Positions 1 to 64,000 of a DNA stretch of 64,000 nt are shown in pieces (positions within the stretch are counted from its first letter, which is position 1; every line of letters starts with the position of its first letter). Where the stretch lies: positions 1-64,000 of IMG/VR virus record IMGVR_UViG_3300023296_000874; one strand, 5' to 3'. The notes under the pieces were generated by a model. The model saw only the letters and a program-made list of their open reading frames with translations. It did no database searches and was not told the DNA's origin. Both the position numbers and the translations under genes were made by a program.

Positions 1-204
1 GATGAGATTCGGTGGGGCACACGCGGCGAGATGAACGAGCCCGGATCAGAGACCCTGACCGCCACGTTCGACACCCGAGGCGACGCTGAGAAGTTCAGGC
101 GGCTCGCCATTCGGTTCGGCTTCGCGGCAGACGTTGTGGAGCAGACCAACGTCACTGAGTACGAAGGAATGGACTTCGTAGTGACAATTCGCCACCTCAC
201 CTGA
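1..204 (+). CDS. hypothetical protein, 5' truncated by window edge
   Basis: Frame 1 open from base 1 (DEIRWGTRGEMNEPG...VTIRHLT) to TGA 202-204. Confidence 0.6.
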   Translation, partial: DEIRWGTRGEMNEPGSETLTATFDTRGDAEKFRRLAIRFGFAADVVEQTNVTEYEGMDFVVTIRHLT

Positions 205-224
205 TTCTCATTGTCCGAAAGGAC

Positions 225-554
225 ATGATTGACCCCCGCCAGCTTGACCTTGTTCAACTCTCCACCCTTCCGGAGGAGACTTGGATGGGGTTGTTCGTGT
301 ACCACCCCATGCTCCAGATGGGTGACACGCCCTACTGGCACACAGGTGACTACACCGGCATCAATGCCGAGCTGCTCGATGACGATGAACGTGACATGCT
401 TGCCTACGATGAAGGCACAGTGTTGAGCACGTTCTATCAGGACTTCGAAGGGTGGCCCAAGGAAGACCTACTCCGTGTACGTTTCGGAGACGGTTCTTGG
501 GCAGGGCTGCATTACAGTCCTTGCAACATTTGGACCCTACGACCTGGAGCCTGA
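225..554 (+). CDS. hypothetical protein
   Basis: 109-aa ORF, AAAGGAC before ATG, followed immediately by ATG 556. Confidence 0.7.
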   Translation: MIDPRQLDLVQLSTLPEETWMGLFVYHPMLQMGDTPYWHTGDYTGINAELLDDDERDMLAYDEGTVLSTFYQDFEGWPKEDLLRVRFGDGSWAGLHYSPCNIWTLRPGA

Positions 555-555
555 T

Positions 556-798
556 ATGCCTTTCGCCACATCCCCCCGTGACCGTGTTGTCGTCGAGCAT
601 ACGCAGATCGACACCATCTACGAGCTGACCGAACGCCGGATCGAAGCCCTGGGCGGCTTGCTTGCCGGTGAGCAGCCCGCGTTCATCTCGGATGTTCAGT
701 GGGGTTTGCTACAGCAGCAGCGCCCCATCATGGAGAACTGCTCAGTAGACCTCCTCGAGTACCGTGAGGTTCTCGAGGCCCGCCTCAATGCCTGGTAG
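556..798 (+). CDS. hypothetical protein
   Basis: ATG at 556 directly after TGA 552-554, in frame of track ORF 475..798 (MPFATSPRDRVVV...). Confidence 0.6.
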   Translation: MPFATSPRDRVVVEHTQIDTIYELTERRIEALGGLLAGEQPAFISDVQWGLLQQQRPIMENCSVDLLEYREVLEARLNAW

Positions 799-961
799 GG
801 TCAGCCGCTTCCCGCCGCTGCTCCTTCTCTGACACTCGAGCCTTCTTCTCCTGATTCGTCTGGTGAGTGAGAGATCCCTTGCATCCGTTGGCCTTGTGGG
901 GCTTACAGAGCAGGCATCCGCCTCGACGGTTCTTGGGACGACGGCGCTTGTGGTTTGCCAT
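785..961 (-). CDS. small basic Cys/His protein
   Basis: MANHKRRRPKNRRGGCLLCKPHKANGCK; GAGGTGA SD before ATG 961. Confidence 0.6.
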   Translation of the reverse strand: MANHKRRRPKNRRGGCLLCKPHKANGCKGSLTHQTNQEKKARVSEKEQRREAADPTRH

Positions 962-1058
962 GACGATCACCTCTATGTTCACCCCGTCGCGTAGTTGCGG
1001 CGGGGCAGAGTATGATCGTCATGGTGATGTACCTCTATAACGCATAGGACATACGACA

Positions 1059-1403
1059 ATGAATGACGCTGAAAGTGTAGAAGTCACCTGGCAAGGTGAC
1101 GAAGTAATGGGATGGACCGGGTACATCAACGGCAGTGTTGTAGCCCGCGTAGGTCGGATTGAGGACACTGCTTGGGGCAAAGACCCCGACCTGGTGTGGG
1201 GTTGGCGCGTGGACTACGCAGGCGACAACATTCAGGCTCTCCATCTCCTCATCTCGCCCGATGCCGCTCGGGAAAAGGCGGCGAAGCGGTTGGGAGACCT
1301 CATCCGGAAGGTAGACTCAGGACATGCCTCAAGACCATTCAGAGCGACGGGTTCGACTCCTATGGGGGGAATCCATAGCTCCTTCCATTACCTGGGCCGG
1401 TAG
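1059..1403 (+). CDS. hypothetical protein, paralog of 1324..1668
   Basis: Shares TWxG...VARVxR...WxW...SxDxARxxAxxxL pattern with next ORF. Confidence 0.65.
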   Translation: MNDAESVEVTWQGDEVMGWTGYINGSVVARVGRIEDTAWGKDPDLVWGWRVDYAGDNIQALHLLISPDAAREKAAKRLGDLIRKVDSGHASRPFRATGSTPMGGIHSSFHYLGR

Positions 1404-1668
1404 CCCGGAGCGTGGGTACGAATTCAGGTACCGAGGCGAGCGCGTAGCTCGTGTGTGGCGTTCTGCGCCTCCGAGAGCCCGTCAGCCCGGCACGCTCTCA
1501 GGCCACTTCCCAGGCGCTAACCGAACTGTGACGGTGCGAACCGCGTGTTGGTGGTGGGAGATTCGGTGGAACGGTGAGCACATCATTGCGAAGAATGCAA
1601 TGGGGTCAGCGGACCAAGCTCGAGACCGTGCAACTAACAAGCTGACTGCTATGTCCTGGGACACATGA
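1324..1668 (+). CDS. hypothetical protein, paralog of 1059..1403 (start uncertain)
   Basis: Same pattern as previous ORF; ATGA coupling to 1665. Confidence 0.6.
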   Translation: MPQDHSERRVRLLWGESIAPSITWAGSPERGYEFRYRGERVARVWRSAPPRARQPGTLSGHFPGANRTVTVRTACWWWEIRWNGEHIIAKNAMGSADQARDRATNKLTAMSWDT

Positions 1669-1910
1669 ATCGTAAGAAGCTCCTTGAGCACATCCGCAAA
1701 ATCGTCTACAAGCAAGCGCAGCTCGCTCAGACCGGTGCGGACGGCACTGGATCGGTTGAGGTGAACCGGGACTGGCTTGTGGAGCTGTCTAAAGAACTCG
1801 GCGTGCTTGCCCGTGATCTATCCACACTGCTTGAAACCGACAGCAAGGGCAGCGAGGAGGTTGATACCTCGCGCCTGACCATGTTGATGGATGATGAGGC
1901 TGACGGATGA
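1665..1910 (+). CDS. small hypothetical protein with C-terminal SRLTMLMDDE tag
   Basis: ATGA overlaps at both ends; paralog of 1907..2161. Confidence 0.8.
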   Translation: MNRKKLLEHIRKIVYKQAQLAQTGADGTGSVEVNRDWLVELSKELGVLARDLSTLLETDSKGSEEVDTSRLTMLMDDEADG

Positions 1911-2161
1911 AGCGTGCAGAGTTGTTGAAGATGATACGGACCATGTCACGTCTGGGAGGGAACCTATCCGCCCACGGAGGGAACGGAGAGGGCAACTTCA
2001 CCACGACAAAGTCGTGGATGAAGTCTCACGGCAAGTCACTCGATGAGTGGGCGGAGAACCTCTCGACCCTCCTCGACCAAGACTCCGTAGGCAGCGAGGA
2101 CGTTGATACCTCACGTCTGACCATGCTGATGGATGATGAGGCTGAAGAGGCCGGATCCTAA
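1907..2161 (+). CDS. small hypothetical protein with C-terminal SRLTMLMDDE tag
   Basis: Near-identical tail to 1665..1910. Confidence 0.8.
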   Translation: MKRAELLKMIRTMSRLGGNLSAHGGNGEGNFTTTKSWMKSHGKSLDEWAENLSTLLDQDSVGSEDVDTSRLTMLMDDEAEEAGS

Positions 2162-2487
2162 GAGTGCATGGAGTCGAAGCCCACGTAGGGTCTCAAGTAC
2201 TCCTTCTCATGATGGTCGCCGCATAGCGGGGCGATACCCATAGGGAAGAACGTAGCTGCGAGGTGAGTGTCTTCGCCACACTCCCGGCACTTCATAGCCC
2301 GCTGCATCTCAACGCCGAAGCGCGCCCGGTCCAGAACGTAGTCCCGGTAGTGCTCCCGAGCTTCATCAGCGGTGGCATGTCCCTCACACTCTTCAGCGCA
2401 GTTGCCGATGGGGCGAATGACCTTGTCGTTCATGGTGGTGAAATGCCACTTGCCGTCAGCCTTCTGTCGTGGTTCGTCGTAGTTCAC
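2158..2487 (-). CDS. Cys/His-rich hypothetical protein
   Basis: GTG start at 2487 after GAGGTGA SD, just downstream of endolysin stop; CxxC and CxxH motifs. Confidence 0.65.
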   Translation of the reverse strand: MNYDEPRQKADGKWHFTTMNDKVIRPIGNCAEECEGHATADEAREHYRDYVLDRARFGVEMQRAMKCRECGEDTHLAATFFPMGIAPLCGDHHEKEYLRPYVGFDSMHS

Positions 2488-2494
2488 AATCACC

Positions 2495-3352
2495 TCAGCG
2501 TAGTAGAGCAGCCCATGTGTTCCCGCCAACCCATCCGTCAGGGGTAAGGCCCGCCGCCTTCTGAAACTGTACAACGGCAGCAGAGGTTCCCCCACGCCAG
2601 TCTCCATCAATCCCGGTGGCTACGCCCTTCGCCTTGAGCAGACGCTGTAGCTCTGCAACCCAGCCGTTCTTCATCCCCATCACGAGGGTCGGGCGGTAGT
2701 CCCAGCCGTACTGCACGAAGCGGAAGAGGTCGATTGCGCGCCAGATCGTCACTCTGACGGCTCGCTTGTCTTCGGAGTGGATGTTCACAAGCTGAATGAA
2801 CTTCTGGTAGTTGGAGCCGTCGAAGCCGCCCGCGATGTTGATGCAGCCCGCGCTCCACCGTCCCACGTACATCGTCTTGCCGCCCGCATGTACGTTCACG
2901 CCTGCGTAGCTCTGAACCACTGACTCGCCGATGTCGGGCTGGAAGTTGCCGTTGCGGTCACGCCACAAGCGGTTCAACTCATTGAGGGAGCGCAGGGCGG
3001 GGTAGCCCTTGTGCTGTCCCGCCGTGTAGAGATGCTGTCCGAAGGTGAGGTGGGCAGCACCGTCACGTCCCATGGGGTTCTCGGTGTAGTAGCGTCCGGG
3101 GTCAGTCGTTCCGGGGGCGAGGATCACGCCCTTCCGAAGGTCTTCGCCACGATGCACCAACGCGACGGTGTCGTTGTAGATGTCGGGGGCATTGTTGTTG
3201 AGGGCCAGTTGTCCGAGCTCGTCGGGCAGTGCGCCTTGGAGGCAGAGCAGGTTCAAGTCACCGGCTTCGGTGTCTGCTCCTACCTTGAGGAACGAGAGGA
3301 ACTCGGTCGCGAGGTCGTAGGTCAAGTTGACCCGCGTCGGAAGTGAGGACAT
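2495..3352 (-). CDS. endolysin-like protein: L,D-transpeptidase-like catalytic domain plus C-terminal peptidoglycan-binding domain
   Basis: C-terminal VAELQRLLKAKG...IDGDWRGGTSAAVVQFQKAAGLTPDGWVGGNTWAAL is a PG_binding_1 pattern; NVHAGG...WSAGC resembles the YkuD HxG...SxGC motif. Confidence 0.75.
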   Translation of the reverse strand: MSSLPTRVNLTYDLATEFLSFLKVGADTEAGDLNLLCLQGALPDELGQLALNNNAPDIYNDTVALVHRGEDLRKGVILAPGTTDPGRYYTENPMGRDGAAHLTFGQHLYTAGQHKGYPALRSLNELNRLWRDRNGNFQPDIGESVVQSYAGVNVHAGGKTMYVGRWSAGCINIAGGFDGSNYQKFIQLVNIHSEDKRAVRVTIWRAIDLFRFVQYGWDYRPTLVMGMKNGWVAELQRLLKAKGVATGIDGDWRGGTSAAVVQFQKAAGLTPDGWVGGNTWAALLR

Positions 3353-3433
3353 GTTGACTCCTGATTTGGGGTTCCCGCCGCAAGTTGGCCGTCCTACTCA
3401 GGGCGGGGCTCTTACGCGGGCCACAAAAGAATC

Positions 3434-3991
3434 ATGACTGGAGGCAATGTGATCGTAGGAATTACCGGGAAAAAGGGCCACGGCAAGGATACCGTCGGCG
3501 AAGTGTTCACCAAAGCGGGGTACCTTCGGGACTTCTTCGCGGCACCCATCAAGGAAGCAGTGAAGCTTGCCTTGAACATGACGGACGAGCAGGTACACGG
3601 CACCGTCGACGTCAAGGAAACCATCGACCCGCGCTACGGCATCACTCCGCGCTGGGCGATGCAGAGCATGGGGACGGAATGGGGACGGAACCTCATCAAC
3701 AAGGACGTCTGGGCCATCGCGTGCCTCAGCCGCATTGAGAACTCCGGCGCACTGAACTGGGTCATCACCGACACCCGGTTCACCAACGAAGCAGACATCA
3801 TCAAGGAGAAGGGAGGCATCATCGTCAAGGTGGTCCGTCCCAACGCAGACACTGGATCGTTCGAAGACCACCCTTCCGAGCTACAGATCGATCTCATCGA
3901 GCCCGACTACACCATCACCAACGACGGCACGCTTGACGAGCTTGTGACTCAAGTGAAGGCGTTGGTGGAGCAGCTCAAGAGCAGACCATGA
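3434..3991 (+). CDS. deoxynucleoside monophosphate kinase
   Basis: P-loop GITGKKGHGKDTV, FAAPIKEA, PRWAMQSMGTEWGR, VITDTRFTNEA (T4 gp1-like). Confidence 0.9.
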   Translation: MTGGNVIVGITGKKGHGKDTVGEVFTKAGYLRDFFAAPIKEAVKLALNMTDEQVHGTVDVKETIDPRYGITPRWAMQSMGTEWGRNLINKDVWAIACLSRIENSGALNWVITDTRFTNEADIIKEKGGIIVKVVRPNADTGSFEDHPSELQIDLIEPDYTITNDGTLDELVTQVKALVEQLKSRP

Positions 3992-4563
3992 ACTACTACG
4001 AATCGGAAGCCTACACCTACTTCCAGAACACTGTGGACATCAACGTGAGCGCCGTGCTCTCGCCGTTCACTGATCTACTCCCTGACAGGGCGCGGGTACT
4101 GGATGCAGGGTGCGGCAGTGGGCGCGACGTGCGGTTCTTCAAGCAACAGGGCTTCAGGGTAGACGCGTTTGACGCGAGCTTTGCGCTGGTGGCTTTGGCA
4201 TCTGATCACAGCGGGGTGACCGTCACCCGTCAGAGGTTCCAGGACTTCCACTACGACCACCTGTTCGACGGCATCTGGTGTTGTGCTTCTCTGCTCCACG
4301 TACCCAAGGCCGAGCTGAATCACATCATGGCGAGGCTGAGGGAGCAGCTTGTTCCAGGTGGCGTGCTGTACGTGTCGTTCAAGCACGGCGACTTCGAGGA
4401 GCGTTTGGATGGCTACCGGGTGTTCACCGACATGAACGAGGTCAACCTCGAAATCATGTTTGAGAGGCTCCGCATGGACGTCGTCCGCATGTGGCAGACC
4501 CCCGACTACCGTCCAGACAATGACACACAGTGGCTCAATGCCGTAGCCCGGAGGGAGCTCTAA
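3988..4563 (+). CDS. class I SAM-dependent methyltransferase
   Basis: VLDAGCGSGRD motif I, VDAFDAS, FDGIWCCASLLH. Confidence 0.9.
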   Translation: MNYYESEAYTYFQNTVDINVSAVLSPFTDLLPDRARVLDAGCGSGRDVRFFKQQGFRVDAFDASFALVALASDHSGVTVTRQRFQDFHYDHLFDGIWCCASLLHVPKAELNHIMARLREQLVPGGVLYVSFKHGDFEERLDGYRVFTDMNEVNLEIMFERLRMDVVRMWQTPDYRPDNDTQWLNAVARREL

Positions 4564-4925
4564 TGGGATCACGTACCGTAGACGTGCTGGCTGACGTAGG
4601 TCACGAGCGCGTGAAGCAGGATGCGAAGTGGGGCAGGTCTGATCACGCAGACGGCACACACGCCAACTACATGTCCAAGGCTGAGGAGCTCAAGTCACTC
4701 GCCACCGAACAGGCGATGCAGAACAACATCACCTGGAACACCATCCTCCAAGAGGAAGTCTTTGAAGCTCTGTCCACTGGCGAGCCTGACATCCTACGGG
4801 CTGAGCTGGTGCAGGTAGCGGCGGTCGCGGTCGCTTGGATTGAGGCTCTCGATGCTCGCCAAGCTGAGTACGACGAGCTGCATCCATCAGTCGATGAGGA
4901 TCTCGACCCGGCTGATGGTGGGTAG
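4563..4925 (+). CDS. MazG-like nucleotide pyrophosphohydrolase
   Basis: ERVKQDAKWG...ILQEEVFEAL...ELVQVAAVAVAWIEALD; TAATG coupling. Confidence 0.75.
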   Translation: MGSRTVDVLADVGHERVKQDAKWGRSDHADGTHANYMSKAEELKSLATEQAMQNNITWNTILQEEVFEALSTGEPDILRAELVQVAAVAVAWIEALDARQAEYDELHPSVDEDLDPADGG

Positions 4926-5624
4926 CTGAACAACCTCCTGCTCTACGAACAGAGGGAGCAGCGGATCTCCCTGTCCAACCCGCCGCCTCACCTTCGCGGG
5001 TAGGTCTGGTAGGTCTTCCAGCAAGAGAAGCATTCGGTTGATGCGGTAGGGGTAAGCACATGCCCACTCAACGTTCATTCCACTCCACACAAGACGATAG
5101 TCGAGTGGGGTGAAGTGGCCGGAGTGCCTACCGATCAGAGCAGGCTCACCGACTCCAAGGTTCCCAAGCGCCGCGATGAACTGGTCGAACCGGATCAGGT
5201 ACCGCGTGAACTGCTCGTCCCCCGCGATGCCAAGTTCAGCCAGGAACTGGTAGTGCGCCCGGAGCTTCACACGGTTGCGACCTCTACGGTCGGCCAGCCC
5301 TTGGACAAGTCGGGTCTCGTCCTCCTGCCACAGGATGTTCCCACGCGGCACACGGGCGAGGTACGCCATGAGGTTCTCAAGCATCACCTCGTGGTCTACG
5401 TCCAGCTCACGCATATGGGATTGAGCTACGAACTCCCGTGCTCCCATCTGCCAGATGTTTCGCTGCTCCCCAGCCAGAATGATCACAGATTCGGGAGGGG
5501 GAGCCGTACCATCCATCAGCGCCGGGATGATTGCTGTCACAATCCCTGTCGCGACGTACACATCACCAATCGACGCAATGCCGTGGTCACTGACGTATCG
5601 TAGATGGCCGTAATCGCTCATCAC
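4887..5624 (-). CDS. hypothetical protein (tag-like NRMLLLLED and terminal SRVEILID)
   Basis: 245-aa ORF, GTGA/ATGA coupling to upstream phosphoesterase. Confidence 0.7.
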   Translation of the reverse strand: MMSDYGHLRYVSDHGIASIGDVYVATGIVTAIIPALMDGTAPPPESVIILAGEQRNIWQMGAREFVAQSHMRELDVDHEVMLENLMAYLARVPRGNILWQEDETRLVQGLADRRGRNRVKLRAHYQFLAELGIAGDEQFTRYLIRFDQFIAALGNLGVGEPALIGRHSGHFTPLDYRLVWSGMNVEWACAYPYRINRMLLLLEDLPDLPAKVRRRVGQGDPLLPLFVEQEVVQLPTISRVEILID

Positions 5625-6382
5625 ACCTGTATGATCTCCCTACTGGGTAGCACGATGGCGGTCAACGTGTACGGCGGTTTGGTGCCGCAACCGGTGTCCA
5701 ATGCTATCCACCTGTCTTCCAGCATAGGCTGCTTCAGGCATTGATGTCCAAAGACCTGTGTACCATTCTCGAACTCATATAGCTCTCCGCGCTTGAGGTT
5801 CGGGTAGCCGAAATATACCTGATCAGGATGCCAGGTGATGAGGTGTCCGATGATCTGTTCGTCAGTCTGGACCTCGATGCCCTTGACTCCCTCAGCGGCT
5901 TGCGTGGAGATGCCGGAGTGGGTGATCCAGTACCTGTTGCCGTCTACGTCCACCCGCAGGCAGTACTGGAAAGCATTCTCGAAGTAGTCCTTGTGGTGTT
6001 GCGGCATGTTGGCGCGCATGGAGAAGAACACGCGGCTGGGGTCCTTGGTCTTGCACCCGTATGAGCGTACCGTTGCCCAGGCTCCCCAGATGGGGCTCCA
6101 CACATCTGCCACCTTGCCCGTCTGGAGCATGTTGATGACCCAGAAGTCGTGGTTGCCCACGCAGGGTACGACGCCCTCCTTGATGCAGAGCTCAATCACG
6201 CCCTTGCTGTCGGGACCACGGTCAATCAGGTCACCAACGCTGACAATGTCCACGTCGGTTCCGAACCGGTCTCTGATGAGGGCGATGAGCTTCTTGAGCT
6301 TCTTGAGATCGCCGTGTACGTCACCGAACACGACACAAGGGTTGTCTGACATATAGGCTCCAGGGCTACTCTCGATAGACAC
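5621..6382 (-). CDS. calcineurin-like metallophosphoesterase (Ser/Thr phosphatase/ApaH-like)
   Basis: GDVHG, GDLIDRGPDS, GNHD, THSG, FGH, LDTGCG motifs. Confidence 0.9.
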   Translation of the reverse strand: MSIESSPGAYMSDNPCVVFGDVHGDLKKLKKLIALIRDRFGTDVDIVSVGDLIDRGPDSKGVIELCIKEGVVPCVGNHDFWVINMLQTGKVADVWSPIWGAWATVRSYGCKTKDPSRVFFSMRANMPQHHKDYFENAFQYCLRVDVDGNRYWITHSGISTQAAEGVKGIEVQTDEQIIGHLITWHPDQVYFGYPNLKRGELYEFENGTQVFGHQCLKQPMLEDRWIALDTGCGTKPPYTLTAIVLPSREIIQV

Positions 6383-6393
6383 CGGAGTATGGG

Positions 6394-6984
6394 TCAGTAG
6401 GCCAAAATCCGCTTGAGATGATCTCGTCTTTTGCCCCAGCGAGTACCGAACTCTTCGATACTGTCCGGTGCGGGGTCTGTCATCAGCTCGAGCCAGTGGT
6501 CCTCAACCCCCGCCCCGAAGTTTCGGATGTGTCCGTCCTCGATGAGTTGTCGTGCGAACAGTAGGGTCCGAAGGCTGTGCCACACCTTCTTCCGGGCCTT
6601 GTCTGGGTCCGCTTGTATCAGCTTGACACCCTTGGCGAAGTCAGCATCGCTTGACGCCACGACACGGGCCTTGAGCTTGTCGCCGTTCAGGGTCCATGCC
6701 CACGCCCGCGTACATACCATCCGGTGCGACTCGGGTGCCCAGAGCGCCTCCAGTGCGTAGAGACTCTGCTCGTTGAGGGCAAGCTGGTATTCCAACGGGT
6801 TGTAGAGCGTGACGTTGTAGTCCCTGCCGAACAGAAGGTTCTTGATGACCGGCTCTTCGACCACCGCCACGAAGTCCGTGTCACTCCCTTGCGTGGAGCA
6901 GCCGTACACCTGTGAGCCAACCCGCGCCGCAAAGACGATGGTCTTCCCAAAGAGGATCCGCTGTAGGTCAGTCGTCGTCAACAT
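6394..6984 (-). CDS. predicted nucleotidyltransferase (Pol-beta superfamily)
   Basis: GSQVYG...SDTDF signature, helical C-terminal region. Confidence 0.75.
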   Translation of the reverse strand: MLTTTDLQRILFGKTIVFAARVGSQVYGCSTQGSDTDFVAVVEEPVIKNLLFGRDYNVTLYNPLEYQLALNEQSLYALEALWAPESHRMVCTRAWAWTLNGDKLKARVVASSDADFAKGVKLIQADPDKARKKVWHSLRTLLFARQLIEDGHIRNFGAGVEDHWLELMTDPAPDSIEEFGTRWGKRRDHLKRILAY

Positions 6985-7693
6985 CGAACAAAATGTCCCA
7001 GATGGTCAGGGGTGGAGGTGGTAGTAGGCTACACGGTGTTCCAGGTCCAAGGCTGATCTCGCCACAAGGGTTTCCACCGGGTCCACTCACGTAGCTGACT
7101 CTCGGAGGTCCGCCAAGGACGCCCCAGTTGTTTGTCCTCTGCCGCTCCCTCAGCCTTTGGACAAAGGATGCGCGCTCGTTCTGGTCGGCTGCCTCCTCTG
7201 CCCGTGCCTCCTGCGTGATCCTCATCTCTTCGAAGCGCTCGCTGAGGCTTACTTGGTGCGCGGGCATGTCACGGTTCATGAGTGGCTGGATGTTCAGAGC
7301 CTCTCGTATCCCCTCAAGGGTCAGGGGTTCGTGCTCTTCATTCGACACCGTGTTGTTCCAGGGGGAGTCCTCCCCCGAAGGGGTGACGGTGTTTTCCCAC
7401 GAGCTCCCCACATCTACGTCGACGTTGATGAAGGCCTCCGCATACCTCTCCATCTCGTCGTGTAGGGCCGCGAAGTTTGCTTGCACGTCGATGGTCGCTT
7501 CAACCAGCGCCTCCATCCTATTGCGGATCAGTGCCGCGACCTCCTCATCCGCTGAGCGAGGGCTGAGATCAACCCAGTAGGCTATCTCGTCATGGACGGT
7601 GGAGGCGATTGGGGTGATCTCAACGGTAGCTGGGTCGTAGAACCCATTGAGTCCGTAGCCGTCGTCTACGTCGTCATCACCCGGCATCGTCAT
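6968..7693 (-). CDS. acidic hypothetical protein
   Basis: 241-aa ORF overlapping both neighbours; ends PPPPLTIWDILFDVDDD. Confidence 0.65.
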   Translation of the reverse strand: MTMPGDDDVDDGYGLNGFYDPATVEITPIASTVHDEIAYWVDLSPRSADEEVAALIRNRMEALVEATIDVQANFAALHDEMERYAEAFINVDVDVGSSWENTVTPSGEDSPWNNTVSNEEHEPLTLEGIREALNIQPLMNRDMPAHQVSLSERFEEMRITQEARAEEAADQNERASFVQRLRERQRTNNWGVLGGPPRVSYVSGPGGNPCGEISLGPGTPCSLLPPPPLTIWDILFDVDDD

Positions 7694-8435
7694 TCATCAG
7701 CATTCCCAGGCGCGAGCCGGGCAGTGGGTCGGCGTCGGGGTTCATCACCCGGTGAGCGTAGTTCTCCTTCATGCGGCGGATGGATGCTGCTGAGCACTCG
7801 TCCGGGTGGCGTCCGGCGAGCAGCTCACCTTCCATGTTGAACACCTCGGTGTTCCAGGCTTCGAGCTCTGCCTGGCTACGGGTCTCGTGTCCACGGTACT
7901 CAGCGGGGACGTAGTCGAGGGCGAGGAAGAGGCGGTTGCGGGTCTTCACGATGGCCTTGTGGAACTCAGCGAAGCGCATGAGGAAGCGGAAGAGCATGAT
8001 GTTGCCGATGCCCCAAGCAACCACCATCGCCACAACCCAGCCGTAGCTCTCAGGCTGGGCGGTCGTCATCAGGTAGGCTTCCGCAACAATGACGCCGATG
8101 TCGATCACCTTCTTGACGTAGTAGCCCACGGTGTAGAGCTCGTAGCGGCTACGCCATTGGATGATGTTCTCGTCGTACACCATGTTGATGCGCCACGGAC
8201 GTCCACGTTCGGCGAGGAGCGGAAGGATCCACTCCTTCACCATGCTGTTCTTGACTCCGTCGTTGAGGTATCGCTCGGCGGCGTCCCACTGCTCCCGGTC
8301 GAACAGGCTACCCAGATCGTTGGACACCTTCGTTGGATCGATCTTGGTGATGGCGAGGATGAGTGCCAAACACGCGATGATCAATACGTGCATGACCACG
8401 TAGAACTTAGCGACGGTGATGAAGGTGATGACCAC
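7677..8435 (-). CDS. membrane protein with C-terminal SRLGMLMNDD tag
   Basis: About three hydrophobic segments; GTG start after GGAGAAG. Confidence 0.7.
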   Translation of the reverse strand: MVITFITVAKFYVVMHVLIIACLALILAITKIDPTKVSNDLGSLFDREQWDAAERYLNDGVKNSMVKEWILPLLAERGRPWRINMVYDENIIQWRSRYELYTVGYYVKKVIDIGVIVAEAYLMTTAQPESYGWVVAMVVAWGIGNIMLFRFLMRFAEFHKAIVKTRNRLFLALDYVPAEYRGHETRSQAELEAWNTEVFNMEGELLAGRHPDECSAASIRRMKENYAHRVMNPDADPLPGSRLGMLMNDDAG

Positions 8436-8570
8436 GATGTACTTCTCCGATTGAGGGCTTGATTACTGGAACACGATGATGAGCCCATTCATGCAGAGGC
8501 TTCGACACTTCAGAATCCTTTTATAGTTCTTGATGGTGCCTATCGTGGCGAGCCCAATCAAGGAGAAGGC

Positions 8571-8885
8571 ATGGCTGAAGACAAGACATCGACAGGGGTA
8601 GTGATTCCCAAGTGGCTCTTCGGCATTGTGACCTCCGTGGGTACGGTTGTGTTCCTCGCCCTTGGAGGCTGGGTAGTAAATACCTGGGACAACCCCGCCA
8701 AGATTGAGAGCCTCGAAGCCCGTATCGTTGTGCTGGAGTCTGACCGGACGGAGGCAAAGCTCGAGCGCCAGGCCTCGTTGGGCAAGCTGAACACCACCAT
8801 CGCCCTCATGCAGAGTGACGTGAACAGGCTGGCTGAATCCAACGCCGAGCTCCGTCCGCTCATCTTGGAGGCGATTGCACGATGA
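8571..8885 (+). CDS. single-TM coiled-coil protein
   Basis: N-terminal hydrophobic helix then heptad-rich segment; AAGGAG SD. Confidence 0.75.
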   Translation: MAEDKTSTGVVIPKWLFGIVTSVGTVVFLALGGWVVNTWDNPAKIESLEARIVVLESDRTEAKLERQASLGKLNTTIALMQSDVNRLAESNAELRPLILEAIAR

Positions 8886-9289
8886 GAAACGTACTACCGC
8901 TTGCTCTGTTGGCCCTCATGCTGACCTCCTCAAGCGTGAGAGCACAGGAGGAAACCCCTCCCGCATACGCCGAGCAACGTGAGCAGGTTGAGGCGGTCGC
9001 AGAACAGACCAAGGTGGTCGCAGAACAGACCAGCGCTCTCATCTGCTACCTGAAGGACAAGCGTGCCATCGACCTGAAGGAATGCGACATCCCTGACGGA
9101 TGGGTCCAGCCCGTGCTCGACGTCTACGACGTTGAGGGAGCTACCTGCTCACAGATCCCTGCCCGCAAGGCTTCAGAGCTGATTGCCCGTGCTGCCATCG
9201 AGGCTGACATCGTAGCGGTTCAGGCAGCCTGGACCGTAGAAGAGATCTGGAACAATAAGGGTGGACCGCCGCCCGTACTGCCCGAATAG
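8882..9289 (+). CDS. secreted protein with signal peptide
   Basis: MRNVLPLALLALMLTSSSVRA-QEE; ATGA coupling. Confidence 0.75.
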   Translation: MRNVLPLALLALMLTSSSVRAQEETPPAYAEQREQVEAVAEQTKVVAEQTSALICYLKDKRAIDLKECDIPDGWVQPVLDVYDVEGATCSQIPARKASELIARAAIEADIVAVQAAWTVEEIWNNKGGPPPVLPE

Positions 9290-9299
9290 GAAGGACATC

Positions 9300-10091
9300 A
9301 TGATCTCAAAGGACATCCAGAAGCTCGCTCGCAACGTGACGGGTGGTGGAAGTGGAATCGACGGCTACGTGCCCATCAGCCGTGCCACATCGGCTGAGAA
9401 AGCTCATCGTCTACTGGTAGATGATGACCCCAACCGAGGGAGCTACTCGGGCGGGTGGTCCACGGTGAGCTACTACGGCAGGACTCACCGTGAGCCCATG
9501 ACGCTGGACGCTGCCCGAGACTTCTCCGAGCAGCGAATGGATCGGATGGACAAGGGGGACGCCGAGGGCATCAAGATCATCGAATCCTCGGTGGTAGATG
9601 AGCGCTCAGAGGTTGTCAAGGTGAAGGCTGGGAACGCGGGTGATGCCCGTATGCTGGGCGTTGCCAAGGTGAAAAAGAGCCTTCGCGCCCGCAAGAACGT
9701 GGTAGACACTCTCCACGCGGCTCATAGAGCTACGAAGCTTCGGGACGGCGGACGTACTCCCATGGTGGCAGCGGATTGGGGCAAGAGCGGATGGATTGTC
9801 CTGCACACCACTCACGGCTTCCGGTCCAACACCATCTCCGGACAGTTCCTCGCAGGCGGTGCTGTTTTGTCCAAGGCGAAAGCCAAGCAAGCAATTCAGG
9901 AGCACTACGAGACGGACCACTACGCAGGAAAGACCCAGTACCTGATGGTTGACGTGTATCCCGGTGCCGTACTCACGCCTTCAGGCACAGCATCCGCACT
10001 ACCCACCTGGGAAGTGACGGTGTACATCAAGCGAGTGAAGACGGGCACCAAGCCAATCGGCTGGTACATCTTCGGCATCGCTTCAACATAG
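9300..10091 (+). CDS. hypothetical protein
   Basis: ATG 9300 after AGGAAGGA; in frame of track ORF 9261..10091. Confidence 0.75.
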   Translation: MISKDIQKLARNVTGGGSGIDGYVPISRATSAEKAHRLLVDDDPNRGSYSGGWSTVSYYGRTHREPMTLDAARDFSEQRMDRMDKGDAEGIKIIESSVVDERSEVVKVKAGNAGDARMLGVAKVKKSLRARKNVVDTLHAAHRATKLRDGGRTPMVAADWGKSGWIVLHTTHGFRSNTISGQFLAGGAVLSKAKAKQAIQEHYETDHYAGKTQYLMVDVYPGAVLTPSGTASALPTWEVTVYIKRVKTGTKPIGWYIFGIAST

Positions 10092-10101
10092 GAAGACACA
10101 C

Positions 10102-10395
10102 ATGCCAATCAAGTACATTGATATCGCTGAGTTCACCCGGCTGGGCTACCTACAAGAGCTGAACCGTCAGTTCCTACATCCCCTGGGCATGGCCCTCGAG
10201 GTTGTGGTTGAGGATGACGGCACTGAGCGCCTGGGTGGTGTTTGGGACTACAGAGACGACCCGGACGGAATGGCCTACGGTGAAGTAGATTCCGGCAAGG
10301 TCGCAATGGTGGAAGCCATCCTCCGCGAGAAGCTCCCGAAGCGGATGGCCCGGATGGGCTTCGTAGTGCAGCCGCCAAGCGCCGTAGTCGATTAG
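10102..10395 (+). CDS. hypothetical protein of a type common in phages
   Basis: IDIAEFTRLGYLQELNRQFLHPLGMALEV; recalled resemblance to phage hypotheticals, not searched. Confidence 0.75.
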   Translation: MPIKYIDIAEFTRLGYLQELNRQFLHPLGMALEVVVEDDGTERLGGVWDYRDDPDGMAYGEVDSGKVAMVEAILREKLPKRMARMGFVVQPPSAVVD

Positions 10396-10658
10396 GCCGA
10401 AGGCACCTCAGTCACTACAACACCGTCGGGGTCAATGGCCTCAACGACGGGTAGGTCGATCTCCACGAAGCGGATGCTCTGGATGGTGTCTTGGTACTTC
10501 TCCAAGCCAGCCGCAGCGATGACGGCCTTGCGCATGTGCTGTCCTTGGGTGTCGATGTCGGCCCCGTCCCAGCCCACAATGGCAAGGCGGATGTCATCGC
10601 CGTCGAGGTACTGAAGCACGCAGGTCAGAACGGTTACGGGTGCCATGGGAATCTCCAA
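10392..10658 (-). CDS. hypothetical protein
   Basis: 88-aa ORF co-directional with and adjacent to 10667. Confidence 0.55.
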   Translation of the reverse strand: MEIPMAPVTVLTCVLQYLDGDDIRLAIVGWDGADIDTQGQHMRKAVIAAAGLEKYQDTIQSIRFVEIDLPVVEAIDPDGVVVTEVPSA

Positions 10659-10666
10659 CTCGTCGA

Positions 10667-11164
10667 TTAGATCGTGAGGCCCTTGAGGCCCAAGGAGCGA
10701 GCAAAGCGGTTGAGGTCGCGCATGTCGCGGCGAAACGCACGCTCTTCCTTGTCACCGCGCCACACCGCTTCAGCGTGTGCCGGATCCCGCTTCACAAGCA
10801 GGCAACCCTTGGGGTGGAGGCGTACAGCCTCCGTGGGGCTCTTGGTGTCCGAGAGGCACCACATGGCGGCGAGGATCAGGATGTCCTCTTCGGCGGCGAG
10901 CTTCTCTGCGGCTTCCAACTCGCGGCGAGCCTGAGCAGAGGCAAGCTGGCGAGCTTCGATGTCGGCCATGGCGTTGAGCACACGCACCTGATCCTCACTG
11001 AGGTCAGCAGCGTCAACTTCATCGTCCATCTCTTCCCAGGCTTGCCCGTTGGGTACGGTGCGTCCAGTGGGAAGAATGAGTGCGCCGTCATCCAAGCTAA
11101 CAGCCATGAGGCCGCGCCGGTTGCGGTAGCCAATGATGCTGTCGATGTCTGCTGTAAGGGTCAT
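10667..11164 (-). CDS. hypothetical protein
   Basis: ATG 11164 with GGAGAGG SD, downstream of motif at 11188-11215. Confidence 0.75.
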   Translation of the reverse strand: MTLTADIDSIIGYRNRRGLMAVSLDDGALILPTGRTVPNGQAWEEMDDEVDAADLSEDQVRVLNAMADIEARQLASAQARRELEAAEKLAAEEDILILAAMWCLSDTKSPTEAVRLHPKGCLLVKRDPAHAEAVWRGDKEERAFRRDMRDLNRFARSLGLKGLTI

Positions 11165-11187
11165 GTTCCTCTCCGTGCTACTCAACC

Positions 11188-11215
11188 AACGAGTTGAGGG
11201 CAGAGAGAGTCAGAG
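11188..11215 (-). promoter_or_regulatory. putative phage promoter CTCTGAC-N17-CGTT
   Basis: Repeated bipartite motif with fixed spacing upstream of ATG 11164. Confidence 0.7.
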
Positions 11216-11229
11216 CCTTTTGCAGAAAA

Positions 11230-11622
11230 TCAGTTGGACGTCGTTGCACTCACCGGGTCGGGTGCGGTCGCCGGGTGTACCGAACGGATCATGTCCGGGT
11301 AGAAGTCGTGCGTGGAGCCAGCCGGGTGCAGCTTCTTGGTGCCACGGTCCTCGAGCAGTTCCACCTTGACGCGCTTCTTGTTCACGGTGAGCACTCGGAC
11401 ACGGGTCTTCTGCCCGTGAGAGGTACCGATCATCAGCTCGTCGCCGGAGTTGATCTCAGCGAGGTTCACCGTGGGAGTTGCCTCCGCGCCGATGATGCCG
11501 GGGTGTCCCAAGGCGCGTAGCTTGCGGTCTGCCTTCTTGCAGATCTTCGCGAGCATGTCTTGGTCTTCGATGCCGCCGACGGCATACAGGATGCCTTCCA
11601 GAACCTTGTCCATTGTCTTCAT
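11230..11622 (-). CDS. hypothetical protein with SH3/KOW-like C-terminal region
   Basis: INSGDELMIG...RVRVLTVNKKRVKVEL beta pattern. Confidence 0.65.
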   Translation of the reverse strand: MKTMDKVLEGILYAVGGIEDQDMLAKICKKADRKLRALGHPGIIGAEATPTVNLAEINSGDELMIGTSHGQKTRVRVLTVNKKRVKVELLEDRGTKKLHPAGSTHDFYPDMIRSVHPATAPDPVSATTSN

Positions 11623-11711
11623 CCTTTTCGGGGGGTTGAGGCATTGTGCCTCTGGTCATGTCCATCAACACTCACATGATGGCTGGAGTGTGAGTTCGAG
11701 TCTCTCGAAAC

Positions 11712-13259
11712 CTACGGAAGTCTGAGAATGTTGATGCCGTCGTCCGTGTGGCGCACCACCTCGTACCCGTGGCTGATGTAGTAGTCCTTCACCTTGCACA
11801 GGTCATGGGCAGCCACCGTGAGTCGCCTTGCAACAAAGGTCTCGGCTACGTGCTTGCCCACACCCATCCCACGGTAACCAGGTAGCAGGTACGCGGAGTT
11901 CCAGTCCTCATACTGAGCCACGAGCCCGGCGATTCTGCCCCATGCGATCACGGGCGTCAGCTTGCTCTCGGCAAGGATCTCTTCCTGTCCTACGTCACGG
12001 ATGTGCTGAGCCCATTCGAGCTTCACGTCTTCCCATTCCGAGCGCATGAACGCTACGTCACCATCACCGAACCCGATGAGCGTGCCGTGGTTCACAAGGT
12101 CCAGGGTCCAGCTCTGGGAGAGGCGGTACGGTCCGAGGCAGTGCAAGATCTCCTGCGCCTCTTGCACCGTTCCGCACGGGTACGGGTAGACGGTCTTGGT
12201 GTGCGGTACGACGTAGCCACCGTGGAAGTGCAGCAGCGCCTTGAGTCCCTTCATGTCGTGATAAAGGCGCGCGTGTACCGAGCAGTCGATGGAAGGCTTG
12301 ACAGTGCCATGAGCGCGCGTCAAACGATCAGAGATGTCAGCACTCGCAAAGATGAACTCGTCCGGCTTCACGTCACCCTTCTGCACACCGCGCGGGGTAG
12401 CCCAGAAGTGGGTGGGGATGGAGCTGATGAGCTGGGTCACGTTGCCGTCAGAGCTGTCAAGGAGGTTGGCCTCTTGAGCGAAGGCGAGCAGGGCTTGTGC
12501 CTCCTCCAAGGAGTCCACGAAGGTGTCCTTGGGGTCAACACCAGGGTAGAGCACGTCTTCGTCGTACAGCTCGGTCCTGCTCCACTGCACAGCTTGACGG
12601 TTGATGCAGAGGTCGACAATGGCTGCGGAAACATCCGTCTTGGAGCCTTCAAGCGGTATGGCCCCTCCCTCTGGGGTCACCGCGTAGCACGGATGCAGTC
12701 CCTTGTTCTCGGGGAGGCTGAGCTTGCTCCAATCGTTCGCGATGGTCAGGTTGATGCGACAGCTCTTCACCTGCGCCAGTGCCACGCTGATCAACTCATC
12801 GTCAGTCACGTCGCTCAGGAGCTTCCACCCTACGATGAAGGGACGGTTGGGCACCCACTCCCTCAGGTTGGCGAGGATCTTGGGCGTGCGCTTGAGGACG
12901 AGCGTCTGCTCGTCGTTCTTGGAGCGGATCTTCCCTTCCACGGGGACGGGAGCGTAGTCGCTGATGGCAGCGGGCATCAGGATGAAGTCGAAGTCACCCG
13001 TGTTTGCCAGGTCCTTCACTTGGTCGTAGAGCTCTTGGTACGTGCGGAACGTGTAGATGCCGCTCACGCCTCCGACGGTGTCCCCGTACATGCTCAAGGT
13101 GCGTTCAGCGGCGAGAAGCGTCACGTTGACACCCCTCGCCGCGAACAGATTGGCGACGGTACACCCGAACCGACCCTTGGAGCGGTTGGTGATGACGCGG
13201 ACGTCGTCGATGTCGACTTCCGTGCCTCCGGTCACGACAAGGGCTCTCAGTTCAGGCAT
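11712..13259 (-). CDS. CoaB (phosphopantothenate-cysteine ligase)-like domain fused to class II aldolase-like and GNAT-like domains
   Basis: VTGGTEVDIDDVRVITNRSKGRFG, AAISDY, LKRTPKIL, VGWKL, IAND (CoaB/DFP); GNVT...ATPRG...KPSIDCSVHARLY...LLHFH (aldolase II); YLLPGYRGMGVG (GNAT motif A). Confidence 0.8.
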   Translation of the reverse strand: MPELRALVVTGGTEVDIDDVRVITNRSKGRFGCTVANLFAARGVNVTLLAAERTLSMYGDTVGGVSGIYTFRTYQELYDQVKDLANTGDFDFILMPAAISDYAPVPVEGKIRSKNDEQTLVLKRTPKILANLREWVPNRPFIVGWKLLSDVTDDELISVALAQVKSCRINLTIANDWSKLSLPENKGLHPCYAVTPEGGAIPLEGSKTDVSAAIVDLCINRQAVQWSRTELYDEDVLYPGVDPKDTFVDSLEEAQALLAFAQEANLLDSSDGNVTQLISSIPTHFWATPRGVQKGDVKPDEFIFASADISDRLTRAHGTVKPSIDCSVHARLYHDMKGLKALLHFHGGYVVPHTKTVYPYPCGTVQEAQEILHCLGPYRLSQSWTLDLVNHGTLIGFGDGDVAFMRSEWEDVKLEWAQHIRDVGQEEILAESKLTPVIAWGRIAGLVAQYEDWNSAYLLPGYRGMGVGKHVAETFVARRLTVAAHDLCKVKDYYISHGYEVVRHTDDGINILRLP

Positions 13260-13273
13260 GTCTCTCTCCGTGG

Positions 13274-13951
13274 CTACTCGCCGTCCATGATCATGTCGAG
13301 CCGTGCGTGTCCGGGCTCAGGCCAGTAGGCATCGACGCTCTCCCAGTCCGGGTAGTTCGTGTCGAGGTACTCCTTGCACTGCCCCTTCATCCAGTCGTTC
13401 GTGGTCTTCTCGCGCTGGTACGCGGGGTCGCCGTAGGTGACGGTCAGGGGGATGTCGGGAGGGCACTCTGCACGGTTCACCGTGAGCAGCACCGTGTCAC
13501 CGTCCACCACCTTGCAGGTGAGGTCGTCGCTGTAGTCGTAGTCGATGCTGTAGCGACGGCAGAGGTTTCCACGGGCGTAGCGGTCGTAGGACGCTGCCTT
13601 GTAGAAGGTCGTGATGCGGGTGCGCCCGTCCTCGTCGACGATCTTGCCTGCTCGAGAGTCTTCTCCGCGCTCACGCTTCCACCCCGGAGGGAGCTGCGCA
13701 TCCTGGAAGATGGGGTCGCTGCCGGGGGACACCTTGATGCCCCACTTGGCGAGGGTCTTGAGTGCGTCGGCCCCACCGATGTCCACCGGGAGTTGAGTGG
13801 AGTTGAGGAACTCTCGGTTGCCTCGTGCTTCCTGAGCGAGGATGGCGTCCGAGCCCCTCCCGCCGATGAAGGTGTTGAGCATGGTCTCGCGGGCGAGCCG
13901 GGCTACTTCTTCCTTGGAGGTGGTGTCACCTACCTTGCGGTGTCCGGCCAT
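13274..13951 (-). CDS. hypothetical protein with C-terminal ARLDMIMDGE tag
   Basis: ATG 13951 in ATGA overlap with upstream stop. Confidence 0.75.
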   Translation of the reverse strand: MAGHRKVGDTTSKEEVARLARETMLNTFIGGRGSDAILAQEARGNREFLNSTQLPVDIGGADALKTLAKWGIKVSPGSDPIFQDAQLPPGWKRERGEDSRAGKIVDEDGRTRITTFYKAASYDRYARGNLCRRYSIDYDYSDDLTCKVVDGDTVLLTVNRAECPPDIPLTVTYGDPAYQREKTTNDWMKGQCKEYLDTNYPDWESVDAYWPEPGHARLDMIMDGE

Positions 13952-14190
13952 CAGATCAGCCCCGCGTTGTTGAGCAACTCGTAGACGAGCCACAAGAAGC
14001 CGATGAAGCCTACGAGGCCTCCAAACGAGCCAACGCCAGCGATCTTGCCGTGACGCTTGAAGGTGGTGTCGAAGCTGGAAAAGGCGTCACCGCCCTTGGA
14101 GAAGCTCGAGGTGACGTTGCTGAAGCCAGCGATGCCTGCCCCGATGGCGATGAAGGCTCCAACAGCCATCAAGATAAAGGGTCCGATCAT
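13951..14190 (-). CDS. small two-TM membrane protein
   Basis: Two hydrophobic helices; ACGGAGAG SD. Confidence 0.7.
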   Translation of the reverse strand: MIGPFILMAVGAFIAIGAGIAGFSNVTSSFSKGGDAFSSFDTTFKRHGKIAGVGSFGGLVGFIGFLWLVYELLNNAGLI

Positions 14191-14248
14191 GGTGCTCTCC
14201 GTTCTTGGTTCATCACCTCAAACGTGAGATCAGGCCTCGAAGGTAAAC

Positions 14249-14812
14249 CTATTCGAGGTCTTCCGCACAATGGTCACAAGTCCGCTCACCCTTGATGTCC
14301 TTGGAGCAGTTGCCGCACACGGGGTCACCACACCCATAGCAGGTGTAGTCAGCCGCTTCGGTACCGTCGATAACTCCACCGCCGCTCATGTAGCCAGCAG
14401 GGGCCTCGCAGCCATAGTTCACCACGTTGCACGGGTCGCCCACGGGCTCGAAGTCGCCCTGAGCCTCACGCATCTCCCGGAAGGAGTCGTACACGGGAGC
14501 GTCCATGTCGAGTTCGGAGGGTTTGTAGAGGCCGAGGCGCTCTGCGATCCGCATCATCTGGTTGGGCGCGTTGCTCTTCTCGAGAAGGATCATGGCACCG
14601 GCACAGTGCTGCGCGTTGGGGCCGTCCACCATGTTCGAGGAGCCGTCTTCGTCATCCTCGCCAGCGACGGTGGTCTTGTGGCAGGTGAATGAGCGCTGCT
14701 GCCCAATGAGCTCGGCCTCCATCTCCTGAACGCGTCCTACACGGAGGTAGGGCGTGACGTCAGTGCGGAAAGGGCAGTTACTGCACGGCTTCTTCAGGGA
14801 ATATTCGCTCAC
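14249..14812 (-). CDS. Cys-rich metal-binding hypothetical protein
   Basis: KKPCSNCPFR, FTCHKT, HCAGA plus C-terminal CxxC pairs; GTG 14812 after ACGGAGG. Confidence 0.75.
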   Translation of the reverse strand: MSEYSLKKPCSNCPFRTDVTPYLRVGRVQEMEAELIGQQRSFTCHKTTVAGEDDEDGSSNMVDGPNAQHCAGAMILLEKSNAPNQMMRIAERLGLYKPSELDMDAPVYDSFREMREAQGDFEPVGDPCNVVNYGCEAPAGYMSGGGVIDGTEAADYTCYGCGDPVCGNCSKDIKGERTCDHCAEDLE

Positions 14813-14834
14813 GTAGCCTCCGTCATATCGTATC

Positions 14835-14862
14835 AACGGAGGCTACGGGCAAATAGTCAGAG
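14835..14862 (-). promoter_or_regulatory. putative phage promoter CTCTGAC-N17-CGTT inside 11-bp inverted repeat covering the SD
   Basis: GTAGCCTCCGT (14813-14823) / ACGGAGGCTAC (14836-14846) perfect inverted repeat. Confidence 0.75.
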
Positions 14863-14863
14863 C

Positions 14864-15292
14864 TCAGTCTTCCTTGTCCTTGATCGCCTTGATGAGGTCT
14901 TTGGCGTCGTACACAGGGATGCCATTCTCTTCGAGCTCTTCCTCTGCAAGAGCCTCCGCAATCATGGCCTCTTCGTCCACAGGCTCGAAGATCACGTCAA
15001 GCTTCACCCGCACTTGGTAGACGCCGGGCATGAGGCTTTCATTGGCGAGGTAGGCAGTCTCTTCGTCGGCATCAACCCACAACGCAGTCAGAGCTGTCGC
15101 GCCGGACATCATCTGACGGAGAGTGGTACCCTCCATGAACTGTCCCTTGAAGGTGTAGCCGAGCTGTCCACGCTCGTGACCACCGATCACCTCTTCCTCT
15201 TCGTCCTCGTCGAGAATGGACTCTACGGCGGTGCGGAGAACGTACTTGGTCACACGATGGAACTGAGTCTTGATTAGATCTCGCAACTTCAT
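14864..15292 (-). CDS. acidic hypothetical protein
   Basis: 142-aa ORF, CCGGAG SD. Confidence 0.7.
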   Translation of the reverse strand: MKLRDLIKTQFHRVTKYVLRTAVESILDEDEEEEVIGGHERGQLGYTFKGQFMEGTTLRQMMSGATALTALWVDADEETAYLANESLMPGVYQVRVKLDVIFEPVDEEAMIAEALAEEELEENGIPVYDAKDLIKAIKDKED

Positions 15293-15400
15293 GAGTACTC
15301 CGGGGTTGGTGCTTACACACAGAAGAGTAGCCTCTGATCCTGCAGCCTCCGACCCGGAGATTCAATCAATGCGGGGTGTCCGCTCCCCGAGCCGTGCAGC

Positions 15401-15694
15401 TCAACCCGTCGCTTCATCAGCGGCAACCTGAGGCTGTGCTGACATGCGAATGGCATAAGCGGGACTGATGAAGGGGCTGAACCCCGTAAGGTCCGCCAGA
15501 TTGATGCCCGCTCCGGAGCCGGACGTGAAGATGCGCGGTGGCGGCTTGTTGGGGATGCCGGTCATGCTTGCACGCTCGTTGCTCTCCCACTCATCGAGAG
15601 CTTCCCACGCAGTCAGGAGGTCCCGTCCCTCGTCGGTATCCATCTCGAAGAACCGTTGTGCGCCCGCTCTGTAGGTGGCTTGGTAGACTGGCAT
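15401..15694 (-). CDS. hypothetical protein
   Basis: 97-aa ORF, GGAGAG SD. Confidence 0.65.
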   Translation of the reverse strand: MPVYQATYRAGAQRFFEMDTDEGRDLLTAWEALDEWESNERASMTGIPNKPPPRIFTSGSGAGINLADLTGFSPFISPAYAIRMSAQPQVAADEATG

Positions 15695-15795
15695 TAGCTC
15701 TCCATCGTTGGTGACTGTGTGTCGACCTACAACACCAGACGCTCATCTTCGCCCGTTTGTGCTGATGGAGTGATTTCTAAATGCTCAAGTTTATC

Positions 15796-15990
15796 TCAGC
15801 GACGCCAAGGCTGTCGAGCCCCGTCCCGTCGCCCGTCTCGCTTGGCGTTGCCCTCGAGGGTCTGGATGAATCGCCACATCTCTTGAGCAGCTCCTTCACT
15901 CATGTCGTCGACGGCCTTGAGGAGCTCAGGCTTGCGGCCCGCACCTTCCCGCGCGATTTTTGCCTTGAGTGCTTGCTTGATGCTGCCCAT
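15796..15990 (-). CDS. small hypothetical protein
   Basis: 64-aa ORF, ACGGAG SD, motif upstream. Confidence 0.7.
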   Translation of the reverse strand: MGSIKQALKAKIAREGAGRKPELLKAVDDMSEGAAQEMWRFIQTLEGNAKRDGRRDGARQPWRR

Positions 15991-16011
15991 GTGTGTCTCC
16001 GTTGTTCAGGC

Positions 16012-16039
16012 AACGTAACGAACAGCTTGATAGTCAGAG
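16012..16039 (-). promoter_or_regulatory. putative phage promoter CTCTGAC-N17-CGTT
   Basis: Motif in divergent intergenic gap upstream of ATG 15990. Confidence 0.7.
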
Positions 16040-16102
16040 TCCGTCTCGGGTTTGACCGTGGCCGGGGCTACTCTTGTCACCGAACACTCACGGAGGTGCC
16101 CA

Positions 16103-16714
16103 ATGTCACGATACAACAAGGAAGCCTGGGATAAGCTGGTTGAGACCATGAAGGCCGACATCCCCGGCTTTGAAGTAGGCTACAAGGACGAGAGCAAGCT
16201 CCAGAAGGTGATCGCCAAGATCTCGTTCTGGAACAAGTACGAGGACTACATCACCACGATGTACCCGAAGGTCTACTTCCCCAACAGGGAGTACGTTGAG
16301 ACGCATCTGCCCGTGCCCACTCTTGAGCACGAGTGGGTTCACCTCAAGGACCAGAAGACCTTCTTCGGGTTGCTGCCCAAGCTGCCCGCATGGCTCAACA
16401 TGACGCTGTTCAGCTTGCTCTACATCTCGCCGCAGATCTTCGCGCTTGGTGCCGTGCTCGCCGTGTTCAGCCCTTGGTGGCTACTATGCCTGCTGTTCCT
16501 TGCGCCTCTGCCCGCTCCGGGCCGCGCATGGGCCGAGGTCCGTGCCTACCGCCGCAGCCTCGAGCACGGTTCGGACATCGAGCGTATCGCAGACGCGTAC
16601 GTCGGTGCTGGCTACTACTTCATGTGGCCCTTCCGCAAGCACGTCCTGAAGTGGCTCGATGCCAAGCCTTCGCCCTACGTGCTGGAGATGGACACCTACA
16701 TCGCTAAGGACTGA
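16103..16714 (+). CDS. membrane-associated HExxH zinc metallopeptidase-like protein
   Basis: TLEHEWVHLKD, hydrophobic stretch, RAWAEVRAY third-ligand motif; ACGGAGG SD. Confidence 0.7.
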   Translation: MSRYNKEAWDKLVETMKADIPGFEVGYKDESKLQKVIAKISFWNKYEDYITTMYPKVYFPNREYVETHLPVPTLEHEWVHLKDQKTFFGLLPKLPAWLNMTLFSLLYISPQIFALGAVLAVFSPWWLLCLLFLAPLPAPGRAWAEVRAYRRSLEHGSDIERIADAYVGAGYYFMWPFRKHVLKWLDAKPSPYVLEMDTYIAKD

Positions 16715-17010
16715 GGGTGGCTTTCCACCACGATGGCTCGGACGGAGTCCTCGTGGATGTAGATGTCAGAGCGTAGAGGGCCTGTACCCTTGCGCCGCCC
16801 ACACCAGTTCTGACGGATGTACCTGCCCTTGAAGGCGACGATCATGTCAAGACCGTTGCCTTCAAGGTGCCAGTCTTCTACGGCCTCCAGCTTGAGGCGG
16901 TTGCCCTTGAAGGTGACCCATATGTCCTCTTCCCCAGCCTCAAGACGGCGGATAGCGTCTGCCATGTTGGCACGCTCTCTACCCTTCAGAGGGTTCGCTT
17001 TCTGTCCCAT
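16696..17010 (-). CDS. hypothetical protein
   Basis: 104-aa ORF in minus-strand run. Confidence 0.55.
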   Translation of the reverse strand: MGQKANPLKGRERANMADAIRRLEAGEEDIWVTFKGNRLKLEAVEDWHLEGNGLDMIVAFKGRYIRQNWCGRRKGTGPLRSDIYIHEDSVRAIVVESHPQSLAM

Positions 17011-17368
17011 TGGATATCTCTCGGTAAGCGATCCGCTCAGGGTCCTCGAAGGAGGATGTCTCTCCGAGGGTATCTATGAAGCAGGTCCGGTGGACGGCTG
17101 TCCAATAGGAGCTATCAAGAGCGTGGTGGGGCATGACGGCAATCACATCCCCCGCCCGGAGCGTGGCTTGACAGTACAGGCACTCCCAAAACTCCAAGAG
17201 CGCGGGGTGCCCGTCTGCAAGCTGAACCGGGTGGAACCAACCGCCAGAGTGGTCCTCCATGATGACGGAGATCCACTCTGGCGTCACCAACACTCTCCCA
17301 GTTTCAGGTACAAGGAGGATGGGGTGAGGCTCCCTGATGCGCACATCGAGGGTAGCCTTCACTTTCAT
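16979..17368 (-). CDS. hypothetical protein
   Basis: ATGA coupling to AAA+ ATPase stop. Confidence 0.65.
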   Translation of the reverse strand: MKVKATLDVRIREPHPILLVPETGRVLVTPEWISVIMEDHSGGWFHPVQLADGHPALLEFWECLYCQATLRAGDVIAVMPHHALDSSYWTAVHRTCFIDTLGETSSFEDPERIAYREISNGTESEPSEG

Positions 17369-19659
17369 CCCACTGCCTGCCCGCGAGTGAACATCTGGTG
17401 GCTCTGCGCGTAGGTGGTGCGGCAGACGTTGATCTGCTGCCTGATGGCCGCGTTCCCGAGCGTGCTCGTCAGAGCCGCTTCCACGAGATCAGGAGTGACG
17501 CAAGTCTTCTCCGCAACGTGAGCCATCACGGTAGCCTTGACGCCGTCCTGCAAGTCGAACACGTTCATGCCGTCGAGCATTGCTACCGCCTCCTTGGCGT
17601 GCTCCGTGTGGTCCACGATGTAGTTCCGCATCATGGTGAGCCACACCTCGTCGATCACCTTCCGGATCACGTCGCCGCACGCACCTTCCAAGAGCTCAGC
17701 CCACAGCTCGTAGTGCTGGTCCAGGCCGTCCTCAACGGGGAGGAAGTTCTCGATGTAGTGCCGAAGGGTGTTGGTCCGGTCCTCGAGCGTCATCTCACCC
17801 ACGATCTCAACGCGGCTGAAGCGGCGCAACATGGGCGTCGGGATGCGCTGCGGGTGGTTGGTGGCTCCCCAGATCGTGATGCCGGGGTACGCAACCACAC
17901 CGTCCATGAGGTTCTGGAACTCCAGGCTCAGGTCAACGCGGCGGCTCAGGTCACCCTGGTCGCTCAGCACCATGTCGATCTCGTCAATCAGGATGTGAAC
18001 CTGCTTGCCGCTCTGCTTCCGGATCTTGATGGCGTGGTCGAAGAGCCGCTTCGGGTTCTTCTGCGCCTCGCCCATCCAGCAGGTCAGGAAGTCGGAGCCC
18101 ACCGCGAAGATCGAGATGCTGTCCTCGTGGGTAGCCATGGCCCGCATCACCTGCGTCTTGCCACAGCCCTGAGGGCCAACGAGAAGGATGTTGTTCTTGT
18201 CCGTGCTGCCGGAGGGCGAGGTGATGAGGAAGAGGTTGCCCCACTCGGTCGCGTCCTTCTGTCCTTCCACGAAGTCCCGTAGGTCGGCATAGCCGGAGCC
18301 CCAGATGTTCTCGAGGCTCACGTTGGGACGCTCGCCGGGGATCACCTCGAGTGCGCCGGGTGCTTCGCCGCCGAACTGGTTGCCAGTGCCAATCTTGCAC
18401 ACGAAGAAGCCGTTGGTGTCGTACAGGAACTTCCGCTCGTCCATCTTGAGGGTGAGTACCTGCTCCACGATGGCCTTGAGGTCGTCCCCGGTCCAGAGGC
18501 ACTCGGCTACGGCGCTGAGGCTCGTCTGGAGGTGCTCCTGGGCAAACAGGTCGGTCCGGCTGAGCATCTTGGTGCCTGGGCGTACCTGAATCTGGCTGAA
18601 GTCGAGCAACTCAAGCTCGTCCGCGAGGGTCCGGTACGACTCTCCGGTGCTCTTGCGGTGGATGCTCAGCCGGTAGAGGTCGATGCCGATGTTGTCCGCG
18701 CAAATCTTCGCCACCTCAGAGAGTGTGTCGAGGGTTTCGTGGAGCTGTCCGTAGAGCTGAAGCAGGGCGGCGATAGGCTCGAGCAGCAGGTTCCGGTTGA
18801 CGGGGTTGCGGATCGCTTCGCAGAGGTCAGCCAGCCGCTGCACGGTGAAGGCGGTCAGGTCCTCGCGGGAGGAGCCGTGGTCGATCTCACCCATCTTGTC
18901 GATGTTGTTCCACACCAGCAGAGCGAGGTCCGTGAGTACGGGGTCAGGGTCACGCCAAGTGGCCGTCACCATTGCGTGTCCGTCGGCGTGGCGCTTGCGG
19001 AGGAGCTGGAAGTAGTTGCTCACCGCCTGAGCAGTCTGCCGGGTGAGTCCGTCGTAGGCAGCCGGTGCCTGCAACAGCACGTGAACTCCCGCCACGAAGG
19101 AGGAGGTCGCGCCACGGTTGAGCTGCTGCTCAAGGGCGAGCTCTCGTAGAGCGTCACCACGTCCCTCGCCCAACTTCTTGAGCAGAGCGGCGGCGGTCTC
19201 TTCCTTGAGGCCCGCTTCGGCAACCTCGGTTCCGAGCTGGTCCATGGTGTCGTCGAAGCTGACGACGTTGGCACCGTTCATCAAGTCCACGGCGCGGATC
19301 ACACCGTCGTACATCACTTCCATGCCGGTGTACGCTTGGAGCAGGATGGACACGGGGCCGAAGGAGCTTGCGCCCGCACCCTTGAACATGTCCTCGGGCT
19401 CGCCGAAGGTCATCTGCTGGGTGCGTTGGGCGCTGCGGTTGTAGCTCTCGCTACCGAGCCGCTTGGCAATCGCCTCAAGGCTTTCCTTGCCGAGGCGGAT
19501 CTGGTCGACGGTGTTGGGCAGGTTGCCCAGCATGTCACGCAAGCCGCCCGCGATCCCCGACTTGATCACCTGAACGGTCCGGGCGTACCGGATGGGGTCA
19601 GAGATGGAGGCTTCGCGGGCCAGTACAGATGCGATGATGCTATCTACGTCGTTGTTCAA
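17365..19659 (-). CDS. AAA+ ATPase with ~450-aa uncharacterised N-terminal region
   Basis: Walker A GPQGCGKT, Walker B ILIDEID, SRH ATNHPQRIPTPMLRRF; TTG start after GGAGCACCAC. Confidence 0.9.
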   Translation of the reverse strand: MNNDVDSIIASVLAREASISDPIRYARTVQVIKSGIAGGLRDMLGNLPNTVDQIRLGKESLEAIAKRLGSESYNRSAQRTQQMTFGEPEDMFKGAGASSFGPVSILLQAYTGMEVMYDGVIRAVDLMNGANVVSFDDTMDQLGTEVAEAGLKEETAAALLKKLGEGRGDALRELALEQQLNRGATSSFVAGVHVLLQAPAAYDGLTRQTAQAVSNYFQLLRKRHADGHAMVTATWRDPDPVLTDLALLVWNNIDKMGEIDHGSSREDLTAFTVQRLADLCEAIRNPVNRNLLLEPIAALLQLYGQLHETLDTLSEVAKICADNIGIDLYRLSIHRKSTGESYRTLADELELLDFSQIQVRPGTKMLSRTDLFAQEHLQTSLSAVAECLWTGDDLKAIVEQVLTLKMDERKFLYDTNGFFVCKIGTGNQFGGEAPGALEVIPGERPNVSLENIWGSGYADLRDFVEGQKDATEWGNLFLITSPSGSTDKNNILLVGPQGCGKTQVMRAMATHEDSISIFAVGSDFLTCWMGEAQKNPKRLFDHAIKIRKQSGKQVHILIDEIDMVLSDQGDLSRRVDLSLEFQNLMDGVVAYPGITIWGATNHPQRIPTPMLRRFSRVEIVGEMTLEDRTNTLRHYIENFLPVEDGLDQHYELWAELLEGACGDVIRKVIDEVWLTMMRNYIVDHTEHAKEAVAMLDGMNVFDLQDGVKATVMAHVAEKTCVTPDLVEAALTSTLGNAAIRQQINVCRTTYAQSHQMFTRGQAVG

Positions 19660-19722
19660 GTGGTGCTCCGCACTTCAGGGTGTTGGCTCTATGACGCCAA
19701 GCAGTTCCTGATTCACGGTTTT

Positions 19723-20181
19723 CTATCTACGGGGGAGCCCCTGATAGAAGACAGCCAAGGGGCCAGTCAGCACGTCTGCTACATCGAACGCAGCCGAGGG
19801 TGGAGCAGGGAAGCCGTACATGCGCTCACGTAGGCAGGCATCCAACTCCGGCGACCAACGGCTTGTCACAATGTCCGCCATCTCCCTCCGGAGGTCAGCG
19901 TCAAGCGTGGGGTCGAGGATGGTGATGACGGAGTATAGAGCATTCTCTTGAAGCGACATGGTCTGCAAGGCAGCACCTACGTCCTCCAGGGTGTCGTACT
20001 CAAGGTCGTCAGTGACGAGCCTGTTGTGGGAGTTTGTCATGCGGATGTGCCGTGAGGCGGTCCGTTGGTCCACTCCACGCTCATACTCAACCACGCCGCT
20101 GCGGAGCCACACGAAGTCGAAGGTCTCACCTGTATCTACTACAGCGAGGCCACCGATCGCGTTGAAACCTGCCTTCATCAC
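19723..20181 (-). CDS. hypothetical protein
   Basis: 152-aa ORF following infC. Confidence 0.65.
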   Translation of the reverse strand: MMKAGFNAIGGLAVVDTGETFDFVWLRSGVVEYERGVDQRTASRHIRMTNSHNRLVTDDLEYDTLEDVGAALQTMSLQENALYSVITILDPTLDADLRREMADIVTSRWSPELDACLRERMYGFPAPPSAAFDVADVLTGPLAVFYQGLPRR

Positions 20182-20186
20182 TCACC

Positions 20187-20720
20187 TCAAGAAATGGGTA
20201 CCAACAGCGTACTCATGGAGTTGCCCTGGAACGAGATCTTGCTCTCCACCTTGGCAACGTCGGCCAGGGCCTCGATCACCTTCATCATCTGCGCTTGACC
20301 CACGTCGCGTCTACGCATCTCACGACGGCGGAAGCGTACTTCGACCTTCACCCGACTGCCCTCGCTGATGAACTGTCGGATCTTGCGGACCTTGGTGTCA
20401 AAGTCGTGGGTGTCCGTAGTGGGACGGAACTTGATCTCACGCACGGAGTTGGCAGCAGAGTTCCTCCGCTGCTCCTTCTTGGCCTTCTGGCTCGCGTACC
20501 GCATCTTCCCGAAGTCGACAATCTTGCAGACGGGCGGGGTGGCATCGGGGGACACTTCAACAAGGTCAAGCCCTGCGTCCTGCGCGCGGTTGTACGCGTC
20601 ACGGGTCATGAAGATGCCAAGTTGGCGTCCCGTCTCGTCAATGAGACGTACGCGGGTTGCTCGGATTTCTCGATTGCGGCGAGGCCCATTATCGGGACTC
20701 TTATCACGGCGAGGGGGCAC
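20187..20720 (-). CDS. infC: translation initiation factor IF-3
   Basis: NREIRATRVRLIDE...GLDLVEVSPDATPPVCKIVDFGKMRY...VREIKFRP...KVKVEVRFRRRE-type signatures; GTG start after AGGAG. Confidence 0.95.
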   Translation of the reverse strand: MPPRRDKSPDNGPRRNREIRATRVRLIDETGRQLGIFMTRDAYNRAQDAGLDLVEVSPDATPPVCKIVDFGKMRYASQKAKKEQRRNSAANSVREIKFRPTTDTHDFDTKVRKIRQFISEGSRVKVEVRFRRREMRRRDVGQAQMMKVIEALADVAKVESKISFQGNSMSTLLVPIS

Positions 20721-20802
20721 GAATTCTACTCCTATGTGTCCATCTCACACCCACAGGTGAATCCTGTCGAGTGGGGGATGGTTTTGGTGTGGTTGCAGTC
20801 TC

Positions 20803-21618
20803 TCACGAACTTGCACCAGAGAACACCTGCTGAGGGTTCTCGATGATGCGGCGTTGCCAGGGAGGGATGTGCGTAGCGGTTACCCAGTGAAGGGAGATCA
20901 TGATGAGGATTGCGCCGACGTCGTGTGGGCAAAAGTAGTGGATCCAATGTGGGTCCGGTACAGCATACCCGGCGAATATCGCACTCAGGCGGATCAGAGT
21001 AACGGCTATGAAAGAAAGTACCACGACAAACAGGAAGAAGGTGCGCTGTCCCACTGCGCCCCACACTACCTTCTGGTCTTTCTGACTGATCGCTCCGTTG
21101 TAGTTGGCCTCACCCTCATCCTCGAAGGCGCGGCGGTAGAGGTACCTCAGCTCGTCCTTGAGAATAATGGGCCAGATGATCATGGTGAAGATGGTCAGGC
21201 CCCGGACGTATGGCTCTGCACTGATTGACAGGGGTCCGAACACCCACAACAGCAGTCCAGTCACCAGCGTCCCGAAGGCAATCACCCACTTCGACAGTGT
21301 GGTCACCTTCTGGAGAAACGTCGCCACCTTGTCGAGCTGAACGTTGATCTTCACGTCCAGAGAAAGGACCGGCACCAACACCTTGAAGATGAAGAAGTAG
21401 AACGCCTTCTCGCGGAGAGTGTGCGGTACGAGCTGCTCTGTGCCGTTCTCAAGCAACAGGTACGGCTTCTCGCACGCCGGACACTCGAGTTTGATCGCGC
21501 GCACCTTGCCATCGGGTGCGCTGCCTTTGAAGGCTTCTGGACAGTCGAACTTGATCTGAACTTTGCACCGGGGGCACTCGGCCCCTACGTGTCCATCCTC
21601 GTGGAAGCGGAGCATCAC
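20803..21618 (-). CDS. Zn-ribbon plus multi-TM membrane protein
   Basis: CPRC...CPAC at N-terminus then 4-5 hydrophobic helices. Confidence 0.7.
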   Translation of the reverse strand: MMLRFHEDGHVGAECPRCKVQIKFDCPEAFKGSAPDGKVRAIKLECPACEKPYLLLENGTEQLVPHTLREKAFYFFIFKVLVPVLSLDVKINVQLDKVATFLQKVTTLSKWVIAFGTLVTGLLLWVFGPLSISAEPYVRGLTIFTMIIWPIILKDELRYLYRRAFEDEGEANYNGAISQKDQKVVWGAVGQRTFFLFVVVLSFIAVTLIRLSAIFAGYAVPDPHWIHYFCPHDVGAILIMISLHWVTATHIPPWQRRIIENPQQVFSGASS

Positions 21619-22298
21619 TCACCTTCGTAGATGTAGCCCTTGTCCTGCTTGCCTTCGATCAGCCGAATGCCGCAGTTCTTGGGGTTGGGTTCGGCGTTGA
21701 GCCATTCAGGGGAGAGGTGCAGCCACATCATCACGAAACAGCGAAGCGTCGTGCCGTGACACACCACGATGATGTTGTCGATTCCGTGCCTGTCGCAGTC
21801 ACGGTGGAACGTGCCGAAGCTCTGATGCACACGAACTGCCACGTCGAAGCGGCTTTCACCACCCCAGGGGCGAGCGTAGAGCCTGCCTTCAGATGCGAGG
21901 CAGCGGTCGTAGTCGTCTGCGATGTGGGGGAAGTGGTCGCGGGTGCTCTCGGAGGCAATGCCGTTGAGGGCTCCGAACTGCTGCTCAACCAAGAGCAGGT
22001 TCTCACGTCGGTCGATGACGTGCTTGGGGTCAAGGCCGCGAACGATGGTGTCCGCCGTCTGACGGGCACGGGCGTAGGGGCTGTTCCACACGCGGTAGCG
22101 GTTGAGGTTGGGCCGCTCATCAAAGCCCTGGCTCTGAGGGTTCTCAGCAAGCCAGGTGTTCAGAGCAACACGGGCGCGCATAGCCTGAGCCACCCCTTCC
22201 TCACTGAGGTCGATGGCGTTGTCGGCAACTCGTCGATACAGCGTCGGGTCGACGTTGCCCTCTGATTCACCGTGACGGATCAGCAAAATACGCTTCAT
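21615..22298 (-). CDS. histidine phosphatase (phosphoglycerate mutase family)
   Basis: LIRHGESEGN, SPYARARQTA, GGESRFDV, VVCHG. Confidence 0.9.
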   Translation of the reverse strand: MKRILLIRHGESEGNVDPTLYRRVADNAIDLSEEGVAQAMRARVALNTWLAENPQSQGFDERPNLNRYRVWNSPYARARQTADTIVRGLDPKHVIDRRENLLLVEQQFGALNGIASESTRDHFPHIADDYDRCLASEGRLYARPWGGESRFDVAVRVHQSFGTFHRDCDRHGIDNIIVVCHGTTLRCFVMMWLHLSPEWLNAEPNPKNCGIRLIEGKQDKGYIYEGE

Positions 22299-22320
22299 GC
22301 AAGTTTCCTCTTGTCGGAGC

Positions 22321-22348
22321 AACGAGTGGTCGCCGTGTGTACTCAGAC
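22321..22348 (-). promoter_or_regulatory. putative phage promoter GTCTGAG-N17-CGTT
   Basis: Motif upstream of ATG 22298 in divergent gap. Confidence 0.65.
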
Positions 22349-22368
22349 ACCGAACCCAAGGAGGAAGC

Positions 22369-22593
22369 GTGAAAAGCTCGAAACGTCTCGCAGTCGTACT
22401 TACCGATCTGGTGCCCCAACGGGTGTTCCTCTACAAGCTGGACGCCATCACCCTCGAGGTGAAGCAACAGCTCCGGGCAGACGTGCGCCTCCGCTTGGCT
22501 GAGACAGGACTCATCAGCTCCTTTGTGATCCCTACCAACATCTCCAAGATTTGCGACGACATCATGTACGTGAAGACCGAGGACATCCTATGA
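22369..22593 (+). CDS. hypothetical protein
   Basis: GTG after AAGGAGG SD; ATGA coupling to 22590. Confidence 0.65.
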   Translation: MKSSKRLAVVLTDLVPQRVFLYKLDAITLEVKQQLRADVRLRLAETGLISSFVIPTNISKICDDIMYVKTEDIL

Positions 22594-22913
22594 GAATCCC
22601 CCTGTTCGCCTTCCACACTCAGCCCGACTTCCCTCAACAGCAGCGCGATCTCGGCTACCCAGTGTTCGCGGCGGTTGTCCCCACGGACGTCGGCCTGGTT
22701 GTCGGACGTGGCTACCGCATCTACAAGGTGGGTGCGGGCAAGTTCCAGGGCACCTGGCAAGCCGTCAACTTTGTTGAGGGTGCCTGGCTCGAGGAGGGTG
22801 ACGAGCTCAGCCTCGGGAAGGCCGTCTGGAACGATGACCGGGACGTGTGGACGTGTGAAGACGAGCCACCCGACGTAGACCAACACCGCGCAGCAATGGA
22901 CGCCTCCGAATGA
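22590..22913 (+). CDS. hypothetical protein
   Basis: ATGA overlaps at both ends. Confidence 0.7.
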   Translation: MRIPLFAFHTQPDFPQQQRDLGYPVFAAVVPTDVGLVVGRGYRIYKVGAGKFQGTWQAVNFVEGAWLEEGDELSLGKAVWNDDRDVWTCEDEPPDVDQHRAAMDASE

Positions 22914-23548
22914 AGCTCAAGCACATCCAGATTCGTATCGAGCAGTGCCTTGCACTCTCCAAAGCCTCCAACTGCCCACGCCGCAAGTTCGGAGCCCTCC
23001 TACTCGACCCTGAGCGCAATGTCATCCTGATGGACGGCTACAACGGTGCTGCTCGTGGCGGCGGCAAGCTGTGTGGGGGAGATTGGTGCCACCGAGACGG
23101 ACTCAAGCCCGAGGACCTGACAGTACACGGCAACGGCGGGGACGATGACATTGAAGACTGCTACATCAAGCAGTTCGGTGAGCACATCTGCCTTCCTGAC
23201 GGCCGTCCGATCTACTGGCGTAAGGACGCCAACGAGCACCGTGCCCATCTGCTCGAGAAGTACGCCCCCATCCAGTCGGGCACTCACATGGAAGTGGGCT
23301 GCCACCATGCAGAGATGAACGTCATCTGCAACTCGGCTGCGAGCGGTACGGCTTCCAACGGTGCCTGGCTCATCGTCACCGGGGAGCCCTGCCTGATGTG
23401 CAGCAAGCTCATCCACCACGCCGGGATCGCCAAGGTGATCGTCGTCGCGAATGGCTACATGGGAGCCAACGGGGTAGAGTACCTCAAGCAGCACGGTGTC
23501 GAAGTGCAGGCCGTTGAAGGACCGACCGACCCACGCTTGGAAACATGA
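22910..23548 (+). CDS. dCMP deaminase family protein with internal insertion
   Basis: SNCPRRKFGA, GYNG, HHAEMNVI, EPCLMC zinc-deaminase motifs. Confidence 0.85.
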   Translation: MKLKHIQIRIEQCLALSKASNCPRRKFGALLLDPERNVILMDGYNGAARGGGKLCGGDWCHRDGLKPEDLTVHGNGGDDDIEDCYIKQFGEHICLPDGRPIYWRKDANEHRAHLLEKYAPIQSGTHMEVGCHHAEMNVICNSAASGTASNGAWLIVTGEPCLMCSKLIHHAGIAKVIVVANGYMGANGVEYLKQHGVEVQAVEGPTDPRLET

Positions 23549-23549
23549 C

Positions 23550-23957
23550 ATGAATGACGCGACGCTGGATGTCACCGTTGCCCACGTCTTCGAGACGTGG
23601 GGTGACAAGCTCCACTCCAGACACGGGGCGAAGCCCTGCTTCATCTGTAAGACGGATACCGAGTGGATCGACATCAGCTTCGAGTGTCGCTTGTGCTCCC
23701 CCGAGTGCGATCGGACCCTGACCCGCCAATGGGCAGAGGACTACAACGCGGCGACGGAGGAGTATGGTCCACCCACGATGGAGGACGCCTTCGACGCCCT
23801 GTTCGAGCTCACCGTGGAAGTGCTAACGGACGAGTCAACGGACCTCGATGGCGAGGCCGTAGACGTGCTGCCGTCCAGTCCACCCGTTGATGCCGCCCCG
23901 GTTGTTCCCAATCTGGAACTCGGCGTCACCGCCCCGGACACCCTTGATGAGGTGTAG
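23550..23957 (+). CDS. hypothetical protein with Zn-finger-like segment and acidic tail
   Basis: CFIC...CRLCSPEC; ATG right after deaminase stop. Confidence 0.6.
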   Translation: MNDATLDVTVAHVFETWGDKLHSRHGAKPCFICKTDTEWIDISFECRLCSPECDRTLTRQWAEDYNAATEEYGPPTMEDAFDALFELTVEVLTDESTDLDGEAVDVLPSSPPVDAAPVVPNLELGVTAPDTLDEV

Positions 23958-24149
23958 GTAGACCTTGCCCTTCACCTTGACGAGGACGATGTCGCCCTTG
24001 CTCAGCTCGGTGTCTGCCGTGATGGGGGTCAACTCCACCTCAGCTCCGTCCTTCACCTTCGGGTGCATGGAGCTACCGCGTGGATGAATGACGGCGTTGG
24101 CTCCCGTCCCCAGCTTCTCAATCGCTGCTTGTGCCCAATTCCTGCCCAT
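23835..24149 (-). CDS. stand-alone S24/S26 peptidase-like domain protein
   Basis: RGSSMHP Ser motif, GDIVLVKV...YLHLIK, GNNRGGINGW. Confidence 0.7.
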   Translation of the reverse strand: MGRNWAQAAIEKLGTGANAVIHPRGSSMHPKVKDGAEVELTPITADTELSKGDIVLVKVKGKVYLHLIKGVRGGDAEFQIGNNRGGINGWTGRQHVYGLAIEVR

Positions 24150-24864
24150 CTTCGTCCTCCTCTACACCCAACAGCAATGTCATGCGGTCGGGTGGGTCAG
24201 CTACGGGACCCTCGGCGCGTAGCACCTCAGCCAGTAGTCTGTTCAGTTCATGCGCCCCATCGTCAACGGGGGCCGATGTTGCCACTTCGTCAAGCAGTGC
24301 CGAGCTGATGTTCCTGAGCAGGTTGTTCGCCTGATCAGATCCAAGGTCGAACCTGTAGGTCTGCCCCTCAAGGCTCGCCGTGACGCGGTTGCGCTCATTC
24401 AGTACCCCATTGAGTCTTAGGATCTCTTCTTGGAAGCGGGTGTTGCGTTGACGTAGTCCTTGGTTCTCACCCGCATACCGCGCCAGTGCCTCAGCGTTCG
24501 GGGTAGCGTTCTCACGCAGCGATCTCACCTCTTCAGCAAGCTCATCACCGCGAGAGGCCTCAGCGTCAGCGCCGGAGACGTAGCCCCGTACCTCCATGGC
24601 GAGTCGTGCATCGGGAACGTTCCCGCCGAGTGCTTCACGCACGGCAGCGAGAGTCCCAATCGCCAACTGGGTCTCTACTACGGAGTCCTCATACCGGTTC
24701 ATCGCGGACTGAGCTTCCTCGGTCCACAGACTCAGCTCGCTCTGGTGGCGGGCCAGTGCTTGCGTGTGCCTTCGGTCTGAGATCCGGTACTTCACGTACC
24801 AGAACACCAACGCGCACGTCGCAATCCCGTAGATGATCCAGTAACCGTTAGACACCTCCTCCAT
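24118..24864 (-). CDS. N-terminally anchored coiled-coil protein with C-terminal DRMTLLLG tag
   Basis: TM helix at residues ~8-26 then long heptad region. Confidence 0.75.
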   Translation of the reverse strand: MEEVSNGYWIIYGIATCALVFWYVKYRISDRRHTQALARHQSELSLWTEEAQSAMNRYEDSVVETQLAIGTLAAVREALGGNVPDARLAMEVRGYVSGADAEASRGDELAEEVRSLRENATPNAEALARYAGENQGLRQRNTRFQEEILRLNGVLNERNRVTASLEGQTYRFDLGSDQANNLLRNISSALLDEVATSAPVDDGAHELNRLLAEVLRAEGPVADPPDRMTLLLGVEEDEDGQELGTSSD

Positions 24865-24890
24865 ATCAGTCCTCCATATCAGTCCTCCAT
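24857..24890 (-). repeat. 13-bp tandem repeat (~2.6 copies) forming two M-E-D-stop mini-ORFs before the 24864 start
   Basis: Minus strand reads ATGGAGGACTGAT ATGGAGGACTGAT ATGGAGGAG. Confidence 0.85.
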
Positions 24891-25009
24891 CAAGAGGGCT
24901 TCACGGCTCAAGGCCACAGGCTCTCTTGCGGGTTAGTACCCCGCGTCCTGGGTGTGAGGATATCGCACCATTCGGTAGTAGAGAATCAGGAAGACCGGAA
25001 CCCAGAGCG

Positions 25010-25642
25010 CTACCGTGCCAGCCGCAACCACAGGCCTCGAAGCGAGCTTCGCGCCTTTGCAAACAACCTTCCGAAGAGTCCGGACCATGTGTCCTCCATG
25101 AGATAGTCGTATACCTCAACCATGCGATCGACATCAGTAAGTGCGTCGTGCGCTCCATCATTGGAAACGCCGTAGTAGGCGCACACATTCCTCAAGGACA
25201 CCGACTTCATGCCGTTGGTGGAGTCGAAATACGGTACCCAGGCCAGAGTCACAGTGTCAATCTTGTGGTAGTCCCCGGTCCACTCTACGCCCTCGTGCCG
25301 GTCCCACTCCTTCTCGAGCATTCCCCAGTCGAAGGTGATGTTGTGGGCTACGAAGATTGCACCGGCAGTCATCTCGCAGTACTCACGCATCGCCGTCTCG
25401 TGGCTGACAACGCCGTGCGCTTCCCAAGCCGCGTGCGTGTACCCATTGATCTCCAGCGCCTTGCTGTCGGCCTTGTCCGGCCACCGAGGGTGCATGAACC
25501 ACTCCTTGCGGTGGAGCTGTTCACCGGAGGGTGAGCGGACTACTACGCCGATGCTGATGATCTCATGCTCGACCGGATCGAGGCCCGTGGTTTCAGTGTC
25601 TGTGAATGCAAGGTTGCGGTCCCGTGCAGCGATGTACGCCAT
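25010..25642 (-). CDS. DEDDh 3'-5' exonuclease (DnaQ-like)
   Basis: FTDTETTGLDP, EIISIG, VAHNITFD, HDALTDV. Confidence 0.9.
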   Translation of the reverse strand: MAYIAARDRNLAFTDTETTGLDPVEHEIISIGVVVRSPSGEQLHRKEWFMHPRWPDKADSKALEINGYTHAAWEAHGVVSHETAMREYCEMTAGAIFVAHNITFDWGMLEKEWDRHEGVEWTGDYHKIDTVTLAWVPYFDSTNGMKSVSLRNVCAYYGVSNDGAHDALTDVDRMVEVYDYLMEDTWSGLFGRLFAKARSSLRGLWLRLAR

Positions 25643-25649
25643 GTGTGTG

Positions 25650-25673
25650 TCCTCTTTGTTGTTTGAAAGAGGA
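25650..25673 (-). promoter_or_regulatory. 8-bp stem-loop occluding the exonuclease SD
   Basis: TCCTCTTT-N8-AAAGAGGA; 3' arm on minus strand is the SD of ATG 25642. Confidence 0.55.
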
Positions 25674-25703
25674 ACATGGAGTTTCAGCCGACCGCAGCGA
25701 TTC

Positions 25704-26174
25704 TTAGATCTCCGCTGCGCGTGGGTGGTTGCACACGAGCCTGTTCCCTGTCAGCTCAGATCGGAAGGGGCAGGAAGCACAGGTCAAGTCGACGAGTACA
25801 AACAAGGGTCGCCCGCTCTCTTCAGCGGTCTTGGGGCAGCGCACGCAGTGGAGGAGGGTCATGTCGGTACCCTCGCCTACCTCAAGCTGGCTCAGCTCGT
25901 CGAGGATCTGCTGCCTACGTTCGGAGCTCTCAGGGAACAGCACCGAGATGTCCACGTTGAGGCGGTCAGCCATACGCTGAGGAGCTGCCCGCCAGTTGCC
26001 GGTGGAGGTGATGGGGTCCTGCTCGCCAATCATGTAGCGCTCGACAGTGCCGTGCCCCGGTCGGGAGAACTTGCGGACGTAGTCCCGTGCGTTGAAAATG
26101 CCTTGCTTTTCCATCTCAAGAACCAGCGTGTTCTTATCCATCATGCAGCCGCCTTTTCGTTGGTGCCAAAGCAC
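25704..26174 (-). CDS. possible HTH plus Zn-binding protein
   Basis: RMADRLNVDISVLF HTH-like segment; CVRC, CASC, CNHP; GTG after AGGAGG. Confidence 0.6.
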   Translation of the reverse strand: MLWHQRKGGCMMDKNTLVLEMEKQGIFNARDYVRKFSRPGHGTVERYMIGEQDPITSTGNWRAAPQRMADRLNVDISVLFPESSERRQQILDELSQLEVGEGTDMTLLHCVRCPKTAEESGRPLFVLVDLTCASCPFRSELTGNRLVCNHPRAAEI

Positions 26175-26521
26175 CGGGGTTTCCTCCTAAAACGCTGTCC
26201 GGCCCAGGTTCAGGTCCCAGAAATGGAGGAAAAGGCAGCGGGTGGAAAGTCAGACCCACAGCGACGAAACCTCACCGGAAAACCCATGAGGTTTGTACAT
26301 CACATGCCGAAGCACACGCTTTCCGGCACCTATACAGATGTATGAATATGGAACGGCCTGCGAGCGGATGTGACCTCTGATTAGTCATTCCAGAGGTCAT
26401 GTGCCGCGCCGATTGTAGCCGGTTCGTCGGGGAAGGACGGACCACGAACGCAGAAGCCGCTCCGTCCACCAGTGCAGGTGGGTTTCGGAGCGGCTTCTTG
26501 GGTATTTTGGGTTTTCCCGGT

Positions 26522-26710
26522 CTACATCTGGATGGTGTAGTCAACTTCGGTGACGGCAGGCTTCTTGATGCGCTGCGTCTCTTCGTAGTCGTGGCGGCGG
26601 TCTTCCTGATCGATCCACCACTGAGGGGCGAGTGGGATCTGAATCTGAACAGGCGCTCTGCGGCTCTGCTCTTGCTTACGGCGCTGCTCGATGATGTAGG
26701 CGTCCAACAT
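26522..26710 (-). CDS. small protein with MLDAYIIE N-terminus
   Basis: 62-aa ORF, ACGGGAG SD, motif upstream. Confidence 0.75.
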   Translation of the reverse strand: MLDAYIIEQRRKQEQSRRAPVQIQIPLAPQWWIDQEDRRHDYEETQRIKKPAVTEVDYTIQM

Positions 26711-26734
26711 GCTGTGCTCCCGTTCTAATGGGTC

Positions 26735-26762
26735 AACGTAGCCACGCGCTTCTATCTCAGAT
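26735..26762 (-). promoter_or_regulatory. putative phage promoter ATCTGAG-N17-CGTT
   Basis: Motif upstream of ATG 26710. Confidence 0.7.
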
Positions 26763-26813
26763 GGTATGTGTAGATGCCTGCCCTCCCTTTCAGTATAGGG
26801 AGGTGATCTGTTG

Positions 26814-27140
26814 CTACGCCAGGATGAGAGCTGCTTTCTCTACCAGGCCCATCACCGGCAGAATCTCTTCTGGTACGACAATCACGTGGGAGAAGGGGTC
26901 GACGTCCACATAGGCGTGCTTCACCTTGCGCACCTGAATGTTCATGGCCTCACCGACAGGCACCTTGAAGTAGATCTTGTCGAAGTTGTTCTGGCAGATG
27001 ACACGCACGGTGAGCGCGTGGTCTTTCACTTCGACCACGCGCCCGAACCGTTGGCGTCCGTACTTCTTGCCTGATCCCGCCTTGGAGTAGAAGAGGATCC
27101 AAGCCCCAACACTCAAGGTGATGTCGTTGAAGCTCTTCAT
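26814..27140 (-). CDS. SH3-like hypothetical protein
   Basis: LSVGAWILF...FGRVVEVKDHALTVRV; ATGA coupling. Confidence 0.65.
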   Translation of the reverse strand: MKSFNDITLSVGAWILFYSKAGSGKKYGRQRFGRVVEVKDHALTVRVICQNNFDKIYFKVPVGEAMNIQVRKVKHAYVDVDPFSHVIVVPEEILPVMGLVEKAALILA

Positions 27141-27913
27141 CGGTTCTCTTCCGTTCGCAGGGTGTACTTGGAGTTGTAGGTGTCCTCAGCCTTCACCGTG
27201 ATGCAGTCCACCTCCGCGCCCGTCTCATCAACGATCACGGCGCAGAGCCACCCACCAAATGCACACGCCAGGTCGATGCCCGTTGCGTACACGTCGCGGA
27301 TAGGCTCAGGCTGCTTGTACGGCTGGTGGCCGTAGTACACATGTCCGAGGTAGCCGTCGTAGTTGATGGCCCAGAACTCCAGGCCCGGCTTCATGCTGAA
27401 CGTGCTGCCCACCATCTTGCCCGTTTCCGAGTCGATGTAGCGCACAAACCAGAGCTGGTTGTACTTGCCCTGACGCTTGCGGGAGTAGCCGTCGATGTCC
27501 CCTTGCGGAGGCAGGAAGGTCACGTCACGCGGCAGTCCGGCATGAACAACGAGCACGTTGCCCGGCAGCTTGATGTAGTGCGGGAAGGCAGCCATCCAGT
27601 CCTGGTCCTCTGTGGAGAGGGCAGCGGAGATGGTCGTGATCTCTTGGGAGTTGTGCTCGGGTGCCGGGCGTCCGTGCGCCACTTCCTGACGTCCTCGCCG
27701 AACGTGCCGAACATGCTTGTGGTCGTGGTTGCCCATGACGCACTCAGCTCCAAGGGAGCGGGCCAGCTTCACAACAGCGGGGCTGTCGGGGCCACGGTCT
27801 ACGAGGTCACCTGCGAACACGATCCGGCAGCCCTTGGGCAGCAGAGTGAGCAGAGTCTCGAGTTCGGCGATACATCCGTGGACGTCGCCAATGATTGCAG
27901 TGAGTTGTCCCAT
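27137..27913 (-). CDS. calcineurin-like metallophosphoesterase (second copy)
   Basis: GDVHG, GDLVDRGPDS, GNHD, VHAG, YGHQP, IDLACAFGG. Confidence 0.9.
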   Translation of the reverse strand: MGQLTAIIGDVHGCIAELETLLTLLPKGCRIVFAGDLVDRGPDSPAVVKLARSLGAECVMGNHDHKHVRHVRRGRQEVAHGRPAPEHNSQEITTISAALSTEDQDWMAAFPHYIKLPGNVLVVHAGLPRDVTFLPPQGDIDGYSRKRQGKYNQLWFVRYIDSETGKMVGSTFSMKPGLEFWAINYDGYLGHVYYGHQPYKQPEPIRDVYATGIDLACAFGGWLCAVIVDETGAEVDCITVKAEDTYNSKYTLRTEENR

Positions 27914-27921
27914 GTGTCTCT

Positions 27922-27949
27922 AACGCTCCGAGCTGGTCGGAAGTTAGAG
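27922..27949 (-). promoter_or_regulatory. putative phage promoter CTCTAAC-N17-CGTT, palindromic, possibly leaderless
   Basis: CTCTAAC/GTTAGAG and TCCGA/TCGGA inverted repeats; CGTT ends 8 nt before ATG 27913. Confidence 0.7.
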
Positions 27950-27954
27950 AGGTT

Positions 27955-28182
27955 CTACAACTCTTCTTCCGTCGGCTCTCTAAAGAAATCGTCGTGGTAC
28001 CCGTACAGCACACGACCGTCCTTGAGGGCAATGATGTAGTGCCCCTTCATATTCTTGATCTCCCCCAGCACAAGAACCGTGTCCCCCGCCTTGAAGGGGT
28101 ACTTGTCCTCGTACCCCTTGGGGAGGGTGTCCACGATCATGAGCACCCGTTCAAGGGGCGGCGAGGTGCCTACGTGGCTCAT
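27955..28182 (-). CDS. small SH3-like hypothetical protein
   Basis: PFKAGDTVLVLGEIKNMKGHYIIALKDGRVLYGYH; TGATG-type coupling at 28182. Confidence 0.7.
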   Translation of the reverse strand: MSHVGTSPPLERVLMIVDTLPKGYEDKYPFKAGDTVLVLGEIKNMKGHYIIALKDGRVLYGYHDDFFREPTEEEL

Positions 28183-28925
28183 CAGGTCCCTACAACCACA
28201 ACAGCGTCGACGGAGGTGTCGATGTCGACATGCTTGTCGGTGGATGTTACGCGCCATCCATCCGTGGTCTCAGTGAGTCGGAGGGTCGCCCATCCAGTTC
28301 CAACCAGGATGCCGTCACCGTCTGCTACCACGCGGCTCGCGGTGCTGAACATGTGTCGTACAGCGCTCTGAGTGCATCCGAACTGACGCTTGACGCCCTT
28401 GCTTGCAGCGAACAGCTCGTACTGGCTTTGAACGGCAACAGCACGCGCCCAGGTCGCCGCAGGATCAAGCGGTGGGGCCTCGGGTGCCTCAGCGTGGCGG
28501 TAACGAGTTACGGTGGCCGGAGGGGCGTACTTCAGGTACTGGTTGAAGGCCCACTGCTCCATGTTGGTGGTCGGAGGCCAGTGCTTCCAAGCGAAGTCCT
28601 CTTGCTCCCCACCGAACCGGAGGTAGGTGATCACAACTGCAACCATCTCGCCTGTCTCGTTGTGTGGCGAGTGAACGCACACAAACTCACCACGTCGGTC
28701 ACGGGCAAGGCGGAAGTAGCTGGTACCTTGGTCCTGTCGTGTGGTCCAGAACCTGCCACACATGGCGCGGCCAATGTCCTCCCCAACGGGAACGGCGTCG
28801 ATGAATGCCATGCGGCACCCACGATAGCCTGCGTTGGGCTGATGGATTCGGAACTGGTCTCGTGCGTGAGCCGTGATGATCACCGACATCTCGTGCTCTT
28901 CTACGCTTCTTCCATCGTTGGACAT
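28182..28925 (-). CDS. hypothetical protein
   Basis: ATG 28925 after GGGAGG SD. Confidence 0.7.
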   Translation of the reverse strand: MSNDGRSVEEHEMSVIITAHARDQFRIHQPNAGYRGCRMAFIDAVPVGEDIGRAMCGRFWTTRQDQGTSYFRLARDRRGEFVCVHSPHNETGEMVAVVITYLRFGGEQEDFAWKHWPPTTNMEQWAFNQYLKYAPPATVTRYRHAEAPEAPPLDPAATWARAVAVQSQYELFAASKGVKRQFGCTQSAVRHMFSTASRVVADGDGILVGTGWATLRLTETTDGWRVTSTDKHVDIDTSVDAVVVVGT

Positions 28926-28960
28926 TGACTTAGCCTCCCGTACCTCGAATTGTACCAGCC

Positions 28961-30172
28961 CTATGCGGCTGGAGCGACTGCCCATCCGATTTGCGGGGTC
29001 AGGTAGCGTCCCACAAACTCACTTCCCAGTACACCGGAGATCAGCTTCATGTTGCGTTCTGGAATTCCGGAAGGTCCGTCGGCATCGATGATGAACTCAA
29101 CCTGGCTCACGTTGGCCGGGTAGCTGTTGGCGACGTAGCGGAGATCTACTCCCTCTTGGACGTCGGGTACCGCGCGGTCGTACTGCTCGGCGTAGGCTTG
29201 AACCGCAGCCTCGTCGAAGGTCTGACGCATCTCGGAGGGGTACTGGGCCACGCCGGGGATCTGCCAGGGCTCGTCGGGGTTGTCGTAGCTGTAGTTGGGG
29301 TTCCGAACCATGGCGGTGCCGGGGCGCGGGGAGTGAGCGAAGAAGGCGTTGATCCATCCGGAGATGTACGGGCCACCCGATCCTCCGTGCTCCTTGAAGA
29401 AGGAGCGCCAGAAGGTCAGATCCTCTTCGCCGTTGGCCGCAGCCTTGAGCTTGGCAGTCACACCACCGAGGGTCTCTACCCACCGCGCGAGGCCGGGGAA
29501 CTTGGTCCCGATGGTCTTGACGCCGTCGTGGATCTTGTCCCAATCCTCGGGAGTTCCGCCAAGGTTGAAGGCCGGGATGCCGCACATGGTCCCGCCACGG
29601 TACTCGAAGTAGTCGCTGGCGACGTCCATGAAGGTGATGAGCAGAGCGGTCCGGCTCTCGTCGGTGTCGGTGCTGAAGGAGGGGAGCAGGTCATCGCTGA
29701 ACCCGCCCGGCACCTTCTCACGGAGGAGGTCACGGAACACGGGGATGGTCGCGGCCCAATCGGGCGTCAGGGTGCCGAAACTGTCGTCGAGCACCTTCAG
29801 AACCTGCTTCTCGCCGGGCTTGGTGGTGAAGAGGTGTGCGCAGGCCTCCGTGTTGAGGTGAACGTGGATTGCCACCTCGTGAAGGATCATGTACCACACA
29901 ACCTCGGGGTCGATGCCGAAGGGGATGTGTTGGTCGAAGGCGTGATGCGCGGCCTGCACGAACACGGAGGTCTTGGGGGCACCACGGTAGTGCTCACGGG
30001 CCTCGATGAAGGTCTGGTTCGGGCGGCTCACAAACACGGGCGTCAGGCCGGTGATGCCGTTGATGAAGTCTGCCGTCGACTCGGTCGCGGGCTTCCAGCT
30101 CTTCTCGTCTTCCCACAGAAGGGTCAGACGGGAGTCGGACTCAACGGATGGATCGGTGATCACTACGGACAT
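28961..30172 (-). CDS. DUF4419-like protein
   Basis: AFDQHIPFGIDPEVVWYMI, PSFSTDT, MD...YFEY, CGIP...LGGTPEDW, ISGWINAFF match my recollection of this family. Confidence 0.75.
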   Translation of the reverse strand: MSVVITDPSVESDSRLTLLWEDEKSWKPATESTADFINGITGLTPVFVSRPNQTFIEAREHYRGAPKTSVFVQAAHHAFDQHIPFGIDPEVVWYMILHEVAIHVHLNTEACAHLFTTKPGEKQVLKVLDDSFGTLTPDWAATIPVFRDLLREKVPGGFSDDLLPSFSTDTDESRTALLITFMDVASDYFEYRGGTMCGIPAFNLGGTPEDWDKIHDGVKTIGTKFPGLARWVETLGGVTAKLKAAANGEEDLTFWRSFFKEHGGSGGPYISGWINAFFAHSPRPGTAMVRNPNYSYDNPDEPWQIPGVAQYPSEMRQTFDEAAVQAYAEQYDRAVPDVQEGVDLRYVANSYPANVSQVEFIIDADGPSGIPERNMKLISGVLGSEFVGRYLTPQIGWAVAPAA

Positions 30173-30247
30173 TAGCGCGCCTCGGTAAGTTGGGGTCTAC
30201 ATCCCTCCAACCACTATGAGCCCTAAGTCGTGCGGTTCGGAACCGAA

Positions 30248-30745
30248 TCAACCGTAGTCGAGCCAGTAGAGCTCAAGGGAGTCATCAGGGCAGAAGATCA
30301 CCCGCGCCGCTTCCATCTGAGCCACGTTCGAGCACCAGTGGTCGAAGTGGTAGTGGTACTGACACCGGAAGGTGTGGCGTGGCTGGTCGGGCTTGCACCA
30401 CTCGTTCCAGATGCGCGCTGCGTCCTCTACGGTCCCGTCTCCGTAGGCCACCTGACGGCTACGGTCACATCCACCATTGGTGAGGAGTCCTTTGGAATGG
30501 CCGTAGGGACAGACGTTGACGTACATCTTGCCGTCCACGATCTCGATGCCGATCCAGTAGGTGTGGGTCTCCCAATCCCACCACGCCATGAGGCAGCGCG
30601 GCCCACTGCCGGGGTCCTGGTCAGGCTTGTCCCACCGCTCCTGTAGATCCGCTCCCGTCATCAACGGGCGAGGCTTGATCTGTACCTTGTCGAACATCCA
30701 CTGCGGGGGTGCTCTGTAGGTCTCAGGCTCGGAGGTTTCTGCCAT
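30248..30745 (-). CDS. Trp/Cys/His-rich hypothetical protein
   Basis: ATG 30745 coupled to NUDIX stop. Confidence 0.65.
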   Translation of the reverse strand: MAETSEPETYRAPPQWMFDKVQIKPRPLMTGADLQERWDKPDQDPGSGPRCLMAWWDWETHTYWIGIEIVDGKMYVNVCPYGHSKGLLTNGGCDRSRQVAYGDGTVEDAARIWNEWCKPDQPRHTFRCQYHYHFDHWCSNVAQMEAARVIFCPDDSLELYWLDYG

Positions 30746-31140
30746 CAGGACACAAGTTCCCGTACTCGCTGGTTGTACTGAGCGAAGGGGCCACGGGCCA
30801 ACACGTCCCAGCCAACCCAATCCACCTTCCCCTCGGAGGGGTCGGTGGGAATCCAGGTGGCACGCTTCAGGTCCAGGTACTCCACCCGGAAGGTGACGCA
30901 GTCGTAGTCCTGATCTCCCTCACACACCGCGCGGTACACCTCGGTCAGCTCGGTGTCGATGGGGAGTTGGTAGCCGGTCTCCTCAGCGGCTTCACGGAGT
31001 GCTGCCTGCTCGGGGGTCTCTCCGGGGTCCACCTTCCCACCAGGCAGTCCGAAGGCGGTGTGGTCGTTGCGTCGGCTACAGGCCAGCACCTCACCCTCGG
31101 GGTTGACAACGATGATGCAAACGGCAATCGGTAGGCTCAT
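30745..31140 (-). CDS. NUDIX hydrolase
   Basis: [25 protein letters not shown] Nudix box. Confidence 0.9.
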
Positions 31141-31439
31141 GGGGCGTCCTTCTTCTTCGGTGGGATCAAGCCCACCAGGTCCCAGTACACTGAATGTGTT
31201 CGGTTGTGGTTGATTTCCAGCCACACGCGGAAGCACTCAGTGTCCAGAGCGAATCGCCCTCCTCTGAGTACTTTCCCGTCGCGGGTGATCTCCATGGTAC
31301 GTCCACCCTTGAGCTTCCTACCCCGGCTCGCTGCCACACGACGCACGAACATGATGTCGCGCTCGGCCTTGAGTACCGTCTCGGTTCCCTTGGGTCCGTG
31401 GATGTAGAGGCAGTAGGAGTAGTTCTTGGGCACGCTCAC
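31137..31439 (-). CDS. hypothetical protein
   Basis: GTGA and ATGA coupling on both sides. Confidence 0.65.
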
Positions 31440-31807
31440 CCCATAGGCTGTGGGTTGATGGTCGGAGGGCGGTCCCACTCGTCAGGCACGGTGCCCAACT
31501 GTTCCGTCCAATCAACGCCTCGAGCTATGCAGACGTCAGAGTAGTTCTTGAGGTAGTAGGGAGCCATCAGGGGGCTGATCCACGGAAGGTTGTCGGCCAC
31601 GTCTTTCGCGTCCTTCATGCCCATCCCCAGGTCCCGCATGGTCCGGATGACTTCCATCCGGTCACCGCCTGTGATGGTGACCGTTCCACGGTCGTCAGGG
31701 ACCATCTTCTGAACCCAGCCACGCTGGAGCACCTCGTTGCAGAGGTCGGTCATCTCCTCGAAATCGAGGGTGGCAAGGTAGTCTGCTACTTCTTCACGGG
31801 TCGGCAT
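31436..31807 (-). CDS. divergent ribosomal protein bL12 (L7/L12)-like protein, copy 2
   Basis: [23 protein letters not shown] (NTD-like); [29 protein letters not shown] (CTD-like). Confidence 0.65.
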   Translation of the reverse strand: [123 protein letters not shown]

Positions 31808-31810
31808 GGT

Positions 31811-32248
31811 TCAGCCCTCGTCGAATAGAAGAGTGGTTCGGTTCAGCGGTCCGGGCTCAACGTACTCAGCCTCGGCCTCGGGGATTTGTCCCTGTTCACC
31901 ACCCGGCGTCAGGTCGTAGCGCGCACCGATCCTGTCGAGGATCCCAACAATCTCCGGCTCACGGTCTACACCGTCTCGGTCCGTAGGGATCGGGAAAGTC
32001 CAGGGGTTGCGGGCAAGGTCCTCGGAGCGTACCTTGGATTCCTTGAGGCCCTCTCCAGTCACGGATCGGATCAGCTTGATGAGCTGGATCTTGTTGTCAC
32101 CGAAGGTGTGTACCGTGAGGGTGGTCGGACCGAACTTCTTCACCTTGATCTGCTGCCACCCCGCGCGGATAGCCTCGTTGCAGATGTCCTCGATGTCGAG
32201 GATCTCACACTGAGCGAGGTAGCTGACCACTTCTTCACGGGTTGTCAT
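31811..32248 (-). CDS. divergent bL12 (L7/L12)-like protein, copy 1, with terminal [10 protein letters not shown]
   Basis: [23 protein letters not shown] versus canonical [34 protein letters not shown]. Confidence 0.75.
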   Translation of the reverse strand: [145 protein letters not shown]

Positions 32249-32497
32249 CTACATAGTCCAGAGGAAGAAGGAGCCGGACGCCAGGATGGTGAACACCAGA
32301 CGCCAGCCCCAACCCAACGTGACGAGGGCCTGCGTGCGCTGGTAGAAGGTCACGTTGCGGAAGGATGCGGGCTGGTTGGAGTGCAGCCATGCGTAGGCGA
32401 AGAAGCTGAACAGGTAGGAGGCGAGGATCACCGCGAAGATTTGAGCATCCGAGGCTCCAGCAGTGATTTGGGTGGCGGTGTCTAAGTCCATGTCCAT
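32249..32497 (-). CDS. small two-TM membrane protein
   Basis: Two hydrophobic helices. Confidence 0.6.
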   Translation of the reverse strand: MDMDLDTATQITAGASDAQIFAVILASYLFSFFAYAWLHSNQPASFRNVTFYQRTQALVTLGWGWRLVFTILASGSFFLWTM

Positions 32498-32499
32498 GT

Positions 32500-32745
32500 C
32501 TACCTCATCAGAGCTGATGCGCTCATTCGGGTGCGGATGCGGCCCCAACGGGCCTTCTGGAATTTGTAGGAGGCAGCGATGTAGTCGGTACAGAGCTCGC
32601 GCACCACGTCGTATCCGAGGTCGAACGCCGCTGCCCCCTGCCATGCCTCGTCGGCCTTGCGCATTGCTGCGTGGAGATCGAGGAGGGTCTGGTCGCCACC
32701 GAAGTAGGCGAGGTCTCGAGGTGCGATGGCGGTGTACTTATACAA
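32500..32745 (-). CDS. hypothetical protein
   Basis: TTG start after ACGGAG; motif upstream. Confidence 0.65.
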   Translation of the reverse strand: MYKYTAIAPRDLAYFGGDQTLLDLHAAMRKADEAWQGAAAFDLGYDVVRELCTDYIAASYKFQKARWGRIRTRMSASALMR

Positions 32746-32768
32746 TTCGTGCTCCGTGCTACTCCTTC

Positions 32769-32796
32769 AACGCCTTTCGTAGCGTGAAAGTCAGAG
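32769..32796 (-). promoter_or_regulatory. putative phage promoter CTCTGAC-N17-CGTT
   Basis: Motif overlapping upstream stop codon. Confidence 0.7.
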
Positions 32797-33297
32797 CCTT
32801 TCGGAATAGATTGCGACACTGGCTCGAACAGCGTCTTCTTCGTCCGCCCGTCGGAGGGTGAGCAGTAGGCGGACGTGACCATCTACATGCCCTTTGAATC
32901 CACTTGCCTGATCGGCTTCTTTCCGGGCACTGATGAGCGCGTTAGCCATCCCACGGGAGGTCTCGCCACGCAAGGAGCGTATAGAGATCATGAGGACTGA
33001 GTGGGCTCCACGCACCCGTTCGAACTTACCGATACTGAATCCCTTCAGGTTACTTGAGTCCCACCCGTCGATGAGTAGCTCCCTTCGGTCCACGGATATC
33101 AGGGAGATAGCCCATGAGGTGTGAGTGTACGCTTCGAGCTTCGCCCACACCTCAACCTGACGCAGCAACCCGCTGAGCTTCAGGGCAGTCAAGGGCGGCG
33201 TGAACACAAGGTCTGGGAACTCTGGAGGCGGGACGGGCTCGCCGTCTTCCCCCATCAGCTCTTCGAGCCTCGCATGTTGCTCTGATTCTTCAGGCAT
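32791..33297 (-). CDS. hypothetical protein, N-terminal ARLEELMG tag, paralog of 33305
   Basis: ATG 33297 after GAGGA; shares FPDL...VExW...RRELxxxGWD with neighbour. Confidence 0.75.
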   Translation of the reverse strand: MPEESEQHARLEELMGEDGEPVPPPEFPDLVFTPPLTALKLSGLLRQVEVWAKLEAYTHTSWAISLISVDRRELLIDGWDSSNLKGFSIGKFERVRGAHSVLMISIRSLRGETSRGMANALISARKEADQASGFKGHVDGHVRLLLTLRRADEEDAVRASVAIYSERL

Positions 33298-33304
33298 GTG
33301 GTCC

Positions 33305-33784
33305 TCAATAGAGTGGCTTGGATCCGAAGCCCACGAAAGCGGGGCGCACTTCTTCCTCGTCCCTTGCCACGTAGAGCAGGAGTCGGGGGTGTGGATACTT
33401 CTCAAGGTCTGGGGGCTTGTCTCTCTTGGACTTAGCCGTCAGGGCTCGCACGGCGGCTTTCGCCTTGGGGTCCTTGTAGAGGCTGGTGCGAACGGCAAGA
33501 TAGAACCGGTTGGCTGCCGATGACCATGCCAGCTCACCAAGGCCGGGGAGGGTCAGTAGGCGTTCCTCATCCCATCCCGCCACTACCAACTCACGGCGAA
33601 TCGCGTTGGGCATTCCCACCTTGAAGTTCAAGCTACGTCCAGTCCAGAGCTCCACCTCGTAAAGGATCGCAAGGAGCTGCTCGATGGTCATGGGAGACGT
33701 GTAGCGAAGATCGGGGAACGGATGGGGATCCGGGGTGTCGCCCATCAACTCGTCGAGTCGACTATGCTGTTCGGTCTCTTCCAT
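33305..33784 (-). CDS. hypothetical protein, N-terminal SRLDELMG tag, paralog of 32791
   Basis: As above. Confidence 0.75.
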   Translation of the reverse strand: MEETEQHSRLDELMGDTPDPHPFPDLRYTSPMTIEQLLAILYEVELWTGRSLNFKVGMPNAIRRELVVAGWDEERLLTLPGLGELAWSSAANRFYLAVRTSLYKDPKAKAAVRALTAKSKRDKPPDLEKYPHPRLLLYVARDEEEVRPAFVGFGSKPLY

Positions 33785-33792
33785 GTGAGCTC

Positions 33793-33820
33793 AACGTGCC
33801 TACTTGCACGGAACTCAGGC
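33793..33820 (-). promoter_or_regulatory. putative phage promoter GCCTGAG-N17-CGTT, possibly leaderless
   Basis: CGTT ends 8 nt before ATG 33784; CGTGC/GCACG inverted repeat. Confidence 0.6.
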
Positions 33821-34240
33821 AGCCATTTCATCTCTTGCTTCGGCGTAGTGGAGCGGGCACTCAACCACGCCATACACGGGGTCGCACCGGACGTAGCCCA
33901 TGTCGGAGGTCGGGTTGATGGTCAGCGACACGCCGAACAGGGTGCTTGCCGCCGCGTCCGTGAACTCTACGAACCGGTTCTCGTCAGAGTTGACGAGATC
34001 GCGATACATGCGGGAGCTGAGCTCCACGGAGTCCACACGGAGGTCCCACCGCTCAATCTGAGCGAATGCGGTAGCCATCACCTCAACGGTCAGAACATCA
34101 AAGACCATCGGGTCAGGACGGCGCTCCAACTCCCGAATCAGGGCGCGGCGGGTGTCGCTCATTGGAGGCTGGTTCAGGTATACGGCAGGGGAAGGGACCG
34201 TCTGCCGTACTTGAACATCTATGCTGACTACAGAGTACAT
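33815..34240 (-). CDS. hypothetical protein resembling a fragment of a major capsid protein
   Basis: AFAQIERWDLRVDSVELSSRMYRDL...LFGVSL recalls HK97-type capsid P-domain sequences; unverified. Confidence 0.55.
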   Translation of the reverse strand: MYSVVSIDVQVRQTVPSPAVYLNQPPMSDTRRALIRELERRPDPMVFDVLTVEVMATAFAQIERWDLRVDSVELSSRMYRDLVNSDENRFVEFTDAAASTLFGVSLTINPTSDMGYVRCDPVYGVVECPLHYAEARDEMAA

Positions 34241-34279
34241 GAGCCCTCGAACAGCCCATGCACCCCGCAGCCCGCAAAT

Positions 34280-35467
34280 CTACACGGAGAGTTCTGGGCG
34301 CTCACCCTCGGGGATCGCCCTCCAGTGCCTCTTGATGGTAGCTACCAGCGCCGAGTCGTCGAAGTTGGTGTACTTCTCAGGGTAGTCGGCGGCGAGCTTG
34401 TGGAGCCTACCGAGGTACTCAACGGTCTGGTCGTAGAGCTTCCGCGCGGGCGGGCGCTCCCACAGCACGGAGATCTTGCGACGCTCTGCCTCAGAGGTGT
34501 CACCCTCGTCCACCATATCCTCGAGCCGGTCGTACTCCTCGTCGGTGATGATGCGGTTGCCGTCCGCGTCCTCAAGGTCGTGGTCGTAGGCCGTCTCGAC
34601 ATCCACCTCATCGCTCAGGCGGATGAGGCGTGTGGCACCCACAAGGAAGGATGCGTCGTCCTCCTGCCACCCGTGACACTCCTCGTGCTCACCGCTGTTG
34701 CCGATGGGCATGGGTGGCATGGTCATGTCGGTCCAGTCGTAGAACTGCACGAAGTAGGGTCCGCCCCAATGGCATCCTTCAGCCGCAATCATGGTGCCGT
34801 CCTTGTTGGGCGTAGCGTTCACCCAGCAGAAGCCGCCACCGAAGTAGGCTTCGGAAGGGCTGAAGCTGTACTTCTCGTGCGTTGCGAGGTTGATGGACGT
34901 CTGTCCCATGTAGCTCTCGCCGCTGAGCAGCCAGTTCCCATCCTCGCGGTACACCCACTCATGCCACAGGCTCGAGTAGTTCCGGCGCACCTCGTTGACG
35001 TAGAGCCACGTCCCGAGTGCCATCTTGAACACGGTGCCCTTGGTGTAGGCCCAGCATCCGGGCGTGGTCTTGTGGCTGGTGATGACAATCTTGTAGGCAC
35101 CGTCCGGGCTCAGTACCTCCTTGGGGTCATCCGAGGCGTTGGCATCGCTGAAGTAGAAGTCGTTCCACGCGGCGTCGTACTTCTCCTTCTCGTCCTTGCT
35201 GACGATCAGGGTCCAGAGCTCCTTCAGGCTGTCACGCCAAGGGCTTCCGCTACGTGCGGCAGATGCAGCCTCGTACTCCACCCGGCGAGGGTCGTCCTCG
35301 GGGAGGCTGCTGCTGTTGGTGATGCCATTGTCGAAGATGGCAGAGCGAGCGGTGTTGAAGCGCTCGTACTTGGCTTGCGCGTCTGCTCGGCTCTCGAGCT
35401 TGTGCTTGTGGTACTGAGCCAGTGGAAGGCTCATCTTGAAGTCAAAGTGCGGGGTCAGGTTGTCCAT
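34280..35467 (-). CDS. hypothetical protein (395 aa)
   Basis: Long ORF with coding-type codon usage; ACTACGGAG SD. Confidence 0.8.
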   Translation of the reverse strand: MDNLTPHFDFKMSLPLAQYHKHKLESRADAQAKYERFNTARSAIFDNGITNSSSLPEDDPRRVEYEAASAARSGSPWRDSLKELWTLIVSKDEKEKYDAAWNDFYFSDANASDDPKEVLSPDGAYKIVITSHKTTPGCWAYTKGTVFKMALGTWLYVNEVRRNYSSLWHEWVYREDGNWLLSGESYMGQTSINLATHEKYSFSPSEAYFGGGFCWVNATPNKDGTMIAAEGCHWGGPYFVQFYDWTDMTMPPMPIGNSGEHEECHGWQEDDASFLVGATRLIRLSDEVDVETAYDHDLEDADGNRIITDEEYDRLEDMVDEGDTSEAERRKISVLWERPPARKLYDQTVEYLGRLHKLAADYPEKYTNFDDSALVATIKRHWRAIPEGERPELSV

Positions 35468-35550
35468 TAGGATCTCCGTAGTTGGTTGAGTGTTCTCAGC
35501 GTTTTTCGGGTGGAGATCCTCGGGAGGGTCTCGAGCTTAGGTGTGGGGCA

Positions 35551-35847
35551 TCAGTCATCCTCAAACAGCACGAAGGGCTGCCAGTCAGCGGCGTGGAACT
35601 TGGAGTGAAGGGTCTGTTCGTAGCAGGGAGGGCTACAGCGCCCACACCTGCCGCTCGTCACCCACACCTTGTAGACACCAGGCTTGGTGAACTCAAAGTC
35701 GGTGAAGTCTGCGTAGTGGTCAATGCTGCGGAAATCAGCCTTGGAGCTGAAGCGGTAGAGCCGGTGCTCGCCTGTCTGCAAGCTGTCGTTCTCCCAATCT
35801 TCCTCGTCTTCGTTGGTTTCCCACGAGCTGTCGTACAAGGGCTTCAC
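35551..35847 (-). CDS. hypothetical protein
   Basis: GTGA coupling with upstream ORF. Confidence 0.6.
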   Translation of the reverse strand: MKPLYDSSWETNEDEEDWENDSLQTGEHRLYRFSSKADFRSIDHYADFTDFEFTKPGVYKVWVTSGRCGRCSPPCYEQTLHSKFHAADWQPFVLFEDD

Positions 35848-36236
35848 GATGTGCTCCCGTACTTGCGCTGAAGGGTGGCGAGCTGGCTACGCTCACGGCG
35901 CTCCTCGGCTTTCTTCTGGTCAGCCGCACGCTGCTCCCTCTCCTCTTGTGCCTTGCGCTCACGGGCCTCTCTCGCGACGTGAGCACGCTGCATGTCGTGG
36001 TCGAGCAGGTCAGCGATGCTGATGTACTCGGTACGGGTCTCGGGTCCACAACAGGAGCACTGGTACTCCTGAGTGGTCAGCGTGGCTCCACCCTCGTCAA
36101 TCTCGTCGATGTCCCAATAGGCAGGGAACTCACTGTCGACGTCGTGGCGTGTGCGGGTGTAGCTCTGGATGAGAGTGTCGAGATCGGAGGCGGCTTGGAA
36201 CATCGCCTCGAGCTGGGCTTCGGTGTGGATGCTCAC
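35844..36236 (-). CDS. hypothetical protein with CxCC and charged C-terminal helix
   Basis: GTG 36236 in GTGA overlap after GGAGG. Confidence 0.7.
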   Translation of the reverse strand: MSIHTEAQLEAMFQAASDLDTLIQSYTRTRHDVDSEFPAYWDIDEIDEGGATLTTQEYQCSCCGPETRTEYISIADLLDHDMQRAHVAREARERKAQEEREQRAADQKKAEERRERSQLATLQRKYGSTS

Positions 36237-36871
36237 TTCGCACCTCCACTCAGAGCCTGCCGAATGGCCTGGCTGTCGAGATCCTCTTCGAGGAGCATCT
36301 CGAGGCGCTGCATGTTGCCGGGGTTGCCGAGGATCGCGTTGGCGGCTGCTGCCGCTCCAGTACCACAAGCCTCGTTCAACCGGCCACGGAGGGCGTACTC
36401 ATCGTCGCACCCGTCGAGCAACTCCTCGAGCTTGGCGCTCTTCATGGAGGCACGGGCAAGCTGAGCTGCGGTACGTCCGAAGGCTTGGCGCACTTGCTCA
36501 CGGATGAGCTCGCGCATCTCGGTCTTGATCCACTGTTCGTTCGCGATCGTGCTCAAGGAACCCCACCGGCTACCGATCTCTCGGGTCAGCTTGTCCTTGG
36601 CAGCCTTTTCGGCATCCTTCGTGGCTTGGGAGATCGCGTCGGTGGTGGCGGTGTTGATCCGCTTGGTGGCTTCGGCAACGGCCTCCGTGCGGAGGGTGCG
36701 AAGCTCGGAGCGCGCCTCGGAGCTCTCAGCGAGGGTTTCGTTGCGGTAGTCCGCACCGATGTCCTTCTTGAGTTCGTCCCAGAACTGGCGGCTCTTACAG
36801 AGGTTGGCAGAGATGTCGGCGGCAGCGAGAGTTTCGATCTTGTCGCTGTCGAGGGTGAAGTTGGCGTCCAT
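36233..36871 (-). CDS. helical coiled-coil protein with QRLEMLLEED tag near C-terminus
   Basis: 212-aa ORF. Confidence 0.75.
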   Translation of the reverse strand: MDANFTLDSDKIETLAAADISANLCKSRQFWDELKKDIGADYRNETLAESSEARSELRTLRTEAVAEATKRINTATTDAISQATKDAEKAAKDKLTREIGSRWGSLSTIANEQWIKTEMRELIREQVRQAFGRTAAQLARASMKSAKLEELLDGCDDEYALRGRLNEACGTGAAAAANAILGNPGNMQRLEMLLEEDLDSQAIRQALSGGAK

Positions 36872-36951
36872 TTTGAAGTATCCGTAGTAGTGAGTGAAGG
36901 TGTAGCTTGTGAAAACTGCACGATCCTCTACGGAGGCTTCTTGTGGGGTCC

Positions 36952-36975
36952 TTACGTCTCTGCGATCCGGGTCAT
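36952..36975 (-). other. 7-codon upstream mini-ORF MTRIAET
   Basis: AAGAGG SD, ATG 36975, TAA 36952; lies between promoter motif and ATG 36871. Confidence 0.45.
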
Positions 36976-37002
36976 TGGTCTGCCTCTTGTTGTGTCCCCT
37001 CT

Positions 37003-37030
37003 AACGGGGAGCGGCACTCAGAAGTTAGAG
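37003..37030 (-). promoter_or_regulatory. putative phage promoter CTCTAAC-N17-CGTT, palindromic
   Basis: CCTCTAAC/GTTAGAGG inverted repeat spans the motif. Confidence 0.7.
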
Positions 37031-37054
37031 GCCGTTCACGAAGTTCGAACTCTT

Positions 37055-37309
37055 TCAGGGTAGCGCGGCGATCTCTTCATCGTTCAGGAAGAGGCTGCAC
37101 CCGTCAGAGTCCCACCCGAGCTTCCGAAGCGCCTCTTCGGTCTCAAGGTGGATGGTCACACGGTCCTCAAGAGAGCCACCCGCTATGAAGGCGTGGATCC
37201 TGTCGGAGTGTTGGCCCGCGTCGGAAGGGTCGTCGGGGTCGCGCTGAACGCACTCCGCTCCAATGCCTTCCTTGCACCGTGGGCAAGCAATGTGGTCTGA
37301 AATCGGCAT
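37055..37309 (-). CDS. small Cys/His hypothetical protein
   Basis: CPRC...C...H; abuts 37310. Confidence 0.65.
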   Translation of the reverse strand: MPISDHIACPRCKEGIGAECVQRDPDDPSDAGQHSDRIHAFIAGGSLEDRVTIHLETEEALRKLGWDSDGCSLFLNDEEIAALP

Positions 37310-37531
37310 CTATCCCTCAGCCACCGCGCCACTGATGAGCACGATGGGACACAGGTTGCACTGCTTGATGTTCACTATGTCACCTTCAGGCCCGAAGTTG
37401 ATCTCCCAGCGAGTGCCCGTGGGCTCCGCTACGACACGACGTTGGCTGATGGCGCTGAAGTGGTGTACGCCGGTCCGCTTGAGTTCTTCGGCGGTCCAGT
37501 GATGGCCGCATCCTTGGCATGTAGTGGTCAT
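37310..37531 (-). CDS. small Zn-finger-like protein
   Basis: CQGC...CNLC. Confidence 0.65.
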   Translation of the reverse strand: MTTTCQGCGHHWTAEELKRTGVHHFSAISQRRVVAEPTGTRWEINFGPEGDIVNIKQCNLCPIVLISGAVAEG

Positions 37532-37549
37532 GGTCTCTCAAACAAGCTG

Positions 37550-37822
37550 TCAGGCTGAAGGTTGCGTGCCGCCCGGCTTTTCTTGCTCCACCAGCTTGTA
37601 GTGCTTCATGTTCGTCATGAAGTTGTTGTAGAGAGCCCAGTTGTCCTGCTTGGACTTGATAAGGGTTCGCTCTTTCATCCGCTTGATCAAACCGGCAATC
37701 TCGGGCCTTGTGAGTGGCCGGTCGAAGTGCGTCTGCGCCGCCATGACGTTTCCGAAGATGATGGCGTTGATTGAGCGTGCTGATTTGAACGGCGACGGGC
37801 CGCTGATCCAGAAGGTTTTCAT
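37550..37822 (-). CDS. stand-alone copy of the repeat domain of 37901..39652
   Basis: FWISGPSPFK...INAIIF...LTRPEI...IKSKQ...LYNNFMTNMKHY aligns with the repeats. Confidence 0.7.
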   Translation of the reverse strand: MKTFWISGPSPFKSARSINAIIFGNVMAAQTHFDRPLTRPEIAGLIKRMKERTLIKSKQDNWALYNNFMTNMKHYKLVEQEKPGGTQPSA

Positions 37823-37900
37823 CGTTTTCTACTCCCTGTTGGTCGTAGAACGTGTGAACCTCCATGAGATCGGCGAACCCGGTTCGCGGTCATACTGGTT

Positions 37901-39652
37901 TCAGGCTGCAGCCGCCGCCACACACTGCTCGGGGTACCACTTGCGGAGCGTGTTGAGGAACTGGTAGCTGAGTTGGTCAGCGGGGCGTCGGCTCTTCGCC
38001 ATGCCGGAGGCAACCACCGCAGCGGCAATCCGCTCCACGTCGGCTTCCGTCCACGCGCCTTGGGTCACGAGGGTCACCCAGATGCTGTGGTTGATGCCGC
38101 GCCTGTAGGGGTTCTCACCCTTCAGGAGGTAGGAGGCAGAGGCCGGGTCAACAGCCGCAACGGGCGGGGCAGCAACCGGCTTGTCGCCGTCCACTTCCTT
38201 GTAGAGGCCCGCGTAGTCCTTGAGGTTGTTGTAGAACTGGTACCCGATCTGGTCAGCGGGTCGCCGGGTCTTGATCGTGCCCGCGTCAATCAACTGCTGA
38301 GTCACCGCGTCCACGTCGTCCCGTGTCCACGTACCCAGCGCAACCAACGCAGCCCAGATGCTGAAGTTGATGCCCCGTCGGTACGGGCTCGCTCCACAGA
38401 AGGCGTAGCGCACGGGCGTCGGCACGTTCACCGCGAGGCCTGTGATCACGGTCGCACGGGTCACCGCTGCTGCAACCACGTCACCCGGCATCACCGGGTT
38501 CTCTTCGGCACGCTCGATGGCCTTGTAGCCACGGGCGGTCTCGATGAACCCCCAGGCAATGCCGTCAGCCGGGCGTCGGGATTTGATCGCGCCGCTGTCG
38601 AGCAGTGCGTCCACCGTGGTCAGGAGGTCGTTGAAGTCGAAGGTGCCACGGGTCACGAGGGCGTCGTAGATGGGGTGGCTACCTGCCCAATGCTTGTACG
38701 GGTTCGGGATGCCTACGAAGCGGTAGCGTGTGCGCGCAGCGTGCTGAACTGCGCGGCCCCCTCGGGTATTACCGTTGGGGGCCGCTGTCTCTCCGATTGC
38801 TTCCTTCTCAAGTGCCACTGCCACGAAGGTTCCAGCTACCTCTTCGGGGCTGCGGCGGGAGGCGAACTTGCCTTGATCCATCAGTCGCCCGGTGATCACC
38901 ACAATCTCCCGCATCGTCACTGGGTTCCCGATGGCGTTCAGGGTGTCCCACAACACGTAGCACGAGCCTCGCTGGAAGGGGTTGTCGCCCTTCACGAGGT
39001 ACACCGGGCCGACGGAGGTGCTTGTGCGCTTCCGCTTGCTCGGCTTGGCTCCGTCCCTGGTCACCGCGAGGTACTCGGTGATGAGGGCGTGGAGGCTCTT
39101 CACGCGGTAGTGGATGGTCTCCTTGCGCTTGCCGATGATCCGGCTGATGTCTGCCGGGCGGTAGCCCATGGTCCGCAGGATGAAGGTGGGGAGGAACGCG
39201 GGCTTGCGCTCCGCGATGTACCGAATGAGATCCGATTCCACCACCTCTGCCGGAATGCTGAGCTCCGAGAGGTTGCTGGTCTGCTGCAACCGGTCGAGGT
39301 CCACCGTGCCGCGAGCGGGCTCGGAGTCGTCCGAGGGCACCGAGAGGCTCATGGCGTTGGTGTTGGCGTCCCGGTTGTCCTTCTTCCAGCCGTTCACGAG
39401 GCAGTTCCGGATGGTCGTACCGAGGTACGAACGGAACTGACGCGGAGTCATCAGCCCCGCATCTACCTTCTCCTTCACACGGGGGAAGAAGTTGGACGCC
39501 ATGCAGTGAATGATGATGTCCTGGAACTTGTCGTCGATGTCCTCTTCGGGAACCTTCTGTCCACGCAGTCCACCGATGATGTACTTGCGGAATGCCATGA
39601 GCTGGTTGACGTCCGTCGGGACGAAGTCCGTCTCGGTGTGTGTGCGTGCCAT
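37901..39652 (-). CDS. ECF sigma70-like factor fused to four ~70-aa repeats
   Basis: Region 2-like DDKFQDIII...FRSYLGTTIRNCLVNGWKK; region 4 HTH GYRPADISRIIGKRKETIHYRVKSL; four G-x-[NS]P[YF]...[KA][ST]RR[PS] repeats. Confidence 0.75.
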   Translation of the reverse strand: MARTHTETDFVPTDVNQLMAFRKYIIGGLRGQKVPEEDIDDKFQDIIIHCMASNFFPRVKEKVDAGLMTPRQFRSYLGTTIRNCLVNGWKKDNRDANTNAMSLSVPSDDSEPARGTVDLDRLQQTSNLSELSIPAEVVESDLIRYIAERKPAFLPTFILRTMGYRPADISRIIGKRKETIHYRVKSLHALITEYLAVTRDGAKPSKRKRTSTSVGPVYLVKGDNPFQRGSCYVLWDTLNAIGNPVTMREIVVITGRLMDQGKFASRRSPEEVAGTFVAVALEKEAIGETAAPNGNTRGGRAVQHAARTRYRFVGIPNPYKHWAGSHPIYDALVTRGTFDFNDLLTTVDALLDSGAIKSRRPADGIAWGFIETARGYKAIERAEENPVMPGDVVAAAVTRATVITGLAVNVPTPVRYAFCGASPYRRGINFSIWAALVALGTWTRDDVDAVTQQLIDAGTIKTRRPADQIGYQFYNNLKDYAGLYKEVDGDKPVAAPPVAAVDPASASYLLKGENPYRRGINHSIWVTLVTQGAWTEADVERIAAAVVASGMAKSRRPADQLSYQFLNTLRKWYPEQCVAAAAA

Positions 39653-39688
39653 TGAATCTGTACCCCTTTTTCGGTCTTGTCACAGCGT

Positions 39689-39717
39689 AACGAACTGAGC
39701 CTACGAGAAACTCAGAG
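39689..39717 (-). promoter_or_regulatory. putative phage promoter CTCTGAG-N18-CGTT upstream of the sigma-like gene
   Basis: Same motif with 18-nt spacer. Confidence 0.6.
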
Positions 39718-39815
39718 CCTTTATTGCCCAACCACAGGCATCGTCACACAGGTTTGTCGGGTGGCGCAGTATTGTAACGGCATGACCCGTTTCACAAAAG
39801 CGCATTCTATGAAGT

Positions 39816-40055
39816 CTACTGAAGTTTCACCCCTTGTGCAACCCAAAAACCGGCACGCCAGTTCTCGATGGACAGGGCCTTGATCTCTCTGCCTGTCTCG
39901 AGTGGGAAGTCCAAGCCGTCCGCAAGCAATGTGGGCACGAATACCCGGTAGAGCTTGGTGAAGGATTGAAGGTTCAGGAACACACCATCGTCGGCGGAAT
40001 CTACCTTGACGATGTTGCCCTTGATTTCGATCGGGTTCGAGTGCTTGGTTGGCAT
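39816..40055 (-). CDS. small hypothetical protein (OB-fold-like beta pattern)
   Basis: 79-aa ORF abutting 40056. Confidence 0.55.
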   Translation of the reverse strand: MPTKHSNPIEIKGNIVKVDSADDGVFLNLQSFTKLYRVFVPTLLADGLDFPLETGREIKALSIENWRAGFWVAQGVKLQ

Positions 40056-40937
40056 TCAGTCGTTCTCCACTACGTTGAGCCTGCCCAGCGCAGCCTTCTT
40101 CTTACCCTCTTCGAGGATCCGCGCCTTTTCGATGTTGGCGGGAGCTGCGTAGCAGTAGGTGCAGGCGTGTGGGCAGGCAAGTGATGTCTGGGTAGCTACC
40201 TCAATGGCGGCTGAGCAACGGCAGTCGTCAACCTTGGGGTGCATCAGCCCCAGGTTGTCTATACCATAGATCTGGTCGATCCAGTAGGCGTTGACACACG
40301 TAGCCGGTCCAAAGTTGTCCGCAACTCCCCTGAAGGAGTCGTCGTCCCAGCACCCGAGGAGCATCATGTCGTGCTTGTCGAGGATGGCGCACATCTGCCG
40401 CAAGATCTCCCGGCGCTCGTTTTCGTCACGGGTCTCGGGGATCGCGGTCTCGCTGTGGAGGAAGCTGAAGTAGCACTCCCGCACGCCCAGGTCGGCCATG
40501 AATTGAGCCACCCGCTCGAACTCGCTCCAGTCAGCAGGCACGGGGGAGTAGCGCCACTGCATCTTCTCGACGCCGTACTCTGCCACCATGTCAGCGAAGC
40601 ACTGGAGCTGAATGTCCAGCGCAGGCACCTTGAGCTCGGTGGAGGGGTCGCCGCAGATGGTCATCGCAAAGAACTGTCGGTAGTTCGCGTCCAGCTCGGC
40701 GCGTCGTGGGTTCTTGAGGAAGCGTCGGTAGTCCTTGGAGTACCAGAACAGGGAGTGCATGTCCTCGGGAGCGAGGCTCCACCGTGCGGGCATCCCAGTC
40801 TGAGGGTGTGGCGCGTCGATGTACCCACGGTCCAACCACCGGAAGAATCGCTTCATCCAGAAGGCGGGGATGTCGGTGTTGCGGCTCAAAGTGATGGGGA
40901 ATCCCCACTCGAGCGGCTTCAGGATTTCGGTTGACAT
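40056..40937 (-). CDS. DUF1848-like protein (radical-SAM/photolyase-related)
   Basis: ITLSRNTDIPAF, FWYSKD, QWRYSP, CPHACTYCYA. Confidence 0.8.
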   Translation of the reverse strand: MSTEILKPLEWGFPITLSRNTDIPAFWMKRFFRWLDRGYIDAPHPQTGMPARWSLAPEDMHSLFWYSKDYRRFLKNPRRAELDANYRQFFAMTICGDPSTELKVPALDIQLQCFADMVAEYGVEKMQWRYSPVPADWSEFERVAQFMADLGVRECYFSFLHSETAIPETRDENERREILRQMCAILDKHDMMLLGCWDDDSFRGVADNFGPATCVNAYWIDQIYGIDNLGLMHPKVDDCRCSAAIEVATQTSLACPHACTYCYAAPANIEKARILEEGKKKAALGRLNVVEND

Positions 40938-40959
40938 GGCACCTCCGTTACCTCATGAT

Positions 40960-40987
40960 AACGTACCCAAGGGGGAGGTACTCAGAG
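40960..40987 (-). promoter_or_regulatory. putative phage promoter CTCTGAG-N17-CGTT
   Basis: Motif upstream of ATG 40937; TACCTC/GAGGTA inverted repeat. Confidence 0.7.
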
Positions 40988-41197
40988 GCTTTTCACGATT
41001 TCAAGTAGAAGAAGCACGGTGGCTCCTACACCTATTACCACGAACACGGCGGCGAACAGGAACCTGCCCCGTTTCTCCTTGGCGATCTCCTCATGGAACA
41101 TCGCGTCGGTGATGTAGCCGTTGGCGGTGTTACCGAGCTCATCGAGCTGTCGCTTAACGGCCCGGTCCCAGCACCCTTGGTAGCCTCGGGCTTCCAT
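40982..41197 (-). CDS. small C-terminally anchored membrane protein
   Basis: Hydrophobic C-terminal helix; TAATG coupling. Confidence 0.6.
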   Translation of the reverse strand: MEARGYQGCWDRAVKRQLDELGNTANGYITDAMFHEEIAKEKRGRFLFAAVFVVIGVGATVLLLLEIVKSL

Positions 41198-41775
41198 TAT
41201 ACCGTCATCATCGCGAGGATTGCCATGCCGTCACGCACGATGTCCCCGTGGTCGAAGCCGAAGATGATCTTGCCGGAGCGGATGTCCTCCTCATGGATCC
41301 AGGCGGTCCAGAAGGCGTCGTCGTCTCCCCGAGCCTTGCGGGCCTCAGCGGGCGTCACACGGCAGCAGTAGGCGAGGCTGACAACGTGGCGGCGGGGGTC
41401 ACGGTCGGTGGCTCCGTACACGTCGATGAGCGTCATGAAGTCCCGCTCGAGGCCGGTCTCTTCCTTGAGCTCGCGCGGGGCACAGTCCTTGGGGTCCTCG
41501 CCGTAGTCCACGAACCCGCCCGGAGTGCAGACGAAGCCGTCGGTGTGGCAGTAGGGAGGGTTCGCACGCCCGATGAGCAGGAAGTGTCGTCCCGCGCGGG
41601 TGGGAGCGGGGCCACGACGGTCCACCATCGTGTCGCCCAGCAGAGCGCGTCCCTCTTCCTGCCAGCCCTCCCAGTTGGGCAGGTCGTCCTCGGGGATGTC
41701 GGTAGCGACGAGGATGTCGGTGCAGAGGCTGGAGGTGCGGTAGGTCGGAGCTTCGAGCTGTTCAACGGTTGGCAT
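41197..41775 (-). CDS. NUDIX hydrolase (ADP-ribose pyrophosphatase/NrtR-like)
   Basis: PGGFVDYGED...RELKEETGL, VYGATDRDPRRHVVSLAY. Confidence 0.85.
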   Translation of the reverse strand: MPTVEQLEAPTYRTSSLCTDILVATDIPEDDLPNWEGWQEEGRALLGDTMVDRRGPAPTRAGRHFLLIGRANPPYCHTDGFVCTPGGFVDYGEDPKDCAPRELKEETGLERDFMTLIDVYGATDRDPRRHVVSLAYCCRVTPAEARKARGDDDAFWTAWIHEEDIRSGKIIFGFDHGDIVRDGMAILAMMTV

Positions 41776-42316
41776 TGTAGTCCTTGATGTTCAGGTTCTT
41801 CTGGTCGAAGATGTGTGCGTAGGGGCTGTCAGGCGGTAGGGCTTGAGCCTTGATTGATGCTGCCTTGAAGGCTCTCTCCATGTGGGAGCTCTCGTCGAGC
41901 GCATCGGAGCAGAGTACAAGGATGAAGCGGTCCGTCAGGGGGATACCAGGGCGTGCGGGGATCGCGGCCCACATCTGGAGGAAGGTGCGAGCACTGAGCG
42001 TCCGGAAGAGGGTCTCCTGATGGTAGTACCCCATGTCCATTTCCATGTAGTCGCTCTTGCGGAGGCTCGGGGCCGCATCAATACCCTTGGTCTTGAAGTC
42101 CTTCAGGGTGAAGTCGGCCGTCGGAATGTAGTGGGCTTGAGTCCGGTACTGATGCCAACTACGAGAGCTTGAAACCTCCATGCTCTCGGTGTCGAGGCTG
42201 TGCGAGGTGGTTGTCCACCGCATTTCACCCCACACCATCTCTTCACGGCTGATCCAGATGTTGAGCCACCGTCCGTCAAGGGACGCACTCCTACCTCGAT
42301 ACACACTCGAACCCAT
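41762..42316 (-). CDS. hypothetical protein
   Basis: 184-aa ORF, AGGAGG SD. Confidence 0.65.
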   Translation of the reverse strand: MGSSVYRGRSASLDGRWLNIWISREEMVWGEMRWTTTSHSLDTESMEVSSSRSWHQYRTQAHYIPTADFTLKDFKTKGIDAAPSLRKSDYMEMDMGYYHQETLFRTLSARTFLQMWAAIPARPGIPLTDRFILVLCSDALDESSHMERAFKAASIKAQALPPDSPYAHIFDQKNLNIKDYNANR

Positions 42317-42328
42317 GTTCCTGGCCTC

Positions 42329-43228
42329 CTATGACCCACTAACGAGGCTGATGCCGAATTCCTCAACTGCAATCTCAGAGTTTGCCGGGGTGCCAGGTCC
42401 GCCACCGCCGATGCGGAACACTGCCTGCCCCATCACACGGGAGCCGAGCATCACCCTGACGCCCCAGTTGCCGGGCTCCGAGGATGGGAAGTGGTCTTCC
42501 ACCATCACCTTGTAGCCAGCAAGGCGAGCAAGCGGTCCGGTCTCGGTGTAGTAGATCCCGCCCGAACCGGGTCGGTGAATCTCCATTGAGAACTCGATGC
42601 CGTCCGTGTCGAAGTCATCAGGGATGTCAGGCCACAGCACCGCAATGCAGAAGTCCTCCACATCGGGGCCGTACATCGGCTCCTCATTCGGAGGTCCGGG
42701 CTGGATGGCGATGCACCCCAGCCGGTCCAGCACTCCATCAGCTTCTGCAAACCGGATGTCCACCCGTCCGAGGGATTCGGCCAACCACTCCACGCTGAGC
42801 TCAAGCTCGAAGTCGGAGGTGTGGAGCAGGCTCATGTCCGTGGCGTCCAACAGCGTCGCCGTCCACGTCCCGTGCTTCTGAGTGATGTCGGTCACCGGAA
42901 TGACCACGTTCCGCTCGGCCACCTTCGCGCCATACACACCATCACTGTCGGAGTGGGTGAGGAACACGATGTAGGTGGTGTCCGTGTTGTTGAGGATCTC
43001 CACATGCACGCCATCGGGCGTGGGAGTGGTAGTCACGCGCAAGGACTCGTGCCGTGTCTGCGCTGGCTTGGGAGCCGGGGCCGGTGTCCGCCCGTCAGCA
43101 ACAGGGGCGACAGGCGCGGGTTCTGGGGCCGCTGTGGGCACGTCCACGTCAAGGTCAATCTCTACCTTGACCTTGCGGGGGCGGACTGCGCCAGGGCGGA
43201 CGGGAGTGCGGGAATTCCACTTGGGCAT
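42329..43228 (-). CDS. beta-rich hypothetical protein with Pro/Ala linker
   Basis: ATG 43228 after AAAGAGG SD. Confidence 0.7.
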   Translation of the reverse strand: MPKWNSRTPVRPGAVRPRKVKVEIDLDVDVPTAAPEPAPVAPVADGRTPAPAPKPAQTRHESLRVTTTPTPDGVHVEILNNTDTTYIVFLTHSDSDGVYGAKVAERNVVIPVTDITQKHGTWTATLLDATDMSLLHTSDFELELSVEWLAESLGRVDIRFAEADGVLDRLGCIAIQPGPPNEEPMYGPDVEDFCIAVLWPDIPDDFDTDGIEFSMEIHRPGSGGIYYTETGPLARLAGYKVMVEDHFPSSEPGNWGVRVMLGSRVMGQAVFRIGGGGPGTPANSEIAVEEFGISLVSGS

Positions 43229-43295
43229 TGTTGGTCCTCTTTCAGTCAAAAGACAAAGCTGGACCAAGAAAGGGCGAGGAGTTCGAAACCCTCAC

Positions 43296-43691
43296 CTACG
43301 CTTCAAGAAGCAGCTCGATCCGGTCCACGTCAGTTTCGTTCCACGGGTTGATGTCCACGTCTTGAATCAGACGCCACCTACGCGGAGGCCAGTTGGTGGC
43401 GACACGTCCATAGTCGCAGCCACCTTCATCGTTGCGCTCAAACGTGTAGATGTTCCGGGCGGTTACGCACGCTCCAGTCCGATAGGACCCAGAGGGAGCC
43501 ACGTGAGTCACAATGCCGTAGCCTTCACCGTATCCGGTCCCCATGAACCACATCTGTCCGGGGCGGGGTAGGTCGGTGAACTCAGGAGCGCGGGAGCAGA
43601 GCTCGAACCTCTCTTGAGGCATGGCGTCCCGGTGCTTGTTGCAGAACACACAGGTCCAATCTGTCGATCGGATGTGGTGGGGTCCTCTCAT
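43296..43691 (-). CDS. hypothetical protein with terminal DRIELLLEA tag
   Basis: CxxC...C then SH3-like region; ATGA coupling. Confidence 0.7.
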   Translation of the reverse strand: MRGPHHIRSTDWTCVFCNKHRDAMPQERFELCSRAPEFTDLPRPGQMWFMGTGYGEGYGIVTHVAPSGSYRTGACVTARNIYTFERNDEGGCDYGRVATNWPPRRWRLIQDVDINPWNETDVDRIELLLEA

Positions 43692-44011
43692 TCAGGGTCC
43701 TCCGAGCGTTTCGGCCACTTGAGCCAGTAGATGACTTGAACAAAGGCAACGACAAGCAGCGGTAGGCTGAACACCATCCGATTCTCTTCCATGATGGTCG
43801 CTCGGTCGTTCCCGCGCAAGTCGTCCAGACGCAGCATCACCACCAAATAGAACACCGTCAGAAGGGCTATGGGCACTGCGAGTCCCGCTACTACCTGCCA
43901 GGGCAAAAGCTCTACGACATACACGAAGCCGAAGAGAGACAGGACGAGCATCCCGATGCACCAAACGGTCCGGCACGCGATGATCAGCGTTTTGGCCAGG
44001 AACTCGGTCAT
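43688..44011 (-). CDS. three-TM membrane protein
   Basis: Hydrophobic helices; ATGA coupling. Confidence 0.7.
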   Translation of the reverse strand: MTEFLAKTLIIACRTVWCIGMLVLSLFGFVYVVELLPWQVVAGLAVPIALLTVFYLVVMLRLDDLRGNDRATIMEENRMVFSLPLLVVAFVQVIYWLKWPKRSEDPE

Positions 44012-44487
44012 GCCGAGGCTTCTCCGTAGGCAGTGCAGAAGTGCTGGATGAGGCTGGTGATCGCAACCTGCTGGATGTCGGGGCAGCTACCCCACACGGG
44101 ACACCACTGGTGACACGGGTGTCCGACCTTGCCGTAGTCGGGGGCGTAGAAGGAGGCGATCTTCACGAGTGCCTCTGCCACGTCAGCGACGGTGTTCACG
44201 TCCGATACCTGACGCCTGAACCTCCGGATGTTGAACTTGCGCCCGACACCCTTCTGCTGGCCGTCAACCACCCGGATGGAAGTCACCTCGACGCCTTGAA
44301 GGTCGGGCTCGTAGTCGGTCACCATTCCGAGCAGCGTGGCGCGTACCACGTCACGGGTCATGGGAGCCGCAACCTCAAACTCCTCGGGGAGGTCCAGGTT
44401 CTGTTCACGTCCCGCGAGTAGCCGGTCAATCTCCTTGGGGAGCTCACCGTGCCAAAATGCGGGTCCTGTCATGCCGTTGATGCGCAT
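44008..44487 (-). CDS. hypothetical protein
   Basis: 159-aa ORF; C-terminal Cys cluster. Confidence 0.7.
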   Translation of the reverse strand: MRINGMTGPAFWHGELPKEIDRLLAGREQNLDLPEEFEVAAPMTRDVVRATLLGMVTDYEPDLQGVEVTSIRVVDGQQKGVGRKFNIRRFRRQVSDVNTVADVAEALVKIASFYAPDYGKVGHPCHQWCPVWGSCPDIQQVAITSLIQHFCTAYGEASA

Positions 44488-44490
44488 AGC

Positions 44491-44862
44491 TCATCCTTCC
44501 ATCAGTAGTGTCATCCTATCAGGATGAGACGCTTCTTGAGCGCGGTTCGCGGCTACGAGATAGTGAGCGTAGTCGCCGCCAGCCCTCTCGATGATTCCAA
44601 CCCAATCGCCGTGATAGATCACAGCCGCCCTTCGGTACGCCTCATCCTTCTTCATGAGCCGGGTGACTGTACCGGGAACGGTGCGCCACTCGCAGCTCTC
44701 GGGTCCGGTGTCCCACCTACACTCAATCCGAAGGTTGAGCAGGTCCTCGTGACCCATGTGAGCGTAGCGGTTGCGGATGATCACCCGGACGATGTTGTTC
44801 GCCCCCCGGATGTGCCAACGCTTCTCGGTGATGTCAGGATTCTCAGGTAAGTCCAAGGGCAT
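44491..44862 (-). CDS. hypothetical protein with terminal DRMTLLMEG tag
   Basis: ATG 44862 after AGGAGAG. Confidence 0.7.
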   Translation of the reverse strand: MPLDLPENPDITEKRWHIRGANNIVRVIIRNRYAHMGHEDLLNLRIECRWDTGPESCEWRTVPGTVTRLMKKDEAYRRAAVIYHGDWVGIIERAGGDYAHYLVAANRAQEASHPDRMTLLMEG

Positions 44863-45091
44863 CAACTCTCTCCTGTTCGGCTTCGTCATCCCAGTGCATG
44901 TGCAGAAGGCGGCGGGAAGGGCTTGACTCATCGAGCCCTTTGGCGTCCATCTCCTCCACCATTGCCCAGGTGAAGCTGCATGTGCCGTGTCCTTCTGCAT
45001 ACACGGTCACACCCTCGGGAATCTCCTCGATGATCTCTGCCATCACGAAGTCGTTGATGGGGTTCCAGAACACCCGTACCATTCGTGCCAC
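44843..45091 (-). CDS. small hypothetical protein
   Basis: GTG immediately after upstream stop. Confidence 0.65.
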   Translation of the reverse strand: MARMVRVFWNPINDFVMAEIIEEIPEGVTVYAEGHGTCSFTWAMVEEMDAKGLDESSPSRRLLHMHWDDEAEQERVDALGLT

Positions 45092-45322
45092 TCAAACCTC
45101 CATCAACAGTTCAAGACGGTCGACGGGGTCAGCCCACCCTATGAACTCCCAGCCGTGCTCATAGTTCCCCATGGGCAGGTCACCTACGCACCAGTAGTCA
45201 CCGTTCGCATCCCTAATCCGAGCACCGAAGTTCTCGGGATAGGTCAACACGACTGTTCCGGTAAGGTCGTGCCATGGTCCCACGAAGTGAATGATCATGC
45301 CCACCTCAGGTCCACGCTCCAT
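45092..45322 (-). CDS. small SH3-like protein with terminal DRLELLMEV tag
   Basis: PEVGMIIHF...GTVVLT...; abuts both neighbours. Confidence 0.75.
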   Translation of the reverse strand: MERGPEVGMIIHFVGPWHDLTGTVVLTYPENFGARIRDANGDYWCVGDLPMGNYEHGWEFIGWADPVDRLELLMEV

Positions 45323-45799
45323 TCAGTCCTCCTCGTCGTCAGCGAACAGCATCTTCAGCCTGAAGGCGTTGCCGTCCCGACATGCGGTACAGAGGCCTTC
45401 ACCATCGTCCATGAAGGTCGTGCCGCACTTGCACTCGTTGATCTCGAGTCTTGTGGATCGGGCAGCACGTAGACGTGGCTCGAAGGGGTGCTTGTTGTAC
45501 GGGCCTGGCTTCCACTCAGAGTCTCCGCACTCGTGCTTGTCAGAGTTGAAGATGGTCTCGTTGCAGAGCTCACACTCCCTGACGTTGATGCCTACCGCCG
45601 TGCGGATCTGATAGAACTTCTGGCACTTGCCGCAGTACCCGTTCTCCACGTCGCCGGGTGACCATGAAGTCATCTTGCAGACGCCACAAAGGATAGCCTG
45701 CCCATCCTCAACGATTGTCATCCAATCGTCGTAGGGCTGCCGTCCCAGAGATTGCACCATGAAGGGTCTTCGCCTTCGGTGTGGTGGGTCGTTGGGCAT
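45323..45799 (-). CDS. multi-Zn-ribbon protein with terminal FRLKMLFADDEED
   Basis: CGVC, CGKC, CELC, CKCG, CTAC. Confidence 0.7.
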   Translation of the reverse strand: MPNDPPHRRRRPFMVQSLGRQPYDDWMTIVEDGQAILCGVCKMTSWSPGDVENGYCGKCQKFYQIRTAVGINVRECELCNETIFNSDKHECGDSEWKPGPYNKHPFEPRLRAARSTRLEINECKCGTTFMDDGEGLCTACRDGNAFRLKMLFADDEED

Positions 45800-45800
45800 C

Positions 45801-46094
45801 TCAGAACTCGTTCCCGAATCGGCTCCGTCGGTTGCGTTGAGCCTCTTCGTGGTCACGGGCGCGCTCTGCCTTCTCTTCAGCGGCTTCGGCTGCAGCCGCT
45901 TCGACGGCCTCAAGGCCGGGCCAGTTGAGGATCTGCCCGGTAGCAGCGTTGATCTCCAGCTCGAGGTAGTCACCGCCACCGATGCCAATGCCAGAGGGCA
46001 CGTAGCCGTCATGGTCACTGCCATCGGGCCAGGTGATGCCGCACATGTCGCTCACCTTGCCGTTCACATGAATGGTCTTGATCTCGTCGCTCAT
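45801..46094 (-). CDS. hypothetical protein
   Basis: KVSDMC...HDGYVPSGIGIGGGDYLELEINAATGQILNW; ATGA coupling. Confidence 0.75.
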   Translation of the reverse strand: MSDEIKTIHVNGKVSDMCGITWPDGSDHDGYVPSGIGIGGGDYLELEINAATGQILNWPGLEAVEAAAAEAAEEKAERARDHEEAQRNRRSRFGNEF

Positions 46095-46822
46095 CCTCTC
46101 ACCTCAGCGGGCAGTCCTGCGGGGATGCCCAGAAGGTCGCAGAGCTCACTCTCGGAGCTCACGACGTTGACGCCCCATGCTGGAAACACGTTGCGAAGGA
46201 AGTTGTTGTGGTGGATGCGCTTGAAGTCACCCACCAGGAAGCTGGGCACCACAACCTGATAGCCCATGGCGGTCGCCCGCTGCACGATGGAGCTCACCAC
46301 GATGTGCGTCACGAAGCCGCCCACAACCACGCACACCTGGAGCGGGTGAAGGCCTTCATGCAAGCCCTCGAGCTGCTCCTTCAGGTCGGTCTCGAAGAAG
46401 CTGTCGAAGGTGGTCTTGGCGATTCGGTAGTCGATGTAGGGCGCAACGGCGTCCACCACTTCGGCCTCGAAGGAGTTCTCGTCAGCGTGCTCGCCGTACA
46501 CGGCAAGCTCCTTCATCTGGAGCGGGTCGTTCCAGTTGTGGCTGTCGATGGTGGCGAGCTGGGGAATGTCCGCACGCTTCAACGTCTGCGCCCACACCCC
46601 GAGGTGGTCACCCATCAGAGCGAGGTTGCGCTCACCGATGTGGAGCGCCGGGTAGCCGTCACCGCGCATCTTGCTCTTCTCAGAGTCAGGGATCTCAGCA
46701 GCGGTGCAAGCGAACGCCTTGGTGGCATCTGCCCAAACCATGATGGTCATCTGCGGGCTCACCGGCCCACCCATGGAGGGGATGTTGAGGTCGGGGAAGT
46801 ACTCAGCGTTGGGCGTGGGCAT
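46091..46822 (-). CDS. isochorismatase/nicotinamidase-fold protein lacking the canonical Cys
   Basis: VWADATKAF, IAKTTFDSFFET, VVGGFVTHIVVSS, GYQVVV. Confidence 0.7.
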   Translation of the reverse strand: MPTPNAEYFPDLNIPSMGGPVSPQMTIMVWADATKAFACTAAEIPDSEKSKMRGDGYPALHIGERNLALMGDHLGVWAQTLKRADIPQLATIDSHNWNDPLQMKELAVYGEHADENSFEAEVVDAVAPYIDYRIAKTTFDSFFETDLKEQLEGLHEGLHPLQVCVVVGGFVTHIVVSSIVQRATAMGYQVVVPSFLVGDFKRIHHNNFLRNVFPAWGVNVVSSESELCDLLGIPAGLPAEVRG

Positions 46823-46830
46823 TGTTGCTC

Positions 46831-47088
46831 CTACAGCAGTTCGGTGAGGAACCGTGGATCTTCGTTGTCGGTTTTGGGTGAAGGGAACTCCACCTCTACA
46901 TCCAGGGACACCTGGATGATGGAGATTCGGGAGGGGTCAACCTCTTCGAAAGCTTCAGAATCGAAGTGACGCCCGTTCTGCTCCTCGAGGTAGTGCTCCA
47001 AAGGAGTGCGAGTGCCATGCACCACACGCCCCTTCACACGGATGAGGTCTCGGGTCTTCAGGTCGATGAGTGCGTAGCCGTCAGTCAT
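46831..47088 (-). CDS. small hypothetical protein
   Basis: ATGA coupling; ends DPRFLTELL. Confidence 0.7.
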   Translation of the reverse strand: MTDGYALIDLKTRDLIRVKGRVVHGTRTPLEHYLEEQNGRHFDSEAFEEVDPSRISIIQVSLDVEVEFPSPKTDNEDPRFLTELL

Positions 47089-47360
47089 TCGAATTCCACC
47101 TCGTTGTCGGCATTCTCAGCCCACAACTCTGCAATCTCAGCACGGTCTTCAGCAGACAGGCCGAGGGTTTCCCACAAAGACTCCGGTACAGAGTCCAGCT
47201 CTTCGCCCTCACCGCTGTCGTAGATGTTGTCAAGCAACGACCACTCCGAAACTTGTAGGTGATTGGGGTCTTCATCAACACACCACCCCTGACGGAGGTA
47301 AGCCCTTCCGGCATCTGATAGTGCATCCAGCCCGAATACGAGCTTCTTGCTACGTGACAT
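47085..47360 (-). CDS. small acidic hypothetical protein
   Basis: ATG 47360 after GAGGGAAG. Confidence 0.65.
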   Translation of the reverse strand: MSRSKKLVFGLDALSDAGRAYLRQGWCVDEDPNHLQVSEWSLLDNIYDSGEGEELDSVPESLWETLGLSAEDRAEIAELWAENADNEVEFE

Positions 47361-47367
47361 GCTTCCC

Positions 47368-48114
47368 TCAGTCGTGGCAGGTTGCTCCGAGATCAACGAG
47401 GATCTCTTCCATCTCAGCATCCGCGCCGCCCTCGCGGAGCTCATCAGCGTACTCGTCCAGTCCGCCACCGGCAGCCTTGGCTACGGCGATCATCGTGGTC
47501 GCGAGGTTGTTGATGTTGCGGATGTCGATCATCACGCCACCGGAGTCGGTAGCCATCGTGGTCCACGTCGCCCGAGCCGCTGGGTCAGGACCACACAGCG
47601 CCATGTAGAAGGTCGCATCGTCCTTGACGGCGGCGAGCTCTGTCTGCCAGTTGAGGCCGTGGGGGTTGTTCCCGTAGGGTCCATTGCTCAGCGCGTGCGG
47701 AGGTGCGTCGCCTACCCACATGACGATCAGCTCGTCGCCCGCAGCCTTGGCGTGGGGCACATGGTAGGAGCGGAGGTAGCGGAGCACGTACTCCACGCAC
47801 TCAGGGTGGTCACCGCCGCTGGTCGAGCGGTTGGCGGCGAGCCAGCGCTCGATGGAGCTCGAGTCGTAGAAGAAGCTCAGGTCTGCGGTCTCTGCCTCGC
47901 CCGGTACCTGTCCCGTGTAGGAGAAGGATGGGTTGGTGGAGTCCTGGATCATGTTGGTCCGGTCGCAGTAGTCACCGTAGGCCAGGAAGCCTACCTCTGC
48001 ATCTTCATCCTCGTCGAGGACACGGCCAGCGATCAGTGCGACGTTGTTGCGCACCTCTCGGATCCAGGAGTTCATGGAACCCGTGGTGTCGAACACAAAC
48101 AGAAAGCGTCTCAT
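47368..48114 (-). CDS. von Willebrand factor type A domain protein
   Basis: FVFDTTGSM MIDAS, VGFLAYGDY, GGDHPE, VGDAPPH. Confidence 0.85.
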   Translation of the reverse strand: MRRFLFVFDTTGSMNSWIREVRNNVALIAGRVLDEDEDAEVGFLAYGDYCDRTNMIQDSTNPSFSYTGQVPGEAETADLSFFYDSSSIERWLAANRSTSGGDHPECVEYVLRYLRSYHVPHAKAAGDELIVMWVGDAPPHALSNGPYGNNPHGLNWQTELAAVKDDATFYMALCGPDPAARATWTTMATDSGGVMIDIRNINNLATTMIAVAKAAGGGLDEYADELREGGADAEMEEILVDLGATCHD

Positions 48115-48437
48115 GAAACTACCTCGTCGCGGGTCGCCAGCACATGGGTAGCCGCCTTGATCTTGAACAGGGAGATGTCACGCAGCTCATCGGGGAGCTG
48201 CTCGGCCTTGGTGCAGAAGTAAGCCGACACGGTGTCAAGGTCCTTGCCCGTGATCGCGCGGCTGTTCTCCAGCAGTGTGAGCTCGTCGCGGAGTGCGTCC
48301 ACCACAATCTCACCAAAGGTCTTCTGAGGGTCGCCAATGGAAGGCTTCCCTTCCAGGCTACCGGTCACTTGTCCGAAGATCAGGCTGTGATAGCAGTTGG
48401 CGGGCGTCATTTCCCGCACGGTCTTGTAGTCGAGCAC
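48111..48437 (-). CDS. hypothetical protein
   Basis: ATGA coupling to vWA gene. Confidence 0.65.
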   Translation of the reverse strand: MLDYKTVREMTPANCYHSLIFGQVTGSLEGKPSIGDPQKTFGEIVVDALRDELTLLENSRAITGKDLDTVSAYFCTKAEQLPDELRDISLFKIKAATHVLATRDEVVS

Positions 48438-48477
48438 ATGGCCTCCATTTGGTCACAGGACGTGCCTGACTTGCGTT

Positions 48478-49164
48478 TCAGGCCTCGAATTCTGCGTTGT
48501 GATCGTACTCGGGGCTACCCGGAGGGTGGCTGGCCTCGATGATCTGCTGCAAAGCGTTCGGCTCGATCTCATAGACGGGGTCGTGGATGATCACGGTCAC
48601 CACACGCCGTCCACCGAACCAGCGCGCCTTCTTCTGAGTGGGCTCACCGTCCTTGCGGCTCCAATGCGAGCCCCACAACCCTGAGATCGTCACCGGGAGC
48701 ACTGGGGCCACGTATCCGCCGTCGTGCATGGTGGGTCTCATGTAGTTGTAGCCCTGTCGCATCTGCTGGATGCCCGTAGCCTCCTCTCGGAGCCCGCCTT
48801 CGGGGAACACCACGATGCACTCACCGTCCATCAGGCGCTCTTGGGCAGTCTGGATGGTCTGGTTGCAGAGGAACCGGTCCACGCTTCGGGGCACAGCGGG
48901 TAGACAGCCAGCCAAGGAGAACAGCCACTTGGCTCGGTCGTAGTGGACGTGCCACAAGAGCGAGGTGACGGGTACCTTGAAAGCTGCCATCACGAACAAG
49001 AAGTCCGCGTAGGTGACGTGGTTCGGCGCAATGACGAACGGACGCCCCTTGGGAACCTTGTCCCGCCCCTTGACGTCCACCTTGTAGAAGGGGATCATGA
49101 GCAGTCGAAGTACGGGCCACACCATCCAGAAGAAGGCGAGACGTGCAAAGCGGCGTCGGTCCAT
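48478..49164 (-). CDS. lysophospholipid/1-acyl-glycerol-3-phosphate acyltransferase (PlsC family)
   Basis: APNHVTYAD (HxxxxD), VFPEGG, PVTISG. Confidence 0.9.
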   Translation of the reverse strand: MDRRRFARLAFFWMVWPVLRLLMIPFYKVDVKGRDKVPKGRPFVIAPNHVTYADFLFVMAAFKVPVTSLLWHVHYDRAKWLFSLAGCLPAVPRSVDRFLCNQTIQTAQERLMDGECIVVFPEGGLREEATGIQQMRQGYNYMRPTMHDGGYVAPVLPVTISGLWGSHWSRKDGEPTQKKARWFGGRRVVTVIIHDPVYEIEPNALQQIIEASHPPGSPEYDHNAEFEA

Positions 49165-49170
49165 GATCTC

Positions 49171-49359
49171 TCAGTCTCCTTGAACAATCAACAGCAGAGC
49201 AGCAAGCGAAGAGAAGGGGATGTGGCCCTCCTCACAGTCCTTGACTGAGTTCCGTATGAGGAGGGCAACGCCACCCCCATGAACCACAGCCCGCTTCTCA
49301 AGGAGCGACAAGATGGCCTCGTTGGATACCACCACAAGTTCGGTGCCGGTCTCAATCAC
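49171..49359 (-). CDS. small hypothetical protein
   Basis: GTG 49359 overlapping Pnk stop. Confidence 0.45.
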   Translation of the reverse strand: MIETGTELVVVSNEAILSLLEKRAVVHGGGVALLIRNSVKDCEEGHIPFSSLAALLLIVQGD

Positions 49360-50323
49360 CGAAGAAGTCCTTCGCCCACTCGAACTGGAAGCCCGCCCGT
49401 GCCGCAAAGGTCTGGTCGCTCTTCATGTCGCCCACGTAGATGCAGGCGTCCGGGTTGAGCTTGTACTTCTCGATGAACACGACGCCCATGCCTGCCATCG
49501 GCTTGCGCCAGTAGGAGCTCGGGGGTCCACCACGGTCAGGGGCGAACAGGTACTCGATGTCATGTCCGAGCTGCCGGTTGGTCTCATCGAAGCAGTCGCG
49601 GCAGGTGACGTCGCTGACGTACTTGGGGCTGTCCGAGGCTTGGCTCACACCGCTCTGGTTGCTGATGCCCAGGATCCGGTAGCCCTTGTCGATGTACTCC
49701 TGGATGATGGCGGTACGTCCCTCCAGAGCGCGCACGTCCCCGATCTCCTTGGGGTAGTGGTCACCACTGTTGGTCAGGCGCAACGTGCCGTCGTAGTCGA
49801 GCAGCAGAGCCTTCCCCGTGTACTCGGAGCCGAAGTCGGTCACCACGTCCACTTCTTCGATGCTGTCGAAGCCCTCGGCCATGGTCGGGTCTTCGAACTG
49901 CTTCCAGTACGCAAACTGAGCCATGGGCGGGAACATGTTCGGGTTCTTGCGGTGCTTCTTGTACTCGGCCTTGCCGAAGAGCACACCGAACTTCTGGATC
50001 TGACGCCGGGCCGCAAAGAGCTGAGCCTGCTCACGGGTGGTCTGTAGCCACAGCACGCGGACAGGTAGGTTGAGCTGCCTTGCGTTCACCATCAGGCCCC
50101 GGCGTGCGGCGACGTTCCGGTAGGTGTTGTCAAGCACGAAGCGGCGCTTCCCGCGCTTGTACTGCTCCTGCATCACCTTGTAGATCTTGCTGTCGGGACT
50201 GTTCAGCTTCCCGCCGATCTCGTCACGGTTGATGCGGGTGTAGCCCTGCTTCACGAGGGATTGGACGTGCGTGGTCTTCCCGCCGCCCGGAGGTCCCATG
50301 ACAATGACGATTTCGTGTTCCAT
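49352..50323 (-). CDS. polynucleotide kinase/3'-phosphatase-like protein (P-loop kinase plus HAD domain)
   Basis: GPPGGGKTT, INRDE, VLDNT; LLDYDGTL, ISNQSG, RKP, YVGD...D...A. Confidence 0.85.
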   Translation of the reverse strand: MEHEIVIVMGPPGGGKTTHVQSLVKQGYTRINRDEIGGKLNSPDSKIYKVMQEQYKRGKRRFVLDNTYRNVAARRGLMVNARQLNLPVRVLWLQTTREQAQLFAARRQIQKFGVLFGKAEYKKHRKNPNMFPPMAQFAYWKQFEDPTMAEGFDSIEEVDVVTDFGSEYTGKALLLDYDGTLRLTNSGDHYPKEIGDVRALEGRTAIIQEYIDKGYRILGISNQSGVSQASDSPKYVSDVTCRDCFDETNRQLGHDIEYLFAPDRGGPPSSYWRKPMAGMGVVFIEKYKLNPDACIYVGDMKSDQTFAARAGFQFEWAKDFFGD

Positions 50324-50581
50324 TCAATCCTCGAGTAGTAGCGCGAGCCTGTCCACTTCTTGTACAGGTGGTTCAACAACCTCAGGAGCCAGTTCGCGCG
50401 GTTCGTAATAGCCCGTCGTCCCGTCGTCATGACGGACGGTGAACACCGCGCCGTGCCCGTTCTTCAATCGGGTGATAATTCCGTACACGCCCCACTTCCT
50501 CGAGAGGAGTGCTTCGGGCATCCAGTCATTCGATATGGACTCAGGGCGCACGGTGAGCACGCGGTCGTTCACGGCAATCAT
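50324..50581 (-). CDS. small SH3-like protein with terminal DRLALLLED tag
   Basis: VNDRVL...GIITRL...VRHDDG...YEPREL. Confidence 0.75.
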   Translation of the reverse strand: MIAVNDRVLTVRPESISNDWMPEALLSRKWGVYGIITRLKNGHGAVFTVRHDDGTTGYYEPRELAPEVVEPPVQEVDRLALLLED

Positions 50582-51000
50582 ACTCCAATCTCCAGGTATG
50601 GGTTCTGAGGATCATTCGTGTTGGTGATGGCGATGATGCCGTCCAAATCTCTGAAAATGGTAGCCATCACTTCGTCGTAGGTGTTCCGGTTGATGATCTG
50701 GTCCCTGTGCTTGAGGCACTGACCCTCCGCGAGGAGGATGTCAGGGGTGTACCGCTCCATGGTGGAGGGCCTCCTGTCCAAGACGAGGAGCAGCCTCTTG
50801 TCCTCGTTGTTCGCCAGTTCGCGCCACCGAAGCAGGTACGCTGACCGGACCTGGTACATGGACAGCAACGAGGTCATTTCGACGTTGAGGTCTGCCCTTG
50901 CAGCCTCGGTAGCTGCAAGGGTTTGCATGGCTCCTTCTGACACCCCCTCTTCCGGAGGGGGGTCAATCTCAAGTAGGAGGTGAAGCCTATCGAGAGCCAC
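50578..51000 (-). CDS. hypothetical protein with N-terminal DRLHLLLEID tag
   Basis: Likely GTG start at 51000 overlapping prs end; ATGA coupling at 50578. Confidence 0.65.
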   Translation of the reverse strand: MALDRLHLLLEIDPPPEEGVSEGAMQTLAATEAARADLNVEMTSLLSMYQVRSAYLLRWRELANNEDKRLLLVLDRRPSTMERYTPDILLAEGQCLKHRDQIINRNTYDEVMATIFRDLDGIIAITNTNDPQNPYLEIGV

Positions 51001-51973
51001 CCCAGCCTCGCGGGAGGTGGTGAAGCACGGAGTCCACCAACACCGGAGCGCATCGCATGATGCGGAAGATGCCGGAGGTGCCTGGCTTGTCAAGGGTGTT
51101 CACCATCTTCACGGCGCGCGGGTGGCTGTCAAAGGAGTACACCGCGTCGAGTACGCCGTCGAACATGGCGTGCGTGTCGGCGGGGCTCTTGGTGTAGACG
51201 CCGTGGCTCAGGATCGCGCTGACGCCAATGGCACCCGCGTCCATGTAGCTCTTCGCTCCACCCACGAGGCTGCTACCGCTCCGGGTCATGTCGTCCACGA
51301 GGATCACGTACTTGCCCTTGACGTCGGCGCTGACGTTGGTCACCTCGGTGGTCCCGCCGTCGATGCGTCGCTTGCCGATGAAGGCCGGGAGCCAGCCACC
51401 CATCTCGGAGGCGATGTACTCCACACGCTTCGCACCACCGGCATCAGCGGAGCCAATCACGGCATCAGCGACGCCCTGCTCAGCCACGATCTCGCGGATC
51501 GCGTCGAGGATGATCGGCTGTCCACGAGAGTGGATCTGGTGGGCTCGGTCTCCGAAGTAGTGGGGGATGCCCTCTGCATGGAGATCGAGGAACACGATCC
51601 GGTTGCCGTTGTAGGCCTCGGGGATGGCGCTGAGCAGCCGGGCGCGCGTCTTGGCAGTCACCACCTCACGCGTCTTGGGCTTGGCGCGCTCCATGGTGCT
51701 GTACCCGAAGTAGGGGATCACGATGGTCAGAGAGCGAGCTCCGTAGGCCACAATCGCGCAGCAAGCGTCGAACATCTCCATCGTGTCGTTGTCGTTGATG
51801 GTGCCGCCGAGGTACACCACGTCACGGTCACGCACTGAGGTTTCGATGCGCTGGTACCGCTCCCCGTCAGGGAAGGTCTTGATCAGCACCTCGCCCCGGT
51901 CGAAGCAGGGGTCTACGTCAACAAACGTAGGGGCGAGGTACTCGTAGCTTCGGGTAGCAAAGAGAAGAGGCAC
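50987..51973 (-). CDS. prs: ribose-phosphate pyrophosphokinase family protein
   Basis: FPDGE, VIPYFGYS, DLH, SADAGGAKR, VDDMTRSGSS, SHGV. Confidence 0.9.
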   Translation of the reverse strand: MPLLFATRSYEYLAPTFVDVDPCFDRGEVLIKTFPDGERYQRIETSVRDRDVVYLGGTINDNDTMEMFDACCAIVAYGARSLTIVIPYFGYSTMERAKPKTREVVTAKTRARLLSAIPEAYNGNRIVFLDLHAEGIPHYFGDRAHQIHSRGQPIILDAIREIVAEQGVADAVIGSADAGGAKRVEYIASEMGGWLPAFIGKRRIDGGTTEVTNVSADVKGKYVILVDDMTRSGSSLVGGAKSYMDAGAIGVSAILSHGVYTKSPADTHAMFDGVLDAVYSFDSHPRAVKMVNTLDKPGTSGIFRIMRCAPVLVDSVLHHLPRGWGGSR

Positions 51974-51986
51974 GTTGGTTCTCCTT

Positions 51987-53174
51987 TTAGAGGACGCTCT
52001 CTACGATACGAACGTAGAGGTCATCCAGCTTGTCCATGTCGGGGCTGTAAGGTAGCACGGGAGTGAGCTCGGGAAGGGGCTCGAGGCCCTTCTTCACCCG
52101 CGCAGTCACACGCTGCTTCTCGGTACCGTAGTACGATGTGTAGATGTCACCGAGAGCGGCGTTCTCGCGATCAGCCCAGTCCACCAACTCGTCGTAGGTC
52201 CAGGCACCCTTGCGGATAGCGAGGAGCTCTTCACGGTCGATCCCGCCGCGCCACACATGCACCTTGCCCGTCGTCAAGATCTCCCGTCCCATGCGGAGCA
52301 GGCGAACGAGGTGGGCACCGTGCTTGGTGTCGTAGCCGGAGGCAGCTTCCAGCGCAGCCCGCTTGGGGTTCCGCTGACGCTTCCAGGTCTCGAAGCTCTT
52401 CCAGTTCTTTTGGGCGTCCTTGTACCGCTTCTCACCCTTGAGGGCCTCGAGCAGTCCTTCGTCGATCCCGATGGAGCGTGCGGCAGCAATCCACAGTTCA
52501 TCGTCGGTGGTCACGCCGATGGTGGCGAGGGTCTCAGCGATGTTGTCCTTGGCGCGGATCTTCTCGCTGTCGGCCATTTCGCCGAAGTCCCACTTCCACT
52601 CGTCAAGCTGCTTGTCGATGGCGGCGAGGAGCACGTTGCGCTGATGCTGCGTCACCACTTCCTCACCGAGGCCAAACTCCTCGCGGGTCGGCTTGTGGGT
52701 CGGAGGGTTGAGCAACCAGGCCCGGTGTCCCTTGATGCGCTTGAGCTGCTGGAAGGCGTAGCCGGTGAAGCGGTGCTTGGCGGCTCCACTCAGGAAGAGG
52801 TCCCGGTGTTCGCGGAGCAACTGCCCGGCCCAGTTGTGCATGAGCAGCTCTTCGTCGCGGCAGAAGAGCACGTCGAGCATTCCGGGGTTGCAGTCGGCGG
52901 TCAGCTTCATGAACTTGCCGAGGCCGTACACGACGCCCTCGAGCTTCTCGCGTTCGGCGGCGTCCATCTGCTCGGCGTCGAGGTACTTGCGGAAGGGTTC
53001 CATCTGCCCAGGCTTGTCGCACTGGTCGAAACGCTTGCGGAAGGTCAAGTGGTACGGACGTGGAGGTAGGCAGACGCCCTTGAGGTCTACGTCCGAAGTG
53101 TCGGTGTGGAGCCCGTAAGCTCGGGAACCAGCCACTCCAACGAGGATCGCAGAGTCATGTAGGTCGAAATCCAT
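51987..53174 (-). CDS. predicted nucleotidyltransferase (Pol-beta superfamily, PF10127-like)
   Basis: GSRAYGLHTDTSDVDLKGV, NPGMLDVLF, GYDTKHGAHLVRLL. Confidence 0.85.
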   Translation of the reverse strand: MDFDLHDSAILVGVAGSRAYGLHTDTSDVDLKGVCLPPRPYHLTFRKRFDQCDKPGQMEPFRKYLDAEQMDAAEREKLEGVVYGLGKFMKLTADCNPGMLDVLFCRDEELLMHNWAGQLLREHRDLFLSGAAKHRFTGYAFQQLKRIKGHRAWLLNPPTHKPTREEFGLGEEVVTQHQRNVLLAAIDKQLDEWKWDFGEMADSEKIRAKDNIAETLATIGVTTDDELWIAAARSIGIDEGLLEALKGEKRYKDAQKNWKSFETWKRQRNPKRAALEAASGYDTKHGAHLVRLLRMGREILTTGKVHVWRGGIDREELLAIRKGAWTYDELVDWADRENAALGDIYTSYYGTEKQRVTARVKKGLEPLPELTPVLPYSPDMDKLDDLYVRIVESVL

Positions 53175-53198
53175 TGTGGCCTCCTTGCACAGCTATAC

Positions 53199-53226
53199 AA
53201 CGCCACGAAGGCCCTGAAAGTCAGAT
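53199..53226 (-). promoter_or_regulatory. putative phage promoter ATCTGAC-N17-CGTT
   Basis: Motif upstream of ATG 53174; GGCCTTC can pair with SD GGAGGCC. Confidence 0.7.
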
Positions 53227-53238
53227 ACGTTCTTCTAT

Positions 53239-53748
53239 TCAGATGTGTCGCATGGTGTCAGTGTTGCGGCGCTTGGCTTCCGCCTCGTTGAAATCCCGGT
53301 TGCGCCAACTGAACTCGTAGATGCTGAGGCGGCGCTTCTTCTCGTTCTGTCCATCAGGCTGGATGGTCACCGTCTTGTTGGTGATGCCCGTGATGGTGCC
53401 GATGTAGCTGAGGTTGTAGCTGTGGTACTCGGCTCGGTCACCCACATGGAAGGTGCGGCGGTACTCAGCGGCCCCGTCTACGCGGTTGGAGTTGATGCCG
53501 TGTAGGCGGATGAAGGTGTACTCGTCCACGTAGGCGTGATGGCCTTCAGCCACTTCACCCACGATCATCACCCCACCGCTGCGCCGATTCTTGGCCCGCA
53601 CGTTGTAGATCTGGTACAGGCCGAGCTTGCGGCTGACGGTCAACATGCGGTGAGCGGGGTCGGCGCACTCTGCTGCTTCGGTGCGTCCGGCAACCTCGTT
53701 GTCGCGGTCGTCGTCATCATCCATCAGCAGTGCAAGTCGGTCGATCAT
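53239..53748 (-). CDS. hypothetical protein with N-terminal DRLALLMDDD tag and SH3-like domain
   Basis: FHVGDRAEY...IGTITGITNKTVTI; AGGAG SD. Confidence 0.75.
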   Translation of the reverse strand: MIDRLALLMDDDDDRDNEVAGRTEAAECADPAHRMLTVSRKLGLYQIYNVRAKNRRSGGVMIVGEVAEGHHAYVDEYTFIRLHGINSNRVDGAAEYRRTFHVGDRAEYHSYNLSYIGTITGITNKTVTIQPDGQNEKKRRLSIYEFSWRNRDFNEAEAKRRNTDTMRHI

Positions 53749-53769
53749 TGAGCGCTCCTATACTCGGAC

Positions 53770-53797
53770 AACGTAGCGACAGGGGGAGATCTCAGAG
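53770..53797 (-). promoter_or_regulatory. putative phage promoter CTCTGAG-N17-CGTT
   Basis: Motif upstream of ATG 53748. Confidence 0.7.
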
Positions 53798-53813
53798 AGG
53801 AACTCGCCCATTT

Positions 53814-53933
53814 TCACGCCTTGTCGCGGGTCACCTTCTTGTAGATGAGGCGGGCCATGGCTCCTCCGACACCTACGTCCTTGATTGGAGGGGCCTTGAG
53901 CGGCTTGGTGTTGGCGGGGATCTTAGCTGGCAT
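53814..53933 (-). CDS. possible small basic peptide
   Basis: MPAKIPANTKPLKAPP...KKVTRDKA, overlapping upstream stop. Confidence 0.35.
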   Translation of the reverse strand: MPAKIPANTKPLKAPPIKDVGVGGAMARLIYKKVTRDKA

Positions 53934-54357
53934 CTGGGCTCCAAACTGGAAGGAAGCGTGCTTCCTCAAAGGTGTAGTCCCCTTCGACGGGGATGTTGTA
54001 GTTGTGGCTGAAGTGCATGACGTTGATACGTCCACGCTCATCAGCACGTCGGTCGATGTTGGCCTGAGCAGCCTCAGGGTCGTTGGCGAAGTACACCCAC
54101 TCCCACTGGAAGCTCGTCCCTCGCGGGAGCCACTTCATGATGGAGCCGAGTGCCCGGCCACGGTGGAGCGGTCCGATGAGATGTGGGTCGGTGATCACCA
54201 CTCCGACACCTTCAGCGTAGGCGGTCAGAACCTCGGCGCGGACAACTGAGATGGTGCGGGGGTCGTCAATGAGGGTGTAGCCCTGCGTGACGTACTCGCG
54301 CCTTGCCAGTTCTGTCTTGCCGGAGCCCGGTAGGCCCACGATGAAGGTGACGTTCAC
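53923..54357 (-). CDS. small P-loop kinase-like protein
   Basis: FIVGLPGSGKT; GTGA coupling. Confidence 0.75.
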   Translation of the reverse strand: MNVTFIVGLPGSGKTELARREYVTQGYTLIDDPRTISVVRAEVLTAYAEGVGVVITDPHLIGPLHRGRALGSIMKWLPRGTSFQWEWVYFANDPEAAQANIDRRADERGRINVMHFSHNYNIPVEGDYTFEEARFLPVWSPDAS

Positions 54358-55007
54358 TCGATCCACCCCTTGTTCCGGAAGTAGGAGAACAGGTCCTCCA
54401 CCTTGCAGAGCTTGTAGGCGTAGTTGGTGCAGTTGCCGTAGTACTCGTTCTCTTCACGCGTCCCCGTCTTCACTACGGAGTGGAGCAGGCTCTTGTACTG
54501 CAAGAAGCTGAGATCAGGCTTGATCTCCTCAAGCACCTTGTCCAGAGCTACCAACTCTTCGGGCTGGTTGCCGGTGGAGTAGCCGGTCGATTCTGCATCA
54601 TCCCAGCACGAGCCCCCACTCATGCCTCCGGTCTCCCATTCACAGAACAGGTACGCATCCTTCGTGGTCTTGGTCGCCTTGCGTCCATAGCCGTAGGATG
54701 CCCGGAAGGTGGGGTCCTGCTCACGGAAGCCGTTGCCCCAGTTGCCGACACTGATGTCAGCCTCCTCGCAGATCCGCTTCACACGGGTCACGAACACAGC
54801 GAGTGGGGACATGCTCCGGGTACTGACGTCCAGCCAGCCTTCGGAGACGCAGTAGTCCCTACCCTGTTCGGTCAGGACGCCGTCGTCGGTGATGAGGCAC
54901 TTGCGAACGAGCGCGTCCTTGGTCGCCTTGGGAGCGTCGAAAACGTCTCCCTCACACAACCGTCGCAGGATGCGGTCTTGTGCGTCTGTGGTCTTGATTC
55001 GCGGCAT
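54354..55007 (-). CDS. hypothetical protein
   Basis: 217-aa ORF, GGAGG SD. Confidence 0.75.
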   Translation of the reverse strand: MPRIKTTDAQDRILRRLCEGDVFDAPKATKDALVRKCLITDDGVLTEQGRDYCVSEGWLDVSTRSMSPLAVFVTRVKRICEEADISVGNWGNGFREQDPTFRASYGYGRKATKTTKDAYLFCEWETGGMSGGSCWDDAESTGYSTGNQPEELVALDKVLEEIKPDLSFLQYKSLLHSVVKTGTREENEYYGNCTNYAYKLCKVEDLFSYFRNKGWIE

Positions 55008-55028
55008 AGTGTCCTCCAGAGTCCTTCC

Positions 55029-55055
55029 AACACTTTTCGTCCTTGGAAGTTAGAG
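55029..55055 (-). promoter_or_regulatory. putative phage promoter variant CTCTAAC-N16-TGTT
   Basis: Variant of motif; CTTCCAA/TTGGAAG inverted repeat. Confidence 0.55.
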
Positions 55056-55064
55056 GGCTTCCAA

Positions 55065-55442
55065 TCAGATGAGTCCGGCCTTCACGGTCGCTACGGGAAA
55101 CTTGTACTTGCCGCCGCGCGGCCCAGTAGCACTCACCGGGTACTTGTAGCGGGTGAGCTTGAAGCCGGTCACCGTGTAGGTGGTCGGCCCCGATTTGAAC
55201 GTCCGGCCCATGAGGTCCTCGGGGAGGCCAAAGCCACGGCACGCGCTCAGGAAGGCTGCGCTAACGGCGGGCTTCCCATCATCACCGTTCACGGCGATGG
55301 TTTCGATGCGGAACTTGGCAGTGAGGCTGTCGAGGCCCAAGCTGCCACCGTCCGAAGTGATCGTCACCCCATGCTTGCGAGCAACCTCGGCGCAGGCGGC
55401 TTCCATATCTGCGGTGATCATGCGGGCGATTGCTCTGTTCAT
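55065..55442 (-). CDS. hypothetical protein
   Basis: 125-aa ORF, ACGGAG SD. Confidence 0.75.
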   Translation of the reverse strand: MNRAIARMITADMEAACAEVARKHGVTITSDGGSLGLDSLTAKFRIETIAVNGDDGKPAVSAAFLSACRGFGLPEDLMGRTFKSGPTTYTVTGFKLTRYKYPVSATGPRGGKYKFPVATVKAGLI

Positions 55443-55477
55443 GTGGTGCTCCGTGCGTGGTTGCTTGCTACATACCT

Positions 55478-55505
55478 AACGCCCGCTGCCCCCACGAACT
55501 CAGAG
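55478..55505 (-). promoter_or_regulatory. putative phage promoter CTCTGAG-N17-CGTT
   Basis: Motif upstream of ATG 55442. Confidence 0.7.
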
Positions 55506-55511
55506 AGGACT

Positions 55512-55724
55512 CTAAGCCGAGCCGTACTTGTACGACTTGAACATCTGGTACTCGGTGTCCTCAATGAAGCCAAGCGCCCCGAGGGCCTTCTTGTCCTCGT
55601 CACTCACCGAGTCGTACTCCACGCCCACCTGCATCACGTCGTGTTCACAGTGAGTGGGCCACTTCGTGTCGGTGTACTTCCCAAAGATGGTGAAGGCAGC
55701 GATCAGTTCTTCGCATCCGGTCAT
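55512..55724 (-). CDS. small hypothetical protein
   Basis: ATGA coupling; PTHCEHD motif. Confidence 0.7.
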   Translation of the reverse strand: MTGCEELIAAFTIFGKYTDTKWPTHCEHDVMQVGVEYDSVSDEDKKALGALGFIEDTEYQMFKSYKYGSA

Positions 55725-56542
55725 GGCGAGATCTCCTCAGTCACTCGGTTCACCTCTGCTACGAGCAGGTCAGTGTCACAGGCGTAGAGGCCTGCGGAGC
55801 TGAAGCTGCCCACTTCGAGGATGTGGTAGTTGCCCGCCTTGGTCTGACACATGTCGAGCACCCAAACGTGGTCAGGCTCGTACTTCTGCTCCAAGCAGTA
55901 GTCCACGAACTCCTGGCCACGTCGTAGGGCGTCAGCCGTGGCAAGCTCGCGGGGGTGGTTGTACCCGCGTCGATACAGAGAGCCGGTGACAACGCGCCCC
56001 TGGGCCACGAAGAAACGCCACTCCACCTCTACGTTGATGGGTCGAGCGACAACCACCATCGTTTCGGGCTTCACCACGTCGTCGTAGAAGCCCATCAGCT
56101 CGATGTCCCTGTCCCACGTCTCCCTCTTCAACAACTGTCCGCTGAAGAGCTTCCGGTTGCTGTCAGGGCGCACGAACAGGCACCCGTCCTCGCCCAACGC
56201 GGCGAAGAGCATCTCCTTGTGTGCAGTCAGGAGGCCGAACGGCATGAAGATGTGGTCGCGGTTGAGCAGACGGTCCCTGATGCGCGGGTAGTAGAAGGAG
56301 CACATGAGCTGGTCGGCGTTCTCGTAGACCGTCCATCCTTGCTCCCGCGCCATTTCCACTGCCTGAAGAGAGCCGTGGAACACCATCGGGTAGACGCCGT
56401 TCGTGGCGGCGAGCATCTCGAACCCTCCGTCCATCGGCATGAACTTGGGAGCGTAAACACTCCACCCCAATGCCTCAGCGGAGGCAGCGAGCTTGCTCTC
56501 GTACTCAGGCTCGATGCCCGTTTCGATCACCCAACCGGGCAT
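55721..56542 (-). CDS. ATP-grasp domain protein (DUF4343/R2K-like)
   Basis: FVRPDSNRKLFSG, EWRFFV, VLDMC, ILEVGSFSSAGLY. Confidence 0.8.
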   Translation of the reverse strand: MPGWVIETGIEPEYESKLAASAEALGWSVYAPKFMPMDGGFEMLAATNGVYPMVFHGSLQAVEMAREQGWTVYENADQLMCSFYYPRIRDRLLNRDHIFMPFGLLTAHKEMLFAALGEDGCLFVRPDSNRKLFSGQLLKRETWDRDIELMGFYDDVVKPETMVVVARPINVEVEWRFFVAQGRVVTGSLYRRGYNHPRELATADALRRGQEFVDYCLEQKYEPDHVWVLDMCQTKAGNYHILEVGSFSSAGLYACDTDLLVAEVNRVTEEISP

Positions 56543-56560
56543 GTAAGACTCCGTAGTAGT

Positions 56561-56593
56561 TTCTCGCCCTCAAACGGCGGCAGAGGGCGAGAA
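56561..56593. terminator. perfect 11-bp stem-loop (terminator-like or processing hairpin)
   Basis: TTCTCGCCCTC-N11-GAGGGCGAGAA between 56600 stop and 56542 start; no clear U-tract. Confidence 0.4.
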
Positions 56594-56599
56594 GTGCAA

Positions 56600-58813
56600 T
56601 CAGCTCTTGAACATGTCGTAGCTCATGTTCTTATCTACATCGCTCAGGAAGTGAGTGATGGCCGTCTCCACGGAGTCCCACTCAAGCGCTGCACCTTGAC
56701 GCCCTTCGAGGTTCGCCTGAATGTACTCAGCCGCCTCCTTGAAGGAGCTCGCCTCGATGAGGGCCAGTGCCTCCCTGAAGGCGCTCACTGTGATGAACTC
56801 CAGCCGTCCGGCTTGCATCAGGATGTCGCTGATGCCGATGTGGCGGTACTCCTGACCCCGCTTCTTGGAGTACTCGGGGAGCAGGTTCGGGTCGGCGAAG
56901 TACCACTCAAAAGAGCCTGGGTTCTCGTACAGCAGCACCTCGTCGGGTCGGGAGGGGTCGTCGAGCTGGTAGTTCAGCACCCAAGTCATCCAGCACCCGC
57001 CGTTCATCCACCGGTCGAAGGCCACGTCCATCACGGGGACGTCAGGGTTGCGCTCGCGGAGCCTCAGGTACGTCACGGCTGCCAGGAACATCCGCTTGCG
57101 CACGGGAGCTACCCAGCGTGCCGTGGGCTTGACACCCTCGTCGTTCTTGTCCCACTCGTAGCCCTCGCTCTCACGGGGGGTGACGCCGTAGCTCAGAATC
57201 GATTGGAGCACGTTGTAGCTGAGGCGGATCCAGTCCGGGTGGAGCTTGTCGCCCGCTGTGCCGAACCTCATCGAAGTCCTGAGTCCGGCAGCGATTGTGG
57301 GCATACAGAAGCCCGCACTGTCGCAGGTGCTCCAATGGCTCTGCTGGAAGAGGAACTGAGGGATCTCGTACTCGGGGAGGTCGAACTCGGGTGCTTCGTA
57401 CCGAGGCTGTCCGGTCTCGTGCCAATCGTCCTCGCGGGAGTTGAGGATGCGGTCCGCCGAGTAGGCAAGGCTCTGAGCCTTGGCGTCGTCGTCCATGGCA
57501 TTCCACTTCGCCAGGATCTCCTCGCGGGGCTTGTCGCGGAAGCTGTACCCGTTGAAGAACGCGGCCACAAGCACCTTCTCGGGCGGTGCCTCGAGTCCTG
57601 CTTCGCGGGTCACATAGTCGGTCAACTCGTCCGGGGCACGCACCCACTCGAAGGTCGCGTACTCGGTGGTGTCGTCGTCACGGGCGTTGTTGTGAACGAA
57701 CTTGTAGACGCCTGGCTTCACGTCCACGACGCTCACGGTCCACCCGTCGAGCTCTTCCTTCACACGCCTCGCTGAATCCTCGCCAAACACGAACGCGCTG
57801 CGCCGGATGTACTCGTCGTAGTCCACGATGCTGTACCACCACAGGTCCGTACAGATGGAAGCCACATCCTCGCCCATGGCCTCTACGGCAGCTTCGTACT
57901 CGCCTTCAGCCCACTCCACGTTCTCGTACTTGTACTCGTCACCTTCTTTGCCGAGGTACGTGCTGCTCTTGTACTCCTCGGGCACGCCTCCGGAGATGGT
58001 GTAGTGCTCTGCGTCCCTGCGGTACACGCTGGGGCAGGAGTTGCCGACGCTTGCGTGGCTCATGCCTACACGGCTGTAGGCCAGGGCGGTCTCGTGCTGT
58101 CCGAGGATCATGTTCACGGAGCTGACGGACTCGCTCATGGGGAACACGTCCCGCAGGTCGTTGGCGACAACGAGCTTGCCGCTTGGGACGTTGAGTTCCC
58201 AGGTGGTCGTGGGCAGTCCCTCGGGGTACTTGCAGGGAGCGCCCACTACCTTCCAGGTGCCGTCGAAGGACACCTTGTAGCCTTTGCCGCAGTAGGTGCA
58301 TTCGCTCGACATGCCGATGCGGATGATCTCAGGCTCGAGGGTCCACTCTCCGGTGTCGATGAAGTGCTGGTAGGCTACTGCCTGCTCCTTGGTGATCACC
58401 CGGAACCGGAAGTCCTCCTTGAGGCCACGGTCCAGCCAGAACTCCTTGCTGTAGGAGGAGATTGGCAGAGCCGTTCCGGAACCCCAGTGACCATTCCAGT
58501 CCTTGCACTCCAGCAGGGATGGCATCTTCTCCATCAGTGCTGCGCTCAGCGTCAAAGCCTCCGCGAAGTCGAGGAGCGGGCTGTCACCGCGCGCCTCCTT
58601 CTCCGCTTCACGCTTGGCTGCTCGAGCGATGCCGTCAGGGCTTTCCTTCTCTTTCTCAAGCCACGAACGTCGGTCGGTGGCAAGGGCGGGACGCACGAAA
58701 CGGTCGTGGGGGAAACTCTCCCCATTGACTACAATCATGCCATCGACCACCGCCTCAACGAGCACGTCGCACTTGAGGAGTAGGTCGTAGGCGGTTTCAC
58801 CGGATCTAAGCAA
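56600..58813 (-). CDS. large hypothetical protein (737 aa)
   Basis: Long ORF, TTG after GAGGTGA; one CxxC...C motif; no family recognised. Confidence 0.85.
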   Translation of the reverse strand: MLRSGETAYDLLLKCDVLVEAVVDGMIVVNGESFPHDRFVRPALATDRRSWLEKEKESPDGIARAAKREAEKEARGDSPLLDFAEALTLSAALMEKMPSLLECKDWNGHWGSGTALPISSYSKEFWLDRGLKEDFRFRVITKEQAVAYQHFIDTGEWTLEPEIIRIGMSSECTYCGKGYKVSFDGTWKVVGAPCKYPEGLPTTTWELNVPSGKLVVANDLRDVFPMSESVSSVNMILGQHETALAYSRVGMSHASVGNSCPSVYRRDAEHYTISGGVPEEYKSSTYLGKEGDEYKYENVEWAEGEYEAAVEAMGEDVASICTDLWWYSIVDYDEYIRRSAFVFGEDSARRVKEELDGWTVSVVDVKPGVYKFVHNNARDDDTTEYATFEWVRAPDELTDYVTREAGLEAPPEKVLVAAFFNGYSFRDKPREEILAKWNAMDDDAKAQSLAYSADRILNSREDDWHETGQPRYEAPEFDLPEYEIPQFLFQQSHWSTCDSAGFCMPTIAAGLRTSMRFGTAGDKLHPDWIRLSYNVLQSILSYGVTPRESEGYEWDKNDEGVKPTARWVAPVRKRMFLAAVTYLRLRERNPDVPVMDVAFDRWMNGGCWMTWVLNYQLDDPSRPDEVLLYENPGSFEWYFADPNLLPEYSKKRGQEYRHIGISDILMQAGRLEFITVSAFREALALIEASSFKEAAEYIQANLEGRQGAALEWDSVETAITHFLSDVDKNMSYDMFKS

Positions 58814-58816
58814 TGG

Positions 58817-60310
58817 TCACCTCATTGTCGGGAACAGAATCACGTCCCGAATTGATTGTGTGTCTGTCAACAGCATCACGAGCCGGTCGATGCCAATCCC
58901 CTCACCGGAGGTGGGAGGCATACCGAAGCTCAACGCGTCGATGTAGTCCTGGTCGAAGTACATGGCTTCATCGTCCCCGCGTGCCTTGGCAGCAGCCTGG
59001 GCCTGGAAACGAGCAGCCTGCTCAACGGGGTCGTTCAGCTCTTGGAAGCCGTTGGCGATTTCCATACCGGCGATGTAGAGCTCGAAGCGGTCTGCTACCT
59101 CTGGGTCATCAGCAGATGCTCGAGAGAGTGGGCTGATGTCCAAGGGGAATCCGGTCACGAAGGTCGGCTGGATCAGCTTGTCCTCAACGTACTCGTCGAA
59201 GTAGAGCTGGAACCACCGCCCGATGGTCCGGGGGAGCTTGGTAGCGTCCGGGTGGTCCTGTACCCACCTCGAGCGCATCTCGGGCATGGAGAAGGGGTCG
59301 TTGATGCCCGCGTGCTCCATGATCAGGTCGGCCATGCTCACGCGCCTGAAGGTGGTCAGGTCAAGCTCGTGCCCGTCGTAGGTGCAGACGTCCATCGGAA
59401 GGAACTCGCCAACCCGGCAGGCTTCCTCGTAGATGACGCGGTTGTTGGCACCACGGATGATGGCTTCGGTGGTGTCCATCAGGTCAGCCGGTGTGGCGTG
59501 GGCCTGATAGAACTCCAGCATGGTGAACTCGGGGTTGTGCGTCCCGTCCACTCCCTCGTTCCGGAAGTTGCGGTTCAGCTCGAACACTCGCTCGTAGCCA
59601 CCCACGATGAGCCTCTTGAGGTAGAGCTCAGGGGCGATGCGTAGGTAGAGGTCCTTGTCGAGAGCGTTGTGGTGCGTCACGAATGGTCGTGCGTTCGCAC
59701 CGCCTGGGAGCGTCTGCATCATCGGCGTCTCCACCTCCATGAACCGATGGTCTTCAAAGTACCTCCGGATGTAGGATACGATGGTGCTGCGCGCACGGAA
59801 CCGGTCGCGAGTGTCTTGGCTCACGATGAGGTCGAGGTACCGCTGACGGCGCTGCTGCTCCACGTCGGTGAACCCCGCGTGCTTGTCCGGCAGGCTCTTG
59901 ATGCACTTGGAGTAGAGCGCAAGGCTGTCCACCTTGAGGCTCAGGTCACCGCGTCGGGTACGGATGAGCTGCGCTTCTGCGTACACCCAGTCGCCGATGT
60001 CCAACTTCTTCCACACGTCGGCGTACATGACGGGGCCGATGCCCGCACGGCGCACGAACAACTGCATCCGGCTTTCGCCATCCTCGATGAAGGCGAAGCC
60101 AATCTTGCCCATCTCGTTCTTCTGGACGATGCGTCCGGCCACACGGTAGACGGTGGTCTGCGCCTCCAACTCCTCCGCGCTCAGATCAGCACCGATGCGC
60201 AAGATCTCGAGCAGCCGGTGGCTGAGGTCCTTGGAGACGGGATAGGGATCTACGCCTTCAGCGCGTAGTGCGTCCAACTTTTCCAGCCGTGCTGGTTCAA
60301 ATTCGCTCAC
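58817..60310 (-). CDS. lysS: class II lysine--tRNA ligase
   Basis: N-terminal OB anticodon-binding domain; YLRIAPELYLKRL, FRNEG...HNPEFTMLEFY, GMPPTSGEGIGIDRLVMLLT. Confidence 0.95.
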   Translation of the reverse strand: MSEFEPARLEKLDALRAEGVDPYPVSKDLSHRLLEILRIGADLSAEELEAQTTVYRVAGRIVQKNEMGKIGFAFIEDGESRMQLFVRRAGIGPVMYADVWKKLDIGDWVYAEAQLIRTRRGDLSLKVDSLALYSKCIKSLPDKHAGFTDVEQQRRQRYLDLIVSQDTRDRFRARSTIVSYIRRYFEDHRFMEVETPMMQTLPGGANARPFVTHHNALDKDLYLRIAPELYLKRLIVGGYERVFELNRNFRNEGVDGTHNPEFTMLEFYQAHATPADLMDTTEAIIRGANNRVIYEEACRVGEFLPMDVCTYDGHELDLTTFRRVSMADLIMEHAGINDPFSMPEMRSRWVQDHPDATKLPRTIGRWFQLYFDEYVEDKLIQPTFVTGFPLDISPLSRASADDPEVADRFELYIAGMEIANGFQELNDPVEQAARFQAQAAAKARGDDEAMYFDQDYIDALSFGMPPTSGEGIGIDRLVMLLTDTQSIRDVILFPTMR

Positions 60311-60436
60311 GGAGCCCTCCGTAGGTCTGCATTACCCCTGGGACGGGGACAGAGTGTTATTCGTGCGAACCCTATCTCAGTCGAGCAGTAGACTGATCAC
60401 AGTAGTCTCTTCGCCATTCGAGTGTGATGTGTGGCA

Positions 60437-62008
60437 TTAGGCTGCCGCAGCCACCGCTTCCGCGCGGGCTCGGGTACACGTCTCGATCAAGCTCAGGGTG
60501 ATGCCGTCCACGGCGGGTCGGTGTTCGAAGCCGTCACGTCGCGCCGAGTCACCGGGTCCGTACACACGCCAGCCCTTCGGGAGGTTGCCGTACTGACACA
60601 CCATCGTAGCGGGTCCGTGTGAGGGGTGAGCAGCGTTCTCGCGCACGGCGAGTACCGGGATGCCGGGGAGGCTCTGCTTCCCGCTCCAACCCTCTTCCAG
60701 CTCATCGCCGAACTTCATGGTCGGTCCGTACTTGGACGTCCAGGCGAGCTTGTAAACCATGCTCACCAAGCCACGTCGGTAGCCGGTGGGCTCCGGGCGG
60801 TCGATGAAGTAGCCGCCCGCGCCAAACAGCGTCACCTCTTCGGGGTAGTCAACCTCGATGCGGAGCGCCTCGTACCGTGCAACGTCCTTGTCGTCGATGC
60901 CGTCTTCAAATACCCACGGGCGGGGTCGGATGCCGCGTGCCTTGATCTCGCTCACGATGTAGCGGAACTGCTCCTCAAGGGAGCCGCTGTCGGGTCGCAT
61001 CCCGTCGTTCCGGTCCGGAAACTCTTCCATGAGCTTCAGGGCGGTCGGGATGCCCACCTTCATCGTGTCGTTGGTGTCGAGCAGCATGATCACGAGGGGC
61101 ATTGCGGCGATGTGTGCGCGGAAGGCGCGTTCGTCGTTGCCACCGTGGCGCATGATGCCCTCATGGCCCAGCGTGCCAACTGCCTTGATGTCCAGCACGT
61201 AGGCACCGTAGGCGTTGGAGGTCAGCGTGAAGCCGAGGTCCTTCAGAGCCTTGAGCGCGATGAGGTGCTGCTCCATGCAGGTTGCGGCGCGGAGGCCAAC
61301 CTCGAAGATGCGGTTCGGGCTCACGCCGGAGGCCAGCATCTTGATGCCCTGCAACTGCACCGCGTTGTAGTAGCTGAGCTCGTCCACGGTGATGCCGTTT
61401 TCGATGTCCCGCAGCTCCTGTCGGAAGTCGGCATCGCCGAAGTCCCTGCCCTTGTGGGCACCGAGGATCGCCTCCATGGTGAGCTCCTTCTGGCGCTCAC
61501 AGGTCACGGTGCGGATGGTCTCGAGGAAGGCGGGCATCGTGTCGCCCTCGCGGGCCTTGATGTAGGCGGTCGCTACCTGCATCTGGTAGCTGAAGCGTCC
61601 CGAAACCAACGGCTCGAGCCAGCTTGCGATGGCCTGAGGAGCTCGCACGGTAGCCACGGGCTCACGGGGAGCAGCGTACTCGCCAAAGGGTGTCGCGTAG
61701 AGCACCTCAAGGCTGGAGCCGTCCACGGAGTCCCACAGCATCTTCTCGGTCACGTTGAAGCCGAAGTGCTGCAGTAGCGCGCACTCTTCCTTCACGGTCG
61801 CTGAGGTGGGGTTGGGGATCATCTCGCGGATCGCCGTCTCGGGATCCACAGGCATGAACATGAGCCCGCCGCGTCGGAAGCTCAGATAGAACACTTCCTT
61901 CTCTTCGGGGCGTCCGCCAGCCATCATGGGCCACTTGTAGCCGTCCGATCCGAGGGTGCTTTCGCGCCAGGATCGCTTGCCTGCAAGTAGTTGTCGTAGA
62001 ATGCTCAT
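60437..62008 (-). CDS. nicotinate/nicotinamide phosphoribosyltransferase family protein
   Basis: SDGYK, GTLGHE, LLDT, RPDSG, FEDG, FGAGG, VYKL. Confidence 0.8.
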   Translation of the reverse strand: MSILRQLLAGKRSWRESTLGSDGYKWPMMAGGRPEEKEVFYLSFRRGGLMFMPVDPETAIREMIPNPTSATVKEECALLQHFGFNVTEKMLWDSVDGSSLEVLYATPFGEYAAPREPVATVRAPQAIASWLEPLVSGRFSYQMQVATAYIKAREGDTMPAFLETIRTVTCERQKELTMEAILGAHKGRDFGDADFRQELRDIENGITVDELSYYNAVQLQGIKMLASGVSPNRIFEVGLRAATCMEQHLIALKALKDLGFTLTSNAYGAYVLDIKAVGTLGHEGIMRHGGNDERAFRAHIAAMPLVIMLLDTNDTMKVGIPTALKLMEEFPDRNDGMRPDSGSLEEQFRYIVSEIKARGIRPRPWVFEDGIDDKDVARYEALRIEVDYPEEVTLFGAGGYFIDRPEPTGYRRGLVSMVYKLAWTSKYGPTMKFGDELEEGWSGKQSLPGIPVLAVRENAAHPSHGPATMVCQYGNLPKGWRVYGPGDSARRDGFEHRPAVDGITLSLIETCTRARAEAVAAAA

Positions 62009-62036
62009 AATTCCTCGGGTGTCCAGTTACTCCATC

Positions 62037-62064
62037 AACGACGGATACCCCGAGGAAGTTAGAG
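62037..62064 (-). promoter_or_regulatory. putative phage promoter CTCTAAC-N17-CGTT with spacer pairing to the SD
   Basis: TTCCTCGGGT (62011-62020) versus ACCCCGAGGAA (62047-62057). Confidence 0.75.
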
Positions 62065-62084
62065 AGAACTTGTAGGTTTCGAAC

Positions 62085-63005
62085 TCAGCGGCGGGTACCA
62101 GTACGCACCATCAGGTTGAGGGTCTTCCCGCTCACTTTGAAGGTGGCTGTCTGTCCCCATGCGAACTCCAGCCGGTCAGATTCGATGCCGTCCCCGAAGA
62201 TGACTCCACCTTCCTGCATACGCGACGTCACCTTGAGAGGAGCATCCGGCTCCACATACCCTTGCTGGATTGAAACGCCTGAGAAGGGGCTGTCCCAAGC
62301 CTCTCTCACCTGAAAGATCAGCACTCCCTCTTCGGGATCTGGGAAGGGCAGAGGGTTCCGGCGCTGTGATGCGACGGAGCTTGCCCAACCCGTACAACCC
62401 GTACCGGAGCTGATGATCATACCAGAGGAGCTCTGGTACTCGGTGTGCTGCTCGTAGGCGATGTCGTACTTGGCGCTCTGATGGGAGTGGTGTCCGCAGA
62501 ACAGCTCGTTGAGGGCGATGATCTTCCGTCCCTCCTCTTGCGTTTCGTCGTCCTTGATCTCCACCTCCACCATTGAGCGGCGCTGAAGCTTGGCGGTGTT
62601 GTTCTTGAGGTAGCCGTAGAGCAAGGGGATCTCCCGCTCACGCCACACCATCATCTTCGCCTTGTAGGAGGTGTCGGGGTTGATCCCGGCGACAGTCTGC
62701 CCGTCCAGGTACTTGGCTACGTTCGGGACCAAGCCGTCCTGCCCCACAGCAACGATGATGTCACCGGGCTGAAAGACAAACCTGTCCAGATCGCTCCGGA
62801 GGCAGCTCGTCTTTCGCCAGGTGTGTGGTACATCGCGGAGGGCACGGGCAGCAACTTTCAAGGTGACGGCGTGCATCCGTTCCACCTTGTCCATCGACTG
62901 CCCCATCAGCTCAAGCCTGAACCTCGCCATCTGAACGGTCCCGTGCTCTACGAGCAGAGATTCGTACTCGGTGGTTCTGCGAACCACTACTACTCGAGGT
63001 TCCAC
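62085..63005 (-). CDS. NAD kinase-like protein (SPFH-associated type)
   Basis: GQDGLVPNVAKY, ALNELFCG, SSGMIISSGTGCTGW. Confidence 0.8.
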   Translation of the reverse strand: MEPRVVVVRRTTEYESLLVEHGTVQMARFRLELMGQSMDKVERMHAVTLKVAARALRDVPHTWRKTSCLRSDLDRFVFQPGDIIVAVGQDGLVPNVAKYLDGQTVAGINPDTSYKAKMMVWREREIPLLYGYLKNNTAKLQRRSMVEVEIKDDETQEEGRKIIALNELFCGHHSHQSAKYDIAYEQHTEYQSSSGMIISSGTGCTGWASSVASQRRNPLPFPDPEEGVLIFQVREAWDSPFSGVSIQQGYVEPDAPLKVTSRMQEGGVIFGDGIESDRLEFAWGQTATFKVSGKTLNLMVRTGTRR

Positions 63006-63014
63006 GGCTGCCTC

Positions 63015-64000
63015 CTACTTGCTGAGCTGCTGCACAGCTTCCAGCAGTCCGCCACCAATGGTCACGGAGCTGAGGTTGCTGAGGCCTGCGGGGATGCCCT
63101 GGATGGCCAGTGCGAGTGCGGCTTCACCCTTCTCCTCGAAGGCTGCGAGCTGAGCCTCAACCTCGGCCACGCGGGCTTCACCGAGCGCCTCTTCCTGAGC
63201 GACGGTCTGAGCGTCCACGGAGATCCGAATGGCGAGTGCCTGCTCGTCGGAAGCAGCCTTGTTCTCGAGGCGCTGGGCCTCGGCGTTGGCGGCGTCCTCG
63301 AGCTGACGTGCGGAGGTGAGCTCCTGAGCCCTGAGGTTGGCCTCAGTCTTCTTGCGCCCCTGCTCCAACTCGGCGTCCGTGCGGATGCTCACAACAGCAG
63401 CGGAGCTGGCTTCCGAGGCCTCACTGTTCACGCGGTCCTGAGCGATCAGGGCCTCGCGCTGCTTGGCGAGCAGAAGCTTGTTGTTCAGTGCCGCTTCCTC
63501 GATGGCACGCTCCTTCTCAGTAGCGTTGGCACGCCGGTCGAAGGTGGCCTCGTCAGCTTCCTGCTTGAGGCGCTCGTTGGTCTTGGTCTGGAGGGCCTGA
63601 GCAACGTCCCGGTTGGGCTTGATGCTGGTCACGCTTGCGGCGAACACCTCGATGCCGATGTCCAGCGCCTGGAGGGCGGCAAGCACAACGTCGGAGATGG
63701 CCTTGGGGTCATCCACAAGCAGCGGCTCGAGCTCCTGCTGGGAGATGTAGCTCCACGCCGCCTGCTGCGCCGTGTTGGTCAGCACCGTGGCGATGTCCGT
63801 GGAAGGGTCGCCCAGCGGAGTGCCGGTGTCGGTGTCCACAGCGAAGTTGAAGCGGGAGGCGATGTTGAGCGCCGCTTCAACTCCTACGCGCCACTGGCCC
63901 GTCGCGCTGACGGTGACGTCCTGGAAGTCCTTGGTGCGGCAGTTGAAGGTCAGCGGGACGGTCTGGTCCACGACTGGTACCTCAGAGAGGCTCGTGCCCT
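63015..64000 (-). CDS. SPFH/Band-7 domain protein, 5' truncated by window edge
   Basis: Frame open to window end (GTSLSEVPVVDQTVPLTFNCRTKDFQDVTV...) then Ala/Glu coiled coil. Confidence 0.85.
   Translation of the reverse strand, partial: GTSLSEVPVVDQTVPLTFNCRTKDFQDVTVSATGQWRVGVEAALNIASRFNFAVDTDTGTPLGDPSTDIATVLTNTAQQAAWSYISQQELEPLLVDDPKAISDVVLAALQALDIGIEVFAASVTSIKPNRDVAQALQTKTNERLKQEADEATFDRRANATEKERAIEEAALNNKLLLAKQREALIAQDRVNSEASEASSAAVVSIRTDAELEQGRKKTEANLRAQELTSARQLEDAANAEAQRLENKAASDEQALAIRISVDAQTVAQEEALGEARVAEVEAQLAAFEEKGEAALALAIQGIPAGLSNLSSVTIGGGLLEAVQQLSK

What the first reader, a model, noticed from the sequence alone, without database searches (positions are those of the whole stretch)
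37550..39652. ECF-like sigma factor fused to four copies of a novel domain, next to a free single copy of that domain
Seen: after sigma regions 2 and 4 (~residues 20-195) come four ~70-aa repeats: YLVKGDNPFQRGSCYVLWDTL...FASRRSPEEVAGTF, YRFVGIPNPYKHWAGSHPIYDAL...IKSRRPADGIAWGF, YAFCGASPYRRGINFSIWAAL...IKTRRPADQIGYQF and YLLKGENPYRRGINHSIWVTL...AKSRRPADQLSYQF. The next gene (37550..37822) is one divergent copy (FWISGPSPFKSARSINAIIF...IKSKQDNWALYNNF). Established: ECF C-terminal extensions (SnoaL, TPR) regulate activity, but I do not recognise this repeat. Inference: basic, winged-helix-like nucleic-acid-binding modules, with the free copy acting as competitor or anti-sigma. Together with the 16 promoters this would be a self-contained phage transcription switch.
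Basis: partly seen in the sequence, partly recalled or inferred. Interest (0 to 1): 0.8.

Follow-up and report, generated by a model that had tools for sequence, protein, structure and literature searches.

The report
Phage sigma factor with unnamed repeats
An uncultivated 257-kb salt-lake phage encodes a divergent ECF-type sigma factor carrying four copies of a rare, unnamed 78-residue domain, with a fifth, free and basic copy encoded just downstream; the gene pair is conserved in related phages, but what the domain does is still unknown.

Summary
ORF 37901..39652(-) is 583 aa and ORF 37550..37822(-) is 90 aa.

**N-terminus.** Residues ~12-200 form a very divergent ECF-type sigma (sigma2, acidic linker, sigma4). 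All 7 homologues hit phrog_1740 and, below cutoff, TIGR02937. Foldseek's best PDB matches are ECF sigmas.

**Repeats.** Four ~78-aa repeats follow (R3 vs R4 49% identical, E 1e-21). The downstream ORF is a true divergent fifth copy: 30.6 bits against a profile built from sigma-fused copies only, versus at most 8.6 bits for shuffles.

**The domain.** It matches no Pfam, NCBIfam or PDB family. A confident model (pLDDT 95) has no significant Foldseek neighbour and only looks winged-helix-like. About 51 cluster representatives exist among 1.84 billion proteins.

**Conservation.** The sigma-plus-free-copy pair is conserved in at least four related uncultivated phages. The number of fused copies ranges from 2 to 4.

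**Promoters.** An ECF-like motif (CTCTGAsTT-N15-CGTTR) occurs 15 times (16 with one mismatch), on the gene strand only, against 0.3 expected. One copy lies upstream of the sigma gene, here and in three relatives.

**Not supported or untested.** Only the free copy is basic (pI ~10). No conserved DNA element lies upstream of -35. The anti-sigma or competitor role is untested.

Verdict: a new variant of a known kind; function open.

The parts
37901..39652 (-). Gene for the 583-aa ECF-like sigma factor with four C-terminal repeats (P0001)
   Evidence: ORF listed. Homologues with the same architecture.
39371..39619 (-). Sigma region 2 (residues ~12-94). Four helices. Family-invariant D41, Q44, D45 and the stretch F73-R74-x-Y76-L77...N83...R94.
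   Evidence: AF2 helices 15-31, 36-52, 55-64, 70-89. Invariant columns. TIGR02937 alignment 36-189 to model 25-159. Sigma70_r2 weak in 4 of 7. Foldseek hits to ECF sigmas.
39251..39370 (-). Long acidic linker between sigma2 and sigma4 (residues ~95-134), predicted disordered
   Evidence: pLDDT below 50 over residues 86-136. Net charge -4.
39053..39250 (-). Sigma region 4 (residues ~135-200), helix-turn-helix, followed by the basic tail KPSKRKRTSTS (201-213)
   Evidence: AF2 helices 135-149, 151-161, 166-173, 177-199. Foldseek sigma4-only hits 3hug and 2o8x. HTH-type weak Pfam hits at 160-192. Charge.
38780..39013 (-). Repeat R1 (residues 214-291). Its orthologues in the other sigmas form one clade.
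   Evidence: clade support 99/88.
38501..38737 (-). Repeat R2 (residues 306-384), the best-conserved copy (motif IAWGFIETARGY)
38186..38419 (-). Repeat R3 (residues 412-489)
   Evidence: R3/R4-type clade with lineage-specific duplications.
37904..38143 (-). Repeat R4 (residues 504-583). Modelled alone at pLDDT 95.2, pTM 0.85: strand, three helices, strand.
37550..37822 (-). Gene for the free 90-aa copy of the domain. Basic (pI 10.2, net +8). Orthologues sit directly downstream of the sigma gene in related phages.
   Evidence: Adjacency. Separate clade with 100/99 support.
37873..37887 (-). Small GC-rich inverted repeat (GCGAACC G GGTTCGC) in the 78-nt spacer between the sigma gene and the free-copy gene. 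No T-run follows it.
   Evidence: Read from the sequence. No terminator-like site found. A comparable hairpin sits at the same place in L004.
39688..39718 (-). Promoter-like motif CTCTGAGTT-N16-CGTTA, about 40 nt upstream of the sigma start codon
   Evidence: The equivalent motif lies upstream of the sigma gene in L004, L008 and L009.
62036..62063 (-). Promoter-like motif site
55477..55504 (-). Promoter-like motif site
53769..53796 (-). Promoter-like motif site
53198..53225 (-). Promoter-like motif site
40959..40986 (-). Promoter-like motif site upstream of the DUF1848 gene. A matching site is at the homologous place in L001 (4837).
37002..37029 (-). Promoter-like motif site whose two halves are complementary (CCTCTAAC...GTTAGAGG)
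33792..33819 (-). Probable 16th site, with one mismatch (CCTGAGTT-N15-CGTTG), 12 nt before an ATG
32768..32795 (-). Promoter-like motif site
31513..31540 (-). Promoter-like motif site
27921..27948 (-). Promoter-like motif site. CGTTA lies only 12 nt before the ATG, so the transcript would have a very short leader or none.
26734..26761 (-). Promoter-like motif site
22320..22347 (-). Promoter-like motif site
16011..16038 (-). Promoter-like motif site
14834..14861 (-). Promoter-like motif site
11187..11214 (-). Promoter-like motif site

Best explanation
**What is shown or well supported.**
- The 583-aa protein is a highly divergent group-IV (ECF-type) sigma factor of an uncultivated jumbo phage (257,533-bp contig, salt-lake metagenomes).
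- After sigma4 and a short basic tail it carries four tandem copies of a rare, unnamed alpha/beta module of about 78 residues (strand, three helices, strand; loosely winged-helix-like).
- A fifth copy, strongly basic, is encoded as a separate gene directly downstream. It is probably in the same transcript, since no terminator-like site lies between the genes.
- The sigma-plus-free-copy pair is conserved in related phages.

**Inferred.** The sigma recruits host RNA polymerase core to a phage promoter class, CTCTGAsTT-N15-CGTTR. This class has 16 sites in the window, all on the gene strand and 12-40 nt upstream of start codons. One site precedes the sigma operon itself, so the operon would reinforce its own expression.

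**Most likely role of the repeats (inference, about 0.35-0.4).**
- They attach immediately after sigma4, so they should project upstream of the -35 element.
- There they would act as accessory modules that hold the holoenzyme on DNA. The contact would be largely sequence-independent, with DNA itself or with a DNA-bound partner, possibly the free basic copy.
- The result would be to strengthen or gate initiation.
- The free copy would tune this by occupying the same ligand, or by pairing with the fused copies.

My confidence that the object is an ECF-like sigma fused to 2-4 copies of a new domain, with a conserved free paralogue, is about 0.85. The overall figure below is lower because the mechanism is uncertain.
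For: **Sigma identity.**
- phrog_1740 'RNA polymerase sigma factor' is hit by all 7 homologues (best E 3.2e-11).
- TIGR02937 sigma70-ECF is hit by 7 of 7, colinear over nearly the whole model (best E 1.4e-4).
- Sigma70_r2 is weak in 4 of 7.
- The AF2 model shows two four-helix domains joined by a disordered linker, with no region 1.1 or 3.
- The top 11 Foldseek PDB hits are ECF sigmas SigH, SigE and SigL over about 185 columns, and CnrH and RpoE follow a few ranks lower (probability up to 0.99).

**Repeats and free copy.**

**Conserved module.** The order NUDIX, DUF1848, small ORF, sigma, free copy is seen in the window, L001, L004, L009 and the P0009 contig. In the P0009 contig the free-copy gene overlaps the sigma stop codon.

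**Promoter class.**
- 15 strict sites on the minus strand, 0 on the plus strand, 0.3 expected. One more with a single mismatch.
- All sites precede an ATG.
- The motif lies upstream of the sigma gene in the window, L004, L008 and L009. It also lies upstream of the DUF1848 gene in L001, which has only 39% GC.

**DNA or transcription context of the domain.**
- It is fused to sigma at the C- or N-terminus (P0004).
- It is fused to an array of Sigma70_r4/HTH_23 units in another huge-phage contig (P0052).
- In bacteria it occurs as a two-copy protein beside an ImuA-like/ImuB-like pair.
- The free copies are uniformly basic (pI 9.0-10.4).
- Family-wide conserved polar residues include three arginines (consensus).
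- Weak wH-type similarities appear.
Against: - No experiment or transcript data exist. No RNA run was listed.
- The sigma match is below every curated cutoff. A profile of the N-terminus finds no sigma among PDB sequences.
- The link between this sigma and the motif is inferential. Only 64 kb of a 257-kb genome was searched, so another phage sigma elsewhere could read the motif.
- The fused repeats are near neutral, not basic.
- No conserved sequence lies upstream of -35. There is only a slight AT enrichment.
- The 8-residue loop between helices 2 and 3 is unlike a canonical tight HTH turn.
- No significant structural neighbour with a known DNA-binding mode was found.
- Known ECF C-terminal extensions act mostly through protein contacts, not DNA (PMC8999054).
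Confidence: 0.45

Rival explanations
1. The repeats form a regulatory extension that works through protein contacts, as in ECF41, ECF42 and ECF57 sigmas. They would fold back on sigma2, sigma4 or the linker, or bind a partner such as an RNA polymerase subunit, a host factor or the free copy. Either way they would switch the sigma on or off. The free paralogue would be the partner or a decoy, acting like an anti-sigma or anti-anti-sigma.
For: - Every characterised ECF C-terminal extension regulates through intramolecular or protein-protein contacts (PMC8999054).
- The free copy occupies the co-transcribed downstream position that is typical of anti-sigma genes, and it is conserved there.
- The fused copies are near neutral.
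- R1 and R2 are differentiated, and each is conserved as its own clade, which suggests distinct fixed partners.
- No upstream DNA element is conserved.
Against: - Copy number varies from 2 to 4, and one copy can sit N-terminal of sigma (P0004). That is unusual for a precisely docked autoinhibitory domain.
- The domain also occurs without any sigma, in bacterial proteins and fused to HTH arrays.
- The full-length AF2 model gives no confident inter-domain packing (pTM 0.28).
- The free copy has no anti-sigma domain signature.
Confidence: 0.3
2. The modules read a feature of phage DNA other than base sequence, such as a base modification or a DNA structure. This would restrict the holoenzyme to phage DNA. 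The free basic copy would coat or mark that DNA.
For: - A NUDIX hydrolase and a DUF1848 protein carrying a CxxxCxxC motif are always encoded just upstream of the sigma operon.
- Multivalent tandem modules with variable copy number fit a repeated, non-sequence ligand.
- The free copies are basic.
- Several motif sites have complementary halves that could form hairpins.
Against: - There is no evidence that this phage modifies its DNA.
- The neighbouring enzymes have no assigned DNA-modifying activity here.
- Only a minority of the motif sites are palindromic.
Confidence: 0.1
3. The N-terminal part is not a working sigma. It would be an HTH transcription factor or DNA-binding protein that merely resembles sigma2/sigma4, and the motif would be read by a different factor.
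For: - All sigma matches are below the curated cutoffs.
- Foldseek E-values are only about 1e-2, with low TM.
- A PDB sequence search finds no sigma.
Against: - The matches are colinear over both sigma domains in 7 of 7 homologues.
- Region 2.2-like and 2.3/2.4-like invariant residues are present.
- The 11 best Foldseek hits are all ECF sigmas.
- An ECF-layout motif stands upstream of the gene in four relatives.
Confidence: 0.07

Closest known systems
[quoted passage not shown]
   Same: - A sigma2-linker-sigma4 core with no regions 1.1 or 3, plus an extra C-terminal part in place of a classical membrane anti-sigma.
- A promoter of -35/-10 'CGT' layout that also precedes the sigma gene.
- For ECF42, a conserved small partner gene in the neighbourhood whose domain can also be found fused (PMC8999054).
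   Different: - The extension is none of the known types. It consists of 2-4 tandem copies of an unnamed 78-aa alpha/beta module.
- The neighbouring small gene is a paralogue of the extension itself.
- The protein is phage-encoded.
- The core scores below the ECF model cutoff (15.5 vs 42.9 bits for the window's protein).
- The sigma2-sigma4 linker is unusually long (about 45 aa) and acidic.
Phage-encoded sigma factors (PHROG 1740; from my own knowledge, phiEco32 gp36, SPO1 gp28/gp34 and T4 gp55 with gp33)
   Same: A phage protein that retargets host RNA polymerase core to a phage-specific promoter class. All 7 homologues match phrog_1740. Group 2 jumbo phages are reported to encode sigma factors rather than their own polymerases (PMC7824862).
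   Different: - Only the sigma part (residues 21-195) aligns to phrog_1740. The repeats do not.
- No similar DNA or protein is present among 50,697 GenBank phage records.
- The T4 analogy, in which the sigma-like gp55/gp33 is tethered to DNA through the sliding clamp, is only a functional parallel for the tethering idea. It is not homology.
Winged-helix (wHTH) DNA-binding domains
   Same: - A three-helix core packed against a small three-stranded sheet, about 80 aa.
- Sub-threshold hits to F-93_WHD, MarR, GMT-wHTH and the ArsR family.
- TM about 0.7 to predicted models of the MethyTransf_Reg / WH_HI_0096 clusters, and 0.6 to a FUR model.
   Different: - The strand order differs: an N-terminal strand and a C-terminal strand replace the beta-hairpin wing.
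- An 8-residue loop carrying the conserved S-x-R-P replaces the tight turn before helix 3.
- No significant Foldseek match in PDB (best E 0.76).
Classical ECF anti-sigma factors (anti-sigma domain proteins such as RseA, RslA, NepR)
   Same: The gene lies immediately downstream of the sigma gene, is probably co-transcribed, and is conserved with it.
   Different: The free protein is a copy of the sigma's own appended module. It is soluble, 85-104 aa, and has no anti-sigma domain or zinc-binding signature.

Membership tests
Sigma-70 family, group IV (ECF) | Sigma region 2 domain with the core-binding and -10-recognition signatures | tested here: met
   Four-helix domain at residues 15-89. Invariant D41/Q44/D45 and F73-R74-x-Y76-L77..N83..R94. 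TIGR02937 aligned from model position 25 in 7 of 7. Sigma70_r2 weak in 4 of 7. ECF sigmas are the top Foldseek hits.
Sigma-70 family, group IV (ECF) | Sigma region 4 helix-turn-helix domain | tested here: met
   Helices 135-199. The TIGR02937 alignment runs to model position 159 of 165. Foldseek hits to isolated sigma4 domains 3hug and 2o8x. Sigma70_r4_2 weak in homologue P0019.
Sigma-70 family, group IV (ECF) | Absence of regions 1.1 and 3 | tested here: met
   Only a disordered 45-aa linker lies between the two domains, and there is no N-terminal extension.
Sigma-70 family, group IV (ECF) | Score at or above the curated family thresholds (TIGR02937, Pfam Sigma70_r2 / r4_2) | tested here: not met
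   TIGR02937 gives 15.5 bits for the window's protein against a cutoff of 42.9. The best E-value among the seven homologues is 1.4e-4. The Pfam sigma models are sub-threshold. No sigma is found by profile search of PDB sequences.
Sigma-70 family, group IV (ECF) | Binds RNA polymerase core and directs initiation at a cognate promoter, often its own | not testable with these tools
   Indirect evidence only. The motif TCTRAS-N17-19-CGTTR occurs 15 times on the gene strand against 0.3 expected. It also lies upstream of the sigma gene in four phages.
ECF sigmas with known C-terminal extension types (SnoaL-like, TPR, WD40, Cys-rich, fused anti-sigma) | The extension belongs to one of those domain families | tested here: not met
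   No such Pfam or NCBIfam hit on the full protein or on 20 repeat copies. The list of known types is from PMC8999054.
Winged-helix DNA-binding superfamily (for the repeat) | Three-helix bundle with a beta-sheet wing, and significant sequence or structure similarity to members | tested here: inconclusive
   The secondary-structure order is strand-H-H-H-strand at pLDDT 95. Only sub-threshold wH Pfam hits in single members. Foldseek against PDB gives best E 0.76. TM 0.6-0.7 to predicted wH-containing models.
Winged-helix DNA-binding superfamily (for the repeat) | Binds nucleic acid | not testable with these tools
   Only charge (free copies pI 9.0-10.4, fused copies near neutral) and genomic or fusion context bear on this.
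ECF anti-sigma factors (for the free copy) | Anti-sigma domain fold or sequence that binds sigma2/sigma4 | tested here: not met
   No family hit. The protein is a homologue of the sigma's own repeats.
ECF anti-sigma factors (for the free copy) | Encoded next to the sigma gene and co-transcribed with it | tested here: met
   It lies directly downstream in the window, L001, L004 and L009, and overlaps the sigma stop codon in the P0009 contig. No terminator-like site lies between the genes. Co-transcription itself is inferred.

The most novel reading that the evidence does not exclude
The 78-aa module would be a new class of sigma-appended DNA or RNA-polymerase tether. Together with its free, basic paralogue it would form a previously undescribed way of controlling a sigma factor, which could be called paralogue competition or paralogue bridging. 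In this scheme the regulator is a detached copy of the sigma's own accessory domain. The number of fused copies (2-4, at the N- or C-terminus) would set the strength of the tether. The same module would be reused in bacterial proteins linked to ImuA/ImuB-type loci and in HTH-array factors of other huge phages.
Probability: 0.25. Interest if true: 0.8.

Novelty: new variant of a known kind. Interest (0 to 1): 0.6.

Why it matters
Sigma factors with appended domains are the main known way for ECF sigmas to sense signals without an anti-sigma factor. All described extensions belong to a handful of domain types.

This case adds a phage-borne sigma whose extension is a rare, confidently folded and uncharacterised module. 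The module is present in variable copy number, and a detached paralogue is always encoded beside it. The cognate-looking promoter set is also visible in the same genome.

That makes a compact, testable system: one sigma, one small protein and one motif. It could show how a huge phage takes over host transcription and give a function to a domain with no annotation. It might also yield an orthogonal sigma-promoter pair with a built-in modulator.

The domain's second home, next to ImuA/ImuB-like genes in Myxococcota-like genomes, offers an independent route to its function.

Tried and rejected
1. **Similarity to deposited phages.** Megablast and tblastn of the locus against 50,697 GenBank phage records found no match. 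A scan of IMG/VR found only the source contig itself.
2. **Profile searches of PDB sequences.** The repeat (A2, A4) and the sigma part (A3) gave nothing below E 0.1.
3. **Foldseek with the pLDDT-95 repeat model.** Nothing significant in PDB. The weak hits were methionine aminopeptidase insert, MDM2/SWIB, cullin WHB and MukF. In BFVD the only suggestive hit was an uncharacterised Pseudomonas phage POR1 protein (E 1.7e-2, TM 0.66).
4. **The repeat as a degenerate copy of sigma4 or sigma2.** Rejected: hhalign of A4 against A3 gave probability 0.4%.
5. **A conserved DNA element upstream of -35 for the repeats to read.** None found in the 15 aligned sites. There is only slight AT enrichment.
6. **A sigma-70-type promoter or an intrinsic terminator around the operon.** None found.
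7. **Transcript evidence.** The DNA is present in many salt-lake metagenome runs, but no RNA run was listed.
8. **tRNA and Rfam scans of the window.** Nothing found.
9. **ESM Atlas feature search.** Scores of 0.5-0.64, well below the level at which a hit means anything.
10. **Three of the 54 profile hits (P0042, P0049, P0053).** These are long repetitive proteins that match only short stretches. I discarded them after inspecting the sequences.
Full report
**1. What is in the sequence**

The two ORFs named in the finding exist exactly as described: 37901..39652(-), 583 aa, and 37550..37822(-), 90 aa. Both show the codon-position GC pattern of the surrounding minus-strand genes.

The four C-terminal repeats are real:
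- R3 vs R4: 49% identity, E 1.5e-21.
- R2 vs R3: 35%, E 5e-10.
- R2 vs R4: 40%, E 6.5e-9.
- R1 vs R4: 32%, E 4.9e-6.

HMM envelopes are R1 214-291, R2 306-384, R3 412-489 and R4 504-582. The unit is therefore about 78 residues, separated by linkers of 14-27 residues.

The downstream ORF is a true but divergent copy. A profile built only from 34 sigma-fused copies, excluding it and its orthologues, scores it 30.6 bits (E 1.4e-5 at Z = 1e6). The maximum over 3000 shuffles of its own sequence is 8.6 bits. No further copy of the domain and no paralogous sigma is present in the 64-kb window.

**2. The N-terminus is an ECF-type sigma, but a very divergent one**

No curated model is passed. For the full-length protein, Pfam gives only noise and TIGR02937 gives E 0.16.

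The weak signals are nonetheless consistent:
- The protein hits PHROG 1740, 'RNA polymerase sigma factor', at E 8e-5.
- When the N-terminal ~205 residues of all seven homologues are scanned separately, 7 of 7 hit phrog_1740 (best E 3.2e-11).
- 7 of 7 also hit TIGR02937 sigma70-ECF, colinearly from model position 25 to 159 of 165 (best E 1.4e-4).
- 4 of 7 hit Pfam Sigma70_r2 weakly.

The family-invariant residues look like ECF regions 2.2 and 2.3/2.4. They are D41, Q44, D45 and F73-R74-x-Y76-L77...N83...R94 (the comparison with the ECF consensus is from my own knowledge).

The AlphaFold model has two four-helix domains (15-89 and 135-199). A 45-residue acidic, disordered linker joins them, and nothing corresponds to regions 1.1 or 3.

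Foldseek against the PDB returns ECF sigmas as its 11 best hits over about 185 aligned columns: M. tuberculosis SigH and SigL and E. coli SigE. CnrH and RpoE follow a few ranks lower. Probability reaches 0.99 and E is about 1e-2. TM is low because the two domains are oriented freely in the model.

I accept 'ECF-like sigma'. It should not be filed in an existing ECG/ECF group.

**3. The repeat is a rare, unnamed, confidently folded domain**

Sequence searches found no family:
- Twenty copies scanned against Pfam gave no shared family. Single members gave sub-threshold hits to winged-helix families: F-93_WHD at 4e-4, MarR and GMT-wHTH.
- Profile searches of all PDB sequences gave nothing better than E 0.16.

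An exhaustive HMMER search of 1.84 billion cluster representatives with the repeat profile found only 54 proteins at E <= 1e-3. Three of them are unrelated repetitive proteins, which leaves about 51.

With an 87-sequence alignment of domain copies (A4), R4 folds at pLDDT 95.2 and pTM 0.85. The order is strand, helix, helix, helix, strand. A conserved N-P-[FY]-[RK]-x-G loop lies before helix 1, and an 8-residue loop carrying S-x-R-P lies before helix 3.

Structure searches were equally unrevealing:
- Foldseek finds no significant neighbour in the PDB (best E 0.76).
- In BFVD there is one suggestive neighbour, an uncharacterised Pseudomonas phage POR1 protein (E 1.7e-2, TM 0.66).
- The ESM Atlas structure search gives TM about 0.7 to predicted models of MethyTransf_Reg / WH_HI_0096 clusters and about 0.6 to FUR, PriA and PqqD models.

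'Winged-helix-like' is therefore a fair description of the shape. It is not an established membership. The repeat is not related to the sigma domains themselves (hhalign probability 0.4%).

**4. Architectures and evolution of the domain**

*Sigma-fused forms*:
- Four copies: P0001, P0002, P0003, P0008, P0009.
- Three copies: P0010, P0011.
- Two copies: P0005, P0006, P0007, P0022.
- P0004 has an extra copy N-terminal to the sigma.

In a tree of 87 copies, the R1 copies form one clade (99/88) and the R2 copies group loosely. The R3/R4-type copies form a third group with lineage-specific duplications. The minimal and ancestral form is therefore sigma + R1 + R2.

*Free copies.* The 80-104-aa free copies found next to sigma genes form their own well-supported clade (100/99) on a long branch. 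They are uniformly basic, with pI 9.6-10.4 and net charge +4 to +10. The fused copies are near neutral, at -1, +1, +1 and +3.

*Two other architectures exist:*
- A bacterial family of 240-330 aa has an N-terminal amphipathic helix, a Pro/Ala-rich linker and two copies of the domain.
- P0052 has one copy followed by an array of Sigma70_r4/HTH_23-like units. It is encoded on a 478-kb phage-like contig.

**5. Conserved gene neighbourhood**

The window comes from IMGVR_UViG_3300023296_000874. This is a 257,533-bp contig found in many salt-lake metagenome runs.

Related sigmas (45-52% identity) come from groundwater and other metagenomes. One of their contigs has only 39% GC. The gene order is nevertheless kept: NUDIX, DUF1848, small ORF, sigma, free domain copy.

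The gene after the sigma is a copy of the domain in L001, L004 and L009. In the P0009 contig it overlaps the sigma stop codon by 4 nt.

No terminator-like site separates the two genes in the window. A short GC hairpin without a T-run lies between them, at 37873-37887. Sigma and free copy are therefore a conserved pair and very probably co-transcribed.

**6. The promoter class**

The pattern TCT[GA]A[CG]-N17-19-CGTT[AG] occurs 15 times on the minus strand and never on the plus strand. About 0.3 occurrences per strand are expected.

Aligned, the consensus is CTCTGAsTT-N15-CGTTR. Every site lies 12-40 nt upstream of an ATG of a minus-strand gene or of an unlisted small ORF. A -35 element followed 15-17 nt later by a 'CGT'-containing -10 is the ECF promoter architecture (established knowledge).

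One site (39688-39718) lies about 40 nt upstream of the sigma start codon. The same arrangement is found upstream of the sigma gene in three relatives:
- L004: CTCTTATGT-N15-CGTTC.
- L008: CTCTGAGTT-N15-CGTCC.
- L009: CTCTGAAGG-N15-CGTTA.

The site before the DUF1848 gene is also conserved in the 39%-GC relative L001. This conservation across very different base compositions is good evidence that the motif is functional. It also suggests that the sigma operon belongs to the regulon, which fits positive autoregulation.

That this particular sigma reads the motif is an inference. Only a quarter of the genome was available to me.

**7. How it most likely works**

*Shown or well supported:* an ECF-like sigma, a new repeated module, a conserved free paralogue, and a strand-specific promoter-like motif.

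*Inferred:* the sigma takes host core polymerase to the motif.

For the repeats I favour an accessory DNA-tethering role, at about 0.35-0.4, for these reasons:
- They start 13 residues after the last sigma4 helix, after a basic KPSKRKR tail. Geometrically that is the upstream side of the -35 element.
- The domain's other fusion partners and neighbours all relate to DNA or transcription: sigma, sigma4-like HTH arrays, and a locus with ImuA-like/ImuB-like genes.
- The free copies are strongly basic.
- The family-wide conserved polar residues include three arginines.
- The shape is winged-helix-like.

Points against a sequence-specific reader are the lack of any conserved element upstream of -35 and the near-neutral charge of the fused copies. 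Any DNA contact would therefore have to be non-specific, or made through a DNA-bound partner, for which the free basic copy is the obvious candidate.

The main rival, at about 0.3, is a protein-contact regulatory extension of the kind described for ECF41, ECF42 and ECF57 (PMC8999054). In that case the free copy would be the partner or a decoy. The variable copy number, and the N-terminal copy in P0004, argue mildly against a precisely docked autoinhibitory domain.

Other possibilities:
- A reader of modified or structured phage DNA (about 0.1).
- 'Not a working sigma' (about 0.07).

**8. Comparison with what is known, and novelty**

Functionally the object resembles ECF sigmas with C-terminal extensions, and phage sigma factors in general.

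It fails membership of every described extension type: SnoaL-like, TPR, WD40, Cys-rich and fused anti-sigma. It also scores below the ECF family cutoff.

The free copy sits where an anti-sigma gene would sit but is not an anti-sigma domain.

I found no paper describing this architecture. My searches covered phage sigma factors, huge phages and ECF extensions. The jumbo-phage survey PMC7824862 mentions only minimal single-HTH and RpoD-like phage sigmas.

I rate it a new variant of a known kind. The kind (sigma factor with an appended regulatory or accessory region) is known. The appended domain, its tandem multiplication and the detached paralogue are new. Interest is 0.6: the case is clean, conserved and testable, but its function is unresolved and the lineage is rare.

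Noticed in passing
L011:4962-8082; L013:4719-7969; L014; L015; paralogous locus L016:4842-6668 / L019: A bacterial two-copy form of the domain (N-terminal helix, Pro/Ala-rich linker, two copies) occurs in a few Myxococcota-like or 'Proteobacteria' MAGs: 9 loci among 185,579 species genomes. In at least three MAGs it lies between a divergently transcribed Ham1/RdgB-like gene and a RecA_N-weak (ImuA-like) gene followed by an IMS (ImuB / Y-family-like) gene. A second paralogous locus also has the ImuA-like neighbour.
   Followed up: partly
L020:5001-5912 (P0052; 477,962-bp contig): In another huge phage-like contig, one copy of the domain is fused to an array of Sigma70_r4 / HTH_23-like units. 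This is a second, independent link between the domain and sigma4-type HTH modules.
   Followed up: partly
P0004 residues 23-99: One sigma homologue carries an extra copy of the domain N-terminal to sigma2, joined by a long Pro/Ala-rich linker, in addition to two C-terminal copies.
   Followed up: no
window 40056-40937(-) and 41197-41775(-): A DUF1848 protein (E 4.8e-32) with a C-x3-C-x2-C motif (CPHACTYC) and a NUDIX hydrolase are always encoded just upstream of the sigma operon. This holds in the window and in every relative examined. Their role is unknown.
   Followed up: partly
window 27921-27948 and 37002-37029 (-): In some promoter-like sites the -35 and -10 halves are reverse complements of each other (CTCTAAC...GTTAGAG), so the single strand or the RNA could form a hairpin. 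Most sites are not palindromic.
   Followed up: no
window 37873-37887 (-); L004:7171-7226: A short GC-rich hairpin without a T-run lies between the sigma gene and the free-copy gene. It is seen in the window and, with a different sequence, in L004. It could be an attenuator or a processing site.
   Followed up: no
window 1818-1903 and 2060-2145 (+): An 86-nt direct repeat (79% identity) reflects two adjacent paralogous small genes, 1665..1910 and 1907..2161.
   Followed up: no
window 37055-37309 (-): The 84-aa ORF two genes downstream of the free copy has a weak match to Phage_zn_bind_8, a putative DNA-binding phage zinc finger (E 1e-3, below cutoff).
   Followed up: no
window 17365-19659 (-), 51987-53174 (-): A 764-aa protein has a C-terminal AAA+/clamp-loader-like region (phrog_3757, phrog_168). 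A 395-aa protein matches nucleotidyltransferase phrog_388 (E 7e-51). Most other large ORFs have no PHROG match, which shows how divergent this phage is.
   Followed up: no
whole window: No tRNA genes, and no Rfam family at gathering threshold, in 64 kb of a jumbo-phage genome.
   Followed up: yes
BFVD entry A0A0N9SJI4 (Pseudomonas phage POR1, 202 aa): This is the only suggestive structural neighbour of the repeat (Foldseek E 1.7e-2, probability 1.00, TM 0.66 over all 80 residues, 6% identity). It is uncharacterised.
   Followed up: no
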